The position numbers and the translations under genes were made by a program. A stretch of DNA of 49,221 bases from Candidatus Aerophobota bacterium (GTDB lineage: Bacteria; Aerophobota; Aerophobia; Aerophobales; JAGGXI01): NCBI GenBank assembly GCA_021163155.1, contig JAGGXI010000072.1:1-49221 (forward strand), read 5' to 3'. Positions 1 through 49,221 of the stretch are shown here, in pieces. The notes beneath the pieces are model-generated. The model was not told the DNA's origin and made no database searches. It saw only the letters and a list, made by a program, of their open reading frames with translations. How positions within the stretch are numbered: the first letter of the stretch is position 1; each line of letters starts with the position of its first letter.

Positions 1-122
1 GAAATCTGTATAATTTTAAGATTAATCTTTCTGTTATTCATATAGATCATTATCAATCCAAATATTATGGATTTAAAGGTATCCTAAGAATTTAATAAGA
101 TGAGTTTCCTGCAAAAGTTGGT

Positions 123-398
123 TGTCAAGAATATTTCAGGACTTTTCTCCTCCGTCGCTGTTTAAGAGTAAATGGGATGATGGGTTGATGGGATAAAACT
201 TTTTAGTACTATTTTTTATAACTCCTTCATCTTTTCTCTTACTCCCCATTTACTTATTTCCCTTATTTACTTATTTACTTATTTACTTATTTTCCTTATT
301 TACCCCTCTACTCATTCACCCTTCTACTCATCTACTCAAATCTATAATGCTCCTTCGGGGGAAAGTACCTCGATAGCCATATAAATCTCAAACTAATA
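123..398. repeat. Dispersed structured repeat, copy A, interrupted by a ~180-bp periodic-repeat insert
   Basis: 123-161 matches 49080-49118 at 35/39 nt. 342-398 (ctataatgctccttcgggggaaagtacctcgatagccat...) matches 49166-49221. The centre of copy B is replaced here by 162-341. Confidence 0.85.
165..340. repeat. Inverted ~8-nt periodic repeat element
   Basis: Left arm has gggatgat/gggttgat units; right arm has tandem atttactt/atctactc units, roughly the reverse complement. Confidence 0.7.
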
Positions 399-419
399 CT
401 TTCTTATATGATCAAGAGA

Positions 420-520
420 AATGGGTTGATGGGAAAATGGGTTGATGAGTTGATGGGTGAGGGTGTTATTATCTATTCTTTTCCTCATTTACCCATTTAT
501 TCATTTACTCATCTACTTGA
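420..520. repeat. Inverted ~8-nt periodic repeat element just downstream of ruvC
   Basis: atgggttgatggg...gatgagttgatggg faces ctcatttacccatttattcatttactcatctact. Confidence 0.7.
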
Positions 521-532
521 ATTATAAAAAGG

Positions 533-1036
533 TTAGTTATTAGGCAAGAAATTTTCTTCGTATTTTTTAATTTTTCGAGAGTAACAGTGGCAAAGAGCCA
601 CAGCAAGAGCATCAGCAGCATCATCAGGATGAGGAATTTGATGTAAACAGAGCAGTTTTTTAATCATAAACTGAACTTGACTCTTCCCTGCTCTTCCATT
701 ATCAGTTACAGCTTGCTTTATCTCAAGAGGAGTATAACTAAAAATCTTCGCTCCTTTATAAGATGCAGCTAAAATAATTACTCCCCGAGCCTGTCCTATA
801 GAAAGGACAGTCTTACTATTTTTATTAAAAAAAATATCTTCAATGGCTACTTCTTCAGGATGATATTCTTTAATAATATTAATTATTCCCTCATAAATAA
901 TTCTCAATCGATTAGACATTTGGTTATGAGCAGAAGTACGAATACAGCCATATTTTATTACCTGAGGAATCCTTTTTATCTCAAGCAATCCATACCCTGT
1001 AATAGCTGTTCCTGGGTCTATTCCCAAGACAAGCAT
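533..1036 (-). CDS. ruvC: Holliday junction resolvase RuvC
   Basis: LGIDPG, catalytic E in VAIEDIFF and DDAADALAVA motifs; 167 aa. Confidence 0.96.
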   Translation of the reverse strand: MLVLGIDPGTAITGYGLLEIKRIPQVIKYGCIRTSAHNQMSNRLRIIYEGIINIIKEYHPEEVAIEDIFFNKNSKTVLSIGQARGVIILAASYKGAKIFSYTPLEIKQAVTDNGRAGKSQVQFMIKKLLCLHQIPHPDDAADALAVALCHCYSRKIKKYEENFLPNN

Positions 1037-1039
1037 TGG

Positions 1040-2908
1040 TTAATTTCCTTTATCTAATTTTAAAAAAGGATCTTCTCTGGTTATTTTTTTACCTAAAACT
1101 TTCTCTATATCTTCTTTTTCCAAAACTTCCTTCTTCTCTAAAAGTTCAGCTAATTTTATTAATTTGTCCTTATTTTCTCTTAATATCTTTAGTGCTCTAT
1201 CATAACAATTTTGAATTATTCGATGTATCTCTTTATCGATATCGAAAGCTAATTCTTCACTATAATTTTTCTCCTTAAGAAAATCCCTTCCCAAAAAAAC
1301 TTCATTATTCCCTGCACCTAAGGTTACCGGGCCAAGCTTATCACTCATCCCATAATCACAAATCATTTTCCTCGCAAGATGAGTAGCCTGTTGAAGATCA
1401 TTTTGGGCTCCACTACTCACTTCTTTAAACATAATCTCCTCACTGGCGCGTCCTGCAAGAAGAACAATAATTTTGTCTATCAGCTCTGATTTAGTAGCTA
1501 AATATTTGTCTTCCATCGGGAGTTGCAAAGTATATCCTAGAGCGATTGAACCCCGGGGGATGACAGACACTTTATGAATAGGATCAGCAAAGGGAAGATA
1601 ATTTCCTACTAAAGTATGACCACTTTCATGATAAGCAATAATTTTCTTCTCTTTTTTTCGCATAACCCTTGACCTTCTCTCCGGACCGGCTATCACTCTA
1701 TCAATAGCTTCTTCAAATTCTTCCATTCCGGTTTTATCCTTATTCTTACGTGCCGCCAATAAAGAAGCCTCATTAACTAAATTCTCTATATCTGAGCCTA
1801 CAAAACCAGGAGTCCTTCGAGCAAGAACTTTGATATCTACTTCACTAGTTACCGGTTTATCTTTTACATAAAGAGCTAAAATCTCCTCTCTTTCTTTTAA
1901 ATCAGGTATGTTTACAGTGATACGACGGTCAAATCTTCCTGGCCGGAGAAGAGCACTATCTAAAACATCGGGCCGATTAGTTGCTCCTATAATTATAACT
2001 CCCTCACGGGTGTTAAAACCATCCAATTCCACTAAAAGCTGATTTAAAGTCTGCTCTTTTTCATCATGTCCTCCTCCTATGCCAGCAAATCTCTGTCTTC
2101 CTACAGCATCCAACTCATCAATAAAGATAATGCAGGGCGCACTTCTTTTTCCCTGCTCAAATAAATCCCTTACCCGAGAAGCCCCCACTCCTACAAACAT
2201 CTCCACAAAATCAGAACCACTAATACTAAAGAAGGGAACGCCTGCCTCGCCAGCTACTGCCTTTGCTAAAAGAGTTTTACCGCATCCGGGAGGACCCACT
2301 AAAAGTATTCCCTTGGGAATTTTTGCCCCTAATCTCTGAAATCTTTGGGGATTTTTTAAGAAATCGATTATTTCATTTAATTCCTCTTTGGCTTCATTCA
2401 CTCCCGCTACATTCTTAAAAGTTATCTTGACTTTTCCTTTAGAGGATAACTTAGCTCTACTTTTACCAAAAGAAAAGGCTTGATTCCCTCCTCTACCCAT
2501 TTGTCTAACGATATACATCCAAATTCCGACAAAAATTAAAATGGGGAGGAAAGTTCCCAGTAAATTAGTTAACCAGGGAGAGGATTTTTGATGAACCTCA
2601 ATTTCAACTCCATTTTTTCGTAGTATTTTTATCAATTCAGGGTCATTAGGAGTAAAGGTTTTAAATAAAGTAGTTTCATTTATCTTTCCACTTATAAAAT
2701 TTTCCTTTATAGTAACCTTTTTAATCTGATGATTTTCTACCATCCTTAAAAACTGGGTATAGGTAATTTCTGTTTCTCTTATCCCAGTATTAAGATGGAG
2801 AAAGTTGAAAAAGGAAATTATAATTATAAATATTATAAGAAGAAGAAAGAGATCCTTCCCAAACTTATTTTTCATAAAAAAATAATTTTTATTTTTTTTA
2901 TTTTTCAA
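1040..2908 (-). CDS. ftsH: ATP-dependent zinc metalloprotease FtsH
   Basis: Two N-terminal TM segments, GPPGCGKT Walker A, IFIDELD Walker B, RPGRFDR, HESGH zinc motif. TTG start with GAGGA RBS. Confidence 0.97.
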
Positions 2909-3064
2909 TTTTTCCTCTATATAAGTTAATTTCTATAAAATTTAAATTTTCTATTTAAATCGTCTTTGCTAAACCTTAAACAACATCTAATTACCAAAAT
3001 AAAGCCTGTTTTGAATTTTGATATTAAAATTTAGTATTTCGCCTTTTTTAGAAAATCTTACCTA

Positions 3065-3092
3065 ATTTTAGCATAAATATAAAAGAATACAA
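3065..3092 (-). promoter_or_regulatory. Putative sigma70-type promoter for ftsH
   Basis: Minus strand TTGTAT-N16-TAAAAT with TGn extended -10. Confidence 0.5.
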
Positions 3093-3095
3093 GCC

Positions 3096-4729
<1,634 letters not shown>

Positions 4730-4737
<8 letters not shown>

Positions 4738-5227
4738 ATAAAATTCCCCCTTTTATTTGACTCTTTCCTTTAGCAAGTTCATCCTTGTATCTCTTTATTT
4801 TATTTTCTATCTTTGGAGAAGAAAGAGAGAGTATTTGAATAGCCAAAATAGCTGCATTCTTTGCTCCTGCTGCCCCTATAGCCATGCAAGCTACAGGTAC
4901 CCCAGCAGGCATTTGTACTGTAGAATATAAAGCATCCACACCCTGCAAAGGTGAAGAATTTAAAGGAACAGCAATTACGGGAAGAGTTGTATTGGCAGCA
5001 ATTGCTCCTGCTAAATGAGCCGCTCCTCCCGCTCCAGCGATAACAACCTTGATTCCTCTTTCTCTAAGACTCTTTGCATATTTTAAAGTAAAATCTGGCA
5101 TTCGATGAGCTGATAAAACCTTTATTTCATAAGGAATATCAAATTTATCCAGCATCTTCAAACAATTTTCCATTATAGAATAATCAGATTGACTTCCCAT
5201 CGTTACACTTACTTGAGGTATAACCAC
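4730..5227 (-). CDS. purE: N5-CAIR mutase PurE
   Basis: MGSQSD, SAHR, AGAGGAAHL and QMPAGVPVA motifs. Confidence 0.96.
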
Positions 5228-5396
5228 TAAAATCTCCTTCTTAATAATTCAGAATTGAGAAATAAAAAAATATGATGAACCTCTCTTACTTTTCACTTCT
5301 TCGCAGGCTCTGAGCCTTGCAGCTACCGTCTCACTTCTCACTTTTATTTTCCCTTTAATCCTGCTTTTTTGCCTCTTGCCTCTTACTTCTTACTTC

Positions 5397-7709
5397 TTAG
5401 GGAATATCCTTCGGCAGCAAAGTATCCAAGACTTCAATGGATTTTTTTATCTTAGTTTGATAATAGGGAGTATCAATTACTGTTATTTCATTATTACAAA
5501 GTATAATATTCCCTTTATCTGATAAAAAACGGCGAACAATAGGAATGATATCCGAAGTTTCTACATGCTTTAACTTGTAGGTTCTTCTTTCTTTCCATCT
5601 GTTAAACTTATCTATAGCAAGAATTTTTTGTTTAATTCTCTTTAAAGGATAGGAAGCTTCCTGAAGTACAAATTCGTTTTTCTCTTCATCTTTACTCAAA
5701 ACCTTAGCCTCGAAAGATTTAAGTTCTCCTATTATCTCTATGATTTGGGAAAGAGGAGCATATTTTAAATGAATAATCTCCTCTCTCTTCTCTTTTTCAA
5801 AATTATCAAAACAAGTTAACTTCTCTTTAATTAAAGCCAAATGATAAGAAGAATCCTTCGCAAAAATAGAATTCTCTTCCTCATCAACTTTAACTTCTCC
5901 TTTATCAGACAAAAAAGGAATTATCTTTTTAGACAAAGGAGCAGCAAAACAGTATTTTGCTTGATAACTCATCTCCTCAGGTTGATATATATCAAATTTT
6001 TTAATATTTTTCTTTACTTCATCCAGATGCCATTTCAGAGCGATAACCACCAGAGCATTTCTGTCAGCATCTACCTTTATAGTAGCCTTATTACAAAGAA
6101 CAGAAGAGAGTGTCTTCTTAAACTCTTCTGATGAATAAAGTATATCAGCTTTTACATATTTTAAGAAAAATACTTCGCTCTTTTTTTGGGAGTTAAAATC
6201 ATCCAATTTTGCTATTTTCTCAGCTATTTTCTGAATCACCCAGTTATTATCTACCACCATTAACCTGTTCTTTTTTATATAAATATTTCCCCGAGGGGAG
6301 AGAATTTTTTTTAAAAGAGGGGTAATAAATTCACCTCTTTGAATATACTTTAAAGAAAAGCTCTTTCTTTGTAACTTTTGATTATGTTTTTCAAGAGAGG
6401 CTAAAGCTTCCTTTATTCTCATTAATTGATATGCTCCATCCTCTATTATTAAATTATACTTTTCCTTATTCATACGGATATTTCCTTTTGAAGAAAGCAA
6501 AGGAGAAAGAGCTTCTTTTGCTTCTTCAAGAGAAGAATATCTCAGGGGAAAGACTTTTTCTCTTCTTTGCTCTTTAAAAGTACCCATCCTGCTTAACATC
6601 TTCTGGATTACCTCTACTTTATCTTCAGAATCCCTTACTAAAATTGAATTAGAAGGAGCCTCTTTGGGATTTATCTCCATTGTTCCCTGAGAAGAAATAA
6701 TCCCTTTGATTTGATTAGCCATCTCTTCTGCAATAGCATATCTAAAGGAAAAAACTTTCTTACATCTTCCCTTTATCTCCCTCGGTTTAAGTATATGAGG
6801 AGTCACTGTTATAAGAAGGTTTTTTGTCGATGTTGCCGTCTTCTTACTCTTAAAAATATCACCTATAATAGGAAGGTCGGAAAGAATAGGAAGACCTTTT
6901 TCTGTCTTTTCTTTCTTCTTTATTACCAACCCTCCAATAATGATAGGCTCGTCACTCCTTACAGTGATGTTGGTAGGGGATACCTGACGAGAAAAAACAG
7001 GACGCTCTGTCCCAAATTCTTCAGTACTGTAATCACTCACTACAGGGATAATAGACATTTGAACATATTCTTTCCCTATAATTTTAGGAAGCACTTGAAG
7101 AACTATTCCTACGGTGACATAAGTATACTCTTTAGTCTCTTCACTTATTCCCGCTTCTGTTGTAGTAGTGACCTTGGAAAGATAAGAAACATCTTCAACA
7201 TTATAAATGCCGGCTACCTCTCCACTTATGGTGGTTACCCGAGGTTCTGAGAGAACTTTTGCTTCCCCTTTAGAGACAAGCATATTTAAAAGAGCCTGGA
7301 ATTCTTCCTCTCCGCTTACTAATCTATAGAAATTAAAACTGAAGCCACCTATACTTTTATTTCCTATTTCTGTAAGCGTCTTAGGGCCGTACTCCAAAAT
7401 AGTTCCCTCACCTTCAGTTCCTTTAGGAGTTTCGATGCCTGTTTTCCTCTCTATATATGCACCAAAATTCTGAGCGCCACTTTTTGTAAGCTCTAATACT
7501 CTTGCCTTAATTTGAATCTGTCTTGTCTCTAAAGGAAATTGAGGGATCATCTTCTCTATCTCTTTTAATTTCTCCCTGGGAGCTCTTACCGTAATTCTTC
7601 CCGTAGAAGTATCCACCATAATGGAGGGTTCTGCAAAAACTTTAAAATTAAAGAAAGAAAAAAAAATCATTATTAAGAAAAGTACCCCTACTATTTTAAT
7701 TTTTCTCAT
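5397..7709 (-). CDS. Secretin (PilQ/GspD family) with atypical domain order: signal peptide, half N-domain, secretin barrel, then ~7 C-terminal secretin N-domain repeats
   Basis: QIQIKARVLE, KVLSEPRVTT, VGIVLQVLPKI, IIIGGL, GLPILSDLPIIGDIFK and LLITVTPHIL fall in aa ~63-310. They are followed by ~62-68 aa repeats of the form FxLKY..LSxKG..N.L...D....I..I..LD. Confidence 0.88.
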   Translation of the reverse strand: MRKIKIVGVLFLIMIFFSFFNFKVFAEPSIMVDTSTGRITVRAPREKLKEIEKMIPQFPLETRQIQIKARVLELTKSGAQNFGAYIERKTGIETPKGTEGEGTILEYGPKTLTEIGNKSIGGFSFNFYRLVSGEEEFQALLNMLVSKGEAKVLSEPRVTTISGEVAGIYNVEDVSYLSKVTTTTEAGISEETKEYTYVTVGIVLQVLPKIIGKEYVQMSIIPVVSDYSTEEFGTERPVFSRQVSPTNITVRSDEPIIIGGLVIKKKEKTEKGLPILSDLPIIGDIFKSKKTATSTKNLLITVTPHILKPREIKGRCKKVFSFRYAIAEEMANQIKGIISSQGTMEINPKEAPSNSILVRDSEDKVEVIQKMLSRMGTFKEQRREKVFPLRYSSLEEAKEALSPLLSSKGNIRMNKEKYNLIIEDGAYQLMRIKEALASLEKHNQKLQRKSFSLKYIQRGEFITPLLKKILSPRGNIYIKKNRLMVVDNNWVIQKIAEKIAKLDDFNSQKKSEVFFLKYVKADILYSSEEFKKTLSSVLCNKATIKVDADRNALVVIALKWHLDEVKKNIKKFDIYQPEEMSYQAKYCFAAPLSKKIIPFLSDKGEVKVDEEENSIFAKDSSYHLALIKEKLTCFDNFEKEKREEIIHLKYAPLSQIIEIIGELKSFEAKVLSKDEEKNEFVLQEASYPLKRIKQKILAIDKFNRWKERRTYKLKHVETSDIIPIVRRFLSDKGNIILCNNEITVIDTPYYQTKIKKSIEVLDTLLPKDIP

Positions 7710-7770
7710 TTTTCTCCCTCTAATACTGTTTTTTCTCTTTTTTGTTTTTTCCCCTTTAATCCTCTAATCC

Positions 7771-9588
7771 TTACTTTCCGGGCCCTATTGTCCCTAAATT
7801 AATGTTTGGTGAAGGGACACTCATATTCATCCATTGACCTTTTTTCTCTGTTAATTCCATTCCTTTTATATTTTCAGGTTTCACTCCAATCATATTGGCT
7901 ATAGTAATAGCTATATTATCCAGGGAACCTTCTTCAATATAAAATGTTTTGGTGGTTATCTCTTCTCCCATAGAAGAGCTATTCAGTTTTGAAATTTCCT
8001 TATTTATTTTAGGAATATTCCTTTTTAAATCAGTTATATAAATTGTATTTCTGTTTTCATAAAGTCTATTATTCTTAGGGGAACTATTCTTTTCTTGAGA
8101 TTTAAATTTAACTTCTTCTTTGCTCTCATCTTGAGGAATGATAATATAATCTTCCTCAACATTTTTCTTTTTCTCTTCAACATCTTTAACTTGAGGTAAA
8201 GATATTTTCCCGTATTCGCTAATTACATTTCGAAGAAAATATTCAGCCTCCCTGGCAGTCAAATATTCCAAAGTGTATCCCTTTGTAGTTAACTGAGAGC
8301 TTAAAACATCTACCTTATTAATTAATTCATCAACCTTTTTTAAATACTTTTCTACATCTGAAACTACAATAGTATCTGTCTTTTCATCTATCTCCACCTT
8401 ACCTTTATCCGAGAGAAGCTCCTCTATTTCTCTTGCTGTTTGAGAGAGGGGAGCAAACTTTATTCTATAAGTTTTCCTCTGGGGTTTAAAAGAATCCATC
8501 TCTCCAACAATTTTCTTTATTTTCTCTAAATTATAAGAAAAATCCTTTACTATAAGAAAAGACCTCTCCTTATCCTCCTTTAATTCTCCATAAGAGGATA
8601 GTCTCTCTTTAATAGAGGAGGACACTCTCTTTATTTGGGCATACTTTATCTGAAAATCCTCTTCCTTCATTTGCATCTGGGGATTATCTATACTTAAGAT
8701 AAAATCCTTTATTCTCTTTAAGTTATAAGAGGAGTCTGTAACTATAAGCTCATTTTTATCTTTGTTCACACTTATCTTTCCTTTAGAGCTAAGATAAGAG
8801 GGGATAAGCCTGGAAACTTCATCTGCTAAAGCAAATTTAAGGGAGAAAATTTTTAAAGTTGCCTTAAATACATCCAGAGAGGGGATAAAAGAGGATATCT
8901 CCTTCATTTTACAAGCAACATCTCTTACAAGAAGAGAATTGGCTAAAGAATTAACCTCAATTCCCCCTGTTTCACTTAAATAACTCTTTAAAATAGAGGC
9001 AGCTTTTTCAGCCTCAATAAAATTTAAGGAAAAGTTTTTTTCTCGCATCTGCCTTGCAGGCTCATCTATCTTTAAGATAGCATCCTCTATATTTTTAAAA
9101 TTCTCCTTAATATCGGTAACTATTAAAATATTTGTCTCCTCATTCACCTTAAGAATTCCCTTAGGAGAGAGAAATGATTTAATAGAAGATGCCTGTTCAG
9201 TAGCCAAAGCATACTTTAAGGGGAAATCCTTTGTGAGAAGAGAAACTTTTGCCTTGACCACCTTTATAACATTGTTATCTACTATCTGGTAATCGCAATC
9301 ACTTCCCTTAAGAATGATTTGAAGAGCTTTTAATGCAGGAATGGGCCTGGGGAAACTCGCTGTTACTTTTCCTTCTACATCAGGACCTATAATCATATTT
9401 AAACCTGTTTTAAGAGATATAGCATGTAGAGCATCTCTTAAATTAATATCTGTAAAATTTAAAAAGATATCTTCACTCTGATAAGATATCTTACTGATAT
9501 TGGGGGAGGAACCAAAACAAGAAGAATCTAAAGTAATTATTCCTACCAGTAATCCTAAAAATATCCATACTTTTATTACCTTCATCAT
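7771..9588 (-). CDS. Secretin periplasmic part only: signal peptide, N0/STN-like domain, ~6 N-domain repeats and a terminal half repeat; no beta-barrel
   Basis: LNFTDINLRDALHAIS..GLNMII..DVEGKVT (N0-like), then repeated FxLKY/F..LSxKG..N.LIVTD units. It occupies the pilQ position after pilP. Confidence 0.82.
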   Translation of the reverse strand: MMKVIKVWIFLGLLVGIITLDSSCFGSSPNISKISYQSEDIFLNFTDINLRDALHAISLKTGLNMIIGPDVEGKVTASFPRPIPALKALQIILKGSDCDYQIVDNNVIKVVKAKVSLLTKDFPLKYALATEQASSIKSFLSPKGILKVNEETNILIVTDIKENFKNIEDAILKIDEPARQMREKNFSLNFIEAEKAASILKSYLSETGGIEVNSLANSLLVRDVACKMKEISSFIPSLDVFKATLKIFSLKFALADEVSRLIPSYLSSKGKISVNKDKNELIVTDSSYNLKRIKDFILSIDNPQMQMKEEDFQIKYAQIKRVSSSIKERLSSYGELKEDKERSFLIVKDFSYNLEKIKKIVGEMDSFKPQRKTYRIKFAPLSQTAREIEELLSDKGKVEIDEKTDTIVVSDVEKYLKKVDELINKVDVLSSQLTTKGYTLEYLTAREAEYFLRNVISEYGKISLPQVKDVEEKKKNVEEDYIIIPQDESKEEVKFKSQEKNSSPKNNRLYENRNTIYITDLKRNIPKINKEISKLNSSSMGEEITTKTFYIEEGSLDNIAITIANMIGVKPENIKGMELTEKKGQWMNMSVPSPNINLGTIGPGK

Positions 9589-10020
9589 CTATCTCCCTAT
9601 TTTTAATTTAATCACCCCATCTTTTCCTATTAAAATGACTTCTCCTGTATCCCTTTTAATCTCAGATATTACAAAATTCTTTATAATATCTCCTCTTTTC
9701 ACAATCCATATCTTCTTTTCCTCTTGAATAATGGCAAGTATTCCTTTCTCATCTCCCACCAAACCCACTAACTTATATTTTGAATTTAGTAATATTTTAG
9801 GAGAAACTGCTAACTTATTAGGTTTAGAAGATTTATAGACTCTCTTTTTGCTTAATAGAGATACGAAAGGGTCTCTTCTCTCTTCACTTTTATATTGAAA
9901 AAAGGACGAGGAAAAATTTGTCCCTTTATCTACCTCTTTTTCTTCTTTTGCCAGAGAAATATTAATATTAAAAGAAGAGATAAGGATTATCTCTAAAATC
10001 ACCAAAAAAATATATCTCAT
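9589..10020 (-). CDS. PilP-like pilus assembly protein
   Basis: Y....RRDPF motif and a C-terminal LVGLV..AII..IVKRGD.I beta domain; lies after pilO. Confidence 0.75.
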   Translation of the reverse strand: MRYIFLVILEIILISSFNINISLAKEEKEVDKGTNFSSSFFQYKSEERRDPFVSLLSKKRVYKSSKPNKLAVSPKILLNSKYKLVGLVGDEKGILAIIQEEKKIWIVKRGDIIKNFVISEIKRDTGEVILIGKDGVIKLKIGR

Positions 10021-10673
10021 TCCCTTTTCCTATTAACTGCTAAAGCAGGGCCTTCTTTCTTTCCTTCACTAACCTTAGGAGTAGGCTTAAAAGAGGATTC
10101 TTTGTAAGTATACATTAAAAGGACCATTTCTATATCTATGGTATTTTTTTTATTCAACTTTTTACTTTCTTCTGTTGTGGTCAATCCTTTTATCCTAATC
10201 TCTTCCACATTAAAAGGAACCATTGCTTTTTTTCTGTTTATATCTGAAAGAAGCATACCTAAAGCATGATAAGTAGAATAAAAATGCATTCTTACCGGAA
10301 GATAGTTATAATACTTTCCCTTGACTATCTGTTGAGGAACTATTTTTATATAATCAATGCCGTATATTTGTGCTTTAACCCCTATTTCTTGAAGGAAAAA
10401 GTATATCTGATCTTCCGTAGAAAGACTTTCTTCTAGAGAAGAGACTCTTGCTTTTGTCTCCTCATATTTACGTTCTATTTCACCATGTTTATAAACTTCT
10501 TTTTGGGCTCGATTAAGAATTAAATTATCCTCGCTTATCTGCCTTCTTATTTTTTTAAGGAGTTTAATCTGAGGAAGATAAAAACCCCAATAAAAAGTGC
10601 AAATTATAGCTAAGCACACTCCTAATCCTATTACTATTCTACCTTTTGGCGTTAAAAAAGATAGTTTACTCAC
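10017..10673 (-). CDS. pilO: Type IV pilus assembly protein PilO
   Basis: N-terminal TM, coiled coil, YNYLPVRM..STYHALG pattern; pilMNOP synteny. Confidence 0.85.
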   Translation of the reverse strand: MSKLSFLTPKGRIVIGLGVCLAIICTFYWGFYLPQIKLLKKIRRQISEDNLILNRAQKEVYKHGEIERKYEETKARVSSLEESLSTEDQIYFFLQEIGVKAQIYGIDYIKIVPQQIVKGKYYNYLPVRMHFYSTYHALGMLLSDINRKKAMVPFNVEEIRIKGLTTTEESKKLNKKNTIDIEMVLLMYTYKESSFKPTPKVSEGKKEGPALAVNRKRE

Positions 10674-11239
10674 TGCTCTTCCTCTCCAAAAAGTTTCAAA
10701 CTACAATTTAGCTTAAATTCCATCACTCCTGTTCCATCTATCACTCTTCTGGATATCTCGGAAAGATTTATTCGGTTAAAAAGAGAAGAATTATTTAAAT
10801 TCTCCATAAACTTAGCTATATCCACAGTCTGGTTGAAACTATATCCCCGAATATTAACCATTCTCTCTTTATTCTTAGGGATTTGTGTAAGTTCAGCTAA
10901 CCAGATATTATCTGGTAAGGACTTACTTATTACATAAAGAATTTGAGGCCAGGAAGGTCGATTGGCCACTAATTTCCTAAGATTATTAAGATGGGAGGTG
11001 ATTTCGGCTTCCTTAGCTTTCAATTCTTTTAATTCCACTAATAAAGGCTGGTATTTTTTAATTTCACTTTTAATTAAATTTGATTGTCTTACAGCTATTT
11101 TAACCTCTTCTTTAACGGAGAAAAAAAGGGAAAGACAAATTAAAACAATGGTTACAGCGGATATGGAAATAAAAATAGCGAAAGCCTTTATTCCTTTACG
11201 TTTAAGCGCTTGTTCAGGTAATAGATTTATCTCTATCAT
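10670..11239 (-). CDS. pilN: Type IV pilus assembly protein PilN
   Basis: N-terminal INLLP motif, TM, coiled coil, LPDNIWL. Confidence 0.92.
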   Translation of the reverse strand: MIEINLLPEQALKRKGIKAFAIFISISAVTIVLICLSLFFSVKEEVKIAVRQSNLIKSEIKKYQPLLVELKELKAKEAEITSHLNNLRKLVANRPSWPQILYVISKSLPDNIWLAELTQIPKNKERMVNIRGYSFNQTVDIAKFMENLNNSSLFNRINLSEISRRVIDGTGVMEFKLNCSLKLFGEEEQ

Positions 11240-12294
11240 ACCTCTGCCACCTTTCTAAAAGCTAAACCTAACACTGGAGTAAACATCGGCTCTACTTCAG
11301 CTAAATAATTAGGCTGGAATTTTCGAGAATCGTAGATAATTTTCTTAAAAGGATGGTATTTCTCTACAGGTATTCCCAACTCTTCGGATAAAAATCCCTC
11401 TATATTCTTAAGACAGGAGGTACCTCCGCTAAGAATTAATTTATTTATAATTTCTCCTCTTTTTTGAGAAGTATAATATTCAAAAGAATGAATAACCTCT
11501 TTTATTAAATTATCCATAGATTTCCTGATCACTTTATCTACCAATCTTCTTTCTTTTTCCTCTTCTTTCTCTATATCCTGAAAAGCAAGAAGTCCATATC
11601 TTTTCTTTATTTCCTCTGCTTCTTTGTAATCAACTTTTAATTGTTTTGCAATAGAGTGTGTAATCTGGAAACCTCCTATATTTATGTCCCTTACTACAAA
11701 GGGACTGCCTTTAAATAACAAGACAATACTGGTTGTGTAATGCCCAATATCAAGAAGAGCTATATTGCTTAATTCTTCTTCATTAAACAATTGAAAAACA
11801 TTAAATAGAGCAAGAGCCTTAACATCTATAATCTGAGGAGAAATACCTGCTTTTTGGAGAAGATTAAGATGTGCATCAATCAGCTCCTTCTTTACGCCTA
11901 CCAGCATTACAGACATTTTTCCCCCCGCCAAGTCCTTATCAAGAATGTGGAATCCTAATGAGATATCATTGGATGGATAAGGGATATACTCTTCTACTTG
12001 CCATTTAATAGATTGTGCAAATTCTTTCTCTGTCATTCGAGGCATTTCCACTATGCGAACAATCACTTTATCTCCCCCTATTCCAGAAACAATTCGTTTT
12101 GGATTAATTTTATATTTGCTAACAATCTTTTTGATGGCTTCTATAGTAAGAGATTCTGACTGAGAATTATCTTCTATAGGGTTTATTTCTACCATACCCA
12201 ACTTTCTTAATTCATAACCTCTCTTTCTATGAATTAATTCTACTGCTTTTACTATTCTTCCTCCTATTTCCAAACCCACACTTACCTTAGCCAT
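11236..12294 (-). CDS. pilM: Type IV pilus assembly protein PilM (actin-like)
   Basis: VGLEIG, YIPY, LLDIGH, GGFQIT and LSGG motifs; directly upstream of pilN. Confidence 0.93.
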   Translation of the reverse strand: MAKVSVGLEIGGRIVKAVELIHRKRGYELRKLGMVEINPIEDNSQSESLTIEAIKKIVSKYKINPKRIVSGIGGDKVIVRIVEMPRMTEKEFAQSIKWQVEEYIPYPSNDISLGFHILDKDLAGGKMSVMLVGVKKELIDAHLNLLQKAGISPQIIDVKALALFNVFQLFNEEELSNIALLDIGHYTTSIVLLFKGSPFVVRDINIGGFQITHSIAKQLKVDYKEAEEIKKRYGLLAFQDIEKEEEKERRLVDKVIRKSMDNLIKEVIHSFEYYTSQKRGEIINKLILSGGTSCLKNIEGFLSEELGIPVEKYHPFKKIIYDSRKFQPNYLAEVEPMFTPVLGLAFRKVAEV

Positions 12295-12299
12295 TTTTT

Positions 12300-12767
12300 T
12301 TATCCCTTACTTCTTAATCTATCTGAATCCAAAATTAAAGTCACCGGTCCATCATTATCCGCTAATATTCTCATTTGAGCACCAAATTTTCCTTCTTTTA
12401 CTTCATCTATTCTTCTTCTAATCAGCTCCCCAAATTTCAGATAGAGTTTCTTAGCAGAATCAACAGGAGCTGCTTCCATAAAATTAGGACGAAAACCTTT
12501 TTTGCAATCTCCATAAAGTGTAAATTGAGGGATGAGAAGAATCCCCCCTCCAACCTGAGAAAGAGATAAGTTTATTTTTCCTTTTTTATCTTCAAATATA
12601 CGTAAGTTAACTATTTTCTCAGCTAAATATTCTGCATCTTCTACTCTATCTCTTTTACCAATACCTAAAAAAACTACCATTCCTTTATTAATAGAGCCTA
12701 TTACCTGTTCATCCACATAGCAGGCAGATTTCTTTACTCGCTGAACTACTGCTCTCATCTCTGACAT
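12300..12767 (-). CDS. dtd: D-aminoacyl-tRNA deacylase
   Basis: MRAVVQRV, NLRIFED, QFTL and NDGPVT motifs. Start may be 12758. Confidence 0.95.
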   Translation of the reverse strand: MSEMRAVVQRVKKSACYVDEQVIGSINKGMVVFLGIGKRDRVEDAEYLAEKIVNLRIFEDKKGKINLSLSQVGGGILLIPQFTLYGDCKKGFRPNFMEAAPVDSAKKLYLKFGELIRRRIDEVKEGKFGAQMRILADNDGPVTLILDSDRLRSKG

Positions 12768-12779
12768 ACTCTTTGGTTA

Positions 12780-14192
12780 CTAATTTTCTCTTGAAATAAA
12801 TTTGGTCACTTTTATTTTAAGAATTCTTTTAGTCTCTTTCCTAATTTTAAAATGCTCATCAATACGATAACCTACTATCCAAACTATTTCATCTTTACTT
12901 ATTAAAAGAGGAACTTTATCTCGTTTTTCTCGGGGAATTTTAAGATTAATAAAAAAATCCTTAATTTTTTTACTTCCTTGCATACCAAAAGGGTAGAATC
13001 TATCTCCTTCCTTCCTTTTTCTTAAAAATAGAGGTTTTTTCATCTTATCCAAATCAAAATAAGCCTCATTACTATCCTTACCGAAAGAAGAAGGTTTATT
13101 ATACATTATTTTGCTCTTTAACACTATACTTAGCTCTGGCAGGTATGTATCTCCGGGAACAATCAAAGAGCGGGGAGAAAAAATATCCTCTTTTCTAATT
13201 GCTTTTTTAATTAATAAATTTTTATACTCTCTTTGTGCTACAACTCCCCCAGGTATATCCAATTGTTTGCACCCTTTCTTCTCATCCAATTTTAAGATAG
13301 ATGCAATATGTTCAAATGCAACGCCTTTGAGATCACCTTTCATTTGTTGAATAGCTTTTCTTAGAACTCTCCTTTGTAAAGCAAGATGAAGTTGAGAGAG
13401 CTTCTCTCCATTTAAAACTATACATTTTTCATCTCTTTTTTTAAGCAATGATTTAAACTCTTCTTCACTCTTTTCTTTTAAATAAAAATTTTCTTCCCTT
13501 AAGATTTCACTCGTGTGGAAAAGACTTTTTATTAGCCGAGGATTATATTTTTTACAGAGATAAGGAATTAGATGAAGACGAATTTTATTACGTAAAAAAT
13601 AAGTTTTTTTATTGGAGGAATCTATACAAATATAAAGACTGTTCTTCTGGCAATAATTTTCTGTCTCTTCCCTAAAAATTTCAATTAAGGGACGGATAAT
13701 CTTACCCCTTACAGGGGGAATCCCAGAAAGCCCATCTAAACCGCTTCCCCTTATCATCCTCATCAAAAAAGTCTCTATCTGGTCAGATGCTGTGTGCCCT
13801 AAAGCGATCTTATCTGCTTTTATCCGTTTAGCTGCACGCTCAAAAAAATCGTATCGTACTCGCCGTGCTGCTTCTTCTAAAGATAACTTCTCCTCTTTAG
13901 CTAATAAGGCAACATTAAAAGATTCTAAAATTACAGGAATTCCTAATTGAGATGCAAACCCCTTTACCCGTTCAACTTCTTTATCAGCCTCTTCTCCTCT
14001 TAATTGATGGTTAAGGCAAGATGCCCATAACTTAAGATTATATTTAGATTTAAGTCTAAATAAAAGGTGAAGTAAAGCAACCGAATCCGGACCACCAGAA
14101 ACTCCTACTACTACTCGTGCATTTAAAGGGAGCATCTGATATTTTTCTATAGTATTTTCTATCTTTTCTAAAAAAGTCTTCTTACTATTCAC
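12780..14192 (-). CDS. tilS: tRNA(Ile)-lysidine synthetase
   Basis: SGGPDS PP-loop, EEAARRVRY, GHTASDQIET, RNKIR and a C-terminal TilS domain. Confidence 0.96.
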   Translation of the reverse strand: MNSKKTFLEKIENTIEKYQMLPLNARVVVGVSGGPDSVALLHLLFRLKSKYNLKLWASCLNHQLRGEEADKEVERVKGFASQLGIPVILESFNVALLAKEEKLSLEEAARRVRYDFFERAAKRIKADKIALGHTASDQIETFLMRMIRGSGLDGLSGIPPVRGKIIRPLIEIFREETENYCQKNSLYICIDSSNKKTYFLRNKIRLHLIPYLCKKYNPRLIKSLFHTSEILREENFYLKEKSEEEFKSLLKKRDEKCIVLNGEKLSQLHLALQRRVLRKAIQQMKGDLKGVAFEHIASILKLDEKKGCKQLDIPGGVVAQREYKNLLIKKAIRKEDIFSPRSLIVPGDTYLPELSIVLKSKIMYNKPSSFGKDSNEAYFDLDKMKKPLFLRKRKEGDRFYPFGMQGSKKIKDFFINLKIPREKRDKVPLLISKDEIVWIVGYRIDEHFKIRKETKRILKIKVTKFISREN

Positions 14193-14215
14193 TTTAAAAT
14201 CTCAAAAACTCTCAT

Positions 14216-14264
14216 GAGGCCTCTGAAAAATCTCTAGAGATTTCCGACTTTTTTCAGAAATCTC
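14216..14264. mobile_element. MITE-like 49-bp element with terminal inverted repeats and an apparent 5-bp target duplication
   Basis: gaggcctctgaaaaa ... tttttcagaaatctc (12/15 inverted match), flanked by ctcat at 14211-14215 and 14265-14269. Confidence 0.6.
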
Positions 14265-14275
14265 CTCATCTTTAT

Positions 14276-15340
14276 TTATTCTCTCAATTTTTCTCTAATA
14301 ATTTTTGCTCTTAATTCATTTCGAGAAAAAGAACTCAGCTCTTTCCCTTCTTTAATCTGAATCTGAGCAGGAGCAATTAAAAAAAGAAGCTCATTTAAAA
14401 CGCGAATGTTTTTCACTTTGGGTAATAAATTCAAACTAAATCCTAACCTCACTTTTGAAAGCAAATCCATAGCTTCTTCAAAACTTATCAAATAAGCATT
14501 CGCAAGAAGACCATAAGCTCTTCCTATATTATCTTTAAGTTCTGTTTTATTTTTTCTAAATAAGATCTCCCTCGCTTTCTTCTCTTCTTCTACTGCTTGT
14601 CGGCTTATTTTTCCCACATTATCTACAATCTCTTCTTCCTTTATACCTAAAGTAACTTGATTTGATATTTGGAAAAAATCACCCTGAGGTGTAGTTCCTT
14701 CACCATATAAACCTCTGGCTACCAATCCTAATTGAGATATCCCTCTTAATACTCCATTAATTCTTTGAGTAGCTACCAGCCCAGGAAGATGCAGCATACA
14801 GGAAGCTCTCATACCTGTACCTGTGTTGGTAGGACAAGCAGTAAGGTAACCCCACTTAGGAGAAAAAGCATAATCCAAATTTCTTTCTAATTCATCATCT
14901 ACTGCATTAATTAACTGCCAGGCCTCTTGCAATTGAAGTCCAGAAAAAATACTTTGCAAACGGAAATGGTCTTCCTCATTTATCATTAAAGAAATTATTT
15001 CTCTTTTTTCCACTACTAAGAATCTATAATCTTCACTCTTAATAAATTCTAAACTAATTAAATGTTTTTCCAAGAAAAATTCTCTTTCCACAGGAGAAAG
15101 CTCGCTTATATTGATTACTCGTGCATTTCTAAAATAGTTACTTTTTCTTACCGAATTTAAAATCTTCTCTGCTGTCTGTTTTAATACAAAAGGTTGAGCA
15201 TAAGGAGGAAAAACAAAACCTTTTAGATTACGAGCTAATCTTATTCGACAACTAAAAACAACATCTGCCTCTGGTCCATTCCCCATCAACCATCCACTGG
15301 TAGAATTAGCTATCTCTTGAAGAGTCGTTTTATTTTTCAT
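14276..15340 (-). CDS. mcsB: Protein arginine kinase McsB
   Basis: RIRLARN, MINEEDH, GYLTACPTNTGTGMRAS and QISNQVTLG motifs; adjacent to mcsA. Confidence 0.95.
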   Translation of the reverse strand: MKNKTTLQEIANSTSGWLMGNGPEADVVFSCRIRLARNLKGFVFPPYAQPFVLKQTAEKILNSVRKSNYFRNARVINISELSPVEREFFLEKHLISLEFIKSEDYRFLVVEKREIISLMINEEDHFRLQSIFSGLQLQEAWQLINAVDDELERNLDYAFSPKWGYLTACPTNTGTGMRASCMLHLPGLVATQRINGVLRGISQLGLVARGLYGEGTTPQGDFFQISNQVTLGIKEEEIVDNVGKISRQAVEEEKKAREILFRKNKTELKDNIGRAYGLLANAYLISFEEAMDLLSKVRLGFSLNLLPKVKNIRVLNELLFLIAPAQIQIKEGKELSSFSRNELRAKIIREKLRE

Positions 15341-15833
15341 CTTTTTCTAACCTATGGATTTCATCTCTAATTTCAGCTGCCCTTTCGTATTCTTCCTTTT
15401 TTATCACTTCTTTTAGCTCCTTACGTAATTCATAAATTTGTTTGCTTAACCCATTCTTAACCTTTCCCTTTTGTGGAATCTTACCAGAATGATAAGTTTT
15501 GCCTTGAATTCTTTCCAAAAGAGGAGTTAAGTATTTCTCAAAGACTTGATAGCAAGAACTACAACCTATCTTTCCTCTTTTTTTAATATCTTCATAACTT
15601 AGCCCACAAATGGGGCATCTTACTGTTTCGACTTCTTCTGCAGGAAAAGGAATCTCTATATCTGTTAAACTAGCTATTAAATTGGACAGAGGGAAACCCG
15701 GCATAAAAAAAGGCTTATCCCATCCCTTTTCTTTGGCACATACTTCACATAGATGAAGTTCCCTTACCTCTCCATTGATTACTTCTTTAAAATGAAACGT
15801 AGCTTCTCTTTTGCCACATATCTGACAAAGCAT
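15330..15833 (-). CDS. mcsA: McsA (CxxC zinc fingers plus UVR domain), activator of McsB
   Basis: MLCQIC, LCEVCA, CPICG, GCSSCY and EEYERAAEIRDEI. Start trimmed to the ATG at 15833. Confidence 0.93.
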   Translation of the reverse strand: MLCQICGKREATFHFKEVINGEVRELHLCEVCAKEKGWDKPFFMPGFPLSNLIASLTDIEIPFPAEEVETVRCPICGLSYEDIKKRGKIGCSSCYQVFEKYLTPLLERIQGKTYHSGKIPQKGKVKNGLSKQIYELRKELKEVIKKEEYERAAEIRDEIHRLEKDEK

Positions 15834-15849
15834 TTTTATACCTTTCTTA

Positions 15850-15877
15850 ATTTTATAATTAACCAAAGTTATGTCAA
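15850..15877 (-). promoter_or_regulatory. Putative sigma70-type promoter for mcsA
   Basis: Minus strand TTGACA-N16-TAAAAT. Confidence 0.65.
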
Positions 15878-15887
15878 CCAGCTTTTA

Positions 15888-15952
15888 GAGACCTCTGAAA
15901 AACTTCCAAAGGCCTCAATCTGTGTAATCTCGATTTTTATCTACGAAATCTC
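15888..15952. mobile_element. MITE-like element of the same family as 14216 and 48931
   Basis: Starts gagacctctgaaaaa and ends gaaatctc. Internal 15917-15950 matches 48981-49014 at 30/34. Confidence 0.55.
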
Positions 15953-15959
15953 TTTTAAA

Positions 15960-16070
15960 TGGGTTGATGGGGATAATTCATCTATATATTTGGAGATATT
16001 GAGAGGAGTAGTTCTTCTTATTATCTTTATGCGTTAACATCTACTCATTTATCCATTCACTCATCTACCC
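15960..16070. repeat. Inverted ~8-nt periodic repeat element
   Basis: tgggttgatggg ... tctactcatttatccattcactcatctaccc; same units as 165-340 and 420-520. Confidence 0.6.
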
Positions 16071-16110
16071 AGAGTTAATTCTAATACTTTCTATTATCGA
16101 GGTAGGCGAC

Positions 16111-16851
16111 TCATTTATAGTTAACTCTAACTAAGTATAAACCTTGAGGAGGAGCAGTAGTAGGACCTGCAAATCTTCTATTTTTAGCTTCTAATATAGA
16201 ATTTATCTCTGAAAAAGGTATTTTTCCTTTGCCAACTTCTATTAATGTTCCCATCATATTTCTCACCATTTTATAAAGGAAACTATCAGCTTTTATATAA
16301 GCAATAATAAATTTTCCTTTTTTAAAAAGAACAAACTTCTTTATCTCTCTTATTGAGGAAAAAGTAGGACTTCCCTGAGATTGGAATGAGGAAAAATCAT
16401 ATCGACCTATCAGCAACTGACAGGCTTTGCTCATTTTATCTATTTTCAAAGGAAAAGGAATATGCCAGGTAAAATTACGATAAAAAGGGGAATGAAAAAC
16501 ACTATTATATATTATATATCTATACAATCTACTTAAAGCAGATTTTCGAGCATTAAAATCTAAGGGTACTCTTTCCGCTTTTTTAACTCTTATGTCTTTT
16601 GGTAAACGACTATTTAAAGCATACTTAATAGCAAAACAAGGAATCGAGGTAGAGGTAATAAAATTTATTACTTGTCCTTTAGCATGAACTCCAGCATCTG
16701 TTCTCCCAGCAGCAGTCACTTTTATTTCTTCCTTAACAAGAGAATAAAGATTCCTTTCTATAACCTCTTGTATAGTAAGAAACCCTGGTTGTTTCTGCCA
16801 TCCATGATAGGAAGTACCATCATATTCTAAAATAAGTTTTATATTATACAC
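16111..16851 (-). CDS. truA: tRNA pseudouridine(38-40) synthase
   Basis: YDGT..GWQ, AGRTDAGVHA, FLYKMVR and PPQGL motifs. Confidence 0.97.
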   Translation of the reverse strand: MYNIKLILEYDGTSYHGWQKQPGFLTIQEVIERNLYSLVKEEIKVTAAGRTDAGVHAKGQVINFITSTSIPCFAIKYALNSRLPKDIRVKKAERVPLDFNARKSALSRLYRYIIYNSVFHSPFYRNFTWHIPFPLKIDKMSKACQLLIGRYDFSSFQSQGSPTFSSIREIKKFVLFKKGKFIIAYIKADSFLYKMVRNMMGTLIEVGKGKIPFSEINSILEAKNRRFAGPTTAPPQGLYLVRVNYK

Positions 16852-16872
16852 TTTTAAAGAAAACAGATGAGT

Positions 16873-17223
16873 TCACAACAGTTTCACTTTACACATTAAA
16901 GCATTATCCCCTTTTCGGTATCCAAGTTTTACTATTTGGGTATAACCTCCCTTGCGATTCTCGTACCTGGGAGTAATTACTTCAAAAAGTTTACTCACCA
17001 CTCGTTTATCTCTTAAAAATTTTAAAACACCTCGTCTACTATGAAGAGAATTCTTTTTAGCTAAAGTTATTATTTTCTCAGTAAATCTAACTGTTTCTTT
17101 AGCTTTAGCCTTAGTAGTGGTAATTTCTTCATGAAAAAGCAATGAGTTAACCAAATTAGCCAACAAAGCTTTTCGATGATCTTTATCTCGTTCCAGTTTT
17201 TTCCCTTTTTTCTTGTGTCGCAT
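16873..17223 (-). CDS. rplQ: 50S ribosomal protein L17
   Basis: MRHKK, ITTTKAKAKE and RKGGYT; follows rpoA. Confidence 0.96.
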   Translation of the reverse strand: MRHKKKGKKLERDKDHRKALLANLVNSLLFHEEITTTKAKAKETVRFTEKIITLAKKNSLHSRRGVLKFLRDKRVVSKLFEVITPRYENRKGGYTQIVKLGYRKGDNALMCKVKLL

Positions 17224-18175
17224 CTATTTCCTCTTTGCTTAAACTCAAATTATACTTCTTTAGCTTCTCTTCCACCTTTTGTAGAGACTTCTCTCCAAAA
17301 TTTTGTAATTTAAGAAGACTCTTCGCATCCTTGCCTAATAAATCTCCTATCTTCTCTATGCCCGAAGACTTTAAAGCTTTGAGAGGGAGAGAGGGAAGAC
17401 CTATCTCTTCAATGTCACATTCCGAAAAATCCCTCTTTTTTTCCTTTTTATCCTTTTCTTTTTCTTTCTTTTCTTCCCCTGTTTTCTTTTTTGTAATAAA
17501 TAACTGTAAATATTCATCCAAAATCTGTGCTGCTTTTCTTACTGCCTCATCAGGCTTAATAGTTCCATCAGTAAAAACTTCCATCATAAGAGAATCATAA
17601 CTTGTCTTTCTTCCAATTCTTGCTGGTTTTACCTCATAATTTACCTTTTTAATGGGAGTAAATATAGAATCTACAGGGATAACTCCTATAGGTTGATCGC
17701 TTTTCTTATTTTCAGCAGCTTCTACATAACCTCTCCCTTTCAAAAAAGTAACCTCTATTTTCAGATGGGTGTTTTCGTTATCTAAGGTAGCAAGATGAAG
17801 ATCAGGATTAATAATCTCTATTTCTCCATCAAGAGAAAAATGGGAAGCCTTTACCTCTAAAGGACCTTTTACATCCAAAGATAACTTTTTTTCCTCATCA
17901 GTAAAAAGTATTGCTCTAATCTGTCTTAGATTATGGATAATCTCTAGCACATCTTCTTTAACTCCTGGAATAGTTGAAAACTCGTGATAAATTCCCTCTA
18001 TCCTTACAGAGGTAACCGCCGCTCCAGTTAGAGAAGAGAGAAGAACTCGTCGAAGAGAATTACCTATAGTTATTCCATAACCTCTTTCTAAAGGTTTAAT
18101 AAAAAATTTTCCATAAGTATTAGAAAAAGTCTCCTTCTCAATATCAATATTTTTCGGTTTTATTAACTCGTGCAC
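17183..18175 (-). CDS. rpoA: RNA polymerase alpha subunit
   Basis: PLERGYGITIGNSLRRVLLSS, HEFSTIPGVKED and CTD NFGEKS. Confidence 0.98.
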   Translation of the reverse strand: MHELIKPKNIDIEKETFSNTYGKFFIKPLERGYGITIGNSLRRVLLSSLTGAAVTSVRIEGIYHEFSTIPGVKEDVLEIIHNLRQIRAILFTDEEKKLSLDVKGPLEVKASHFSLDGEIEIINPDLHLATLDNENTHLKIEVTFLKGRGYVEAAENKKSDQPIGVIPVDSIFTPIKKVNYEVKPARIGRKTSYDSLMMEVFTDGTIKPDEAVRKAAQILDEYLQLFITKKKTGEEKKEKEKDKKEKKRDFSECDIEEIGLPSLPLKALKSSGIEKIGDLLGKDAKSLLKLQNFGEKSLQKVEEKLKKYNLSLSKEEIDATQEKREKTGTR

Positions 18176-18185
18176 TCTCTCCTCC

Positions 18186-18800
18186 TTATCTTGAATAATA
18201 CTCCACTATTAGCGGTAAATTAATGGTCTGGTCTAACTCTTCTCTCTCAGGAAATCTTCTTACAACACCCTTTAAAGATTCTCTATCTACCTCTAACCAT
18301 TCTGGAAGTGCCCTTTTTTGGGAAAAATTAAGAGCTTGCTTTATCAAAGAGAGTTTTTTACTTTTTTTTCTTACCTCAATAACATCGCCTTCTTTTAATA
18401 AATAGGAAGAAACATCCAATTTATGCCCGTTAACTAAAAAGTGACCGTGATTGATTAACTGTCTGGCTTGTAAATGAGAAGAAGCAAAACCCAACCTATA
18501 TATCACATTATCTAATCTTCTTTCTAATATCCGTAAAAGCTCTTCTCCTGTGATATTCGGAGATTTCTCAGCTATCCAATAATGTCTTTTAAATTGTCTC
18601 TCTAATAATCCATACATCCACTTAAGTTTCTGCTTCTCTTCAAGCTGTTGCTTATATTGAGAGGGTCTCCCCCTTACTATTCTACCTTTTTTTCTTTTTT
18701 CCAAAGGACATTTACTTGTATAACATCTCTCTCCCTTAAGAAAAAGCTTAGTCTTTAATCGACAACACCTCTTACATCTATTTTCCATATCCCGTCCCAC
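18186..18800 (-). CDS. rpsD: 30S ribosomal protein S4 (Cys-containing type)
   Basis: LEEKQKL, LERRLDNV, ARQLINHGH and VEYYSR. Confidence 0.97.
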   Translation of the reverse strand: MGRDMENRCKRCCRLKTKLFLKGERCYTSKCPLEKRKKGRIVRGRPSQYKQQLEEKQKLKWMYGLLERQFKRHYWIAEKSPNITGEELLRILERRLDNVIYRLGFASSHLQARQLINHGHFLVNGHKLDVSSYLLKEGDVIEVRKKSKKLSLIKQALNFSQKRALPEWLEVDRESLKGVVRRFPEREELDQTINLPLIVEYYSR

Positions 18801-18925
18801 TTATTTCTCCTCCTTATTTGTATCCTTACATATCTCTTCGGCTTCTGAATTCTTAAATAATGAAAGATTTAAACTGATATTTCAGAATAACCTTAGCAAT
18901 ATTATTCAAATCATCGAATCCAGGT

Positions 18926-19324
18926 TTATACCTTTCTTTTTTTAGGAGGACGGCATCCATTATGAGGGAGAGGAGTCGCTTCTTTAATAGAAACAACTCT
19001 TAAGCCCGCTGCCTGTAGTGTCCTAATAGCAGTCTCTCTTCCACTTCCCGGTCCCTTAACTATTACCCTCACTTTTTGCAGTTGGAATTCCTCCTTAGCT
19101 TTCTTCGTTACTTGCTCAGCTGTTTTTTGCGCAGCAAAGGGAGTCCCCTTTTTAGTTCCTTTAAAACCTGCTCCTCCTGCTGAAGACCAGCAAAGAACAT
19201 CCCCTTTTAGATCAGTTATTGTAATAATAGTATTATTAAAAGTAGAATGAATGTAAGCTATCCCTTCTTCTACATTTATTTTTTTCTTTTTCTTTTTTAC
19301 AGGTTTACCTTTTTTCTTTGCCAT
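18926..19324 (-). CDS. rpsK: 30S ribosomal protein S11
   Basis: STFNNTI, GTPFAAQ and PHNGCRP. Confidence 0.98.
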
Positions 19325-19339
19325 TTTTCCATTCCTTCC

Positions 19340-19711
19340 TTATTTTCTTTTTTTACTTCCCAACACTTTTCGGGGTCCTTTACGGGTCCTTGCATTGCAC
19401 CTGGTTCTTTGTCCTCTCACTGGCAATCCTACTTTATGCCTAATCCCTCGATAACATTTAATATTTATTAGTCTATTTATATCCGAACTTATTTTTCTTC
19501 TAAGATCACCCTCTATTACATAACTGCTTTCTATAATTTTATGAAGTTTACTTACCTCTTCCTCAGTTAAATCCTTTACTTGAATATTGGGATTAATCTT
19601 GGCACCAGAAAGAACTCGATTAGCTAAAGAATTTCCAATACCATAAATAGCAGTTAAGCCCACAACTACCTTTTTATTTGATGGCAGTTCAATCCCAGCA
19701 ATTCGCGCCAT
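19340..19711 (-). CDS. rpsM: 30S ribosomal protein S13
   Basis: MARIAG, IYGIG and LPVRGQRT..NARTRKG. Confidence 0.98.
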   Translation of the reverse strand: MARIAGIELPSNKKVVVGLTAIYGIGNSLANRVLSGAKINPNIQVKDLTEEEVSKLHKIIESSYVIEGDLRRKISSDINRLINIKCYRGIRHKVGLPVRGQRTRCNARTRKGPRKVLGSKKRK

Positions 19712-19726
19712 TTACACCTCCCTTAT

Positions 19727-19840
19727 CTATCCTTGACGTTGTTTGTGTTTAGGATTTTCACAAATAACCCGTATAATCCCTTTTCTTTTCACTATTTTAC
19801 ACTTATTGCATATCTTCTTCACCGAAGATCTAACTTTCAT
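19727..19840 (-). CDS. rpmJ: 50S ribosomal protein L36 (not in the ORF track)
   Basis: Manual translation: [37 protein letters not shown]. Confidence 0.97.
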
Positions 19841-20066
19841 TTTTACTTTTTCCTCCTCTATATATAATTCTCCCCCTTGACAAATCATAAGGAGAAAGCT
19901 CTAAATTAACTCTATCTCCGGGCAATATACGGATAAATCTCATTCTCATTTTTCCACATACATGAGCTAAAACTCTATGCCCATTAGAAAGTTCTACTTT
20001 AAATGTAGCATTAGGTAAAGTCTCAATTACAACACCCGAGCTCCTAATTAATTTTTCCTTAGCCAA
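19830..20066 (-). CDS. infA: Translation initiation factor IF-1
   Basis: [29 protein letters not shown]. Confidence 0.97.
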
Positions 20067-20719
20067 GTCTCCTCCATAACCTCATTTTTCCTCTTCTCAA
20101 TCAGAGTCATTATCCCTCTAAAAACTTTCTCAGGGGACATCTCCCCTTGAATATAATGTAAAATTCCCTTTTTCCTATAATATTCAATTAAAGGAAAAAT
20201 AGATTCTTTATAAACATTAATTCTTCTTTTAATGATGTCAATATTATCATCTTTTCTTTGATATAAAGAGGCTCCACACAACTCACATCTTTTGCCAGAT
20301 GGTAGATTGTCTATATGGTAAACCTTACCACATTGGGAACAAGTTAGACGACCATTTAAACGATGAAGTATTGCTCCCTCATCTATTTTTAAATTAATTA
20401 CTAAATCTAACTCCTTATTCTCTTCTCCTAAAACTGCATCTAATTGTTTTGCTTGTTGGAGATTACGAGGAAAACCATCTAAAATAAATTCTTCATTTTT
20501 CTTTATTATTCCCATTAGAAGCTTTAAGACAACAGAGTCAGGGACCAATTCTCCTCTATTTAAAAAATCTTTTATCTGCTCACCTACTGAAGTTCTTTTA
20601 TTAACAGCCTCTCTAATAATATCTCCTGTAGATATATGAAATAAATTTAATCTATTTCCCAATTTTTCTGCTTGGGTTCCCTTTCCCGACCCCGGAGGGC
20701 CCAATAAAACTACCCGCAT
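20048..20719 (-). CDS. adk: Adenylate kinase with a 4-Cys LID
   Basis: [17 protein letters not shown] and CSQC...CELC. Confidence 0.97.
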
Positions 20720-20726
20720 CGCTTAG

Positions 20727-22010
20727 TTAACCTCCTGTCTTTATAAACCCTTTATAATGTCTCATTAATAGATGAGACTCTACCTGTTGAACCGTATCCA
20801 AAGCTACTCCTACAGCTATAAGGATAGAAGTTCCTCCAAAAGGAAAACTATTAAATAAAAATTTTTCATTAATTATAGAAGGCAAAATAGCTATAGCAGC
20901 AAAAAATAGAGCACCTATAAATGTTACTCTAGTAAGAATATTTGTAATATACTCAGCTGTAGCTCTTCCTGGACGTAGACCCGGAATAAATCCACCATAC
21001 TTACGCATATTATCTGCTACTTCTACAGGGTTGAAAACCACTGCTGTATAGAAAAAAGTAAAAAATATAACAGCCAAAGCATATAAAATATAATAAAGAA
21101 GCGTACCTGGACTTAACCAACGAGCAATTGTTTGAGTGATAGGATGAGAGATAAATCTAGCAATAGTTGAAGGAAAAATAAGAATAGCTATAGCGAAAAT
21201 TATAGCAATTACCCCTACCCCTCCTATACGAATAGGAAGATAAGTAGTTTGGCCCCCATAGATTTTTCTTCCCACAACTCTTCGCGCATAACGAATAGGA
21301 ATCCTTCTCTCTCCTTCGTAAATAAGCACTACAGAAGCAGTTATCAATATACCTATTATAACAAAAATAAAGAGGAGAAAAGGACTTAATTGGCCTGTCT
21401 TTAATATTTTAATAACATTCCCTGACATTGGGCGAATACGAGCTACAATTCCCGCAAAGATAATCATAGATATCCCATTTCCTATACCTCTTTCTGTTAT
21501 CTTCTCTCCTAACCACATTATAAATATAGTTCCAGTAACCAGAGTTAACACAGCAGGTAAAATAAAACTAATTCCTTGAGTCACTACAAAAGCACCGTTA
21601 TTTATACTTTGAAGCCAAAGAGTCAATGCAATTCCCTGGATAGCAGAGATGGGGAGAGTAAAATACCGTGCATATTGATTAATCTTTTTTCTTCCTTCCT
21701 CTCCCTCTTTACTTAATTGCTCAAGATAAGGGATAGCTATTGTTAAAAGTTGTAGAATAATAGAAGCACTAATATAAGGCATTATTCCTAAAGCAAAAAT
21801 AGACATTCGCCCCAGTGCCCCTCCAGCAAAAATATTCATCAACCCAAATGATCCTGTTTGAAAGATAGGACTATTAGTAAGAGCAGCCACATTTATCCCC
21901 GGGATAGGGATAAAAGAGCCGAACCTGAAAACTAAAAATATCCCTAATGTAAAGAGTATTTTTTTTCGTAATTCAGGAACTTTAAAAATATTTTGTACTC
22001 TTTCCCACAT
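20727..22010 (-). CDS. secY: Preprotein translocase SecY
   Basis: SIFALGIMPYISASII, GIGNGIS, IPGLRPG and GGTSILI. Confidence 0.98.
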   Translation of the reverse strand: MWERVQNIFKVPELRKKILFTLGIFLVFRFGSFIPIPGINVAALTNSPIFQTGSFGLMNIFAGGALGRMSIFALGIMPYISASIILQLLTIAIPYLEQLSKEGEEGRKKINQYARYFTLPISAIQGIALTLWLQSINNGAFVVTQGISFILPAVLTLVTGTIFIMWLGEKITERGIGNGISMIIFAGIVARIRPMSGNVIKILKTGQLSPFLLFIFVIIGILITASVVLIYEGERRIPIRYARRVVGRKIYGGQTTYLPIRIGGVGVIAIIFAIAILIFPSTIARFISHPITQTIARWLSPGTLLYYILYALAVIFFTFFYTAVVFNPVEVADNMRKYGGFIPGLRPGRATAEYITNILTRVTFIGALFFAAIAILPSIINEKFLFNSFPFGGTSILIAVGVALDTVQQVESHLLMRHYKGFIKTGG

Positions 22011-22441
22011 TATATAACCTCTACCATTCCTTTCACTTCTTCTATCTTCTCTTGAGCTTTCTTAGAAAATGCATGAGCTCTCACCTTTAATGAACGATAC
22101 AGATTACCTTGAGCCAAAATTTTAATTTTTCCTCCTTTTTTAATTAAACCTGCCTTTTTTAATACCTCGGGAGTAACTATTTCCCCTTCTTTAAATATAT
22201 TTAAATCTCCTACATTTATTATCTGATTCTTTTCATTAGAAGATCTATTAAATCCCCTTTTAGGAATTCTTCTTACTAAAGGCATCTGTCCGCCTTCAAA
22301 CCATTTAGCTATTTTAGAACGAGCTTTTTGACCATTCTGACCTCGACAAGAAGTTTTGCCATGTCCTGAACTCCTGCCCCTTCCTACTCTCTTCTTCCTA
22401 TGAATAGCCTTAGAAGAAGACTTAAATATCAATAAGTCCAT
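22010..22441 (-). CDS. rplO: 50S ribosomal protein L15
   Basis: RVGRG.SSGHGKT and FEGGQMPL.RRIPKRGF. Confidence 0.97.
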   Translation of the reverse strand: MDLLIFKSSSKAIHRKKRVGRGRSSGHGKTSCRGQNGQKARSKIAKWFEGGQMPLVRRIPKRGFNRSSNEKNQIINVGDLNIFKEGEIVTPEVLKKAGLIKKGGKIKILAQGNLYRSLKVRAHAFSKKAQEKIEEVKGMVEVI

Positions 22442-22508
22442 TAATTAATGCCTCCTTTAAATAATTCAGAATTAAGAACTAAAAACTAAGAAAAGCCTCC
22501 TTAAAATC

Positions 22509-23054
22509 TTAGCTCTTAATGTTATTATCTTTCCCTCTTAATTGAAGCACTTTTTGGGGATCTTTTAATTTTTTTAAACCTTCAAGTGTAGCTTTAGATA
22601 AATTAAGAGAGTTATTATTTCCTAAAGACTTAGTTAAAATATCTTTTATTCCAGCTAATTCAACTACCGCTCTCACTGCCCCTCCAGCAATTACACCTGT
22701 TCCTAAAGAAGCCGGCTTAAGAAGAACACGAGAAGCTCCATATTTTCCTATTACCTGATAAGGAATAGTATTATTTTTAAGAAAAATACAAGTTAAATTT
22801 TTTTCTGCTTTTTTTCTCCCTTTTGCTATTGCTTCAACTAATTCTTTCGCTTTTCCCAAACCTAAACCTACTCGCCCATTTTGGTCTCCTACCACCACTA
22901 AAGCATTAAAACCTATTTTTCTGCCACCTTTAACTACAGTGAAGACTCTTCTTACCCTTATTAATCTCTCTTCAAGTTTATTTGCAACCTCAACTTTATC
23001 TATATCACTTTTCCTTAAAGAATTATTCTTTCCAGCTATCTTTTGCACTCTCAA
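22509..23054 (-). CDS. rpsE: 30S ribosomal protein S5
   Basis: VVKGGR, ALVVVGD and GTGVIAGG. Exact start uncertain. Confidence 0.96.
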
Positions 23055-23128
23055 TCTCCCTCTTTATAAAATTTAAAATTGAGAACTAAAAGTTTAGAGA
23101 TAAGAAAACAAGATGAACCTCTTTGTAA

Positions 23129-23162
23129 ACCCTGTTAAATAGAGAAGCTTATTTAGCAGGCT
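23129..23162. repeat. Palindromic ACCCYGTTARA-family repeat
   Basis: accctgttaaata ... tatttagcaggg hairpin. Confidence 0.6.
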
Positions 23163-23206
23163 AAACCTTAATTCTATTTATAGTGGCCTTAAATTAATAC
23201 ATTCAG

Positions 23207-23554
23207 TTAAAATTTTAGCCCTTCTTCTCGTAGACTTTCTGCTAAGGCCTTTATTCGTCCATGATAGATATAACCGCTGCGATCAAATACTAATTGATTT
23301 ATCCCTTTATTCTTAGCTTTTTTACCCAGCTCCTCTCCTAATTTTTCAGCTATCTTTAAATTTTTAGCACAAAAACCTTCTTCTTTTACAGAAGAGACTG
23401 AAACTAATGTTTCACTTCGTTCATCATTTATCAATTGAGCATATAAATATTTATTACTTTTATAAACTGAAAGCCTTGGTATATCCTGTGTACCAAAAAT
23501 TTTTTTTCTAACTCTCTTCCTTTTCCTTTCTCTTAATAAATATTTCTTTTTCAT
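23207..23554 (-). CDS. rplR: 50S ribosomal protein L18
   Basis: PRLSVYKSN and VFDRSGYIYHGRI. Confidence 0.97.
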   Translation of the reverse strand: MKKKYLLRERKRKRVRKKIFGTQDIPRLSVYKSNKYLYAQLINDERSETLVSVSSVKEEGFCAKNLKIAEKLGEELGKKAKNKGINQLVFDRSGYIYHGRIKALAESLREEGLKF

Positions 23555-23558
23555 TTTA

Positions 23559-24113
23559 CTATCCTGCCTTCGCTCCCAACGCTGCCTTTTTGCCTACCTT
23601 ACGTCTTACTAATTCTCCTTTATACCTAATCCCTTTCCCTTTATATGGTTCAGGTTTTTTAAAAGCCCTAATTTCTGCAGCTACCTCTCCCACCATTTGC
23701 TTATCAAGACCAAAAACTCTAATTTTATTAGGGCTAATTAACTTTATATCCACTTGCTGGGGAGGAGTATATTTAACAAAATGAGAATATCCTAAACTTA
23801 AAACCAAATTCCTATCTTTTAGTTCAGCTTTATAACCTATCCCTACAATTTCAAGATTTTTTTCAAAACCATCTATTACTCCCTTTACCATATTCGATAT
23901 AAGACTGCGGAGCATCCCTTGTAAAGATTTGCTTTGCTTATCATCTCTTATCTTTCCTACCAAAATCTGTCTATCTTTAAAGGTTACTTTGCATAATGAA
24001 GGAATTACCTTTTTTAACTTTCCTTTAGGCCCTTTTACTTTAATTTCATCTTTATCTATTTCTACCTCTACTCCTGTAGGAACTACTATCGGTTTTCTAC
24101 CTACTCTGGACAT
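23559..24113 (-). CDS. rplF: 50S ribosomal protein L6
   Basis: MSRVGRKP, VKGPKG and PEPYKGKGIRY. Confidence 0.98.
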   Translation of the reverse strand: MSRVGRKPIVVPTGVEVEIDKDEIKVKGPKGKLKKVIPSLCKVTFKDRQILVGKIRDDKQSKSLQGMLRSLISNMVKGVIDGFEKNLEIVGIGYKAELKDRNLVLSLGYSHFVKYTPPQQVDIKLISPNKIRVFGLDKQMVGEVAAEIRAFKKPEPYKGKGIRYKGELVRRKVGKKAALGAKAG

Positions 24114-24161
24114 AATTAAAAACTCCTCTTCTTCATAATTCAGAATTAAAAAAATCTTTTA

Positions 24162-24248
24162 ACCCCTATTAGAAAAAGCTTTGGACCCTCTCAACACATT
24201 AATTTTTAATCTCCACCCTTATGGATGAAACCTTTTTTCTAACGGGGT
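24162..24248. repeat. ACCCYGTTARA-family element with terminal inverted repeats
   Basis: acccctattagaaaaag ... cttttttctaacggggt. Confidence 0.6.
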
Positions 24249-24288
24249 AAACCTTAGTTTTCAATGCTTAATTCTATTTATATTATTA

Positions 24289-24684
24289 TCACCAAATATA
24301 ACAAAGTATCTCTCCTCCTACTCCTAACTTACGCGCCTCTTTACCAGTAACTATTCCTTTAGAGGTAGAAAGAATACATACTCCGAGACCATCCAATAAA
24401 TTGGGCAACTTCTCCTTATTAACATATACACGCCTACCTGGCTTACTAACTCGTTCTAAATGAGTAATTACTCTCTCTCCTTTATTTCCATATTTTAAAT
24501 ATATCAAGAGACTCTTCTTTTGTTCTTTTTCAATAACATTATATCCTTTGATAAAACCCTCTTTTTTAAGAACAGAGACTATCTTTTCTTTAAAATTAGA
24601 AGTTGGAAGCTTAACTTTATTTTTAAAAATTAAATTTGCATTCCTGATTCTTGTAAGCAGATCAGCAACAGGATCATTCACCAT
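24289..24684 (-). CDS. rpsH: 30S ribosomal protein S8
   Basis: DPVADLLTRIRNA, SKPGRRVY and STSKG. Confidence 0.98.
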   Translation of the reverse strand: MVNDPVADLLTRIRNANLIFKNKVKLPTSNFKEKIVSVLKKEGFIKGYNVIEKEQKKSLLIYLKYGNKGERVITHLERVSKPGRRVYVNKEKLPNLLDGLGVCILSTSKGIVTGKEARKLGVGGEILCYIW

Positions 24685-24701
24685 CTCAACCCTCCTTTAT
24701 T

Positions 24702-24887
24702 TTACCAACTTGCCTTTTTTACTCCAGGGATATGACCTTCATGAGCTAAATAACGAAAACAGATCCTGCATAAACCAAATTTTCTTATATAACCCCTTGG
24801 ACGACCACAAATTTGGCATCTATTATGAAAACGAACTTTAAACTTTGGTTCTTTTTTACTCTTTTCAATTAAGCACTTTTTGGCCAT
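24702..24887 (-). CDS. rpsN: 30S ribosomal protein S14, zinc-binding (type Z)
   Basis: 61 aa; [22 protein letters not shown]. Confidence 0.97.
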
Positions 24888-24938
24888 TTTTTAAACCTTT
24901 CTTTATCATTCTATGTTCAACCAAGCTCTCTCATCTCC

Positions 24939-25484
24939 TTAACGTTTCTTCTTGAAAGGCATCCCAAGCGAGACAAGTAGCTCTATCGCTTCTTCATTTT
25001 CTTCAGCAGTAGTAACTATTGTTATAGATAAGCCCTGATTTTTACTCATTTCTTCGTAACCTACTTCCGGAAAAACCAAAAACTCCGATATTCCTAAAGT
25101 AAAATTGCCTTTTCCATCGAATCCTTTTGGAGAAATACCCTGAAAATCCCGAATTCTCGGTATAGCCAAATTGAACAATCTGTCTAAGAATTCATACATT
25201 CTCTCGTTTCTAAGGGTAATCTTGCACCCTATAGGAGTTCCTTTTCTCAAGGAAAAACCAGCTATAGACTTCTTGGCTTTTGTAACTACAGGTTGTTGCC
25301 CAGTAATTAAAGCAAGACTTTTTTTTGCTTGCTCCAACAACTTAGGCTCATTTTTAGCATTACCTAATCCTACATTAACACAAACCTTTTCAATTTTAGG
25401 AACTTCCATTTCATTTTTGTAGCCAAATTTTTTAATCATTATTGGAATAGACTCTTTTTTATATACTTCTTTTAATTTAACCAT
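24939..25484 (-). CDS. rplE: 50S ribosomal protein L5
   Basis: ITGQQP, AKKSIAGF, PRIRDF and FDGKGN. Confidence 0.98.
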   Translation of the reverse strand: MVKLKEVYKKESIPIMIKKFGYKNEMEVPKIEKVCVNVGLGNAKNEPKLLEQAKKSLALITGQQPVVTKAKKSIAGFSLRKGTPIGCKITLRNERMYEFLDRLFNLAIPRIRDFQGISPKGFDGKGNFTLGISEFLVFPEVGYEEMSKNQGLSITIVTTAEENEEAIELLVSLGMPFKKKR

Positions 25485-25627
25485 TTTTATTACCGCTCCT
25501 GATTAGGATGAACAAAATTTATAATAGAAAAAGAGAAATAGAATCCAATTGGATTTTATTTATAAATCTACAAAAGATTTAGTTAATGTTTTTTCATTCT
25601 GGATTCTTAATTCTGAATCCTTAATTC

Positions 25628-25945
25628 TCAATCTATTACCTCTCCGCATTTTTTACAAAATCTTAATTTTCTCTCCTCTTCTTTCGAATATTTTATTCCT
25701 ATTCTCGTCCTTTTTCCACAACGTGAACACACTAGCATTATATTACTCGCATGAATAGAAGCTTCTCTCTCCACTATTCCACTCGCCTGACCTTTCCGAG
25801 TGGGTCTTATATGTTTTTTTACAATATTAATACCTTCTACGATTAGTTTGTCTTCTTTAAAAACTCTTCCCGTTACCTTGCCTCGTTTTCCTTTATCTTT
25901 TCCAGAAAGAACTACTACTTCATCTCCTACCTTTATTCTGGACAT
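25628..25945 (-). CDS. rplX: 50S ribosomal protein L24
   Basis: GDEVVVLSGKDKGK KOW motif and HASN. Confidence 0.97.
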   Translation of the reverse strand: MSRIKVGDEVVVLSGKDKGKRGKVTGRVFKEDKLIVEGINIVKKHIRPTRKGQASGIVEREASIHASNIMLVCSRCGKRTRIGIKYSKEEERKLRFCKKCGEVID

Positions 25946-26107
25946 TTATCCACCTCAATTATTAAATTTAAACTATCTATTTTTTCTAAAAACTAAGCTA
26001 ACCAGTCTACCACCTGCGAGCCCTCTAAATTGTATTATTCTAAATTTTGTTTATTTGACATTATTTATGATTAGATATTAAAATTTATTATTTCACCTTT
26101 TTTATAG

Positions 26108-26476
26108 CTATAATACTTCGGGGGCCAAAGAAATTATCTTCATAAATTTCTTTTCTCTCAATTCTCGGGTTACGGGACCAAAAATTCTTGTTCCCCGAGG
26201 ATTACCTGCGGTATCAATTAATACCGCTGCATTCTCATTAAATCTAATATATGACCCATCTTTCCGCCGTATCTCTTTCTTTGTTCTTACAACTACTGCT
26301 TTAACTATCTCACCCTTTTTTATTCCTGTATTAGGAATGGCCTTCTTTACTGAAGCTACTATCATATCGCCTATTCGAGCATAACGACGTGAAGAGCCTC
26401 CCATTACTCTTATACACATTATCCTCTTTGCACCAGTATTATCCGCGACTTCGAGTTGAGTTTGAAGCTGAATCAT
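26108..26476 (-). CDS. rplN: 50S ribosomal protein L14
   Basis: [15 protein letters not shown] and SLAPEVL. Confidence 0.98.
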
Positions 26477-26733
26477 CCTACTTCTTCTCTCCTTTTTATA
26501 ATTTCAACCACACGCCAATGCTTATCTTTACTTAAAGGTCTAGTTTCTACTATCCTTACAATATCTCCCTCTCGGCATCTATTATCTTCACTATGAGCTT
26601 TTATATTCTTTTTTCTTCGTATTGTTTTACCATACAAAGGATGGGTAAATTCACGTTTAATGCAAATTACAACTGTTTTATCCATTTTATCACTTACCAC
26701 TTCTCCTATTCTTTCCTTAATTTTCCTTCCCAT
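26473..26733 (-). CDS. rpsQ: 30S ribosomal protein S17
   Basis: [15 protein letters not shown] and ETRPLSK. Confidence 0.97.
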
Positions 26734-26741
26734 CTTTTCTC

Positions 26742-26954
26742 CTATTTAGCTTTAGCTACTTTTCCTTTCTCTCGAAGTAGAGTATTTACTCTCGCTGCTG
26801 CCTTTTTTACATCTTTAACTTTTGAGAAATTTGTCATCCTACCTTGAGCTATCTGTATTCTAATGTTTAACCATTCTTTTTTCAAATCTCCAAGATATTG
26901 ACGAAGATCCACTTCATTTAAATCCCTTAGCTCATCTATTCTCATAATATTCAT
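26742..26954 (-). CDS. rpmC: 50S ribosomal protein L29
   Basis: Position between rplP and rpsQ; ELRDL...ARVNTL. Start may be 26945. Confidence 0.9.
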
Positions 26955-27376
26955 AACAGTATGCTCTCTTTTAAAGAAATAACTTTTGTTTTAAGGGGAA
27001 GTTTACAGGAAGCTAAACGAAAAGCTTCTTTAGCTTTTTTCTCTACCACTCCCTCTAATTCAAAAAGAACCCTTCCCGGTTTAACTGGAGCTACCCAGTA
27101 TTCCGGCTCTCCTTTTCCTTTACCCATACGTGTTTCCAAAGGTTTCTTCGTAATTACCTTATCCGGAAAAATTCTAATCCATACTCGTCCCTCTTTTCCT
27201 ATAGAACGAACCATTGTAATTCTTGTTGATTCTATTTGACGTGCAGTTATCCAACTGCATTCCTCAGCCATTAAACCATACTCTCCAAAATTTAGTCTTG
27301 TTCCTTTCGAAGCTTTTCCCTTCATTCTTCCTTTTTGAGTTTTTCTATATTTTGTTCTTTTTGGCTGCAATCTCAT
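26951..27376 (-). CDS. rplP: 50S ribosomal protein L16
   Basis: [15 protein letters not shown] and RMGKGKG. Confidence 0.98.
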
Positions 27377-27391
27377 CTATAAATTCTCCTT

Positions 27392-28030
27392 TTAAACTGG
27401 GGAAAATATCTCCCCTTTGCATATCCACACTTTTACCCCAATACATCCATAAGTAGTATGAGCAGTAGCTGTTCCATAATCAATGTCTGCCCTTATAGTA
27501 TGCAGAGGAACTCTTCCTTCCTTCATCCATTCTTTTCGAGCTATCTCTGCTCCATTAATCCTTCCCTGGCAGGAAATTTTAGCTCCTTCAGCGCCTGATT
27601 CCATTATTCGTGAAATAGCCTGTCTCATTACTTTCTTTGCTCCCATCTTTTTTTTCAATTGAGAAACAATTTTTTTAGCTACTAGTCGAGAGTCTACTTC
27701 TGGCCGTTTTACTTCTTGGACATTTAATAAAATTTTGTTGTTTTCCCCCGTTAATTTTTCTACTTTCTGTTTAGTTTTTTCAATAGCTTCACCTTTTTTC
27801 CCAATAATAATACCGGGACGAGCAACAAAAATATTTATTCGTATCTTACTCGCTGCTCTTTCTATTAAAATCCTTGAAACATTGGCTTTTTTGAACCTCT
27901 CTTCGAGAAAACGGCGTATCAATAAGTCTTCATGAAGATAACATGCATATTTTTTTTCTTCATACCATTCACTTTTCCATTTTCTAGTTATTCCTAATCT
28001 AAAGCCTTCCGGATTAACTTTTTGCCCCAC
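27392..28030 (-). CDS. rpsC: 30S ribosomal protein S3
   Basis: GQKVNP.GFRLG, RPGIIIGK and VPLHTIRADIDY. Start trimmed to the GTG at 28030. Confidence 0.97.
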   Translation of the reverse strand: MGQKVNPEGFRLGITRKWKSEWYEEKKYACYLHEDLLIRRFLEERFKKANVSRILIERAASKIRINIFVARPGIIIGKKGEAIEKTKQKVEKLTGENNKILLNVQEVKRPEVDSRLVAKKIVSQLKKKMGAKKVMRQAISRIMESGAEGAKISCQGRINGAEIARKEWMKEGRVPLHTIRADIDYGTATAHTTYGCIGVKVWICKGEIFSPV

Positions 28031-28034
28031 TGCC

Positions 28035-28373
28035 TTATTTCCCCCTTTCTTCAAGGATTACTGTAATATGTGAAGTTCTTCGACGCATTAAATCAGCTCT
28101 TCCTCTTGCCCTGGGTCTTGTTCTTTTAAGAGTAGGGCCTTTATCTACTAAAGCCTTCTTTATATAAAGATTATCAGGAGTTAACCCAAAGTTATTTTTA
28201 GCATTAGATAAAGCTGATTCCAGAACCTTCTCTACCACTCGAGTATGTTTCTTAGTTACAAAACTTAAGATATTCCTTGCTTTTTCTATCTGTTTTCCTT
28301 GAATAAGTTCAGTGATTTTCTTTATTTTAAAAGGAGAAACTCTTACATACTTTGCTGTAGCTTTCACTTCCAT
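28035..28373 (-). CDS. rplV: 50S ribosomal protein L22
   Basis: VRVSPFK, GPTLKR.RPRARGRA and SHITV. Start trimmed to the ATG at 28373. Confidence 0.97.
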   Translation of the reverse strand: MEVKATAKYVRVSPFKIKKITELIQGKQIEKARNILSFVTKKHTRVVEKVLESALSNAKNNFGLTPDNLYIKKALVDKGPTLKRTRPRARGRADLMRRRTSHITVILEERGK

Positions 28374-28413
28374 TAATAAACCCTTTCTCACTTCTTACGT
28401 CTTACTTCTCACT

Positions 28414-28698
28414 TTATTTCGGTGAAACAGTCCTCTTTGTATGCGCTCCATGACGAGTAAACTTGCGAGTAGGAGCAAATTCACCCAATTTATGTCCCAC
28501 CATATCCTCTGTGATATAAACATGGATAAATTCCCTGCCATTATGAACAGCAAAGGTATATCCTACAAATTCGGGAATAATTATAGATCTACGGGACCAT
28601 GTCTTAATGGGCAACCTTTTCCCCTCTTTTCTCACTTTCTCTGTCTTTTTTAACAAACATTCCTGCACATACGGACCTTTTTTAAGCGAACGGCCCAT
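28414..28698 (-). CDS. rpsS: 30S ribosomal protein S19
   Basis: RSLKKGP, KTWSRRS and [11 protein letters not shown]. Confidence 0.98.
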
Positions 28699-28724
28699 TT
28701 AACTTCCTCTCTTCTTTCTAAAAA

Positions 28725-29567
28725 TCATCTTTTTCTCTTTTTCTTTTTTCTTCCTTGAATAATTAATTTATCAGAGGGTTCACCCTTTTTTCTTGTTATT
28801 TTACCTTTAGTAGGAACTCCCCATGGGGTTACTGGATGCCTTCCTGGACCACTACGTCCCTCTCCTCCTCCATGAGGATGATCTATAGGATTCATAGCTG
28901 ACCCTCTGACTTTTGGACGTCTGCCCAGCCACCTTGACTTCCCAGCTTTACCTATTGTCACATTCTCATAGTCTACATTACTCACTCTACCCAAAGTAGC
29001 TTTACATTCTAAAGAAATTAAACGAACTTCTCCAGAAGGAAGCTTAATTTGCGCATATTTTCCTTCATTTGCTAAAATTTGTGCAAACGTCCCTGCAGAA
29101 CGAACTAACTGTCCTCCTCCACCCTTATTTAATTCAATATTATAAATAAAACTCCCCTCAGGAATCCTTCGCAAAGGAAGAGCATTACCAACCTTCAAAG
29201 GGACATTTTCACCTGAAATTACCTCATCACCTTTTCTTAAATCCGTTGGAGCAATTATATATCTTTTTTCTCCATCCCTATAATGAAGAAGAGCAATTCT
29301 TGCTGACCTATTAGGATCATATTCAATAGAAGCAACATCAGCAGGAATCTCTTCTTTATCCCTTTTAAAATCGATTAAGCGATATTTTCTTTTTGCTCCC
29401 CCGCCTTTATGCCGAACAGTAATTTTACCCTGATTATTCCTACCGCTATTTTTCTTTAACCCGACAACAAGTCTTTTTTCGCTTTTCTTACGGGTAATCT
29501 CAGAAAACTGAGAAACGCTACCCCATCTTCTTCCAGGAGAAGTAGGTTTATATTCCTTTATGCCCAT
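28725..29567 (-). CDS. rplB: 50S ribosomal protein L2
   Basis: EYDPNRSA and [13 protein letters not shown]. Confidence 0.98.
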
Positions 29568-29568
29568 T

Positions 29569-29859
29569 CTATACTCCTAATTCATCAATACTCTCTCCCT
29601 GCTTTAATTTAACTATAGCTTTTTTCCAAGAAGGAGTTTTTCCTGTAATTCGCCCTCGCCATCGGCGATTCTTTCCTCTAACATGCATAGTTCTTACATT
29701 ATCGACTCTTACCCCAAATGCTTCCTCCACCGCCTTTCTTATCTCTACCTTATTTGAGGTTGGAGAAACTTTAAACACATACTTATTCTCCTTTAAAAGT
29801 CGGGTACTTTTTTCTGAAATTAGAGGTTGTAGAATAATATCCTGGGGAGCTCTACTCAT
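29569..29859 (-). CDS. rplW: 50S ribosomal protein L23
   Basis: [17 protein letters not shown] and WKKAIVKL. Confidence 0.97.
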
Positions 29860-30481
29860 TTTTTTTCAACCTTTCTATAATATCAATTAAAGCTTCTTTA
29901 GTCAAGCATAAATTACGATGAGAGAAAATATCATATCCACAAACTGTAGAAACATAACAGATACATAATTGTTTCAAATTAGAAGATGACCTTATCGCTC
30001 TTTCGTCCTTTTGATCTAAAACAAGCAGAGTCTTCCCTTTCAAAGAAAACTTCTGAAGAAAACTTACCATTTCTTTTGTTTTGGCAGTCTTTAAAGATAT
30101 TTTATCTAAAATAAGAAGATTACCCTCCTTAAATTTTTTTACTAAACTGTATCTTAAAGCTGCACGTTTAACCTTCTTCGAGAGATGAGATTTAAACTTC
30201 CTCGGTTTTGGCCCAAAAATAATCCCTCCTCCAACCCAAAGAGGAGAACGAATAGTGCCTGCTCTTGCTCTTCCCGTCCCTTTCTGCACCCAAGGCTTTC
30301 TACCTCCTCCTTTGACTTCACTTCTTCCTTTTGTAGAAACTGTCCCTTGACGGTGATTATCTAAATAAGCTAATAATGCTTCTCTTAACAAAGTATCCTT
30401 TATCTCTTTGTTAAATATATCTTCAATTAAATCGATTTTCCCACTCTCTTTGCCTTCCATGTCATAAACTTTTAATTCCAT
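29852..30481 (-). CDS. rplD: 50S ribosomal protein L4
   Basis: GGGRKPW.QKGTGRARAG and GGG..FGPKPR. Confidence 0.98.
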   Translation of the reverse strand: MELKVYDMEGKESGKIDLIEDIFNKEIKDTLLREALLAYLDNHRQGTVSTKGRSEVKGGGRKPWVQKGTGRARAGTIRSPLWVGGGIIFGPKPRKFKSHLSKKVKRAALRYSLVKKFKEGNLLILDKISLKTAKTKEMVSFLQKFSLKGKTLLVLDQKDERAIRSSSNLKQLCICYVSTVCGYDIFSHRNLCLTKEALIDIIERLKKNE

Positions 30482-30483
30482 CT

Positions 30484-31128
30484 CTAACCTTTTTCTACTA
30501 AAGTATTTTTAACTTTTTTTATAGTCAATAACCCACCGTTTTTCCCTGGTAGAGCCCCTTTAATTAAAAGAAAATCCCTTTTCTCATCGACTTTCACCAC
30601 CATTAAATTACGAACGGTCACCTTCCCCCCTCCCATTCTTCCAGGCATTTTTTTGCCCTTAAATACTCGAGAAGGATCGGAAGATGCTCCTATGGAACCC
30701 GGTCGACGATGCCACTGTTTAGCCCCGTGAGAAGCAGGCCCTCCTTTGAAATTATGCCTCTTCATTACTCCCGCAAACCCTTTCCCTTTCGAGATGCCAC
30801 TAACATCCACTAAATCACCCTCTTTAAAAATGTTAACTTTAATCTCATCCCCTACTTCTACCTGATCAATGTCATCTGTTCTTACTTCTTTTAGATATCT
30901 TTGCGGAATAACTCCTCCCTTCTTGAAATGTCCCAATAAAGGCTTTGTAATTCGACTTTTTTTTATTTCCCCAAATCCAAGCTGAATAGCATTATAACCA
31001 TCTTTTTTTTCTGTCTTTTTTTGAATTACTTTGCAAGGTCCTGCTGCCACTACTGCTATAGGAACAAGTGCATCTTTATCAAAAAGTTGAGTCATTCCCA
31101 CTTTTTTACCCAAAATTACTTCCATCAT
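30484..31128 (-). CDS. rplC: 50S ribosomal protein L3
   Basis: [18 protein letters not shown] and RRPGSIG. Confidence 0.98.
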
Positions 31129-31433
31129 AGCTTAACCTCTACATTAACCCCAGTGGGGAGAGTTATTGCCATCAAGGCATCTACTGTTTTAGGGTTAGAT
31201 TCAAGAATATCTATCAATCTTTTATGAATTCTCATCTCAAACTGCTCCCGAGAATCTTTATGAGTATGAGGAGAACGAAGCACAGTAAATCTACTAATCC
31301 TCGTGGGTAAAGGAATAGGCCCACAAATTTTTGCTCCTGTATTCTCTATCGTCTCCACAATCTTTTTTACAGATTGATCCAATATTCTATAGTCATAAGC
31401 TTTTAATTTAATTCTAATTTTCTGCTTAGGCAT
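31125..31433 (-). CDS. rpsJ: 30S ribosomal protein S10
   Basis: [16 protein letters not shown] and SREQFE. Start trimmed to the ATG at 31433. Confidence 0.98.
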
Positions 31434-31438
31434 TTTTT

Positions 31439-33523
31439 TCACTCCCGTTCAATAATTTTATTAGTTATCTCTAAAGGCACCTCTTGATAATAAGCAAACT
31501 CCATATAGGAGATAGCTCTACCTTGAGTTAAAGAACGAAGTGTAGTTATATATCCAAATAACTCCGCTAAAGGAACATATGCACTTATGGAATGGACTTC
31601 TCTCTCTACTTTTATATCATAAATATGCCCCCTTCGACTAATAATATCCCCCATAATCTCCCCTATAAATTTATGGTTAACCTTTACTACCAGCCTCATT
31701 ACAGGTTCTAATAGATAAGGTTTTGCTTGTTGGAATGCCTTCTTTAAAGCAATAGAAGCAGCAACTTTAAAAGAAAACTCTGAGGAGTCTACAGGGTGGT
31801 ATGAACCATCAATAAGACTAACCTTAACATTTACCAGAGGATAACCTCCTAATAACCCATTTAGCATAGTTTCTCTGACTCCCTTTTCTATAGCGGGTAT
31901 AAATTCTTTTGGGACAACTCCTCCTTTAGTTTTATCCACAAATAGATTTTCTTTGCTGTTTTCTGGCATTGGTTCAACTTCAAGGGAAACATCTCCATAT
32001 TGACCCCTTCCTCCGCTCTGGCGAATATACTGACCCCGAGATTGAGCTTTCTCCCTTATTGTCTCTCTATAAGCTACCCTTGGTTCACCCGCATTTACTT
32101 CTAAATTAAATTCACGCTTTAACCTATCCAAAATAACTTCAAGATGAAGTTCACCCATTCCTGAAATTATGGTTTGCCCTGTCTCCTTGCTTTGATGGAT
32201 CTTAAAGGTAGGGTCTTCCTTGGTCAATTTATTTAAAGAAAAAGATAATTTATCCCTCTCTGATTCAGTTTTAGGTTCGATAGCCAAAGAAATCACAGGT
32301 GAAGCAAATTTTATCCTCTCAAAAATTATAGGATGTTTTTCATCACAAAGAGAATCCCCTGTCTCTATATCCTTTGGTCCTATTATTGCTCCTATCTCCC
32401 CGGCAAATATCTCCTCCTTTTCTTCTCTAAAATTAGCATGCATCTCTAAAATTCGGTTTACTCTTTCTTTTTTATTCTTTGTAGAGTTATATACAAAGGA
32501 ACCTGATTTAATCCTCCCTGAATAAATTCTTAAATATGTCAATCTACCAGCGTAAGGATCAAGGGCTACTTTAAAAGCCAAAGCAGAAAAAGGCTCTTGA
32601 ATGGAAGAGATTCTTCCTTCTTTTTCTCCATTAAGAGGATTCAATCCTTTTGTTGGAGAAACATCTAAAGGAGAAGGAAGATAGTCTACCACTGCATCTA
32701 ATAAGAGGCGTGTACCTTTATTTTTTAAAGCACTGCCACAAAAGATAGGAACTCCTTCTCCACGTATAACTAAATTTCTTATTCCTCTCTTAATTTCGTC
32801 TGTTTCCAGGTCTTCTTTATAGGAAAATTTTTCAAGATACTCATCGCTACTTTCAGCTATTTTTTCCACTAAATCATCTCGGAAAAGAGAGACCTTATCC
32901 TGCATTGAAGAAGGAATCTCTCTTTCAAAAATTTTAGAATTTAGATCTACCCCTTCCCAATAAAATGCTTTCATTTCCACTAAATCTACTATTCCCTCAA
33001 GCTCCCCTTCTTTTCCTATGGGTAATTGAAGAGGTAAAAAAGTAAGGGGGAATCTCTCTTTAATAGAAGCTACTACTCTATAAAAATCGGCTCCTATCCT
33101 ATCTAATTTATTGATAAATATCAAGCGTGGAATACGATAACGATCAGCCTGATGCCAAACCGTTTCTGATTGAGGTTCGACTCCCTCTACGCCAGAAAAA
33201 ATAACTACTGCTCCATCAAGGATTCTTAAAGTTCTTTCCACTTCTACTGTAAAATCTACATGTCCTGGAGTATCTATAATATTAATATAATGATTTTTCC
33301 AAAAACAGGTAGTAGCTGCAGAAGTTATGGTAATACCTCTCTCTTTTTCCTGTTCCATCCAATCCATAACTGCCGTTCCTTCGTGTACTTCACCTACTTT
33401 ATAAGTTTTTCCCGTATAGTATAAAATACGCTCAGTAGTTGTAGTCTTCCCTGCATCTATATGAGCTATTATACCAATATTTCTAATTTTATCTATATAT
33501 AAAGAATAATTCTGTTTGTCCAT
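31439..33523 (-). CDS. fusA: Elongation factor G
   Basis: [26 protein letters not shown] and GMGELHL. Start trimmed to the ATG at 33523. Confidence 0.97.
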
Positions 33524-33601
33524 TTTTTTTGCCACTAATAAATAAGATTCTCTAAAATGAGATTTATTATTCCCTTTTTTAATTTTAATTTGCAATTTCT
33601 A

Positions 33602-34072
33602 TTACCATTTATAATGAGCAAACGCTCGATTAGCTTCTGCCATCTTATGCGTATCTTCCTTCTTCTTTACTGCTAATCCTTTACCCTGAGAAGCTACTAT
33701 AATCTCTTCAGATAACTTTTCCTTCATAGCTTTGCCCTTCTTTTGTGAAGCAAAATAAATTATCCATTTTAAAGCTAAAGCGTCACGCCTTTCAGGCCTT
33801 ACTTCTGTAGGTACCTGATAAGTAGCTCCCCCTATCCGTCGAGAACGAACCTCAAGAACAGGTTTAACATTCTCTAAAGCTGTCAAAAAAATCTGGAGAG
33901 GATCTTTATTCAACCTCTTTTCTATAATATCAAAACATCCGTAACAGATTGACTCCGCTTTACTCTTATTTCCTCCCCTCATTATCTTATTAATGAGTTT
34001 ACTTACCACTTTATTATTATATAAAGGATCTGGAAGTACATCTCTTTTTTTTGATATTTTTCTTCTAGCCAT
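33602..34072 (-). CDS. rpsG: 30S ribosomal protein S7
   Basis: [11 protein letters not shown] and [13 protein letters not shown]. Confidence 0.98.
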
Positions 34073-34081
34073 TCAAATTCC

Positions 34082-34450
34082 TCACTTTCTTTTCTCTCCA
34101 TATTTAGAACGTGCTTGTTTTCTACCCTCCACACCCATTGTATCTAAAGTCCCTCGAATAATGTGATATTTCACCCCAGGCAAATCTTTAACTCTCCCTC
34201 CTTCTACCAGTACAATTGAATGTTCTTGAAGATTATGTCCTTCTCCTGGAATATAAGCAGTCACTAACTTTCCATTGGATAGTCTTACTCTGGCTACTTT
34301 ACGTAGAGCAGAATTAGGTTTCTTAGGGGTAAGTGTTTTCACAGTAACACAAACTCCCTTTCTTTGAGGCGATCCCTGCAATGCTAAAGTCTTCCTCTTC
34401 TTAACAATAGTCTTACGTCCTTTTCTTACTAATTGATTTATAGTAGGCAT
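34082..34450 (-). CDS. rpsL: 30S ribosomal protein S12
   Basis: [17 protein letters not shown] and [10 protein letters not shown]. Confidence 0.98.
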
Positions 34451-34474
34451 TAATTACTCCTTCTTATTGGCTGC

Positions 34475-37400
34475 TTAGTTTTCGTGTAAATCTGTATTTA
34501 AAAATCCTGTTCCTGCAGGAATTAGTTTACCAATAATCACATTCTCCTTTAATCCTTTTAATTGATCTATCTGCCCCCAAACAGCTGCCTCTACTAAAAC
34601 TTGTTTTGCTCTCTGAAAAGAAGCAGCGGATAAGAAACTCCTATTATCTTCTTGCACTGCTTTGGGTATTGATAAAAGAACAGGTTTTACTTTAGCTGGC
34701 TTACCGCCATTCTTTTTTATTTCCCTGTTAATCTCCTCAAACTCTACTTTATCTATCTGTTCTCCTGGCAGGTAATCTGTATCTCCTGGATCTTCTATTT
34801 CTACCCTTCTCATCATTTGCCTTATAATTACTTCAAAATGTTTGAGATTTATATCTACCCCCTGAGATAGATAAACTTCCTGAGTCTGGTTAACTAAATA
34901 CTCTTCTACCGCCCTAACTCCTTTTATATTTAAAAGAACCCGCGGATTTGTACTCCCCTCAATAATCTTTCTCCCCGCCTCTACTTTCTCTCCATCGGAG
35001 ACGAGTAGCTCTCCTCCTGCTTCGTAAACTATTTCTTCCCCTTTTTCTCCTTGTATCCTAACAAATGAACGTCCTTCTTTATTTTCTATTTTTACTATGC
35101 CTTCCCTTTCGCTTATAAGTGCCTCTTCTCCTTCCCTTTGTCTAATAGACTTTTCTTGGGAATAGTTATGCCTTCGAGGTTCAAACAACTCTGTTACTCG
35201 AGGTAAACCTTGGGGGATATCTCCCCCTTTTCGAAATATCCCTCCTGTATGGAAAGTACGTAAAGTGAGCTGAGTTCCTGGTTCTCCTATAGACTGAGCA
35301 GCTATAACCCCTACAGCTTCTCCTACATTAACTAATTTATGAGTAGATAAATCCCAGCCATAACACCTTTGACACAATCCCCATTTAGCCTGACAAGTCA
35401 AAGGAGAACGAACTTTCACCTTTTTTATCCCTACTTTCTCTATTCTTTCTGCCATCTCCTCTGTTATCTCTTTGTTGGAACCTATTATTACCTCTTTTGT
35501 AGAAGGATCTATTACTGGGGAAACGGTTACCCTACCCACTATTCTACTACTTAAAGATTTTATTAATTTCCCTTCTTCAATTAAAGGACTTATATATAAA
35601 CCATCTATAGTTCCGCAATCCTCTTCTGAAATAATAATATTTTGAGCTACAGCTACTAACTTACGGGTAAGATATCCTGCATAAGCTGTCTTGAGAGCAG
35701 TATCTACTAATCCTTTTCTACCTCCCGATGTGGAGAGAAAATACTCTGAAGTAGTAAGGCCATCTTTAAAACTCGACTTGATAGGTTCTTCAACAATCCT
35801 TCCTCTTAACCTTCCTCCCGAGAGAGGATAAAAATATTGTCTAATTAAAGCAGGAGAAATATTAAGTTGTCTTTTAAATGCTTCATCCCAAAGCTCATGT
35901 CGATAAGTCTCTCTTATGGATCTCCCCATTAAACCCTTCATTCCAACTATTTGACGTAATTGATCCTTACTTCCCCTTGCTCCAGATTTCCACATCAAAT
36001 AAAGAGGATTAAAAATATCCTTTGAAAGATATTGAGATACCTTTTCCCCTATTTGCTCAGTAGCTCTTACTCTTAGATCTATCACATCCATATATCTCTC
36101 TTCTTCGCTAATTTCCCCATCCTCTGCCCTTCTATTATATCCCTCCACTTCTTCCTCTATCGCTTGCAAAAATTTCTTCTTCTTTGGCATATTAGGGATA
36201 TCGCTAATAGAGAAAGTCAAACCTGACTTAGTAGCATATTCAAATCCTATTTTTTTTATTTTATCTAAAACTTTAATGGTAGTCATATTTCCATACTTTT
36301 TCCAAATTTCACTTACTATTTCTGTAAGAGCTTTTTTATCTACTAAACAATTCTTAAATTCCATCCCTTGGGGTAGAACTTGATTTAAAATTACCCTTCC
36401 TGGGGTAGTAGATATCCAACCTTTCCCTTGACGTAGTTTTATTTTCTGATGAAGAGCTAATTTCCCCAGCTCATAAACAAAAATCACTTCCTCTCTACTT
36501 GAAAAAACTCTCTCTTCCTCACCTGTATCCTTTTCTAAAGTTAAATAATAACAACCAACCGTTATATCTTGAGTAGGGGAGATTATAGGCTCTCCGTGAG
36601 AAGGAGAAATTATATTATTGATGGAAAACATCAAAGTTTTTGTCTCAAGTTGTGCTTCAAATGAGAGAGGGATATGTATAGCCATTTGATCTCCATCAAA
36701 ATCGGCATTAAAAGCTGTACACACTAAAGGATGAAGTTGAATAGCATTTCCTTCTATTAAAATAGGCTGGAAAGCTTGCATTCCTAAACGATGGAGGGTA
36801 GGAGCTCTGTTAAGGATTACAGGATGATCTTTAACTACTCTTTCTAATATTTCCCAAATGAAAGGCTCTGTTTTTTCTATAAAGTCATTAGCTCTCTTTA
36901 TAGTTTCTGCTTTACCTTCAAGTAAGATTTCTGCCAGGACAAAAGGCCTGAAAAGTTCTAGAGCCATTTTTTCGGGAACTCCGCATTGATGTAATTTTAA
37001 ATCCGGGCCCGGTATAATCACAGCCCTACCAGAATAATCAACTCTCTTACCCAATAGATTTTGCCTGAATCTACCTTGCTTTCCTTTCATTATCTCGCTT
37101 AAAGATTTAAGAGGTCTATGAGCAGCGCCTAATATAGGTTGAGGGATCTTTTCGTTTTCAATAAGAGCATCTACTGATTGCTGAAGCATCTTTTTTTCAT
37201 TTTGAATAATTATCTGAGGAGCTCCTATATCTAGCAAATATCTAAGGCGATTATTTCGATTAATAATACGTCGATATAAATCATTTAAATCTGAATTAGC
37301 AAAAACCCCGTTTTCTAACTGGACCATAGGTCGAAAGTCAGGAGGTATAACAGGAATAATCTTTAAAATTACCCACTCCGGCTTATTGCCTGAATAAACA

Positions 37401-40400
37401 AATTTCTTCATTACCCCTAACTGCTTAATTAACTTAATTCTTTTAGTTTTATTTCCTTCTTCAAGGAGTTTTTCTTTCAATCTTTTCATTGATTCTTCTA
37501 AGTCCATATTCTCTAAAATTTCTAAAATTGCTTCTGCTCCCATACCTGCACGGAAAGCATCTTCTCCATAAATCTGTTTATATCTTTGATACTCCTCTTC
37601 ACTTAAAATTTGTAATTTCTTTAAAGGAGTTTTACCGGGGTCAATTATTAAATAGTTCATAAAATAGATTACCTTTTCTACCTCACTTCTTTTAAGATTA
37701 AGTAAAGACGGCAAATATTTCTTTACATACCAGATATGAGTAACAGGAGTAGACAACTCGATATGCCCCATTCTTTCTCGGCGAACTTTGGATGAGGTAA
37801 CCTCAACCCCACATCTCTCACATACTACACCCTTATATTTCATCTTTCTATATTTACCACAATAGCATTCATAGCTTTTTGTAGGCCCAAAGATTTGTTC
37901 ACAAAAAAGTCCTCCTCTCTCTGGCCTAAAAGTCCGATAATTAATAGTATCTGTCTTTCTCACCTCTCCATGAGACCACTTCCTTATCTCTTCAGAAGAA
38001 GCTAATCTTATCTTTATTTTATCTATATTATCCATCTTCCATGGTTCTTCCCCTTTTTCCATATCCTCGATAGAAAATTTTTTAGTGCCTTCCCAAAACT
38101 CCAAATTCAATCCCAGGGCTTGAAGCTCTTTAACTAAAACCTTGAAAGATTCAGGAGTTTGAGTACTTAATGTATTTTCCCTTTTTACTATCTCTTCATG
38201 GATTTTGGTTCTTCCCTGAATATCATCAGATTTATTGGTAAGCATTTCCTGAAGAGTATAGGCTGCTCCATATCCTTCCAAAGCCCATACTTCCATTTCC
38301 CCGAATCTCTGTCCTCCTTGCCTTGACCTCCCCCCTAATGGCTGCTGAGTAATCAAAGCATAAGGTCCGGTAGAACGAGCATGTATTTTCTCCTCAGCTA
38401 AGTGGATGAGTTTCATTATATACATATAACCTACGGCAACTGGCTGATGAAAAGGCTCTCCTGTCCGCCCATCATAAAGAATAGTCTTCCCTGACTCGGA
38501 AAGATGAGCCTTATTTAATAGCTCCCTTATCTTATCCTCCAGGGGGCCCTCAAAAACAGGGCATATCATATATGCACCTAAAGTTTTCGCTATCCATCCT
38601 AAGTGCATCTCTAATATCTGACCTATATTCATTCTCGAAGGAACCCCTAAAGGATTTAAGACTATCTCTATAGGCGTTCCATCAGGAAGATAAGGCATAT
38701 CTTCCTCAGGAAGCACCCTGGAGACGACTCCCTTATTTCCATGACGGCCAGCCATCTTATCCCCGACCCCAATTTTGCGCCTAACGGCTATATATACCTT
38801 TACTCTCTTTCTTACATTAGGAGGAAGATTATCTTTGTTAGATTGAGAAAGAACTTTAATTTTAATTACCTTTCCTTTAACACCTGGAGGAATCCTTAAA
38901 GAATTATCCTTAACTTTTTGCGCTTTTTCTCCAAAGATGCTACGCAACAGTCTCTCTTCAGGAGTAAGCTTTATCTCAACTTGGGGAGTCACCTTACCTA
39001 CTATAATATCTCCTGGCTTTACCTCTGCTCCTATTCTAATGATACCCTCTCCATCTAAATTTTTTAAAACTGTTTCTTCCACATTAGGAACATCGGCGGT
39101 TATCTCCTCTATTCCTGATTTAAGTTCTTTTGCCTCAACTTGAAATTCCTCAATATGAATAGAGGTAAAAGTATCTTCCTTTACTAATTTTTCGCTAACT
39201 AAGATTGCATCTTCAAAATTGTATCCTTCCCAGGGCATAAAAGCTACGAGAATATTTCTTCCTAAAGAGAGTTTACCATTATTCATAGCTGGGCCATCAG
39301 CTATGAATGCCCCCTCTTTTATTCTGTCCCCTTTAGATACTAAAACTCTTTGATTTATACAAGTTTTTTGATTGGACTTTCTAAATTTTACTAAATTATA
39401 TGTATCTATGCCTTCAGAACTCCTTACACTTACTTTATCAGCATCTACATAGACGACTTCTCCCCCTTTCTTCGCTACTGTTCCAACCATAGAATCTTTA
39501 GCTACTTTTCCTTCTACTCCTGTTTGAACAAAAGGCTCTTCTGGAATTTCTAAGGGGACTGCCTGACGTTGCATATTCGATCCCATCAAAGCTCGGTTAG
39601 CTTCATCGCTCTCTAAAAAAGGAATCAATGAAGTACTAATACTTACCATTTGTTTAGGAGATACATCTATATAATCTATCTCTTCTTTAGCAACCTTTAC
39701 AATCTCTCCCTTATGCCTGGCTATAACTTGCAGGTCTATAAAATTTCCTTCTTCATCAACAGCACCAGCACCAGCAATATGGTACTTATCCTCTTCTCTT
39801 GCATCCAAATATACTATTTCTTTAGTAGCTCTTCCCTTCTTCACTTTTCTATAAGGAGCCTCCAAAAAACCTAATTCATTTATCCTGGCATAACTAGCTA
39901 AAGAAGCAATTAAACCAATGTTTTGCCCTTCAGGGGTTTCTATGGGGCAAATACGTCCATAATGGGTATAATGAACATCTCTCACTTCTTCTTTAGCCTG
40001 AACGCGTGTTAATCCTCCAAGACCAAGAGCCGACAGTCTACGTTTATGAGTTAGCTCAGCTAAAGGGTTAGTTTGATCTAAATATTGAGAAAGAGAGCCT
40101 GTATTAAAAAAACCATTTATTGCACTTCTCATTACATTGGTATTAATAAGAGAACGAGGAGAAACTTTATCCGGCTCCTGAATACTCATTCCTTGTTGAA
40201 CTATTCTTGCCAAATGGACCAAACCAATATGAAACTGGTTAGCTAAAAGTTCACCTATCCCTCTTACCCTTCTGCAAGAAAGATGATCTATGCTTTTAAT
40301 CTCTTCTTTTTCTCTATTTAATTTGAATAGATGTTTTATAGTTTCTACCACATCTTTTAATTGAAGAATTCCTACATCCCAATTATTATTTAAATCTAAC

Positions 40401-41245
40401 TCCTTATTTATTTGATATCTTCCTGTTTTACTTAGATTATACCTATGAGGATCACGGAAATTCTTATCAAAGATTTCTTTTGGTGATTCAAAGATAGCTG
40501 AATGCCCGGGCCGAAGTCTCTGATAAATCTTAAGAAGAGCCTCTTTTTGCGATTTTACTCCGTCTTGCTCAAAACTTTCTTTTAACATCTTTCTATCTCT
40601 AAAATCAGTAAATTCATTGATAATTTGTTCAGGAACTCCCCCCATAGCCCTTATAAATAAGGTAGTCAAAAATTTCCTTCCTCTATTAATACGTGTATAC
40701 AAAAAATCTTTTTTAATTTCAAAATCTAACCAGTTTCCTCTTTCAGGTATAATTCGCGCTTTATAAAGCACTCCTTTCCCTGTCGTAGCTGTAGGATCCT
40801 CCTCAAAAAAGAGACCTGGTGAGCGTTGAAGCTGACTTACTATTACTCTTTCCGCCCCATTAATAATAAAGCTTCCCTTTTCAGTCATCAATGGAAGATT
40901 GCCTAAATAAATCTCTTGTTCAGTTACCTCCCCCGTTTCTGTCCTCTTTAAACGAAGTTTAACATATAAAAAAAGAGAATATGTAAGTTCTTCTTCCCTG
41001 CATTTTTCTATACTATATTGAGGTTTACTAAGTTGATATTCTACAAAATCTAAACGTAATTTTCTATTATAACTCTCTATAGGAAAAACATCTTTAAATA
41101 TCGCTTGTAATCCCTCATTCTTCCTCTTATTTGGAGGAACATCCTCTTGTAGAAAGTTTTTAAAAGAGATTTTCTGCATCTGTAGAAGATCGGAAGTATC
41201 TATTACAGATTTAGATTTAGTAAAATCTATTATTTTCTCTTTCAT
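34475..41245 (-). CDS. rpoBC: Fused RNA polymerase beta-beta' (RpoB ~aa 1-1070, RpoC ~aa 1071-2256)
   Basis: Beta motifs GDKMAGRHGNKG, GGQRFGEME and PESFKVL, then in frame the beta' motifs IRLASS, 4-Cys zinc ribbon, NADFDGD, GEPGTQL and GLKENVIIG. No stop at the junction near 38035. Confidence 0.93.
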   Translation of the reverse strand: MKEKIIDFTKSKSVIDTSDLLQMQKISFKNFLQEDVPPNKRKNEGLQAIFKDVFPIESYNRKLRLDFVEYQLSKPQYSIEKCREEELTYSLFLYVKLRLKRTETGEVTEQEIYLGNLPLMTEKGSFIINGAERVIVSQLQRSPGLFFEEDPTATTGKGVLYKARIIPERGNWLDFEIKKDFLYTRINRGRKFLTTLFIRAMGGVPEQIINEFTDFRDRKMLKESFEQDGVKSQKEALLKIYQRLRPGHSAIFESPKEIFDKNFRDPHRYNLSKTGRYQINKELDLNNNWDVGILQLKDVVETIKHLFKLNREKEEIKSIDHLSCRRVRGIGELLANQFHIGLVHLARIVQQGMSIQEPDKVSPRSLINTNVMRSAINGFFNTGSLSQYLDQTNPLAELTHKRRLSALGLGGLTRVQAKEEVRDVHYTHYGRICPIETPEGQNIGLIASLASYARINELGFLEAPYRKVKKGRATKEIVYLDAREEDKYHIAGAGAVDEEGNFIDLQVIARHKGEIVKVAKEEIDYIDVSPKQMVSISTSLIPFLESDEANRALMGSNMQRQAVPLEIPEEPFVQTGVEGKVAKDSMVGTVAKKGGEVVYVDADKVSVRSSEGIDTYNLVKFRKSNQKTCINQRVLVSKGDRIKEGAFIADGPAMNNGKLSLGRNILVAFMPWEGYNFEDAILVSEKLVKEDTFTSIHIEEFQVEAKELKSGIEEITADVPNVEETVLKNLDGEGIIRIGAEVKPGDIIVGKVTPQVEIKLTPEERLLRSIFGEKAQKVKDNSLRIPPGVKGKVIKIKVLSQSNKDNLPPNVRKRVKVYIAVRRKIGVGDKMAGRHGNKGVVSRVLPEEDMPYLPDGTPIEIVLNPLGVPSRMNIGQILEMHLGWIAKTLGAYMICPVFEGPLEDKIRELLNKAHLSESGKTILYDGRTGEPFHQPVAVGYMYIMKLIHLAEEKIHARSTGPYALITQQPLGGRSRQGGQRFGEMEVWALEGYGAAYTLQEMLTNKSDDIQGRTKIHEEIVKRENTLSTQTPESFKVLVKELQALGLNLEFWEGTKKFSIEDMEKGEEPWKMDNIDKIKIRLASSEEIRKWSHGEVRKTDTINYRTFRPERGGLFCEQIFGPTKSYECYCGKYRKMKYKGVVCERCGVEVTSSKVRRERMGHIELSTPVTHIWYVKKYLPSLLNLKRSEVEKVIYFMNYLIIDPGKTPLKKLQILSEEEYQRYKQIYGEDAFRAGMGAEAILEILENMDLEESMKRLKEKLLEEGNKTKRIKLIKQLGVMKKFVYSGNKPEWVILKIIPVIPPDFRPMVQLENGVFANSDLNDLYRRIINRNNRLRYLLDIGAPQIIIQNEKKMLQQSVDALIENEKIPQPILGAAHRPLKSLSEIMKGKQGRFRQNLLGKRVDYSGRAVIIPGPDLKLHQCGVPEKMALELFRPFVLAEILLEGKAETIKRANDFIEKTEPFIWEILERVVKDHPVILNRAPTLHRLGMQAFQPILIEGNAIQLHPLVCTAFNADFDGDQMAIHIPLSFEAQLETKTLMFSINNIISPSHGEPIISPTQDITVGCYYLTLEKDTGEEERVFSSREEVIFVYELGKLALHQKIKLRQGKGWISTTPGRVILNQVLPQGMEFKNCLVDKKALTEIVSEIWKKYGNMTTIKVLDKIKKIGFEYATKSGLTFSISDIPNMPKKKKFLQAIEEEVEGYNRRAEDGEISEEERYMDVIDLRVRATEQIGEKVSQYLSKDIFNPLYLMWKSGARGSKDQLRQIVGMKGLMGRSIRETYRHELWDEAFKRQLNISPALIRQYFYPLSGGRLRGRIVEEPIKSSFKDGLTTSEYFLSTSGGRKGLVDTALKTAYAGYLTRKLVAVAQNIIISEEDCGTIDGLYISPLIEEGKLIKSLSSRIVGRVTVSPVIDPSTKEVIIGSNKEITEEMAERIEKVGIKKVKVRSPLTCQAKWGLCQRCYGWDLSTHKLVNVGEAVGVIAAQSIGEPGTQLTLRTFHTGGIFRKGGDIPQGLPRVTELFEPRRHNYSQEKSIRQREGEEALISEREGIVKIENKEGRSFVRIQGEKGEEIVYEAGGELLVSDGEKVEAGRKIIEGSTNPRVLLNIKGVRAVEEYLVNQTQEVYLSQGVDINLKHFEVIIRQMMRRVEIEDPGDTDYLPGEQIDKVEFEEINREIKKNGGKPAKVKPVLLSIPKAVQEDNRSFLSAASFQRAKQVLVEAAVWGQIDQLKGLKENVIIGKLIPAGTGFLNTDLHEN

Positions 41246-41386
41246 TAATTATTCTCCACTGATAGTTTAATTTTCCTAAACTATCAAATTTTAAAGGTTA
41301 TATATAAAATGAAAGTAAACTATTAATTTAAAAATTTAAATTTCGCTTGTTTAAAAAAATTTACCGTTTCCACACAATTCCAATTT

Positions 41387-41414
41387 ACCCTGTCAGAAAG
41401 CTATCTAACAGGGT
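41387..41414. repeat. ACCCYGTTARA-family hairpin just downstream of rplL
   Basis: accctgtcaga-N6-tctaacagggt; no U-tract on the minus strand. Confidence 0.55.
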
Positions 41415-41419
41415 TTATC

Positions 41420-41857
41420 TTATTTCAATTCTACTTTTGCTCCTACCGCCTCTAAGGTTTCCTTAATCTTTAAAGCTTCTTCTTTACTTATACCTTTTTT
41501 AACTGGTTTGGGGGCTTGTTCTACTAAATCTTTAGCCTCTTTTAACCCTAAAGAGGTGAGCTTTCTCACCTCTTTAATTACCTGGATCTTTTTACTTCCC
41601 ATATTAGCCAATATTACATCAAACTCTGTTTTTTCTTCTTTCTCTTCCTTTTCTTCTTTTCCACCTGCAGAAGAAACTTGAGAGACAGCTTGAGGAGCAA
41701 AAGCTTGTATTCCAAATTTTTCTTCGAGTTCTTTCACTAACTCTGATAATTCAAGTACATTCATCTGCTCGATTGCTTTTATAATATCATCTTTCTTTAT
41801 CATTCCTTCTCTTACTTTCTCTTCATTTTTTGCTATCTTAGATGTTTTTTCCACCAT
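41420..41857 (-). CDS. rplL: 50S ribosomal protein L7/L12
   Basis: [22 protein letters not shown] and [11 protein letters not shown]. Alternative start at 41803. Confidence 0.96.
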
Positions 41858-41860
41858 AGG

Positions 41861-42385
41861 TTAACTCCCTTTTCTTTCTTGTAAAATTGCCTTCAATAAA
41901 TAGATCAATTTCCCCAACGGAGAATTTAAAACCATTATCAGTCTCCTTAGGGGGGATTGCATTCCAACGATAAGCTGCGATAAGAGAACTTCTTGACTAG
42001 GCAGACCCCATAAAAGTTTTACTTTCTCTTTTTCTAAGATCTCATCCCCCAAAGACCCTCCCTTAATGGACAAATTTGGATGTTCCGGGAGAAATCCTTT
42101 AAGAACTTTCGCCGAAGTTAAAGGATCATCTTTAACAAAAATTATTCCCGTGGGTCCGGAAAAAAATTTATTTATTCCTTTTATCTTTGCTTTTTCCGCT
42201 GCTCTATAAGCTAAACTATTCTTAACTACACAAAACTTCGCTTTACCTATTTTTCTTAATCTTTTACGAAAATCTGTAAGTTCATCTACTTTTAGCCCAC
42301 AATAATCCAATACAAAAGAGGCTTTACTCTCTTTTAAATTATTGCTTATCTCCTCCACTTGTTTTATTTTCTGTTCTAATCCCAT
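41861..42385 (-). CDS. rplJ: 50S ribosomal protein L10
   Basis: DYCGL, VVKNSL, GPT and LPS; position between rplA and rplL. Confidence 0.94.
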   Translation of the reverse strand: MGLEQKIKQVEEISNNLKESKASFVLDYCGLKVDELTDFRKRLRKIGKAKFCVVKNSLAYRAAEKAKIKGINKFFSGPTGIIFVKDDPLTSAKVLKGFLPEHPNLSIKGGSLGDEILEKEKVKLLWGLPSQEVLLSQLIVGMQSPLRRLIMVLNSPLGKLIYLLKAILQERKGS

Positions 42386-42386
42386 T

Positions 42387-43088
42387 TTATAACATTCCTA
42401 AAGTTTGTTGTAAATTTAAGTTTATTCCCGGTCCCATTGTCGAACAAAGAGTAATTCCCTTGATATACCTTCCTTTTACTGTGGAAGGCTTATTTTTACT
42501 TAAAGAGATTAATAAAGCTTTTAAATTTTCCCACAAGGCTTCCTTTGTAAAAGAAACTTTTCCTATCATCGCATGAATTACTCCTGTAGCATCATTTCTA
42601 TACTCAATCTTACCTTTTTTTAATTCTTCCACAACTTGCGCCGGGTTATCATTAACTGTCCCTACTTTAGGAGAAGGCATTAAACCCTGAGGACCAAGAA
42701 TTCTCCCCAATTTAGCTACTGTTTTCATCATTTGAGGAGTAGAAACCACTGCATCGAAATCTAACCATCCTCCTTCGATTTTTTTAACTAACTCTCCTCC
42801 TCCTACCCAATCCGCTCCTTTCTCTTTAGCCTCCTCAGCCTCCTTCCCACTCGCGAAAACCAAAACTTTCACTTCCTTACCTAATCCCTTAGGAAGAATT
42901 ACTGTTCCTCTTACTCTTTCTCCTCTTTCTTTAGGTTTTATATTCAGCCATATACTTACTTCTACAGATTCGGCAAACTTACAATTAGCTATTCTCTTAA
43001 TCAATTCTAGAGCCTCCAACGAAGAATACTCTCTATTTTTATCTACCTCTTTTATAATTGATAGATATCTTTTCCCTCTTTTCCCCAT
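42387..43088 (-). CDS. rplA: 50S ribosomal protein L1
   Basis: RGTVILPKG and LGRILGPQGLMPSPK.GT. Confidence 0.97.
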   Translation of the reverse strand: MGKRGKRYLSIIKEVDKNREYSSLEALELIKRIANCKFAESVEVSIWLNIKPKERGERVRGTVILPKGLGKEVKVLVFASGKEAEEAKEKGADWVGGGELVKKIEGGWLDFDAVVSTPQMMKTVAKLGRILGPQGLMPSPKVGTVNDNPAQVVEELKKGKIEYRNDATGVIHAMIGKVSFTKEALWENLKALLISLSKNKPSTVKGRYIKGITLCSTMGPGINLNLQQTLGML

Positions 43089-43091
43089 AAT

Positions 43092-43520
43092 TCATCCCTC
43101 TATTTCTATGCCCATATTCTTGGCTGTTCCCTGAATAATATTTATAGCTTTATCTACCTCATAAGCATTTAAATCGGGTAACTTTATTTGGACAATTTTT
43201 TCCAAATCTTTCCTGCTTACTTTACCTACTTTCTTTTTATTGGGTTCCCCTGAACCTTTATCTATTCCAGCAGCCTTCTTAAGTAAAGAAGCAGCAGGCG
43301 GTGTCTTTAAGTTAAAAGTAAAAGACCTATCTTTATAAACAGTTATAACTACAGGAATTAAAATACTTTCTTTGCCTTTTGTTCTCTCATTAAACGCTTT
43401 ACAAAATTCCATTATATTTACTCCCTGCTGACCCAATGCTGGACCTACCGGAGGAGCTGGATTTGCTTTCCCAGCTACAATTTGAAGTTTTATCTTTGCT
43501 TTTATAGGTTTTTTTGCCAT
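43092..43520 (-). CDS. rplK: 50S ribosomal protein L11
   Basis: [15 protein letters not shown] and FCKAFN. Confidence 0.98.
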
Positions 43521-44053
43521 TAAAGTTTCTCCACATTTACATACTCTAATTCTACAGGAGTCTCTCTCCCAAATATAGAAACCAATACTTTAAGTCTCTG
43601 CTGCTGAGAATTAACCTCTACTATTTCTCCTTGAAAGTTAGCAAAAGGACCCTGAGTAATGCGCACACTTTCTCCTACTTCAAAAACAATGCTTGGCTTA
43701 GGCTTTTCTTCAAAAAGACCTACCCGATACTCAATATTACTCACTTCTCTTTCATCGAGGGGAACAGGTTGTCCTTTAGGACCTACAAAGCCACTAACCC
43801 CAGGAGTGCCACTAATCACATACTTCGTCTCATCAGTAAGCTCTGCTTCAATTAACATATACCCGGGAAAAAATTTTTTTCTATATATTCTTTTTTTACC
43901 GTTTTTAACCTCAGCTATCTTTTCCTTAGGGATAAGTATACGAAAAATTTTGTCTTTTATCCCAAAGAATTCTATTCTTTGCATAAGATTAACCCTTATT
44001 TTATCCTCTTGCCCCACATATGTATGAAGAGCATACCATTTCTTATCCATCAT
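43520..44053 (-). CDS. nusG: Transcription termination/antitermination factor NusG
   Basis: [22 protein letters not shown] and [10 protein letters not shown]. Confidence 0.97.
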
Positions 44054-44054
44054 A

Positions 44055-44240
44055 TTACCTTAAAAAAACTTTTACTATTTGAAAAAAAAGGATGTCCATT
44101 CCTCCTATAATTATAGCAAAAACAACAAGAGATACTAACACTATAATAGTAGATTTCACAATCTGAGATTTATTAGGCCAACTAACCCTTTTCATCTCAT
44201 TATTTACTGCGTGTAAAAAACTACCTACTTTATGAGCCAT
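44055..44240 (-). CDS. secE: Preprotein translocase SecE
   Basis: EMKRVSWP plus one TM. Start trimmed to the ATG at 44240, which has a GAGGAG RBS. Confidence 0.93.
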
Positions 44241-44338
44241 TCTTTTATTACTCCTCTTCAGCAATGGTAAACAGAAAACTCCGGGGATTAACTTCTTCTT
44301 GCTATTTACCCTTCATTAATCACCATTCACAATCTTTC

Positions 44339-44415
44339 TGGCAGGCCCGGCAGGACTTGAACCCGCAACCGTCGGATTTGGAATCCGGTGCTCTAGCCAA
44401 TTGAGCTACGGACCT
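44339..44415 (-). tRNA. tRNA-Trp (CCA)
   Basis: AGGTCCG TA GCTC AATTGGCTA GAGC A CCGGA TTCCAAA TCCGA CGGTT GCGGG TTCAAGT CCTGC CGGGCCT G CCA; 3' CCA encoded. Confidence 0.95.
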
Positions 44416-44554
44416 ATTTTTCTTTATGAAGTGTATGCTTTCTGCAAAATTTACAATACTTTTTAAGAACTAAAGAGGGAGTTTTTTTCTCCTTTTTGGT
44501 AGTATAATTTCTCCTTTTACACTCACTGCATACAAGCGTAACTATCTCCCTCAC
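44414..44554 (-). CDS. rpmG: 50S ribosomal protein L33, zinc type (not in the ORF track)
   Basis: GTG start with AGGAG RBS; [46 protein letters not shown]. Confidence 0.95.
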
Positions 44555-44565
44555 ATTTTTTCTCC

Positions 44566-45768
44566 TTATTCAATAATTTTACTAACCACCCCTGCTCCTA
44601 CTGTATGTCCCCCTTCTCTTATGGCGAATCTTAAACCAAGTTCCATGGCAATAGGAGTAATAAGTTTTATCGTCAGTTTCACATTATCTCCTGGCATTAC
44701 CATCTCTACTCCCTCAGGTAAATTTACATCACCAGTTACATCAGTAGTTCTAAAATAAAATTGTGGTCGGTATCCTTCAAAGAAAGGAGTATGTCGTCCA
44801 CCCTCTTCTTTACTTAATATATATACCTGTGACTCAAATTTAGTATGAGGAGTTATACTTCCTGGAAAAGCAAGGACCTGTCCTCTTTCTACTTCCTTTC
44901 TTTCTATTCCTCGTAAAAGTACACCAATATTGTCTCCTGCTTGAGCCTCATCTAATGTTTTTCTAAACATTTCCAACCCTGTAGCTACTGTTTTTTTAAT
45001 CTCTTTAGACATCCCCACTATCTCTACAGGATCACCTGTCTTAATTTTTCCTCTTTCCATCCTTCCTGTAACTACTGTTCCTCTTCCCGTTATAGTGAAA
45101 ATATCCTCTATGGCTAAAAGGAAAGGCTTATCTACTTCTCTTTTGGGAAGAGGAATATAATCATCTACTGCATTTAATAGTTTAATTATGGGACCGCAAT
45201 GAGGGCAATCTTCTTTTCCGCATCCACAATTTAAAGCTTCAAGAGCTGAACCAGAAATTACAGGTAAATCATCCCCAGGGAACTCATAATTACTTAATAG
45301 CTCTCGAACTTCAAGTTCTACTAATTCCAATAATTCCTTATCTTCTACCCGATCTGCTTTATTTAAAAAAACTACTATTGCTGGAACGTTAACCTGCCGA
45401 GCAAGAATAATATGTTCTCTTGTTTGAGGCATAGCTCCATCAGCAGCGGAAACTACCAAAATAGCCCCATCCATCTGCGCTGCTCCTGTAATCATATTTT
45501 TAATATAATCAGCATGCCCTGGGCAATCTATATGAGCATAATGCCTCTTCTCTGTCTCATACTCCGCATGATAAATAGCGATAGTTAAACCTCTCTCTTT
45601 CTCCTCAGGAGCATTATCAATTTCATTTACGTCTTTAGATACAGCAAGTCCCTTCTTGGACAAAATTTTAGTTATAGCTGCCGTAAGAGTAGTCTTACCG
45701 TGATCAACATGTCCAATAGTTCCAATATTAACATGTGGTTTTGTTCGCACAAATTTTTCCCGTGCCAT
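44566..45768 (-). CDS. tuf: Elongation factor Tu
   Basis: [17 protein letters not shown] and FAIREGG. Start trimmed to the ATG at 45768, which has an AGGAGG RBS. Confidence 0.98.
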
Positions 45769-45824
45769 CTTTTTATCCTCCTTAAAATAAATCAAATTTT
45801 ATATCTTACACACTTTTCCATTAA

Positions 45825-45897
45825 AGCCCACGACCGGATTTGAACCGGTGACCTCATCCTTACCAAGGATGTGCTCTACCCTCTGAGCTACATGGGC
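45825..45897 (-). tRNA. tRNA-Thr (GGT); 3' CCA not encoded
   Basis: GCCCATG..GCTCAGAGGGTAGAGC A CATCC TTGGTAA GGATG..ACCGGTTCAAATCCGGT CGTGGGC T. Confidence 0.94.
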
Positions 45898-46014
45898 ATC
45901 AAGAAAAAACAAAATTGAGAAATAAGAATTAAGAAAATAATGAATAAACTTTATCAGCCTCCCAAAGATTAGAAAGCCCCTTTAATCCTTTATCCTTCTA
46001 ATCCTGCTTTTTTC

Positions 46015-46099
46015 TGGTGGGGAGGGATGGATTTGAACCACCGAAGGCAACGCCAACGGGTTTACAGCCCGTTCCATTTGACCGCTCTGGAACCTCCCC
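46015..46099 (-). tRNA. tRNA-Tyr (GTA)
   Basis: GGGGAGG acceptor, ACGGG CTGTAAA CCCGT anticodon arm, long variable arm, GGTTCAAATCC, ACCA end. Confidence 0.95.
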
Positions 46100-46108
46100 A
46101 AAAAAAAT

Positions 46109-46199
46109 GGTTTATTGAGTTTTTTGGGTTTTAAAGGTTAAAATAATTCATAAGTAAGATAACTCAAAGAACTCAACAAACTAACTAACTCAATAAACT
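46109..46199. repeat. Inverted ~9-nt periodic repeat hairpin between ppdK and tRNA-Tyr
   Basis: gtttattgagtt (46110-46121) is the exact reverse complement of aactcaataaac (46187-46198); tandem aactcaaNN units. Confidence 0.7.
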
Positions 46200-48852
46200 A
46201 ACTTTGGTCTTCTTCTATTTTTGCCTGTGCTGCAGCTAAACGAGCGATAGGAACCCTATACGGCGAACAGCTTACATAATCCAATCCTACACGATGGCAA
46301 AACTTAACCGAAGAAGGTTCACCTCCATGTTCTCCACAGATACCTACTTCTAAGTTATTATTTTCTTTATGTCCTCTTTCTGTTCCTATCTTCACAAGCT
46401 CTCCCACACCTTCCTGGTCTAGCACCTGGAAAGGATCCTCCTTTATTATATTCTTTTCTATATATATAGGGATAAACTTTCCTTCTGCGTCATCCCGACT
46501 AAAACCAAATGTAGTTTGTGTCAAATCATTGGTACCAAAGGAGAAAAAATCAGCAAATTTAGCAATTTTGCCAGCACATAAAGCAGCTCGGGGAAGCTCT
46601 ATCATTGTACCTATCTTATACTCAAACCGAATCCCTTTATTCTTCATTACTTCTTCAGCTACTTCAACAACCTCTTTCCTGAGAATTGACAATTCCCTTT
46701 CATTAACAACCAGGGGAATCATAATCTCCGGATAAACCTTAACCCCTTCTTGTATTAATTCTGCTGCAGCCCCAAAAACAGCCCTTGCCTGCATTTTATA
46801 AACCTCAGGGAAGGTAATCCCCAATCTACAACCTCTGTGTCCCATCATAGGATTTATCTCACGTAAGGTTACTACTCTCTGTAAAATTTTATCTTTCTCG
46901 GCAATTTTTTCCTTATTCCCATTTTGTAGACGTAATGTATTTAATTCCACCAATAAATTCTCATAATTAGGTAAAAATTCATGAAGAGGAGGGTCAAGCA
47001 AACGAATAATCACAGGTAATCCTTCCATTTCTTTAAAAATTTCTTTAAAGTCTTTCTTTTGCATAGGCTCTAACTTCTTAGCGAACTTGTCCCTCTCCTC
47101 CCGATTATCAGCTAAAATCATCTGTTGGACAAAAGGGAGTCTATCCTTGCCAAAGAACATATGTTCCGTTCGGCAAAGCCCAATACCTTTTGCTCCTAAT
47201 TCACGAGCTATTTTTGCATCTTTAGGAGTATCTGCATTAGTTCTCACACCCAGAGTTCTCACTTCATCTGCCCACTTCATAAGTTTTTCAAAATCACCAC
47301 TTAACTCAGGCTCAAGCATAGGAATCGTGCCCCTCATCACTTCACCTGTACTCCCATCCAGAGTAATTAAATCACCTTCTCTAAAAATACATCTGTTTAC
47401 TTCAAATTTTTTATTTTTTTCATCAACTTTTATCTCTTCACATCCAGCTACACAACACTTACCCATCCCTCTGGCTACAACAGCTGCATGCGAGGTCATT
47501 CCCCCTCGAGCGGTAAGTATCCCCTGAGCTACAGCCATTCCATGTATATCTTCTGGGGATGTCTCCTGACGGACTAAAATCACCTTATCTCCTTTGTTAG
47601 CCACTTCTACTGCTCTATCCGCTGTAAAAACTATTTTCCCTACAGCTGCTCCTGGAGAAGCTGGTAATCCCCTGGCAAGAACTTCAACCTTTGCCTTAGG
47701 GTCGATTCGGCGATGGAGTAACTGCTCTAACTGTTCAGGCTTTACTCTCATTAAAGCTTCTTCTTTGGTAATTAGCCCCTCTTGAACCATCTCGCAAGCT
47801 ATTTTTATAGCTGCTTGAGCGGTTCTCTTTGCCGTTCTGGTTTGTAAAAGATAAAGCTTTTCTTTCTCTATTGTAAACTCAAAGTCTTGAACATCTCTAT
47901 AATGTTTTTCTAACTTTTGGGTTACTTCTAATAATTCCTCATAAGCTTCGGGCATATCTTCCTTTAGTTTAGACAAAGATTTAGGAGTTCTTATACCAGC
48001 AACTACATCTTCTCCCTGAGCATTAATTAAATACTCTCCATAAAGCTTATTTTCCCCTATAGCGGGGTCCCTGGTAAATCCAACACCTGTACCTGAATTA
48101 TTCCCCATATTACCAAAAACCATTGCTTGAACATTAACAGCTGTCCCCCAATGCCCGGGAATTCTATTAATCCTGCGATAACTAATAGCCCTTTTATTAT
48201 TCCAGGATGCAAAAACAGCATTTATAGCCATTTCTAATTGTTTAAAAGGGTCTTGAGGAAATGACATTTTCTTTTTATTTTTTATTAACTTTTTAAATTC
48301 TACCACTATTTCTTTAAAATCTTCCGAAGTTAAATCAACATCTTCCTGAATATTTTTGTTTTTCTTTTTTTTCTCCAGGATACTTTCAAACTCTTCCCCT
48401 TTAATCCCTAAAACTACATTTCCAAACATTTGTAGAAGTCTTCTATAAGCATCGTAAGCAAAACGCTCATTTTTTGTCTGTTTAGCCAATCCCTCTACTG
48501 CCCTATCATTTAAACCTAAATTGAGGACTGTATCCATCATTCCCGGCATAGATATTCTCGCTCCCGAACGAACAGAAATTAACAAAGGATTAACGGCATC
48601 TCCAAATTTTTTCCCCGTTATCTCCTCCACCTTTTTCAAATTTTCTCTTATCTCTTTATTTAATCCTTCTGGATAATTGCCTTTTTGGGTATAATAAGTA
48701 CATACCTCGGTACTAATGGTGAACCCAGGAGGAACTCGAACACCTAAATTTGACATTTCAGCAAGATTAGCTCCTTTTCCTCCTAAAAGATCTTTCATCT
48801 TTGTTGAACCTTCTGCCTTTCCCTCTTTAAAAAAATAAATATATCTCCCCAT
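46198..48852 (-). CDS. ppdK: Pyruvate, phosphate dikinase
   Basis: LGGKGANLAEM, SVRSGA..SMPGMMDT, GGMTSHAAVVARG phospho-His motif and GTNDLTQ. Confidence 0.98.
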   Translation of the reverse strand: MGRYIYFFKEGKAEGSTKMKDLLGGKGANLAEMSNLGVRVPPGFTISTEVCTYYTQKGNYPEGLNKEIRENLKKVEEITGKKFGDAVNPLLISVRSGARISMPGMMDTVLNLGLNDRAVEGLAKQTKNERFAYDAYRRLLQMFGNVVLGIKGEEFESILEKKKKNKNIQEDVDLTSEDFKEIVVEFKKLIKNKKKMSFPQDPFKQLEMAINAVFASWNNKRAISYRRINRIPGHWGTAVNVQAMVFGNMGNNSGTGVGFTRDPAIGENKLYGEYLINAQGEDVVAGIRTPKSLSKLKEDMPEAYEELLEVTQKLEKHYRDVQDFEFTIEKEKLYLLQTRTAKRTAQAAIKIACEMVQEGLITKEEALMRVKPEQLEQLLHRRIDPKAKVEVLARGLPASPGAAVGKIVFTADRAVEVANKGDKVILVRQETSPEDIHGMAVAQGILTARGGMTSHAAVVARGMGKCCVAGCEEIKVDEKNKKFEVNRCIFREGDLITLDGSTGEVMRGTIPMLEPELSGDFEKLMKWADEVRTLGVRTNADTPKDAKIARELGAKGIGLCRTEHMFFGKDRLPFVQQMILADNREERDKFAKKLEPMQKKDFKEIFKEMEGLPVIIRLLDPPLHEFLPNYENLLVELNTLRLQNGNKEKIAEKDKILQRVVTLREINPMMGHRGCRLGITFPEVYKMQARAVFGAAAELIQEGVKVYPEIMIPLVVNERELSILRKEVVEVAEEVMKNKGIRFEYKIGTMIELPRAALCAGKIAKFADFFSFGTNDLTQTTFGFSRDDAEGKFIPIYIEKNIIKEDPFQVLDQEGVGELVKIGTERGHKENNNLEVGICGEHGGEPSSVKFCHRVGLDYVSCSPYRVPIARLAAAQAKIEEDQS

Positions 48853-48890
48853 TTTCTTTCCTTAAAATTTAAAATTCCTATTTTATTTTT

Positions 48891-48918
48891 ATATTATTTT
48901 ATTTTAAGCCTTTGTCAA
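48891..48918 (-). promoter_or_regulatory. Putative proximal sigma70-type promoter for ppdK
   Basis: Minus strand TTGACA-N16-TAATAT. Confidence 0.55.
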
Positions 48919-48930
48919 CTCCCTTAAAAA

Positions 48931-49042
48931 AAGGCTCTGAAAACCTGAACAGTCTCCTGATTACACAGATTTAATAATCTAATCTGTGTAATTTAGACTT
49001 TTATCTATGAAATCAGATATCTCTGGCTCTTTCAGAAATCTC
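48931..49042. mobile_element. MITE-like element (TCTGAAAA...TTCAGAAATCTC family) with an internal gattacacagatt/aatctgtgtaat inverted repeat
   Basis: Starts aaggctctgaaaa and ends ctttcagaaatctc; shares a 34-nt core with 15917-15950. Confidence 0.55.
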
Positions 49043-49057
49043 AAAAAATTATTTTTT

Positions 49058-49085
49058 ATTATAATAAATTCCCATTCTCTGTCAA
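49058..49085 (-). promoter_or_regulatory. Putative distal promoter with perfect consensus hexamers
   Basis: Minus strand TTGACA-N16-TATAAT; the -35 lies at the edge of the repeat element. Confidence 0.65.
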
Positions 49086-49221
49086 GAATATCTCGGGACT
49101 TTTCCCCTCCGTCGTTGTATATCCGCTTTGGATTGTTTCTGCTCATCTTCTCGTTAAGGTAGCTCCTATAATGCTCCTTCGGGGAAAGTACCTCGATAGC
49201 CATACAAACCCCGAAGTAATA
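49080..49221. repeat. Dispersed structured repeat, copy B (runs off the window end)
   Basis: Homologous to 123-161 and 342-398; contains a ctcc-ttcg-gggg hairpin enclosed by aggta/tacct pairing. Confidence 0.85.

Follow-up and report, generated by a model that had tools for sequence, protein, structure and literature searches.

Type IV pili, type II and type III secretion systems and filamentous phages all use a secretin as their gate in the outer membrane, and to our knowledge every solved secretin carries its ring-building N-domains ahead of the barrel. Can such domains also follow it? The window analysed here, a 49,221-nucleotide stretch from Candidatus Aerophobetes (contig JAGGXI010000072.1 of assembly GCA_021163155.1), raises this question, the original prediction from its letters being of a secretin with N-domains placed C-terminal to the barrel. 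The phylum is an uncultured one of hydrothermal vents and sediments; in the source genome (1.83 Mb, 93% complete), a genome-wide Pfam scan returned the product of 5397..7709, on the minus strand, as the sole Secretin match. The gene, together with that of an N-domain partner, sits downstream of pilM-N-O-P, with pilP only weakly recognized:

9589..12294 (-), block of pilM, pilN, pilO and a weak pilP-like gene (Pfam)
11236-12294 (-), pilM (Pfam PilM_2, 1.5e-44)
10670-11239 (-), pilN (Pfam PilN, 1.4e-12)
10017-10673 (-), pilO (Pfam PilO, 5.4e-10)
9589-10020 (-), weak pilP-like gene (Pfam PilP, 3.6e-3, below cut-off)

Elsewhere in the genome lie pilB, pilC, a pilT-like gene and BamA (T2SSE matched twice, and T2SSF). 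The context is that of a PilQ, with pilMNO(P) directly upstream and pilB, pilC and pilT in the genome. The barrel gene is laid out as follows:

5397..7709 (-), gene of the pore subunit P0001 (770 aa), with a signal peptide, half an N-domain, the barrel, the linker and seven N-domains (Pfam, translation)
7714..7720 (-), Shine-Dalgarno-like GAGGGAG, 4 nt ahead of the ATG at 7709
7632..7709 (-), signal peptide of Sec type at aa 1-26, recognized by eye from a hydrophobic core followed by VFA/EP
7530..7631 (-), half N-domain, aa 27-60, beta2-beta3-alpha2 of a last N-domain (profile alignment)
6786..7529 (-), secretin barrel domain, aa 61-308 (Pfam Secretin 144-308)
6756..6785 (-), basic linker KPREIxGRxK, aa 309-318 (family alignment)

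The open reading frame, of 770 aa, has no internal stop and, judged by the GAGGGAG upstream of its ATG, has its own translation start. Pfam Secretin (PF00263) matches aa 144-308 with 123.4 bits against a cut-off of 27.5, and the barrel matches 23 solved secretins (best E 2.5e-18); the motif LLITVTPHIL, at which the core had been said to end, lies at aa 298-307. Secretin_N scores 104.3 bits on the whole protein (cut-off 28.2), with its strongest segment (318-374) downstream of the core, so that the Pfam scan bears out the proposed order. The scores for the PilQ (TIGR02515, 169.2 bits) and GspD (TIGR02517, 236.3 bits) models of NCBIfam are below the cut-offs of 284.35 and 351.35, respectively, and a GspD-type C-terminal S-domain is absent, the region behind the barrel being occupied by N-domains.

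Ahead of the barrel in the same chain, in place of complete PF03958 N-domains, there is only half of one: mature residues 27-60 match positions 34-63 of the 69 of Secretin_N and align with residues 198-227 of GspD (6i1x), which form beta2-beta3-alpha2 of the N3 domain. The claim of N-domains C-terminal to the barrel thus stands for the seven that follow, but overlooked the half N-domain that precedes the core. Among 19 full-length relatives the linker is the most conserved part of the protein, with five of its 10 columns invariant and a mean pairwise identity of 77%; the half N-domain (67%) and C-terminal domain 1 (65%) come next, and the barrel is lower (58%). Behind the linker come the seven units:

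6555..6755 (-), C-terminal N-domain 1 (Secretin_N E 7.4e-7; 65% family identity)
6363..6554 (-), C-terminal N-domain 2 (Secretin_N E 1.1e-4)
6174..6362 (-), C-terminal N-domain 3 (Secretin_N E 0.063; own-repeat HMM 79.5 bits)
5970..6173 (-), C-terminal N-domain 4, whose helix 1 region is lengthened by 6 aa (Secretin_N E 5.3e-3)
5778..5969 (-), C-terminal N-domain 5 (own-repeat HMM 87.5 bits; without a Pfam match alone)
5583..5777 (-), C-terminal N-domain 6 (own-repeat HMM 76.7 bits; without a Pfam match alone)
5400..5582 (-), C-terminal N-domain 7 (Secretin_N E 1.2e-3)

All seven repeat motifs named beforehand are present; the units start at aa 319, 386, 450, 513, 581, 645 and 710 and measure 67, 64, 63, 68, 64, 65 and 61 aa. 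Their assignment to the Secretin_N type holds for five of seven when each is scanned alone (E <= 0.063), whereas units 5 and 6 have no Secretin_N match of their own and are tied in through the repeat profile. An HMM built from the seven units, which are mutually only 11-29% identical, recovers all seven at 76-88 bits and also the five full N-domains of the partner (31-58 bits). As a single sequence the C-terminal region met nothing in the PDB except a spurious helicase; as a seven-unit profile, 12 of its 13 matches at E <= 0.1 are N-domains of solved secretins, the best being Vibrio cholerae PilQ (6w6m 258-316, E 4.3e-6) and HofQ (2y3m, 1.3e-5). These comparisons identify the C-terminal units as true, diverged secretin N-domains that, as read from the gene, are located behind the barrel.

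Such a layout might be spurious, owing to mis-assembled repeats, a chimeric contig or gene decay. The adjoining partner gene indeed looks as if a tandem repeat in it had been collapsed, and three weak skipping joints fall within the repeat-coding DNA (inside 5807-6846; shorter side of 22-27 letters, one contig each), where they may reflect strain variants with fewer repeats. By contrast, the DNA encoding the seven units, like 5300-9700 as a whole, contains no repeat that exceeds 32 nt at 72% identity. Single-run contigs, from runs that may include the source sample, bridge the barrel, domains 1-2 and the gene boundary (6410-8015, with one difference), the barrel and domain 3 (6196-7278), and domains 2-6 (5716-6619). 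The layout recurs in 24 of the 31 Candidatus Aerophobetes genomes (strong matches, E <= 1.5e-74) and on 19 named contigs that belong to other assemblies, and dN/dS across the repeats is 0.25. An artefact is therefore hardly credible.

The barrel proteins of this family form one clade (support 100/100). In 13 of the 31 genomes, four of them 91-94% complete, this type is the only secretin match; second secretins in other Aerophobetes genomes have the conventional layout. A secretin with its N-domains behind the barrel and a cut inside a domain, if it is the only one available, would imply that assembly does not dictate module order. The C-terminal domains number 2, 3, 5, 6 or 7, differing among close relatives: sister genomes with seven and three domains were seen at least three times, once with a remnant of domain 7 behind a stop. 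Domain 2 is present in every complete family member seen; matches shorter than 423 aa, considered as forms with fewer than two C-terminal domains, proved to be contig-end partials or broken. Domains 3-7 are gained and lost between sister genomes, and their function is therefore dispensable. Relative to a sister genome, dN/dS is 0.14 for the core, 0.16 for the linker and domains 1-3, and 0.32 for domains 4-7; the barrel protein with its C-terminal N-domains is under purifying selection.

Beyond the phylum, we considered the best 150 of 29,122 representative matches, using an N-domain HMM that is biased towards the family. The core was found in 139, of which 34 conventional matches have unclassified tails longer than 90 aa; an N-domain behind the core was found in six, all belonging to the Aerophobetes family. 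The literature searched contained nothing on the pili of Aerophobetes or on secretins whose N-domains follow the barrel, and used the phrase 'split secretin' only in two papers on rhizobial-type type III secretion systems. As far as these searches of databases and literature reach, split secretins have precedents and N-domains behind the barrel have none.

What might the array do? TsaP, a separate LysM protein, forms a peripheral ring on PilQ. One reading takes the C-terminal domains as a flexible periplasmic arm that forms no ring and substitutes for an S-domain, a pilotin or TsaP, aiding targeting or assembly or tethering the pore to other envelope components, with only the first two domains of importance. 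The array occupies the site where S-domains and pilotins act, according to the available part of PMC8563730; at least two domains are always retained while distal ones are lost repeatedly, and selection is looser on domains 4-7. However, the seven domains are collinear and 48-65% identical across the families of the phylum, which is above the needs of a mere spacer, Pfam detects no peptidoglycan-binding or lipoprotein signature, and N-domains are known as oligomerizing ring modules (PMC5745081, in the sections available). We consider such an arm improbable.

The partner gene is laid out as follows:

7771..9588 (-), gene of the partner P0002 (605 aa in this assembly), with N0, five N-domains, an insertion-split N-domain and a C-terminal mini-domain (Pfam, domain map)
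8289..9443 (-), stretch of N0 and N1-N5, probably a collapsed tandem unit (back-joint, depth)
7774..7989 (-), last 72 aa of the partner, conserved: a beta-alpha element followed by a predicted pair of strands and a terminal DLGxIG (alignment)

P0002 carries N0 at 43-110 and Secretin_N (136.7 bits), has no Pfam Secretin match, that is, no barrel, and with 152.8 bits likewise stays below the TIGR02515 cut-off of 284.35. Contigs of three runs contain a back-joint from 9443 to 8289 with 27 letters between (1182 nt, or 394 codons), at 1.5-3 times the depth of the flanks, and a sister genome has tandem units of N0 and five N-domains, 1185 nt long and 97% identical. P0002 was probably collapsed in assembly, its true product being longer than 605 aa. 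The predicted partner is thus confirmed as a barrel-less protein of N0 and N-domains that always accompanies the secretin, although its length of 605 aa is probably too short.

The conserved C-terminus of the partner (65% mean column identity in 17 relatives) lies directly upstream of the barrel gene in all 22 of its matches in the phylum. In 16 of 16 related loci the signal peptide of the barrel gene directly precedes a conserved SIxVDxSTGRITV motif, and the frame offset between the two genes varies (0, 1 or 2) among these loci. Proteins of 1349-3850 aa included no fused form, which supports the split only weakly. Barrel and N-terminal domains thus reside, as in a split secretin, on separate chains, each predicted to be exported, and this is conserved in the lineage; read from its genes, the secretin is made of two polypeptides, with the cut falling inside the last N-domain. 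The partner C-terminus resembles the missing half of this domain only weakly: its first 19 columns align with beta1-alpha1 of the N-domain profile, although in the expected register (hhalign E 0.052, probability 1%), no match was obtained with the nearest conventional secretin, P0131 (probability 0.15%), the PDB gave nothing informative and Pfam no family. An ESM Atlas model of this stretch resembles small self-contained beta-alpha-beta-beta folds (TM 0.41-0.53), a lead suggesting that this mini-domain may fold alone instead of completing the half domain.

The C-terminal array is homologous to the N-domains of the partner (E 3.6e-32 across five domains). The idea that the array arose as an in-register block copy of the partner domains was considered and set aside as unsupported, as domain i does not match partner domain i in single-sequence scores and per-position profiles; a collinear match of 30% is mere repeat similarity, and the profile of domain 5 is nearest to that of partner domain 3.

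This homology bears on a second reading, in which the C-terminal domains, being of the ordinary ring-building type, fold back under the barrel as the upper rings of a conduit continued below by the partner, akin to a circular permutation of the usual order of N-domains, then barrel. One long channel of six stacked rings is described for Thermus PilQ in the part of PMC5745081 at hand. Yet only ~10 residues separate domain 1 from the last barrel strand, and, judged by solved secretins, this linker starts on the outer barrel face; the half N-domain beneath the barrel would lack a partner; and no in-register match of C-terminal to partner domains backs a simple origin by duplication and permutation. 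Moreover, the subtype of the partner C-terminus tracks phylogeny, not the number of C-terminal domains, and stays constant whether the last repeat is domain 2, 3 or 7, which speaks against the array end as a docking site. We regard an in-series conduit as unlikely.

We give an even chance to a third arrangement, based on the gene layout and conservation, in which the Aerophobetes type IV pilus secretin consists of two exported polypeptides docked at the barrel base and bears an outer C-terminal collar. The upstream gene encodes the periplasmic front, comprising one or more units of N0 and five N-domains and the conserved mini-domain of ~70 aa; the downstream gene has a signal peptide of its own and then encodes the rear half of the last N-domain, the barrel, the linker and 2-7 N-domains. 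The mini-domain may dock at the barrel base, on the half N-domain, rejoining both chains, and the partner would form the usual pilus conduit reaching down to PilP/PilMNO. Docking at this point is favoured because the linker, the half N-domain and domain 1 outrank the barrel in conservation, and because the coding region of the partner C-terminus adjoins a barrel gene in every one of the 22 cases.

The extra N-domains would emerge from the barrel on the outer periplasmic side, the site of the S-domain and pilotin in other secretins, and build an accessory collar, or a second wall, next to the upper end of the partner tube, with the linker and domains 1-2 as an indispensable junction and domains 3-7 as an expendable extension. 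This outer position is indirectly favoured because the C-terminus of solved secretins lies on the outer barrel face, where pilotins bind, that of f1 pIV lying by the outer hydrophobic girdle, a site of pilotin binding (both from the accessible text of PMC8563730), and because the partner C-terminus follows phylogeny and not the identity of the last repeat. Against a collar, one may reason that, with equal subunit numbers, a wider ring of small domains cannot close by the usual side-by-side contacts.

A double-walled secretin, in which the partner rings form an inner conduit latched via the shared domain and the C-terminal N-domains a concentric or interdigitated second wall around its top, comes close to the outer sleeve first envisaged; we think it rather doubtful. 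If true, it would be a new use of ring-building motifs, with wall length tuned by domain gain and loss.

The proposed collar arrangement has partial counterparts. With PilQ the proteins share the barrel family, N0, beta-alpha-beta-beta-alpha N-domains and the operon position (pilMNOP-Q); in the available portion of PMC5745081, Thermus thermophilus PilQ has N0-N5 followed by the secretin domain, so that one partner unit equals the Thermus periplasmic domain count. By contrast, the Aerophobetes secretin is two polypeptides, cut in the last N-domain, with 2-7 N-domains behind the barrel, and its partner repeats the unit up to three times. No SLH-domain proteins were found in the 93%-complete genome, which says little as regards a wide Thermus-like envelope.

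In rhizobial type III secretion, RhcC1 and RhcC2 also pair an N-domain-only linker protein with a separate barrel protein, from two genes. However, as far as the extract of PMC3459982 describes them, the barrel protein derives from a Tad locus and has a BON domain, the genes can lie apart and no N-domains follow the barrel, whereas the Aerophobetes halves adjoin and look like one gene cut within a domain. In mitochondrial type II secretion, too, the barrel protein GspD is separate from N-domain proteins (GspDN1-3), but that system is eukaryotic, has single domains instead of arrays and, in the part of PMC8134430 consulted, none reported behind the barrel. The S-domains of GspD, PulD and InvG with their pilotins likewise place an accessory element, from the C-terminus, at the outer periplasmic barrel face (PMC8563730, in its available part); they are short helical segments, in contrast to the array of N-domains in the same chain.

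The layout offers a natural test of ring nucleation by N-domains and of ring formation outside a channel, and the compact protein pair suits co-expression and cryo-EM. The number of partner N-domains ranges from 5 to at least 12, independently of the 2-7 of the secretin, and this rapid gain and loss in both chains is relevant to what determines the length of a conduit across the periplasm.

The barrel protein comprises a secretin core followed by seven C-terminal units, and its gene lies in the window beside that of a barrel-less partner:

5397–7709, minus strand: barrel gene, 770 aa; the original prediction concerns the 3′ two-thirds of the ORF
7771–9588, minus strand: partner gene, immediately upstream; N0, five full N-domains and one insertion-split N-domain, no barrel
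8289–9443, minus strand: likely collapsed stretch of the partner gene; unit of N0 plus five N-domains

All landmarks named in the original prediction were found in this ORF: the core ends with LLITVTPHIL at residues 298–307, and seven units of 61–68 aa start at residues 319, 386, 450, 513, 581, 645 and 710. Pfam scanning of the whole protein places the Secretin domain at residues 144–308 (123 bits) and Secretin_N (104 bits; best stretch 318–374) C-terminal to the barrel, in the predicted order. Scanned singly, five of the seven units match Secretin_N (E 7e-7 to 0.06) and units 5 and 6 do not; a seven-unit HMM recovers all seven (76–88 bits), together with the partner's five full N-domains (31–58 bits). 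Solved secretin N-domains account for 12 of 13 PDB matches of a profile of the seven units, headed by V. cholerae PilQ (6w6m, 258–316) and HofQ (2y3m). By sequence homology, the repeats are confirmed as Secretin_N-type domains behind the barrel. The units are old, to judge from their pairwise identity of 11–29% and from the absence across their coding DNA of any DNA repeat longer than 32 nt at 72% identity. The protein scores under the NCBIfam cut-offs for both PilQ and GspD.

A half N-domain before the core had been missed. Past a signal peptide, the mature N-terminus covers only positions 34–63 of the 69 in the Secretin_N model (Pfam) and aligns to β2-β3-α2 of the GspD N3 domain (6i1x); the barrel protein therefore begins midway through the last N-domain. 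Across 17 relatives, column identity in the partner's C-terminal 70-aa segment averages 65%, above every partner repeat. Its start matches the N-domain profile weakly, as β1-α1 in the expected register (hhalign E 0.052, probability 1%), and lines up, by eye, with the matching part of the closest conventional secretin (Candidatus Ratteibacteria); about 30 further residues are without an N-domain counterpart. An ESM Atlas model, taken as a lead, suggests that this C-terminus may fold by itself.

The predicted 605-aa partner stands as a barrel-less N-domain protein, but not in its length: it is probably longer than assembled, with the gene probably collapsed in this assembly. Contigs of three runs contain an in-frame back-joint (9443->8289 with 27 letters between; 1182 nt, 394 codons) at 1.5–3 times the flank depth, and the partner of the sister genome (locus L032, at least 1118 aa) comprises three 1185-nt units, 97–98% identical, each encoding N0 plus five N-domains. 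Partners contain 5 N-domains at the fewest and at least 12 at the most, a number that varies independently of the barrel protein through repeats of the whole N0+5N unit, with 34% to 98% identity between units. Internal, repeated N0 domains are an unusual feature in a protein. A more distant barrel-less partner-like protein, P0127 (707 aa), has N0, eight N-domains and a conserved C-terminal β-α piece, followed by a low-complexity tail rich in glycine, arginine and phenylalanine that replaces the usual ending.

An assembly artefact was rejected, since the layout recurs elsewhere. Strong matches to the barrel protein (E<=1.5e-74) occur in 24 of the 31 genomes of the phylum Candidatus Aerophobetes, and the same type lies on 19 named contigs of other assemblies. 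Public records with eight such loci (L036, L037, L038, L041, L043, L046, L049 and L050) bear the title 'uncultured Clostridia bacterium' or 'Clostridia bacterium', probably in error. All loci with enough sequence display a barrel, then 2, 3, 5, 6 or 7 N-domains, with a barrel-less partner immediately upstream; the partner C-terminal profile matches 22 places in 21 of the 31 genomes, each directly upstream of a same-contig barrel gene. Single-run contigs, from runs that may include the source sample, span the barrel to domains 1–2 plus the gene boundary (6410–8015, one difference), the barrel to domain 3 (6196–7278) and domains 2–6 (5716–6619). Three weak skipping joints within 5807–6846 (shorter side 22–27 letters) may be strain variants.

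The partner and barrel genes are separated by 61 nt and lie in different frames, and GAGGGAG precedes the ATG of the barrel gene. A signal peptide of the barrel gene's own stands right ahead of the conserved motif in all 16 related loci, and the frame offset varies across these loci. The pair is therefore exported as two separate proteins and is not a single frameshifted gene. No fused form was seen among longer proteins, which is weak evidence.

Directly upstream of the pair lie pilM, pilN and pilO, together with a gene of weak pilP likeness; pilB, pilC, a pilT-like ATPase and BamA are encoded elsewhere. The barrel protein is the sole Secretin match in this 93%-complete genome, and its type is the only match in 13 of the 31 genomes of the phylum, four of them 91–94% complete. 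By this genomic reasoning, the protein and its partner must constitute the working pilus secretin. Several other Aerophobetes genomes harbor a second, conventional secretin (N0-N-N-barrel; loci L051 1034–3208 (−), L053 1007–3196 (−) and L054 711–3047 (+)) whose ~225-aa tail has a weak TPR match (E 1.7e-4) and may be a pilotin-like part fused to it; the secretin is preceded by a small ORF (~260 aa) of N0+N-domain type. On another contig of the genome (C34; locus L058, 9547–11856 (+)), pilB and pilC are directly followed by a TPR-containing Wzy_C protein of 769 aa (O-antigen ligase-like), a candidate pilin glycosylation enzyme.

Conservation declines along the barrel-protein chain: aligned sequences give 77% for the linker, 67% for the half N-domain, 65% for domain 1, 58% for the barrel, 59% and 55% for domains 2 and 3, and 48–51% for domains 4–7. 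Comparison with the sister genome (78% identical) yields dN/dS values of 0.14 in the barrel, 0.16 in the linker plus domains 1–3 and 0.32 in domains 4–7. The barrel-domain tree unites the family in a single long-stemmed clade (100/100), within which seven-domain and three-domain forms pair as sisters at least three times (row L010, ended by a contig end, being left out). One three-domain genome retains at its stop a domain-7 remnant that shares 62% identity with domain 7 of a relative, and the change there was therefore a deletion. Every complete family member seen has at least two C-terminal domains.

The conserved half N-domain, linker, domain 1 and partner C-terminus point to a docking site at the barrel base. 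Docking at the array end is disfavoured, because the partner's C-terminal subtype tracks phylogeny and not the identity of the last repeat; a single wall, with the domains in series, seems unlikely. According to PMC8563730, the C-terminus of solved secretins exits on the barrel's outer face, where pilotin binds, and with a ten-residue linker domain 1 would have to sit there. On the favoured reading, the partner would be the canonical conduit, latched onto the truncated N-domain, and the C-terminal domains would build a second wall or an accessory collar, in which domains 1 and 2 are essential and the others expendable; the whole of this geometry is inferred. An arm that forms no ring and takes the part of an S-domain is about as improbable as the in-series wall.

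Secretins encoded by more than one gene are described for the rhizobial T3SS (two genes; PMC3459982) and the mitochondrial T2SS (a split secretin, two proteins corresponding to half N-domains; PMC8134430). Neither of these, as far as those accounts extend, has N-domains behind the barrel. Among the best 150 of 29,122 representative matches, an N-domain follows the core in only 6 of 139 core-bearing proteins, all six from this family. Giant conventional secretins of 1400–4800 aa were also noted (P0133, P0143, P0162, P0165, P0175, P0191, P0239 and others, and P0271–P0276), one named as Phycisphaerales, with the barrel far C-terminal and many matched stretches ahead.

Elsewhere in the window, a single 2256-aa ORF (34475–41245, minus strand) carries all Rpb2 (β) and then all Rpb1 (β′) domains, an rpoB-rpoC fusion shorter than the usual combined length of the two genes. 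At 14276–15866 (minus strand), an ATP:guanido phosphotransferase gene with a small UVR-motif ORF ahead resembles the McsB/McsA-type protein arginine kinase pair, which is notable for a diderm.

What the first reader, a model, noticed from the sequence alone, without database searches (positions are those of the whole stretch)
5397..9588. Two-gene split secretin, apparently cut in the middle of the N3 domain, each half with its own signal peptide
Seen: the gene in the pilQ slot (7771-9588) has a signal peptide, an N0-like domain and ~6 N repeats. It ends with only the first strand and helix of another repeat (TKTFYIEEGSLDNIAITIANMIG, aa ~546 on) plus a loop-like tail, and has no barrel. The next gene has its own RBS (GAGGGAG) and signal peptide (…KVFA|EP). 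Its mature chain begins with the missing second half of an N-domain (SIMVDTSTGRITVRAPREKLKEIEKMIPQF) directly before the barrel (RQIQIKARVLE). Established: N3 has a variable loop at this position and is important for secretin assembly. Inference: gene fission at the N3 loop, with the halves re-forming N3 in trans, giving a heteromeric type IV pilus/competence channel. This is my best candidate for an undescribed system in the window.
Basis: partly seen in the sequence, partly recalled or inferred. Interest (0 to 1): 0.88.

Follow-up and report, generated by a model that had tools for sequence, protein, structure and literature searches.

The report
Two-gene split type IV pilus secretin
In the uncultured phylum Aerophobetes the outer-membrane pore of the type IV pilus machine is encoded as two adjacent, separately exported proteins cut inside one small domain, an unusual layout for a protein that is normally a single chain.

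Summary
Downstream of pilM-N-O-P (minus strand) lie two ORFs. A (7771-9588, 605 aa) has a signal peptide, N0, six N-type repeats and a conserved C-terminal piece, but no barrel. B (5397-7709, 770 aa) has its own RBS and signal peptide. Its mature end matches the second half (beta2-beta3-alpha2) of the N3 domain of canonical secretins (profile P 7e-12). A's last structured piece maps weakly (P about 0.007-0.009) but in register onto the missing first half of N3.

The split is not an artefact. 22 of 31 Aerophobota genomes held carry a B gene with the same signal peptide and mature start. All 21 fetched loci that hold the pair have A directly upstream. No fused form was found.

Re-formation of N3 in trans remains inference: the one complex job gave no verdict.

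Split secretins are already described for rhizobial type III systems (rhcC1/rhcC2). I therefore call this a new variant of a known kind. My searches found no description of a pilus secretin cut inside N3, or of a barrel protein carrying a post-barrel N-domain array.

The parts
11236..12294 (-). pilM (352 aa)
   Evidence: PF11104 PilM_2, E 1.5e-44
10670..11239 (-). pilN (189 aa)
   Evidence: PF05137 PilN, E 1.4e-12
10017..10673 (-). pilO (218 aa)
   Evidence: PF04350 PilO, E 5.4e-10
9589..10020 (-). pilP-like gene (143 aa)
   Evidence: PF04351 PilP, E 0.0036, below the Pfam cut-off. Assigned mainly from its position between pilO and the secretin genes
7771..9588 (-). Gene A: N-terminal secretin protein (605 aa), with signal peptide, N0, six N-type repeats, a half-domain and a tail; no barrel
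9259..9462 (-). N0 domain of A (aa 43-110)
   Evidence: PF21305, E 4.7e-8; STN, E 2.2e-4
7984..9234 (-). Six N1-type (Secretin_N) repeats of A (aa 119-535). The sixth carries an insertion that is disordered in the model
   Evidence: repeat HMM; AF2 of the last 176 aa
7885..7953 (-). Putative beta1-alpha1 half of N3 (A aa 546-568)
   Evidence: hhalign P 0.0094 and 0.0067, in register. AF2 gives only a helix at aa 556-567, at low confidence
7774..7884 (-). Conserved C-terminal tail of A (aa 569-605). It is disordered when modelled alone and holds invariant G, W, G and G columns
   Evidence: alignments A2/A3 of 22 sequences. The tail lies at the extreme C-terminus in 7 of 7 stored A-type proteins and is not found in canonical secretins. 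AF2:
7710..7770 (-). 61-nt spacer with RBS GAGGGAG (7714-7720). A's frame meets two further stop codons here, and the ATG of B is in another frame
   Evidence: sequence. The scan found no terminator-like site in the spacer
5397..7709 (-). Gene B: barrel protein (770 aa)
7632..7709 (-). Signal peptide of B (aa 1-26)
   Evidence: sequence; conserved in 19 of 19 orthologues; helix at residues 2-20 in the AF2 model
7536..7631 (-). beta2-beta3-alpha2 half of N3 (B aa 27-58)
   Evidence: hhalign P 1.8e-8 and 7e-12; HMM positions 29-57 of 59; aligns to GspD N3 in solved chains; strands 29-32 and 39-42 and helix 45-57 in the model, at low pLDDT
6780..7529 (-). Secretin beta-barrel region (B aa 61-310)
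   Evidence: PF00263, E 9.4e-36; Foldseek against solved secretins, E 5.9e-12
5424..6764 (-). Seven complete N1-type (beta-alpha-beta-beta-alpha) domains after the barrel (B aa 316-762)
   Evidence: AF2 pLDDT 84-94; repeat HMM, seven hits with i-E 6e-13 to 2.5e-21

Best explanation
This is the type IV pilus (PilQ-type) secretin of a Candidatus Aerophobetes bacterium, encoded as two co-oriented adjacent genes.

Shown:
- A is a Sec-exported periplasmic protein. It has N0, six N1-type ring-building repeats, a short piece that maps onto beta1-alpha1 of the domain next to the barrel (N3), and a conserved 37-residue tail.
- B is separately Sec-exported. It starts with beta2-beta3-alpha2 of N3, continues into the outer-membrane barrel, and ends with seven further N1-type domains.
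- The arrangement is fixed across the phylum. B is the only secretin barrel found in this genome.

Inferred:
- The gene was cut in the variable alpha1-beta2 loop of N3.
- In the periplasm, A's beta1-alpha1 and tail fold onto B's half-domain and restore N3.
- The pore would then be a 1:1 hetero-oligomer. B would form the gated barrel. A would form the stack of periplasmic rings that reaches the PilMNOP platform through N0.
- B's post-barrel domains would add extra periplasmic rings or an outer sleeve.
For: Gene context:
- pilM, pilN, pilO and a pilP-like gene lie directly upstream on the same strand.
- The genome also holds PilB and PilC (contig C34), PilT-like (C89), ComEC (C40) and BamA (C59).
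- It holds a single PF00263 barrel, which is B.

Complementary boundaries:
- B 27-58 aligns to canonical N3 columns 88-119 (P 7e-12).
- A 546-568 aligns to columns 56-78 of the same profile (P 0.0067; reversed-tail control 0.29).
- Both halves land in the same register on the in-family repeat profile.
- Solved GspD/PilQ chains align from B residue 29-32 onward.
- In 52 canonical relatives the linker between these two halves varies from a few residues to tens of residues.

Conservation:
- 22 of 31 Aerophobota genomes have a B gene starting at query residue 14 or earlier. 2 more are cut by contig ends. The 7 without a match are 57-92% complete.
- 19 of 19 aligned B proteins share the signal peptide and the mature start, with invariant D33, T36, G37, R38 and I39.
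- 22 of 22 A proteins share the C-terminal piece. 9 of the 12 invariant columns in A's last 176 residues lie in its last 57.

Gene linkage:
- The distance from A's stop to B's start is -1 to 231 nt in 18 loci, with no constant frame.

Folding of the halves alone:
- Modelled alone, A's end does not fold into a domain (tail pLDDT below 40).
- B's half-domain is the least confident folded part of B (pLDDT about 44).
- This is as expected for pieces that need a partner.

No fused form:
- None among 150 best of 1.84 billion representatives. Only 6 hits reach E 1e-30 or better, and all are barrel-first.
- None among proteins of 1349-3850 aa (2 distant hits).
- None among the best 120 near-length hits.
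Against: - The identification of A's last piece as beta1-alpha1 is weak (hhalign probability 4-6%).
- AF2 forms only the helix there, not the strand.
- The best solved-structure profile hit of A's end (6w6m, E 0.055, not significant) laid that piece on the first barrel strand of V. cholerae PilQ rather than on N3 beta1-alpha1.
- B has 3-7 complete N-type domains of its own in every orthologue. It could therefore build a periplasmic vestibule without A.
- There are no expression, interaction or structural data for these proteins.
- Alignment depth was only 19-22 related sequences.
Confidence: 0.55

Rival explanations
1. Same machine, but no trans-complemented N3. B alone forms the whole outer-membrane channel and uses its own post-barrel N-type domains as the periplasmic vestibule, a rewired or permuted secretin. 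A is a separate periplasmic ring or adaptor protein. It docks by some other contact, for instance its conserved tail binding the barrel base or a post-barrel domain, or does not dock at all. On this reading the half-domains are evolutionary leftovers.
For: - B carries 3-7 complete, confidently modelled N-type domains after the barrel in all orthologues.
- A's beta1-alpha1 assignment is weak.
- A's 37-residue tail has no counterpart in canonical secretins, so its role need not be N3 completion.
Against: - Leftovers should decay. Yet B's half-domain and A's end are among the most conserved parts of each protein across at least six families.
- The boundaries are exactly complementary, with no element missing or doubled.
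- N0, the part that contacts the inner-membrane platform in known systems (established knowledge, recalled), is found only on A.
Confidence: 0.3
2. Replacement, as proposed for rhizobial RhcC1/RhcC2. A is the remnant of the original PilQ whose barrel was lost. B is a secretin taken from another system and inserted next to it.
For: - Precedent: RhcC2 is reported as Tad-like and as acquired by partial homologous replacement. This is Abby and Rocha 2012 as cited in PMC4311626 (passage read; the primary paper was not read).
- Several Aerophobota genomes also carry ordinary unsplit secretins at 29-35% identity to B.
Against: - B's post-barrel repeats match the same repeat profile as A's repeats.
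- B aligns with A over about 326 residues at 30% identity, which suggests a common origin.
- B lacks exactly the piece that A retains.
- No donor-like barrel-first secretin was seen outside the clade among the 150 best representatives.
Confidence: 0.1
3. Not a functional split. The arrangement is an assembly or sequencing error, a pseudogene, or a single protein made by read-through or frameshifting.
For: Public annotations call some of these proteins 'partial'.
Against: - The same two-gene layout is seen in 21 fetched loci from separate genome assemblies.
- B's signal peptide is conserved.
- Spacer lengths run from -1 to 231 nt with no common frame.
- In the window, A's frame meets two more stops in the spacer and B's ATG is in another frame.
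- Logan contigs of runs X1 and X2 cross 7710-7770 with no difference. Both are from one study, which may be the source of the window.
Confidence: 0.03

Closest known systems
Type IVa pilus secretin PilQ (e.g. V. cholerae 6w6m, P. aeruginosa 6ve2; NCBIfam TIGR02515)
   Same: - Position after pilMNOP.
- N0, Secretin_N and Secretin domains.
- Both halves hit TIGR02515 (E 1.4e-44 and 1.5e-49).
- Sequence and fold matches to solved PilQ and GspD chains.
   Different: - Canonical PilQ is one polypeptide ordered (AMIN)-N0-N3-secretin (PMC7545093, section 9, passages read). Here the chain is cut inside N3 into two exported proteins.
- Neither half reaches the family cut-off of 284 bits.
- No AMIN domain was found.
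- 3-7 N-type domains follow the barrel.
Split secretin of Rhc-type type III secretion systems (rhcC1/nolW + rhcC2; hrcIIC1/hrcIIC2 in P. syringae)
   Same: - The N-terminal and C-terminal parts of a secretin are encoded by separate ORFs.
- This is conserved in a whole lineage.
- The functional meaning is stated as unknown (PMC3574062 section 16; PMC3973906 section 11; passages read).
   Different: - It is a type III system, not a pilus system.
- The genes are separated by other genes or lie in different cluster regions, whereas here they are adjacent.
- The origin is reported as replacement of the C-part by a Tad-like secretin (PMC4311626, passage).
- I could not see where that cut lies relative to N3. 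The alignment is in a supplementary figure, and supplements are closed.
- No post-barrel N-domain array is mentioned in the passages I read.
Multi-ring and giant secretins with long N-domain arrays (unnamed metagenomic proteins such as P0131, 4428 aa; Thermus/Deinococcus PilQ, recalled)
   Same: - These are the nearest barrels outside the clade, at about 27-31% identity.
- They have many Secretin_N repeats: 31 matched stretches in P0131. This resembles the 5-13 repeats of A.
   Different: They are single polypeptides with all repeats before a C-terminal barrel.
Secretins with post-barrel extensions (S domain of GspD/PulD, recalled; unnamed P0257 and P0247)
   Same: Sequence continues after the barrel.
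   Different: - Of 7 checked secretins with 185-560 residues after the barrel, none had a reported best Secretin_N match after the barrel.
- Two have TPR (P0257) or PKD/Ig (P0247) domains there, and the other five show no Pfam domain there.
- The S domain is short and binds a pilotin (recalled).

Membership tests
Secretin superfamily (Pfam PF00263) | Secretin barrel domain scoring above the curated cut-off | tested here: met
   B aa 144-308 scores 123.4 bits against a cut-off of 27.5. It is the only such match in the genome.
Secretin superfamily (Pfam PF00263) | Similarity to solved secretin structures | tested here: met
   phmmer against 22 PDB secretin sequences, best E 2.4e-20. Foldseek best E 5.9e-12, but with high rmsd because the model is a monomer.
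Type IVa pilus secretin PilQ (TIGR02515) | Whole-protein score above the NCBIfam cut-off (284.35 bits) | tested here: not met
   A scores 152.8 bits and B 169.2 bits. Each covers only part of the model.
Type IVa pilus secretin PilQ (TIGR02515) | N0, N3 and the secretin domain in one polypeptide | tested here: not met
   The domains are spread over two ORFs, each with a signal peptide. Canonical order is from PMC7545093, section 9.
Type IVa pilus secretin PilQ (TIGR02515) | Gene order pilM-N-O-P-Q | tested here: met
   PilM, PilN and PilO are clear Pfam hits. PilP is weak (E 0.0036). All lie directly upstream on the same strand. The same order is seen in loci L013, L014, L015, L025, L026 and L030.
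Type IVa pilus secretin PilQ (TIGR02515) | Homo-oligomeric ring of 12-15 subunits through which a pilus passes | not testable with these tools
   This needs biochemistry or cryo-EM.
Rhc-type split secretin (RhcC1/RhcC2) | N- and C-terminal secretin parts encoded by separate ORFs | tested here: met
Rhc-type split secretin (RhcC1/RhcC2) | Part of a type III secretion gene cluster | tested here: not met
   The upstream neighbours are pilMNOP and the downstream gene is purE. The best NCBIfam hits are GspD and PilQ. SctC scores E 1.2e-25, below its cut-off.
Type II secretion secretin GspD (TIGR02517) | Score above the cut-off (351.35 bits) and gsp gene context | tested here: not met
   A scores 164.9 bits and B 236.3 bits. 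The context is pilMNOP.

The most novel reading that the evidence does not exclude
The Aerophobetes pilus pore is an obligate two-protein secretin. It assembles by natural fragment complementation of the N3 domain: the barrel protein inserts into the outer membrane, and the N0-repeat protein then snaps onto it. The barrel protein's own 3-7 post-barrel ring-building domains form a second, outer periplasmic sleeve around the inner stack. I know of no secretin described with this double-walled, hetero-oligomeric architecture.
Probability: 0.25. Interest if true: 0.8.

Novelty: new variant of a known kind. Interest (0 to 1): 0.62.

Why it matters
Secretins are treated as single-chain homo-oligomers. 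The one described exception, rhcC1/rhcC2 of rhizobial type III systems, has no known functional explanation.

This is a second, independent split that is fixed across a phylum. It has three unusual features:
- The cut falls inside a small domain.
- Both pieces keep their own export signals.
- The barrel protein has N-type domains on its far side.

If the halves re-form N3, this would be a natural split-domain 'fastener' joining an outer-membrane pore to its periplasmic conduit. That would bear on three questions: how secretins assemble, how they span wide periplasms, and what N3 contributes to oligomerisation.

It also corrects public annotation, in which some of these proteins are named 'hypothetical' or 'partial'.

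It can be tested by co-expression, pull-down and cryo-EM without cultivating the organism.

Tried and rejected
- Complex prediction. I submitted B residues 27-390 with A's last 73 residues, using my own alignments. The score was 0.15-0.16 against a mark of 0.32, and the verdict was 'no answer'. It counts neither for nor against binding.
- RNA evidence. No RNA holder was listed for window 7300-8200, so nothing can be said about co-transcription.
- Run X3, from a second study, covered only parts of the stretch and not the junction.
- Block duplication as the origin of B's post-barrel array. The score matrix of A repeats against B repeats showed no diagonal. No origin scenario is supported.
- Profile of A's end against solved structures. 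The best hit was E 0.055, which is not significant. The remaining hits were ribosomal and other proteins, which I take as chance.
- Homologue search with A residues 430-605. It gave only 6 proteins, so the alignment for the second structure job stayed at 22 rows.
- Promoter and terminator scan of 5000-12900. It found 19 promoter-like sites against 26.1 expected from shuffles, and none in the spacer. It is uninformative.
- Literature searches for a pilus split secretin:
  -, six phrases: 2 papers, both on rhizobial type III systems.
  -, Aerophobetes + secretin: 1 review, seen in the listing only.
  -, Aerophobetes + 'type IV pil': 3 papers, listing only.
  -, secretin + circular permutation + PilQ: 3 papers, listing only.
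  -, N3 domain: 28 papers, 12 listed. Only PMC7545093 was opened.
  - None describes this arrangement. Subscription journals are not covered.
- Supplementary files were not opened because they are closed. Additional file 5 of PMC3574062 (RhcC1/RhcC2 alignments) may show where the rhizobial cut lies.

Full report
WHAT IS THERE

On the minus strand the window carries pilM (11236-12294), pilN (10670-11239), pilO (10017-10673) and a weak pilP-like gene (9589-10020). Two ORFs follow: A (7771-9588, 605 aa, P0001) and B (5397-7709, 770 aa, P0002). Downstream is purE.

The 61-nt spacer holds GAGGGAG 4 nt before B's ATG. In A's reading frame it holds two more stop codons, and B's ATG lies in another frame. 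A single product would therefore need several recoding events.

PROTEIN A

- The N-terminus looks like a signal peptide.
- Pfam finds an N0 domain (PF21305, aa 43-110) and Secretin_N repeats, and no barrel.
- A repeat HMM built from the family's own domains finds five whole repeats (119-427). A sixth is interrupted by an insertion (435-464 and 492-535).
- The remaining 70 residues are the point at issue.
  - Residues 546-567/568 align to positions 3-24 of the 59-position repeat profile (P 0.0094).
  - They also align to the beta1-alpha1 columns of a profile of the N3 regions of 52 canonical secretins (P 0.0067). A reversed control gave P 0.29-0.49.
  - These are weak scores (hhalign probability 4-6%). 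Both place the piece in the expected register.
- The last 37 residues are a conserved tail with invariant G, W, G and G columns.
  - The tail has no counterpart in canonical secretins.
  - It sits at the extreme C-terminus in 7 of 7 stored A-type proteins.
- AF2 was run on A's last 176 residues with 22 aligned sequences.
  - The penultimate domain folds.
  - The end gives only a low-confidence helix (556-567) and a disordered tail.
  - The end is therefore not predicted to be a domain on its own.

PROTEIN B

- It begins with K/R residues, a hydrophobic run and V-F-A before E-P.
- Its mature residues 27-58 align to repeat positions 27-58 (P 1.8e-8, probability 95%).
- They also align to the beta2-beta3-alpha2 columns of canonical N3 (P 7e-12, probability 97.5%).
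- Solved GspD and PilQ chains align from B residue 29-32 straight into the barrel.
- In the N3 profile, A's piece occupies columns 56-78 and B's piece columns 88-119. The two are adjacent, in order and non-overlapping.
- In the canonical proteins the linker between these two blocks varies from a few residues to tens of residues. The cut therefore falls where N3 tolerates insertions.
- The AF2 model of B (19 sequences, mean pLDDT 75) shows:
  - a signal-peptide helix;
  - a low-confidence beta-beta-alpha piece (29-57);
  - the barrel (64-306);
  - seven complete beta-alpha-beta-beta-alpha domains (316-761) at pLDDT 84-94.
It makes B more than 'half a PilQ'.

IS THE SPLIT REAL?

Names given by sources place the family in Candidatus Aerophobetes. 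The genome collection holds 31 genomes of the phylum, all of one order:

- 22 have a B gene whose match starts at query residue 14 or earlier.
- 2 more are cut by contig ends.
- 7 have no match at E 1e-20. These are 57-92% complete.

I fetched 20 further loci. Of the 22 B ORFs available, 19 were aligned. I left out L017 (cut by the contig end), L026 (441 aa) and L027. All 19 share the signal peptide and the mature start, with invariant D33, T36, G37, R38 and I39.

All 22 A proteins share the C-terminal piece. Nine of the twelve invariant columns in A's last 176 residues lie in the final 57.

A always lies directly upstream of B. The distance from stop to start is -1 to 231 nt in 18 loci, with no common frame.

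Repeat numbers vary. A has 5-13 repeats and B has 3-7 (B ORFs that are not cut short).

Logan contigs of two runs from one study cross the junction without a difference. That study may be the source of the window.

No fused form turned up:

- Among 1.84 billion representatives, only 6 hits reach E 1e-30 or better, and all are barrel-first. The next hits (E about 1e-29 and weaker) are canonical secretins with the barrel preceded by N-terminal domains.
- Among proteins of 1349-3850 aa there are only two distant hits.
- The best 120 near-length hits are 430-785 aa and cover 90-100% of B's first 320 residues.

GENOMIC SETTING

The genome is 1.83 Mb and 93% complete. It has one Secretin barrel, which is B. 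It also has:

- PilB and PilC together on contig C34;
- a PilT-like ATPase;
- ComEC;
- BamA.

This points to a diderm organism with a full type IV pilus or DNA-uptake set, whose only secretin is the split one.

HOW IT MOST LIKELY WORKS

Shown:
- Two separately exported proteins carry complementary pieces of one domain.
- Both pieces are under strong conservation.
- The two genes are tightly linked.

Inferred:
- A's beta1-alpha1, probably clasped by the conserved tail, folds onto B's beta2-beta3-alpha2 and restores N3.
- This gives a 1:1 hetero-oligomer. B supplies the gated barrel. A supplies the stack of periplasmic rings and the N0 domain.
- In known systems N0 meets the PilP/PilNO platform (recalled knowledge).
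- B's post-barrel domains would lie in the periplasm. Whether they form a second sleeve, further rings or a wall anchor cannot be told.

The one complex job gave no verdict and is not used as evidence. I put this reading at 0.55.

RIVAL READINGS

- B is self-sufficient and A docks otherwise or not at all (0.30). This is supported by B's own N-type domains and by the weak identification of A's half. It is opposed by the conservation and by the exact complementarity of the boundaries.
- Replacement, as reported for RhcC2 (0.10).
- Artefact, pseudogene or recoding (0.03). This is contradicted.

COMPARISON WITH WHAT IS KNOWN

Canonical T4aP secretins are single chains ordered (AMIN)-N0-N3-secretin (PMC7545093, section 9, passages read).

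Split secretin genes are known for Rhc-type type III systems:
- The genes lie apart in the cluster.
- The function of the split is unknown.
- Three pieces occur in B. elkanii and in one P. syringae pathovar.
(PMC3574062 section 16; PMC3973906 section 11; passages read.)

RhcC2 is reported as Tad-like and acquired by replacement (PMC4311626, passage citing Abby and Rocha 2012; the primary paper was not read).

The present case differs in five ways:
- the system is a pilus system;
- the genes are adjacent;
- the cut lies inside N3;
- the barrel protein has its own signal peptide, followed at once by a half-domain;
- there is a post-barrel N-domain array.

Of 7 other secretins with long post-barrel extensions, none had a reported best Secretin_N match after the barrel. 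Two carry TPR or PKD/Ig domains there and the other five no Pfam domain.

My literature searches found no description of this arrangement. Subscription journals and supplements were not covered.

VERDICT

- The fission reading is supported.
- Trans-complementation is plausible but unproven.
- The claim of an undescribed kind must be lowered to a new variant of the known split-secretin theme.

Interest 0.62.

Noticed in passing
proteins P0131, P0132, P0135, P0141, P0143 and others: The nearest barrels outside the Aerophobetes clade include giant secretins of about 2,000-4,800 aa. P0131 (4428 aa) has 31 matched Secretin_N stretches before a C-terminal barrel. Their organisms are unknown.
   Followed up: partly
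loci L013-L031: The number of N-type repeats varies widely between orthologues. A has 5-13. B has 3, 5, 6 or 7, and falls into length classes of about 440, 505-550, 630 and 765-800 aa. Long A does not simply go with short B.
   Followed up: partly
G027 contigs C30 and C97 (L016, L030): One Aerophobota genome (4% contamination) carries two copies of the split pair. In one copy A is over 1202 aa and B is 518 aa. In the other A is 605 aa and B is 504 aa.
   Followed up: no
L013:5291-7438: In G013 the signal peptide of the A protein ends in L-I-G-C, which looks like a lipobox. Some A proteins may therefore be lipoproteins. The window's A has no such motif.
   Followed up: no
window 14276-15866 (minus strand): An ATP:guanido phosphotransferase gene (354 aa) sits next to a UVR-motif gene (178 aa). 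The pair resembles the McsB/McsA protein-arginine kinase pair of Firmicutes (that name is recalled).
   Followed up: no
window 12300-14192 (minus strand): dtd (D-Tyr-tRNA deacylase) and tilS lie directly upstream of pilM. The same dtd-pilM adjacency recurs in L013, L014, L015 and L026.
   Followed up: no
proteins P0257 and P0247: Other secretins carry non-N-type modules after the barrel. P0257 (1005 aa) has TPR repeats and P0247 (639 aa) has PKD/Ig domains. Post-barrel extensions may be more varied than the classical S domain.
   Followed up: no
G020:C212, G027:C130, G008:C13, G002:C66, G014:C18: Several Aerophobota genomes also hold ordinary unsplit secretins (ORFs of 434-782 aa) at 30-35% identity to B. 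The window's genome has none.
   Followed up: no
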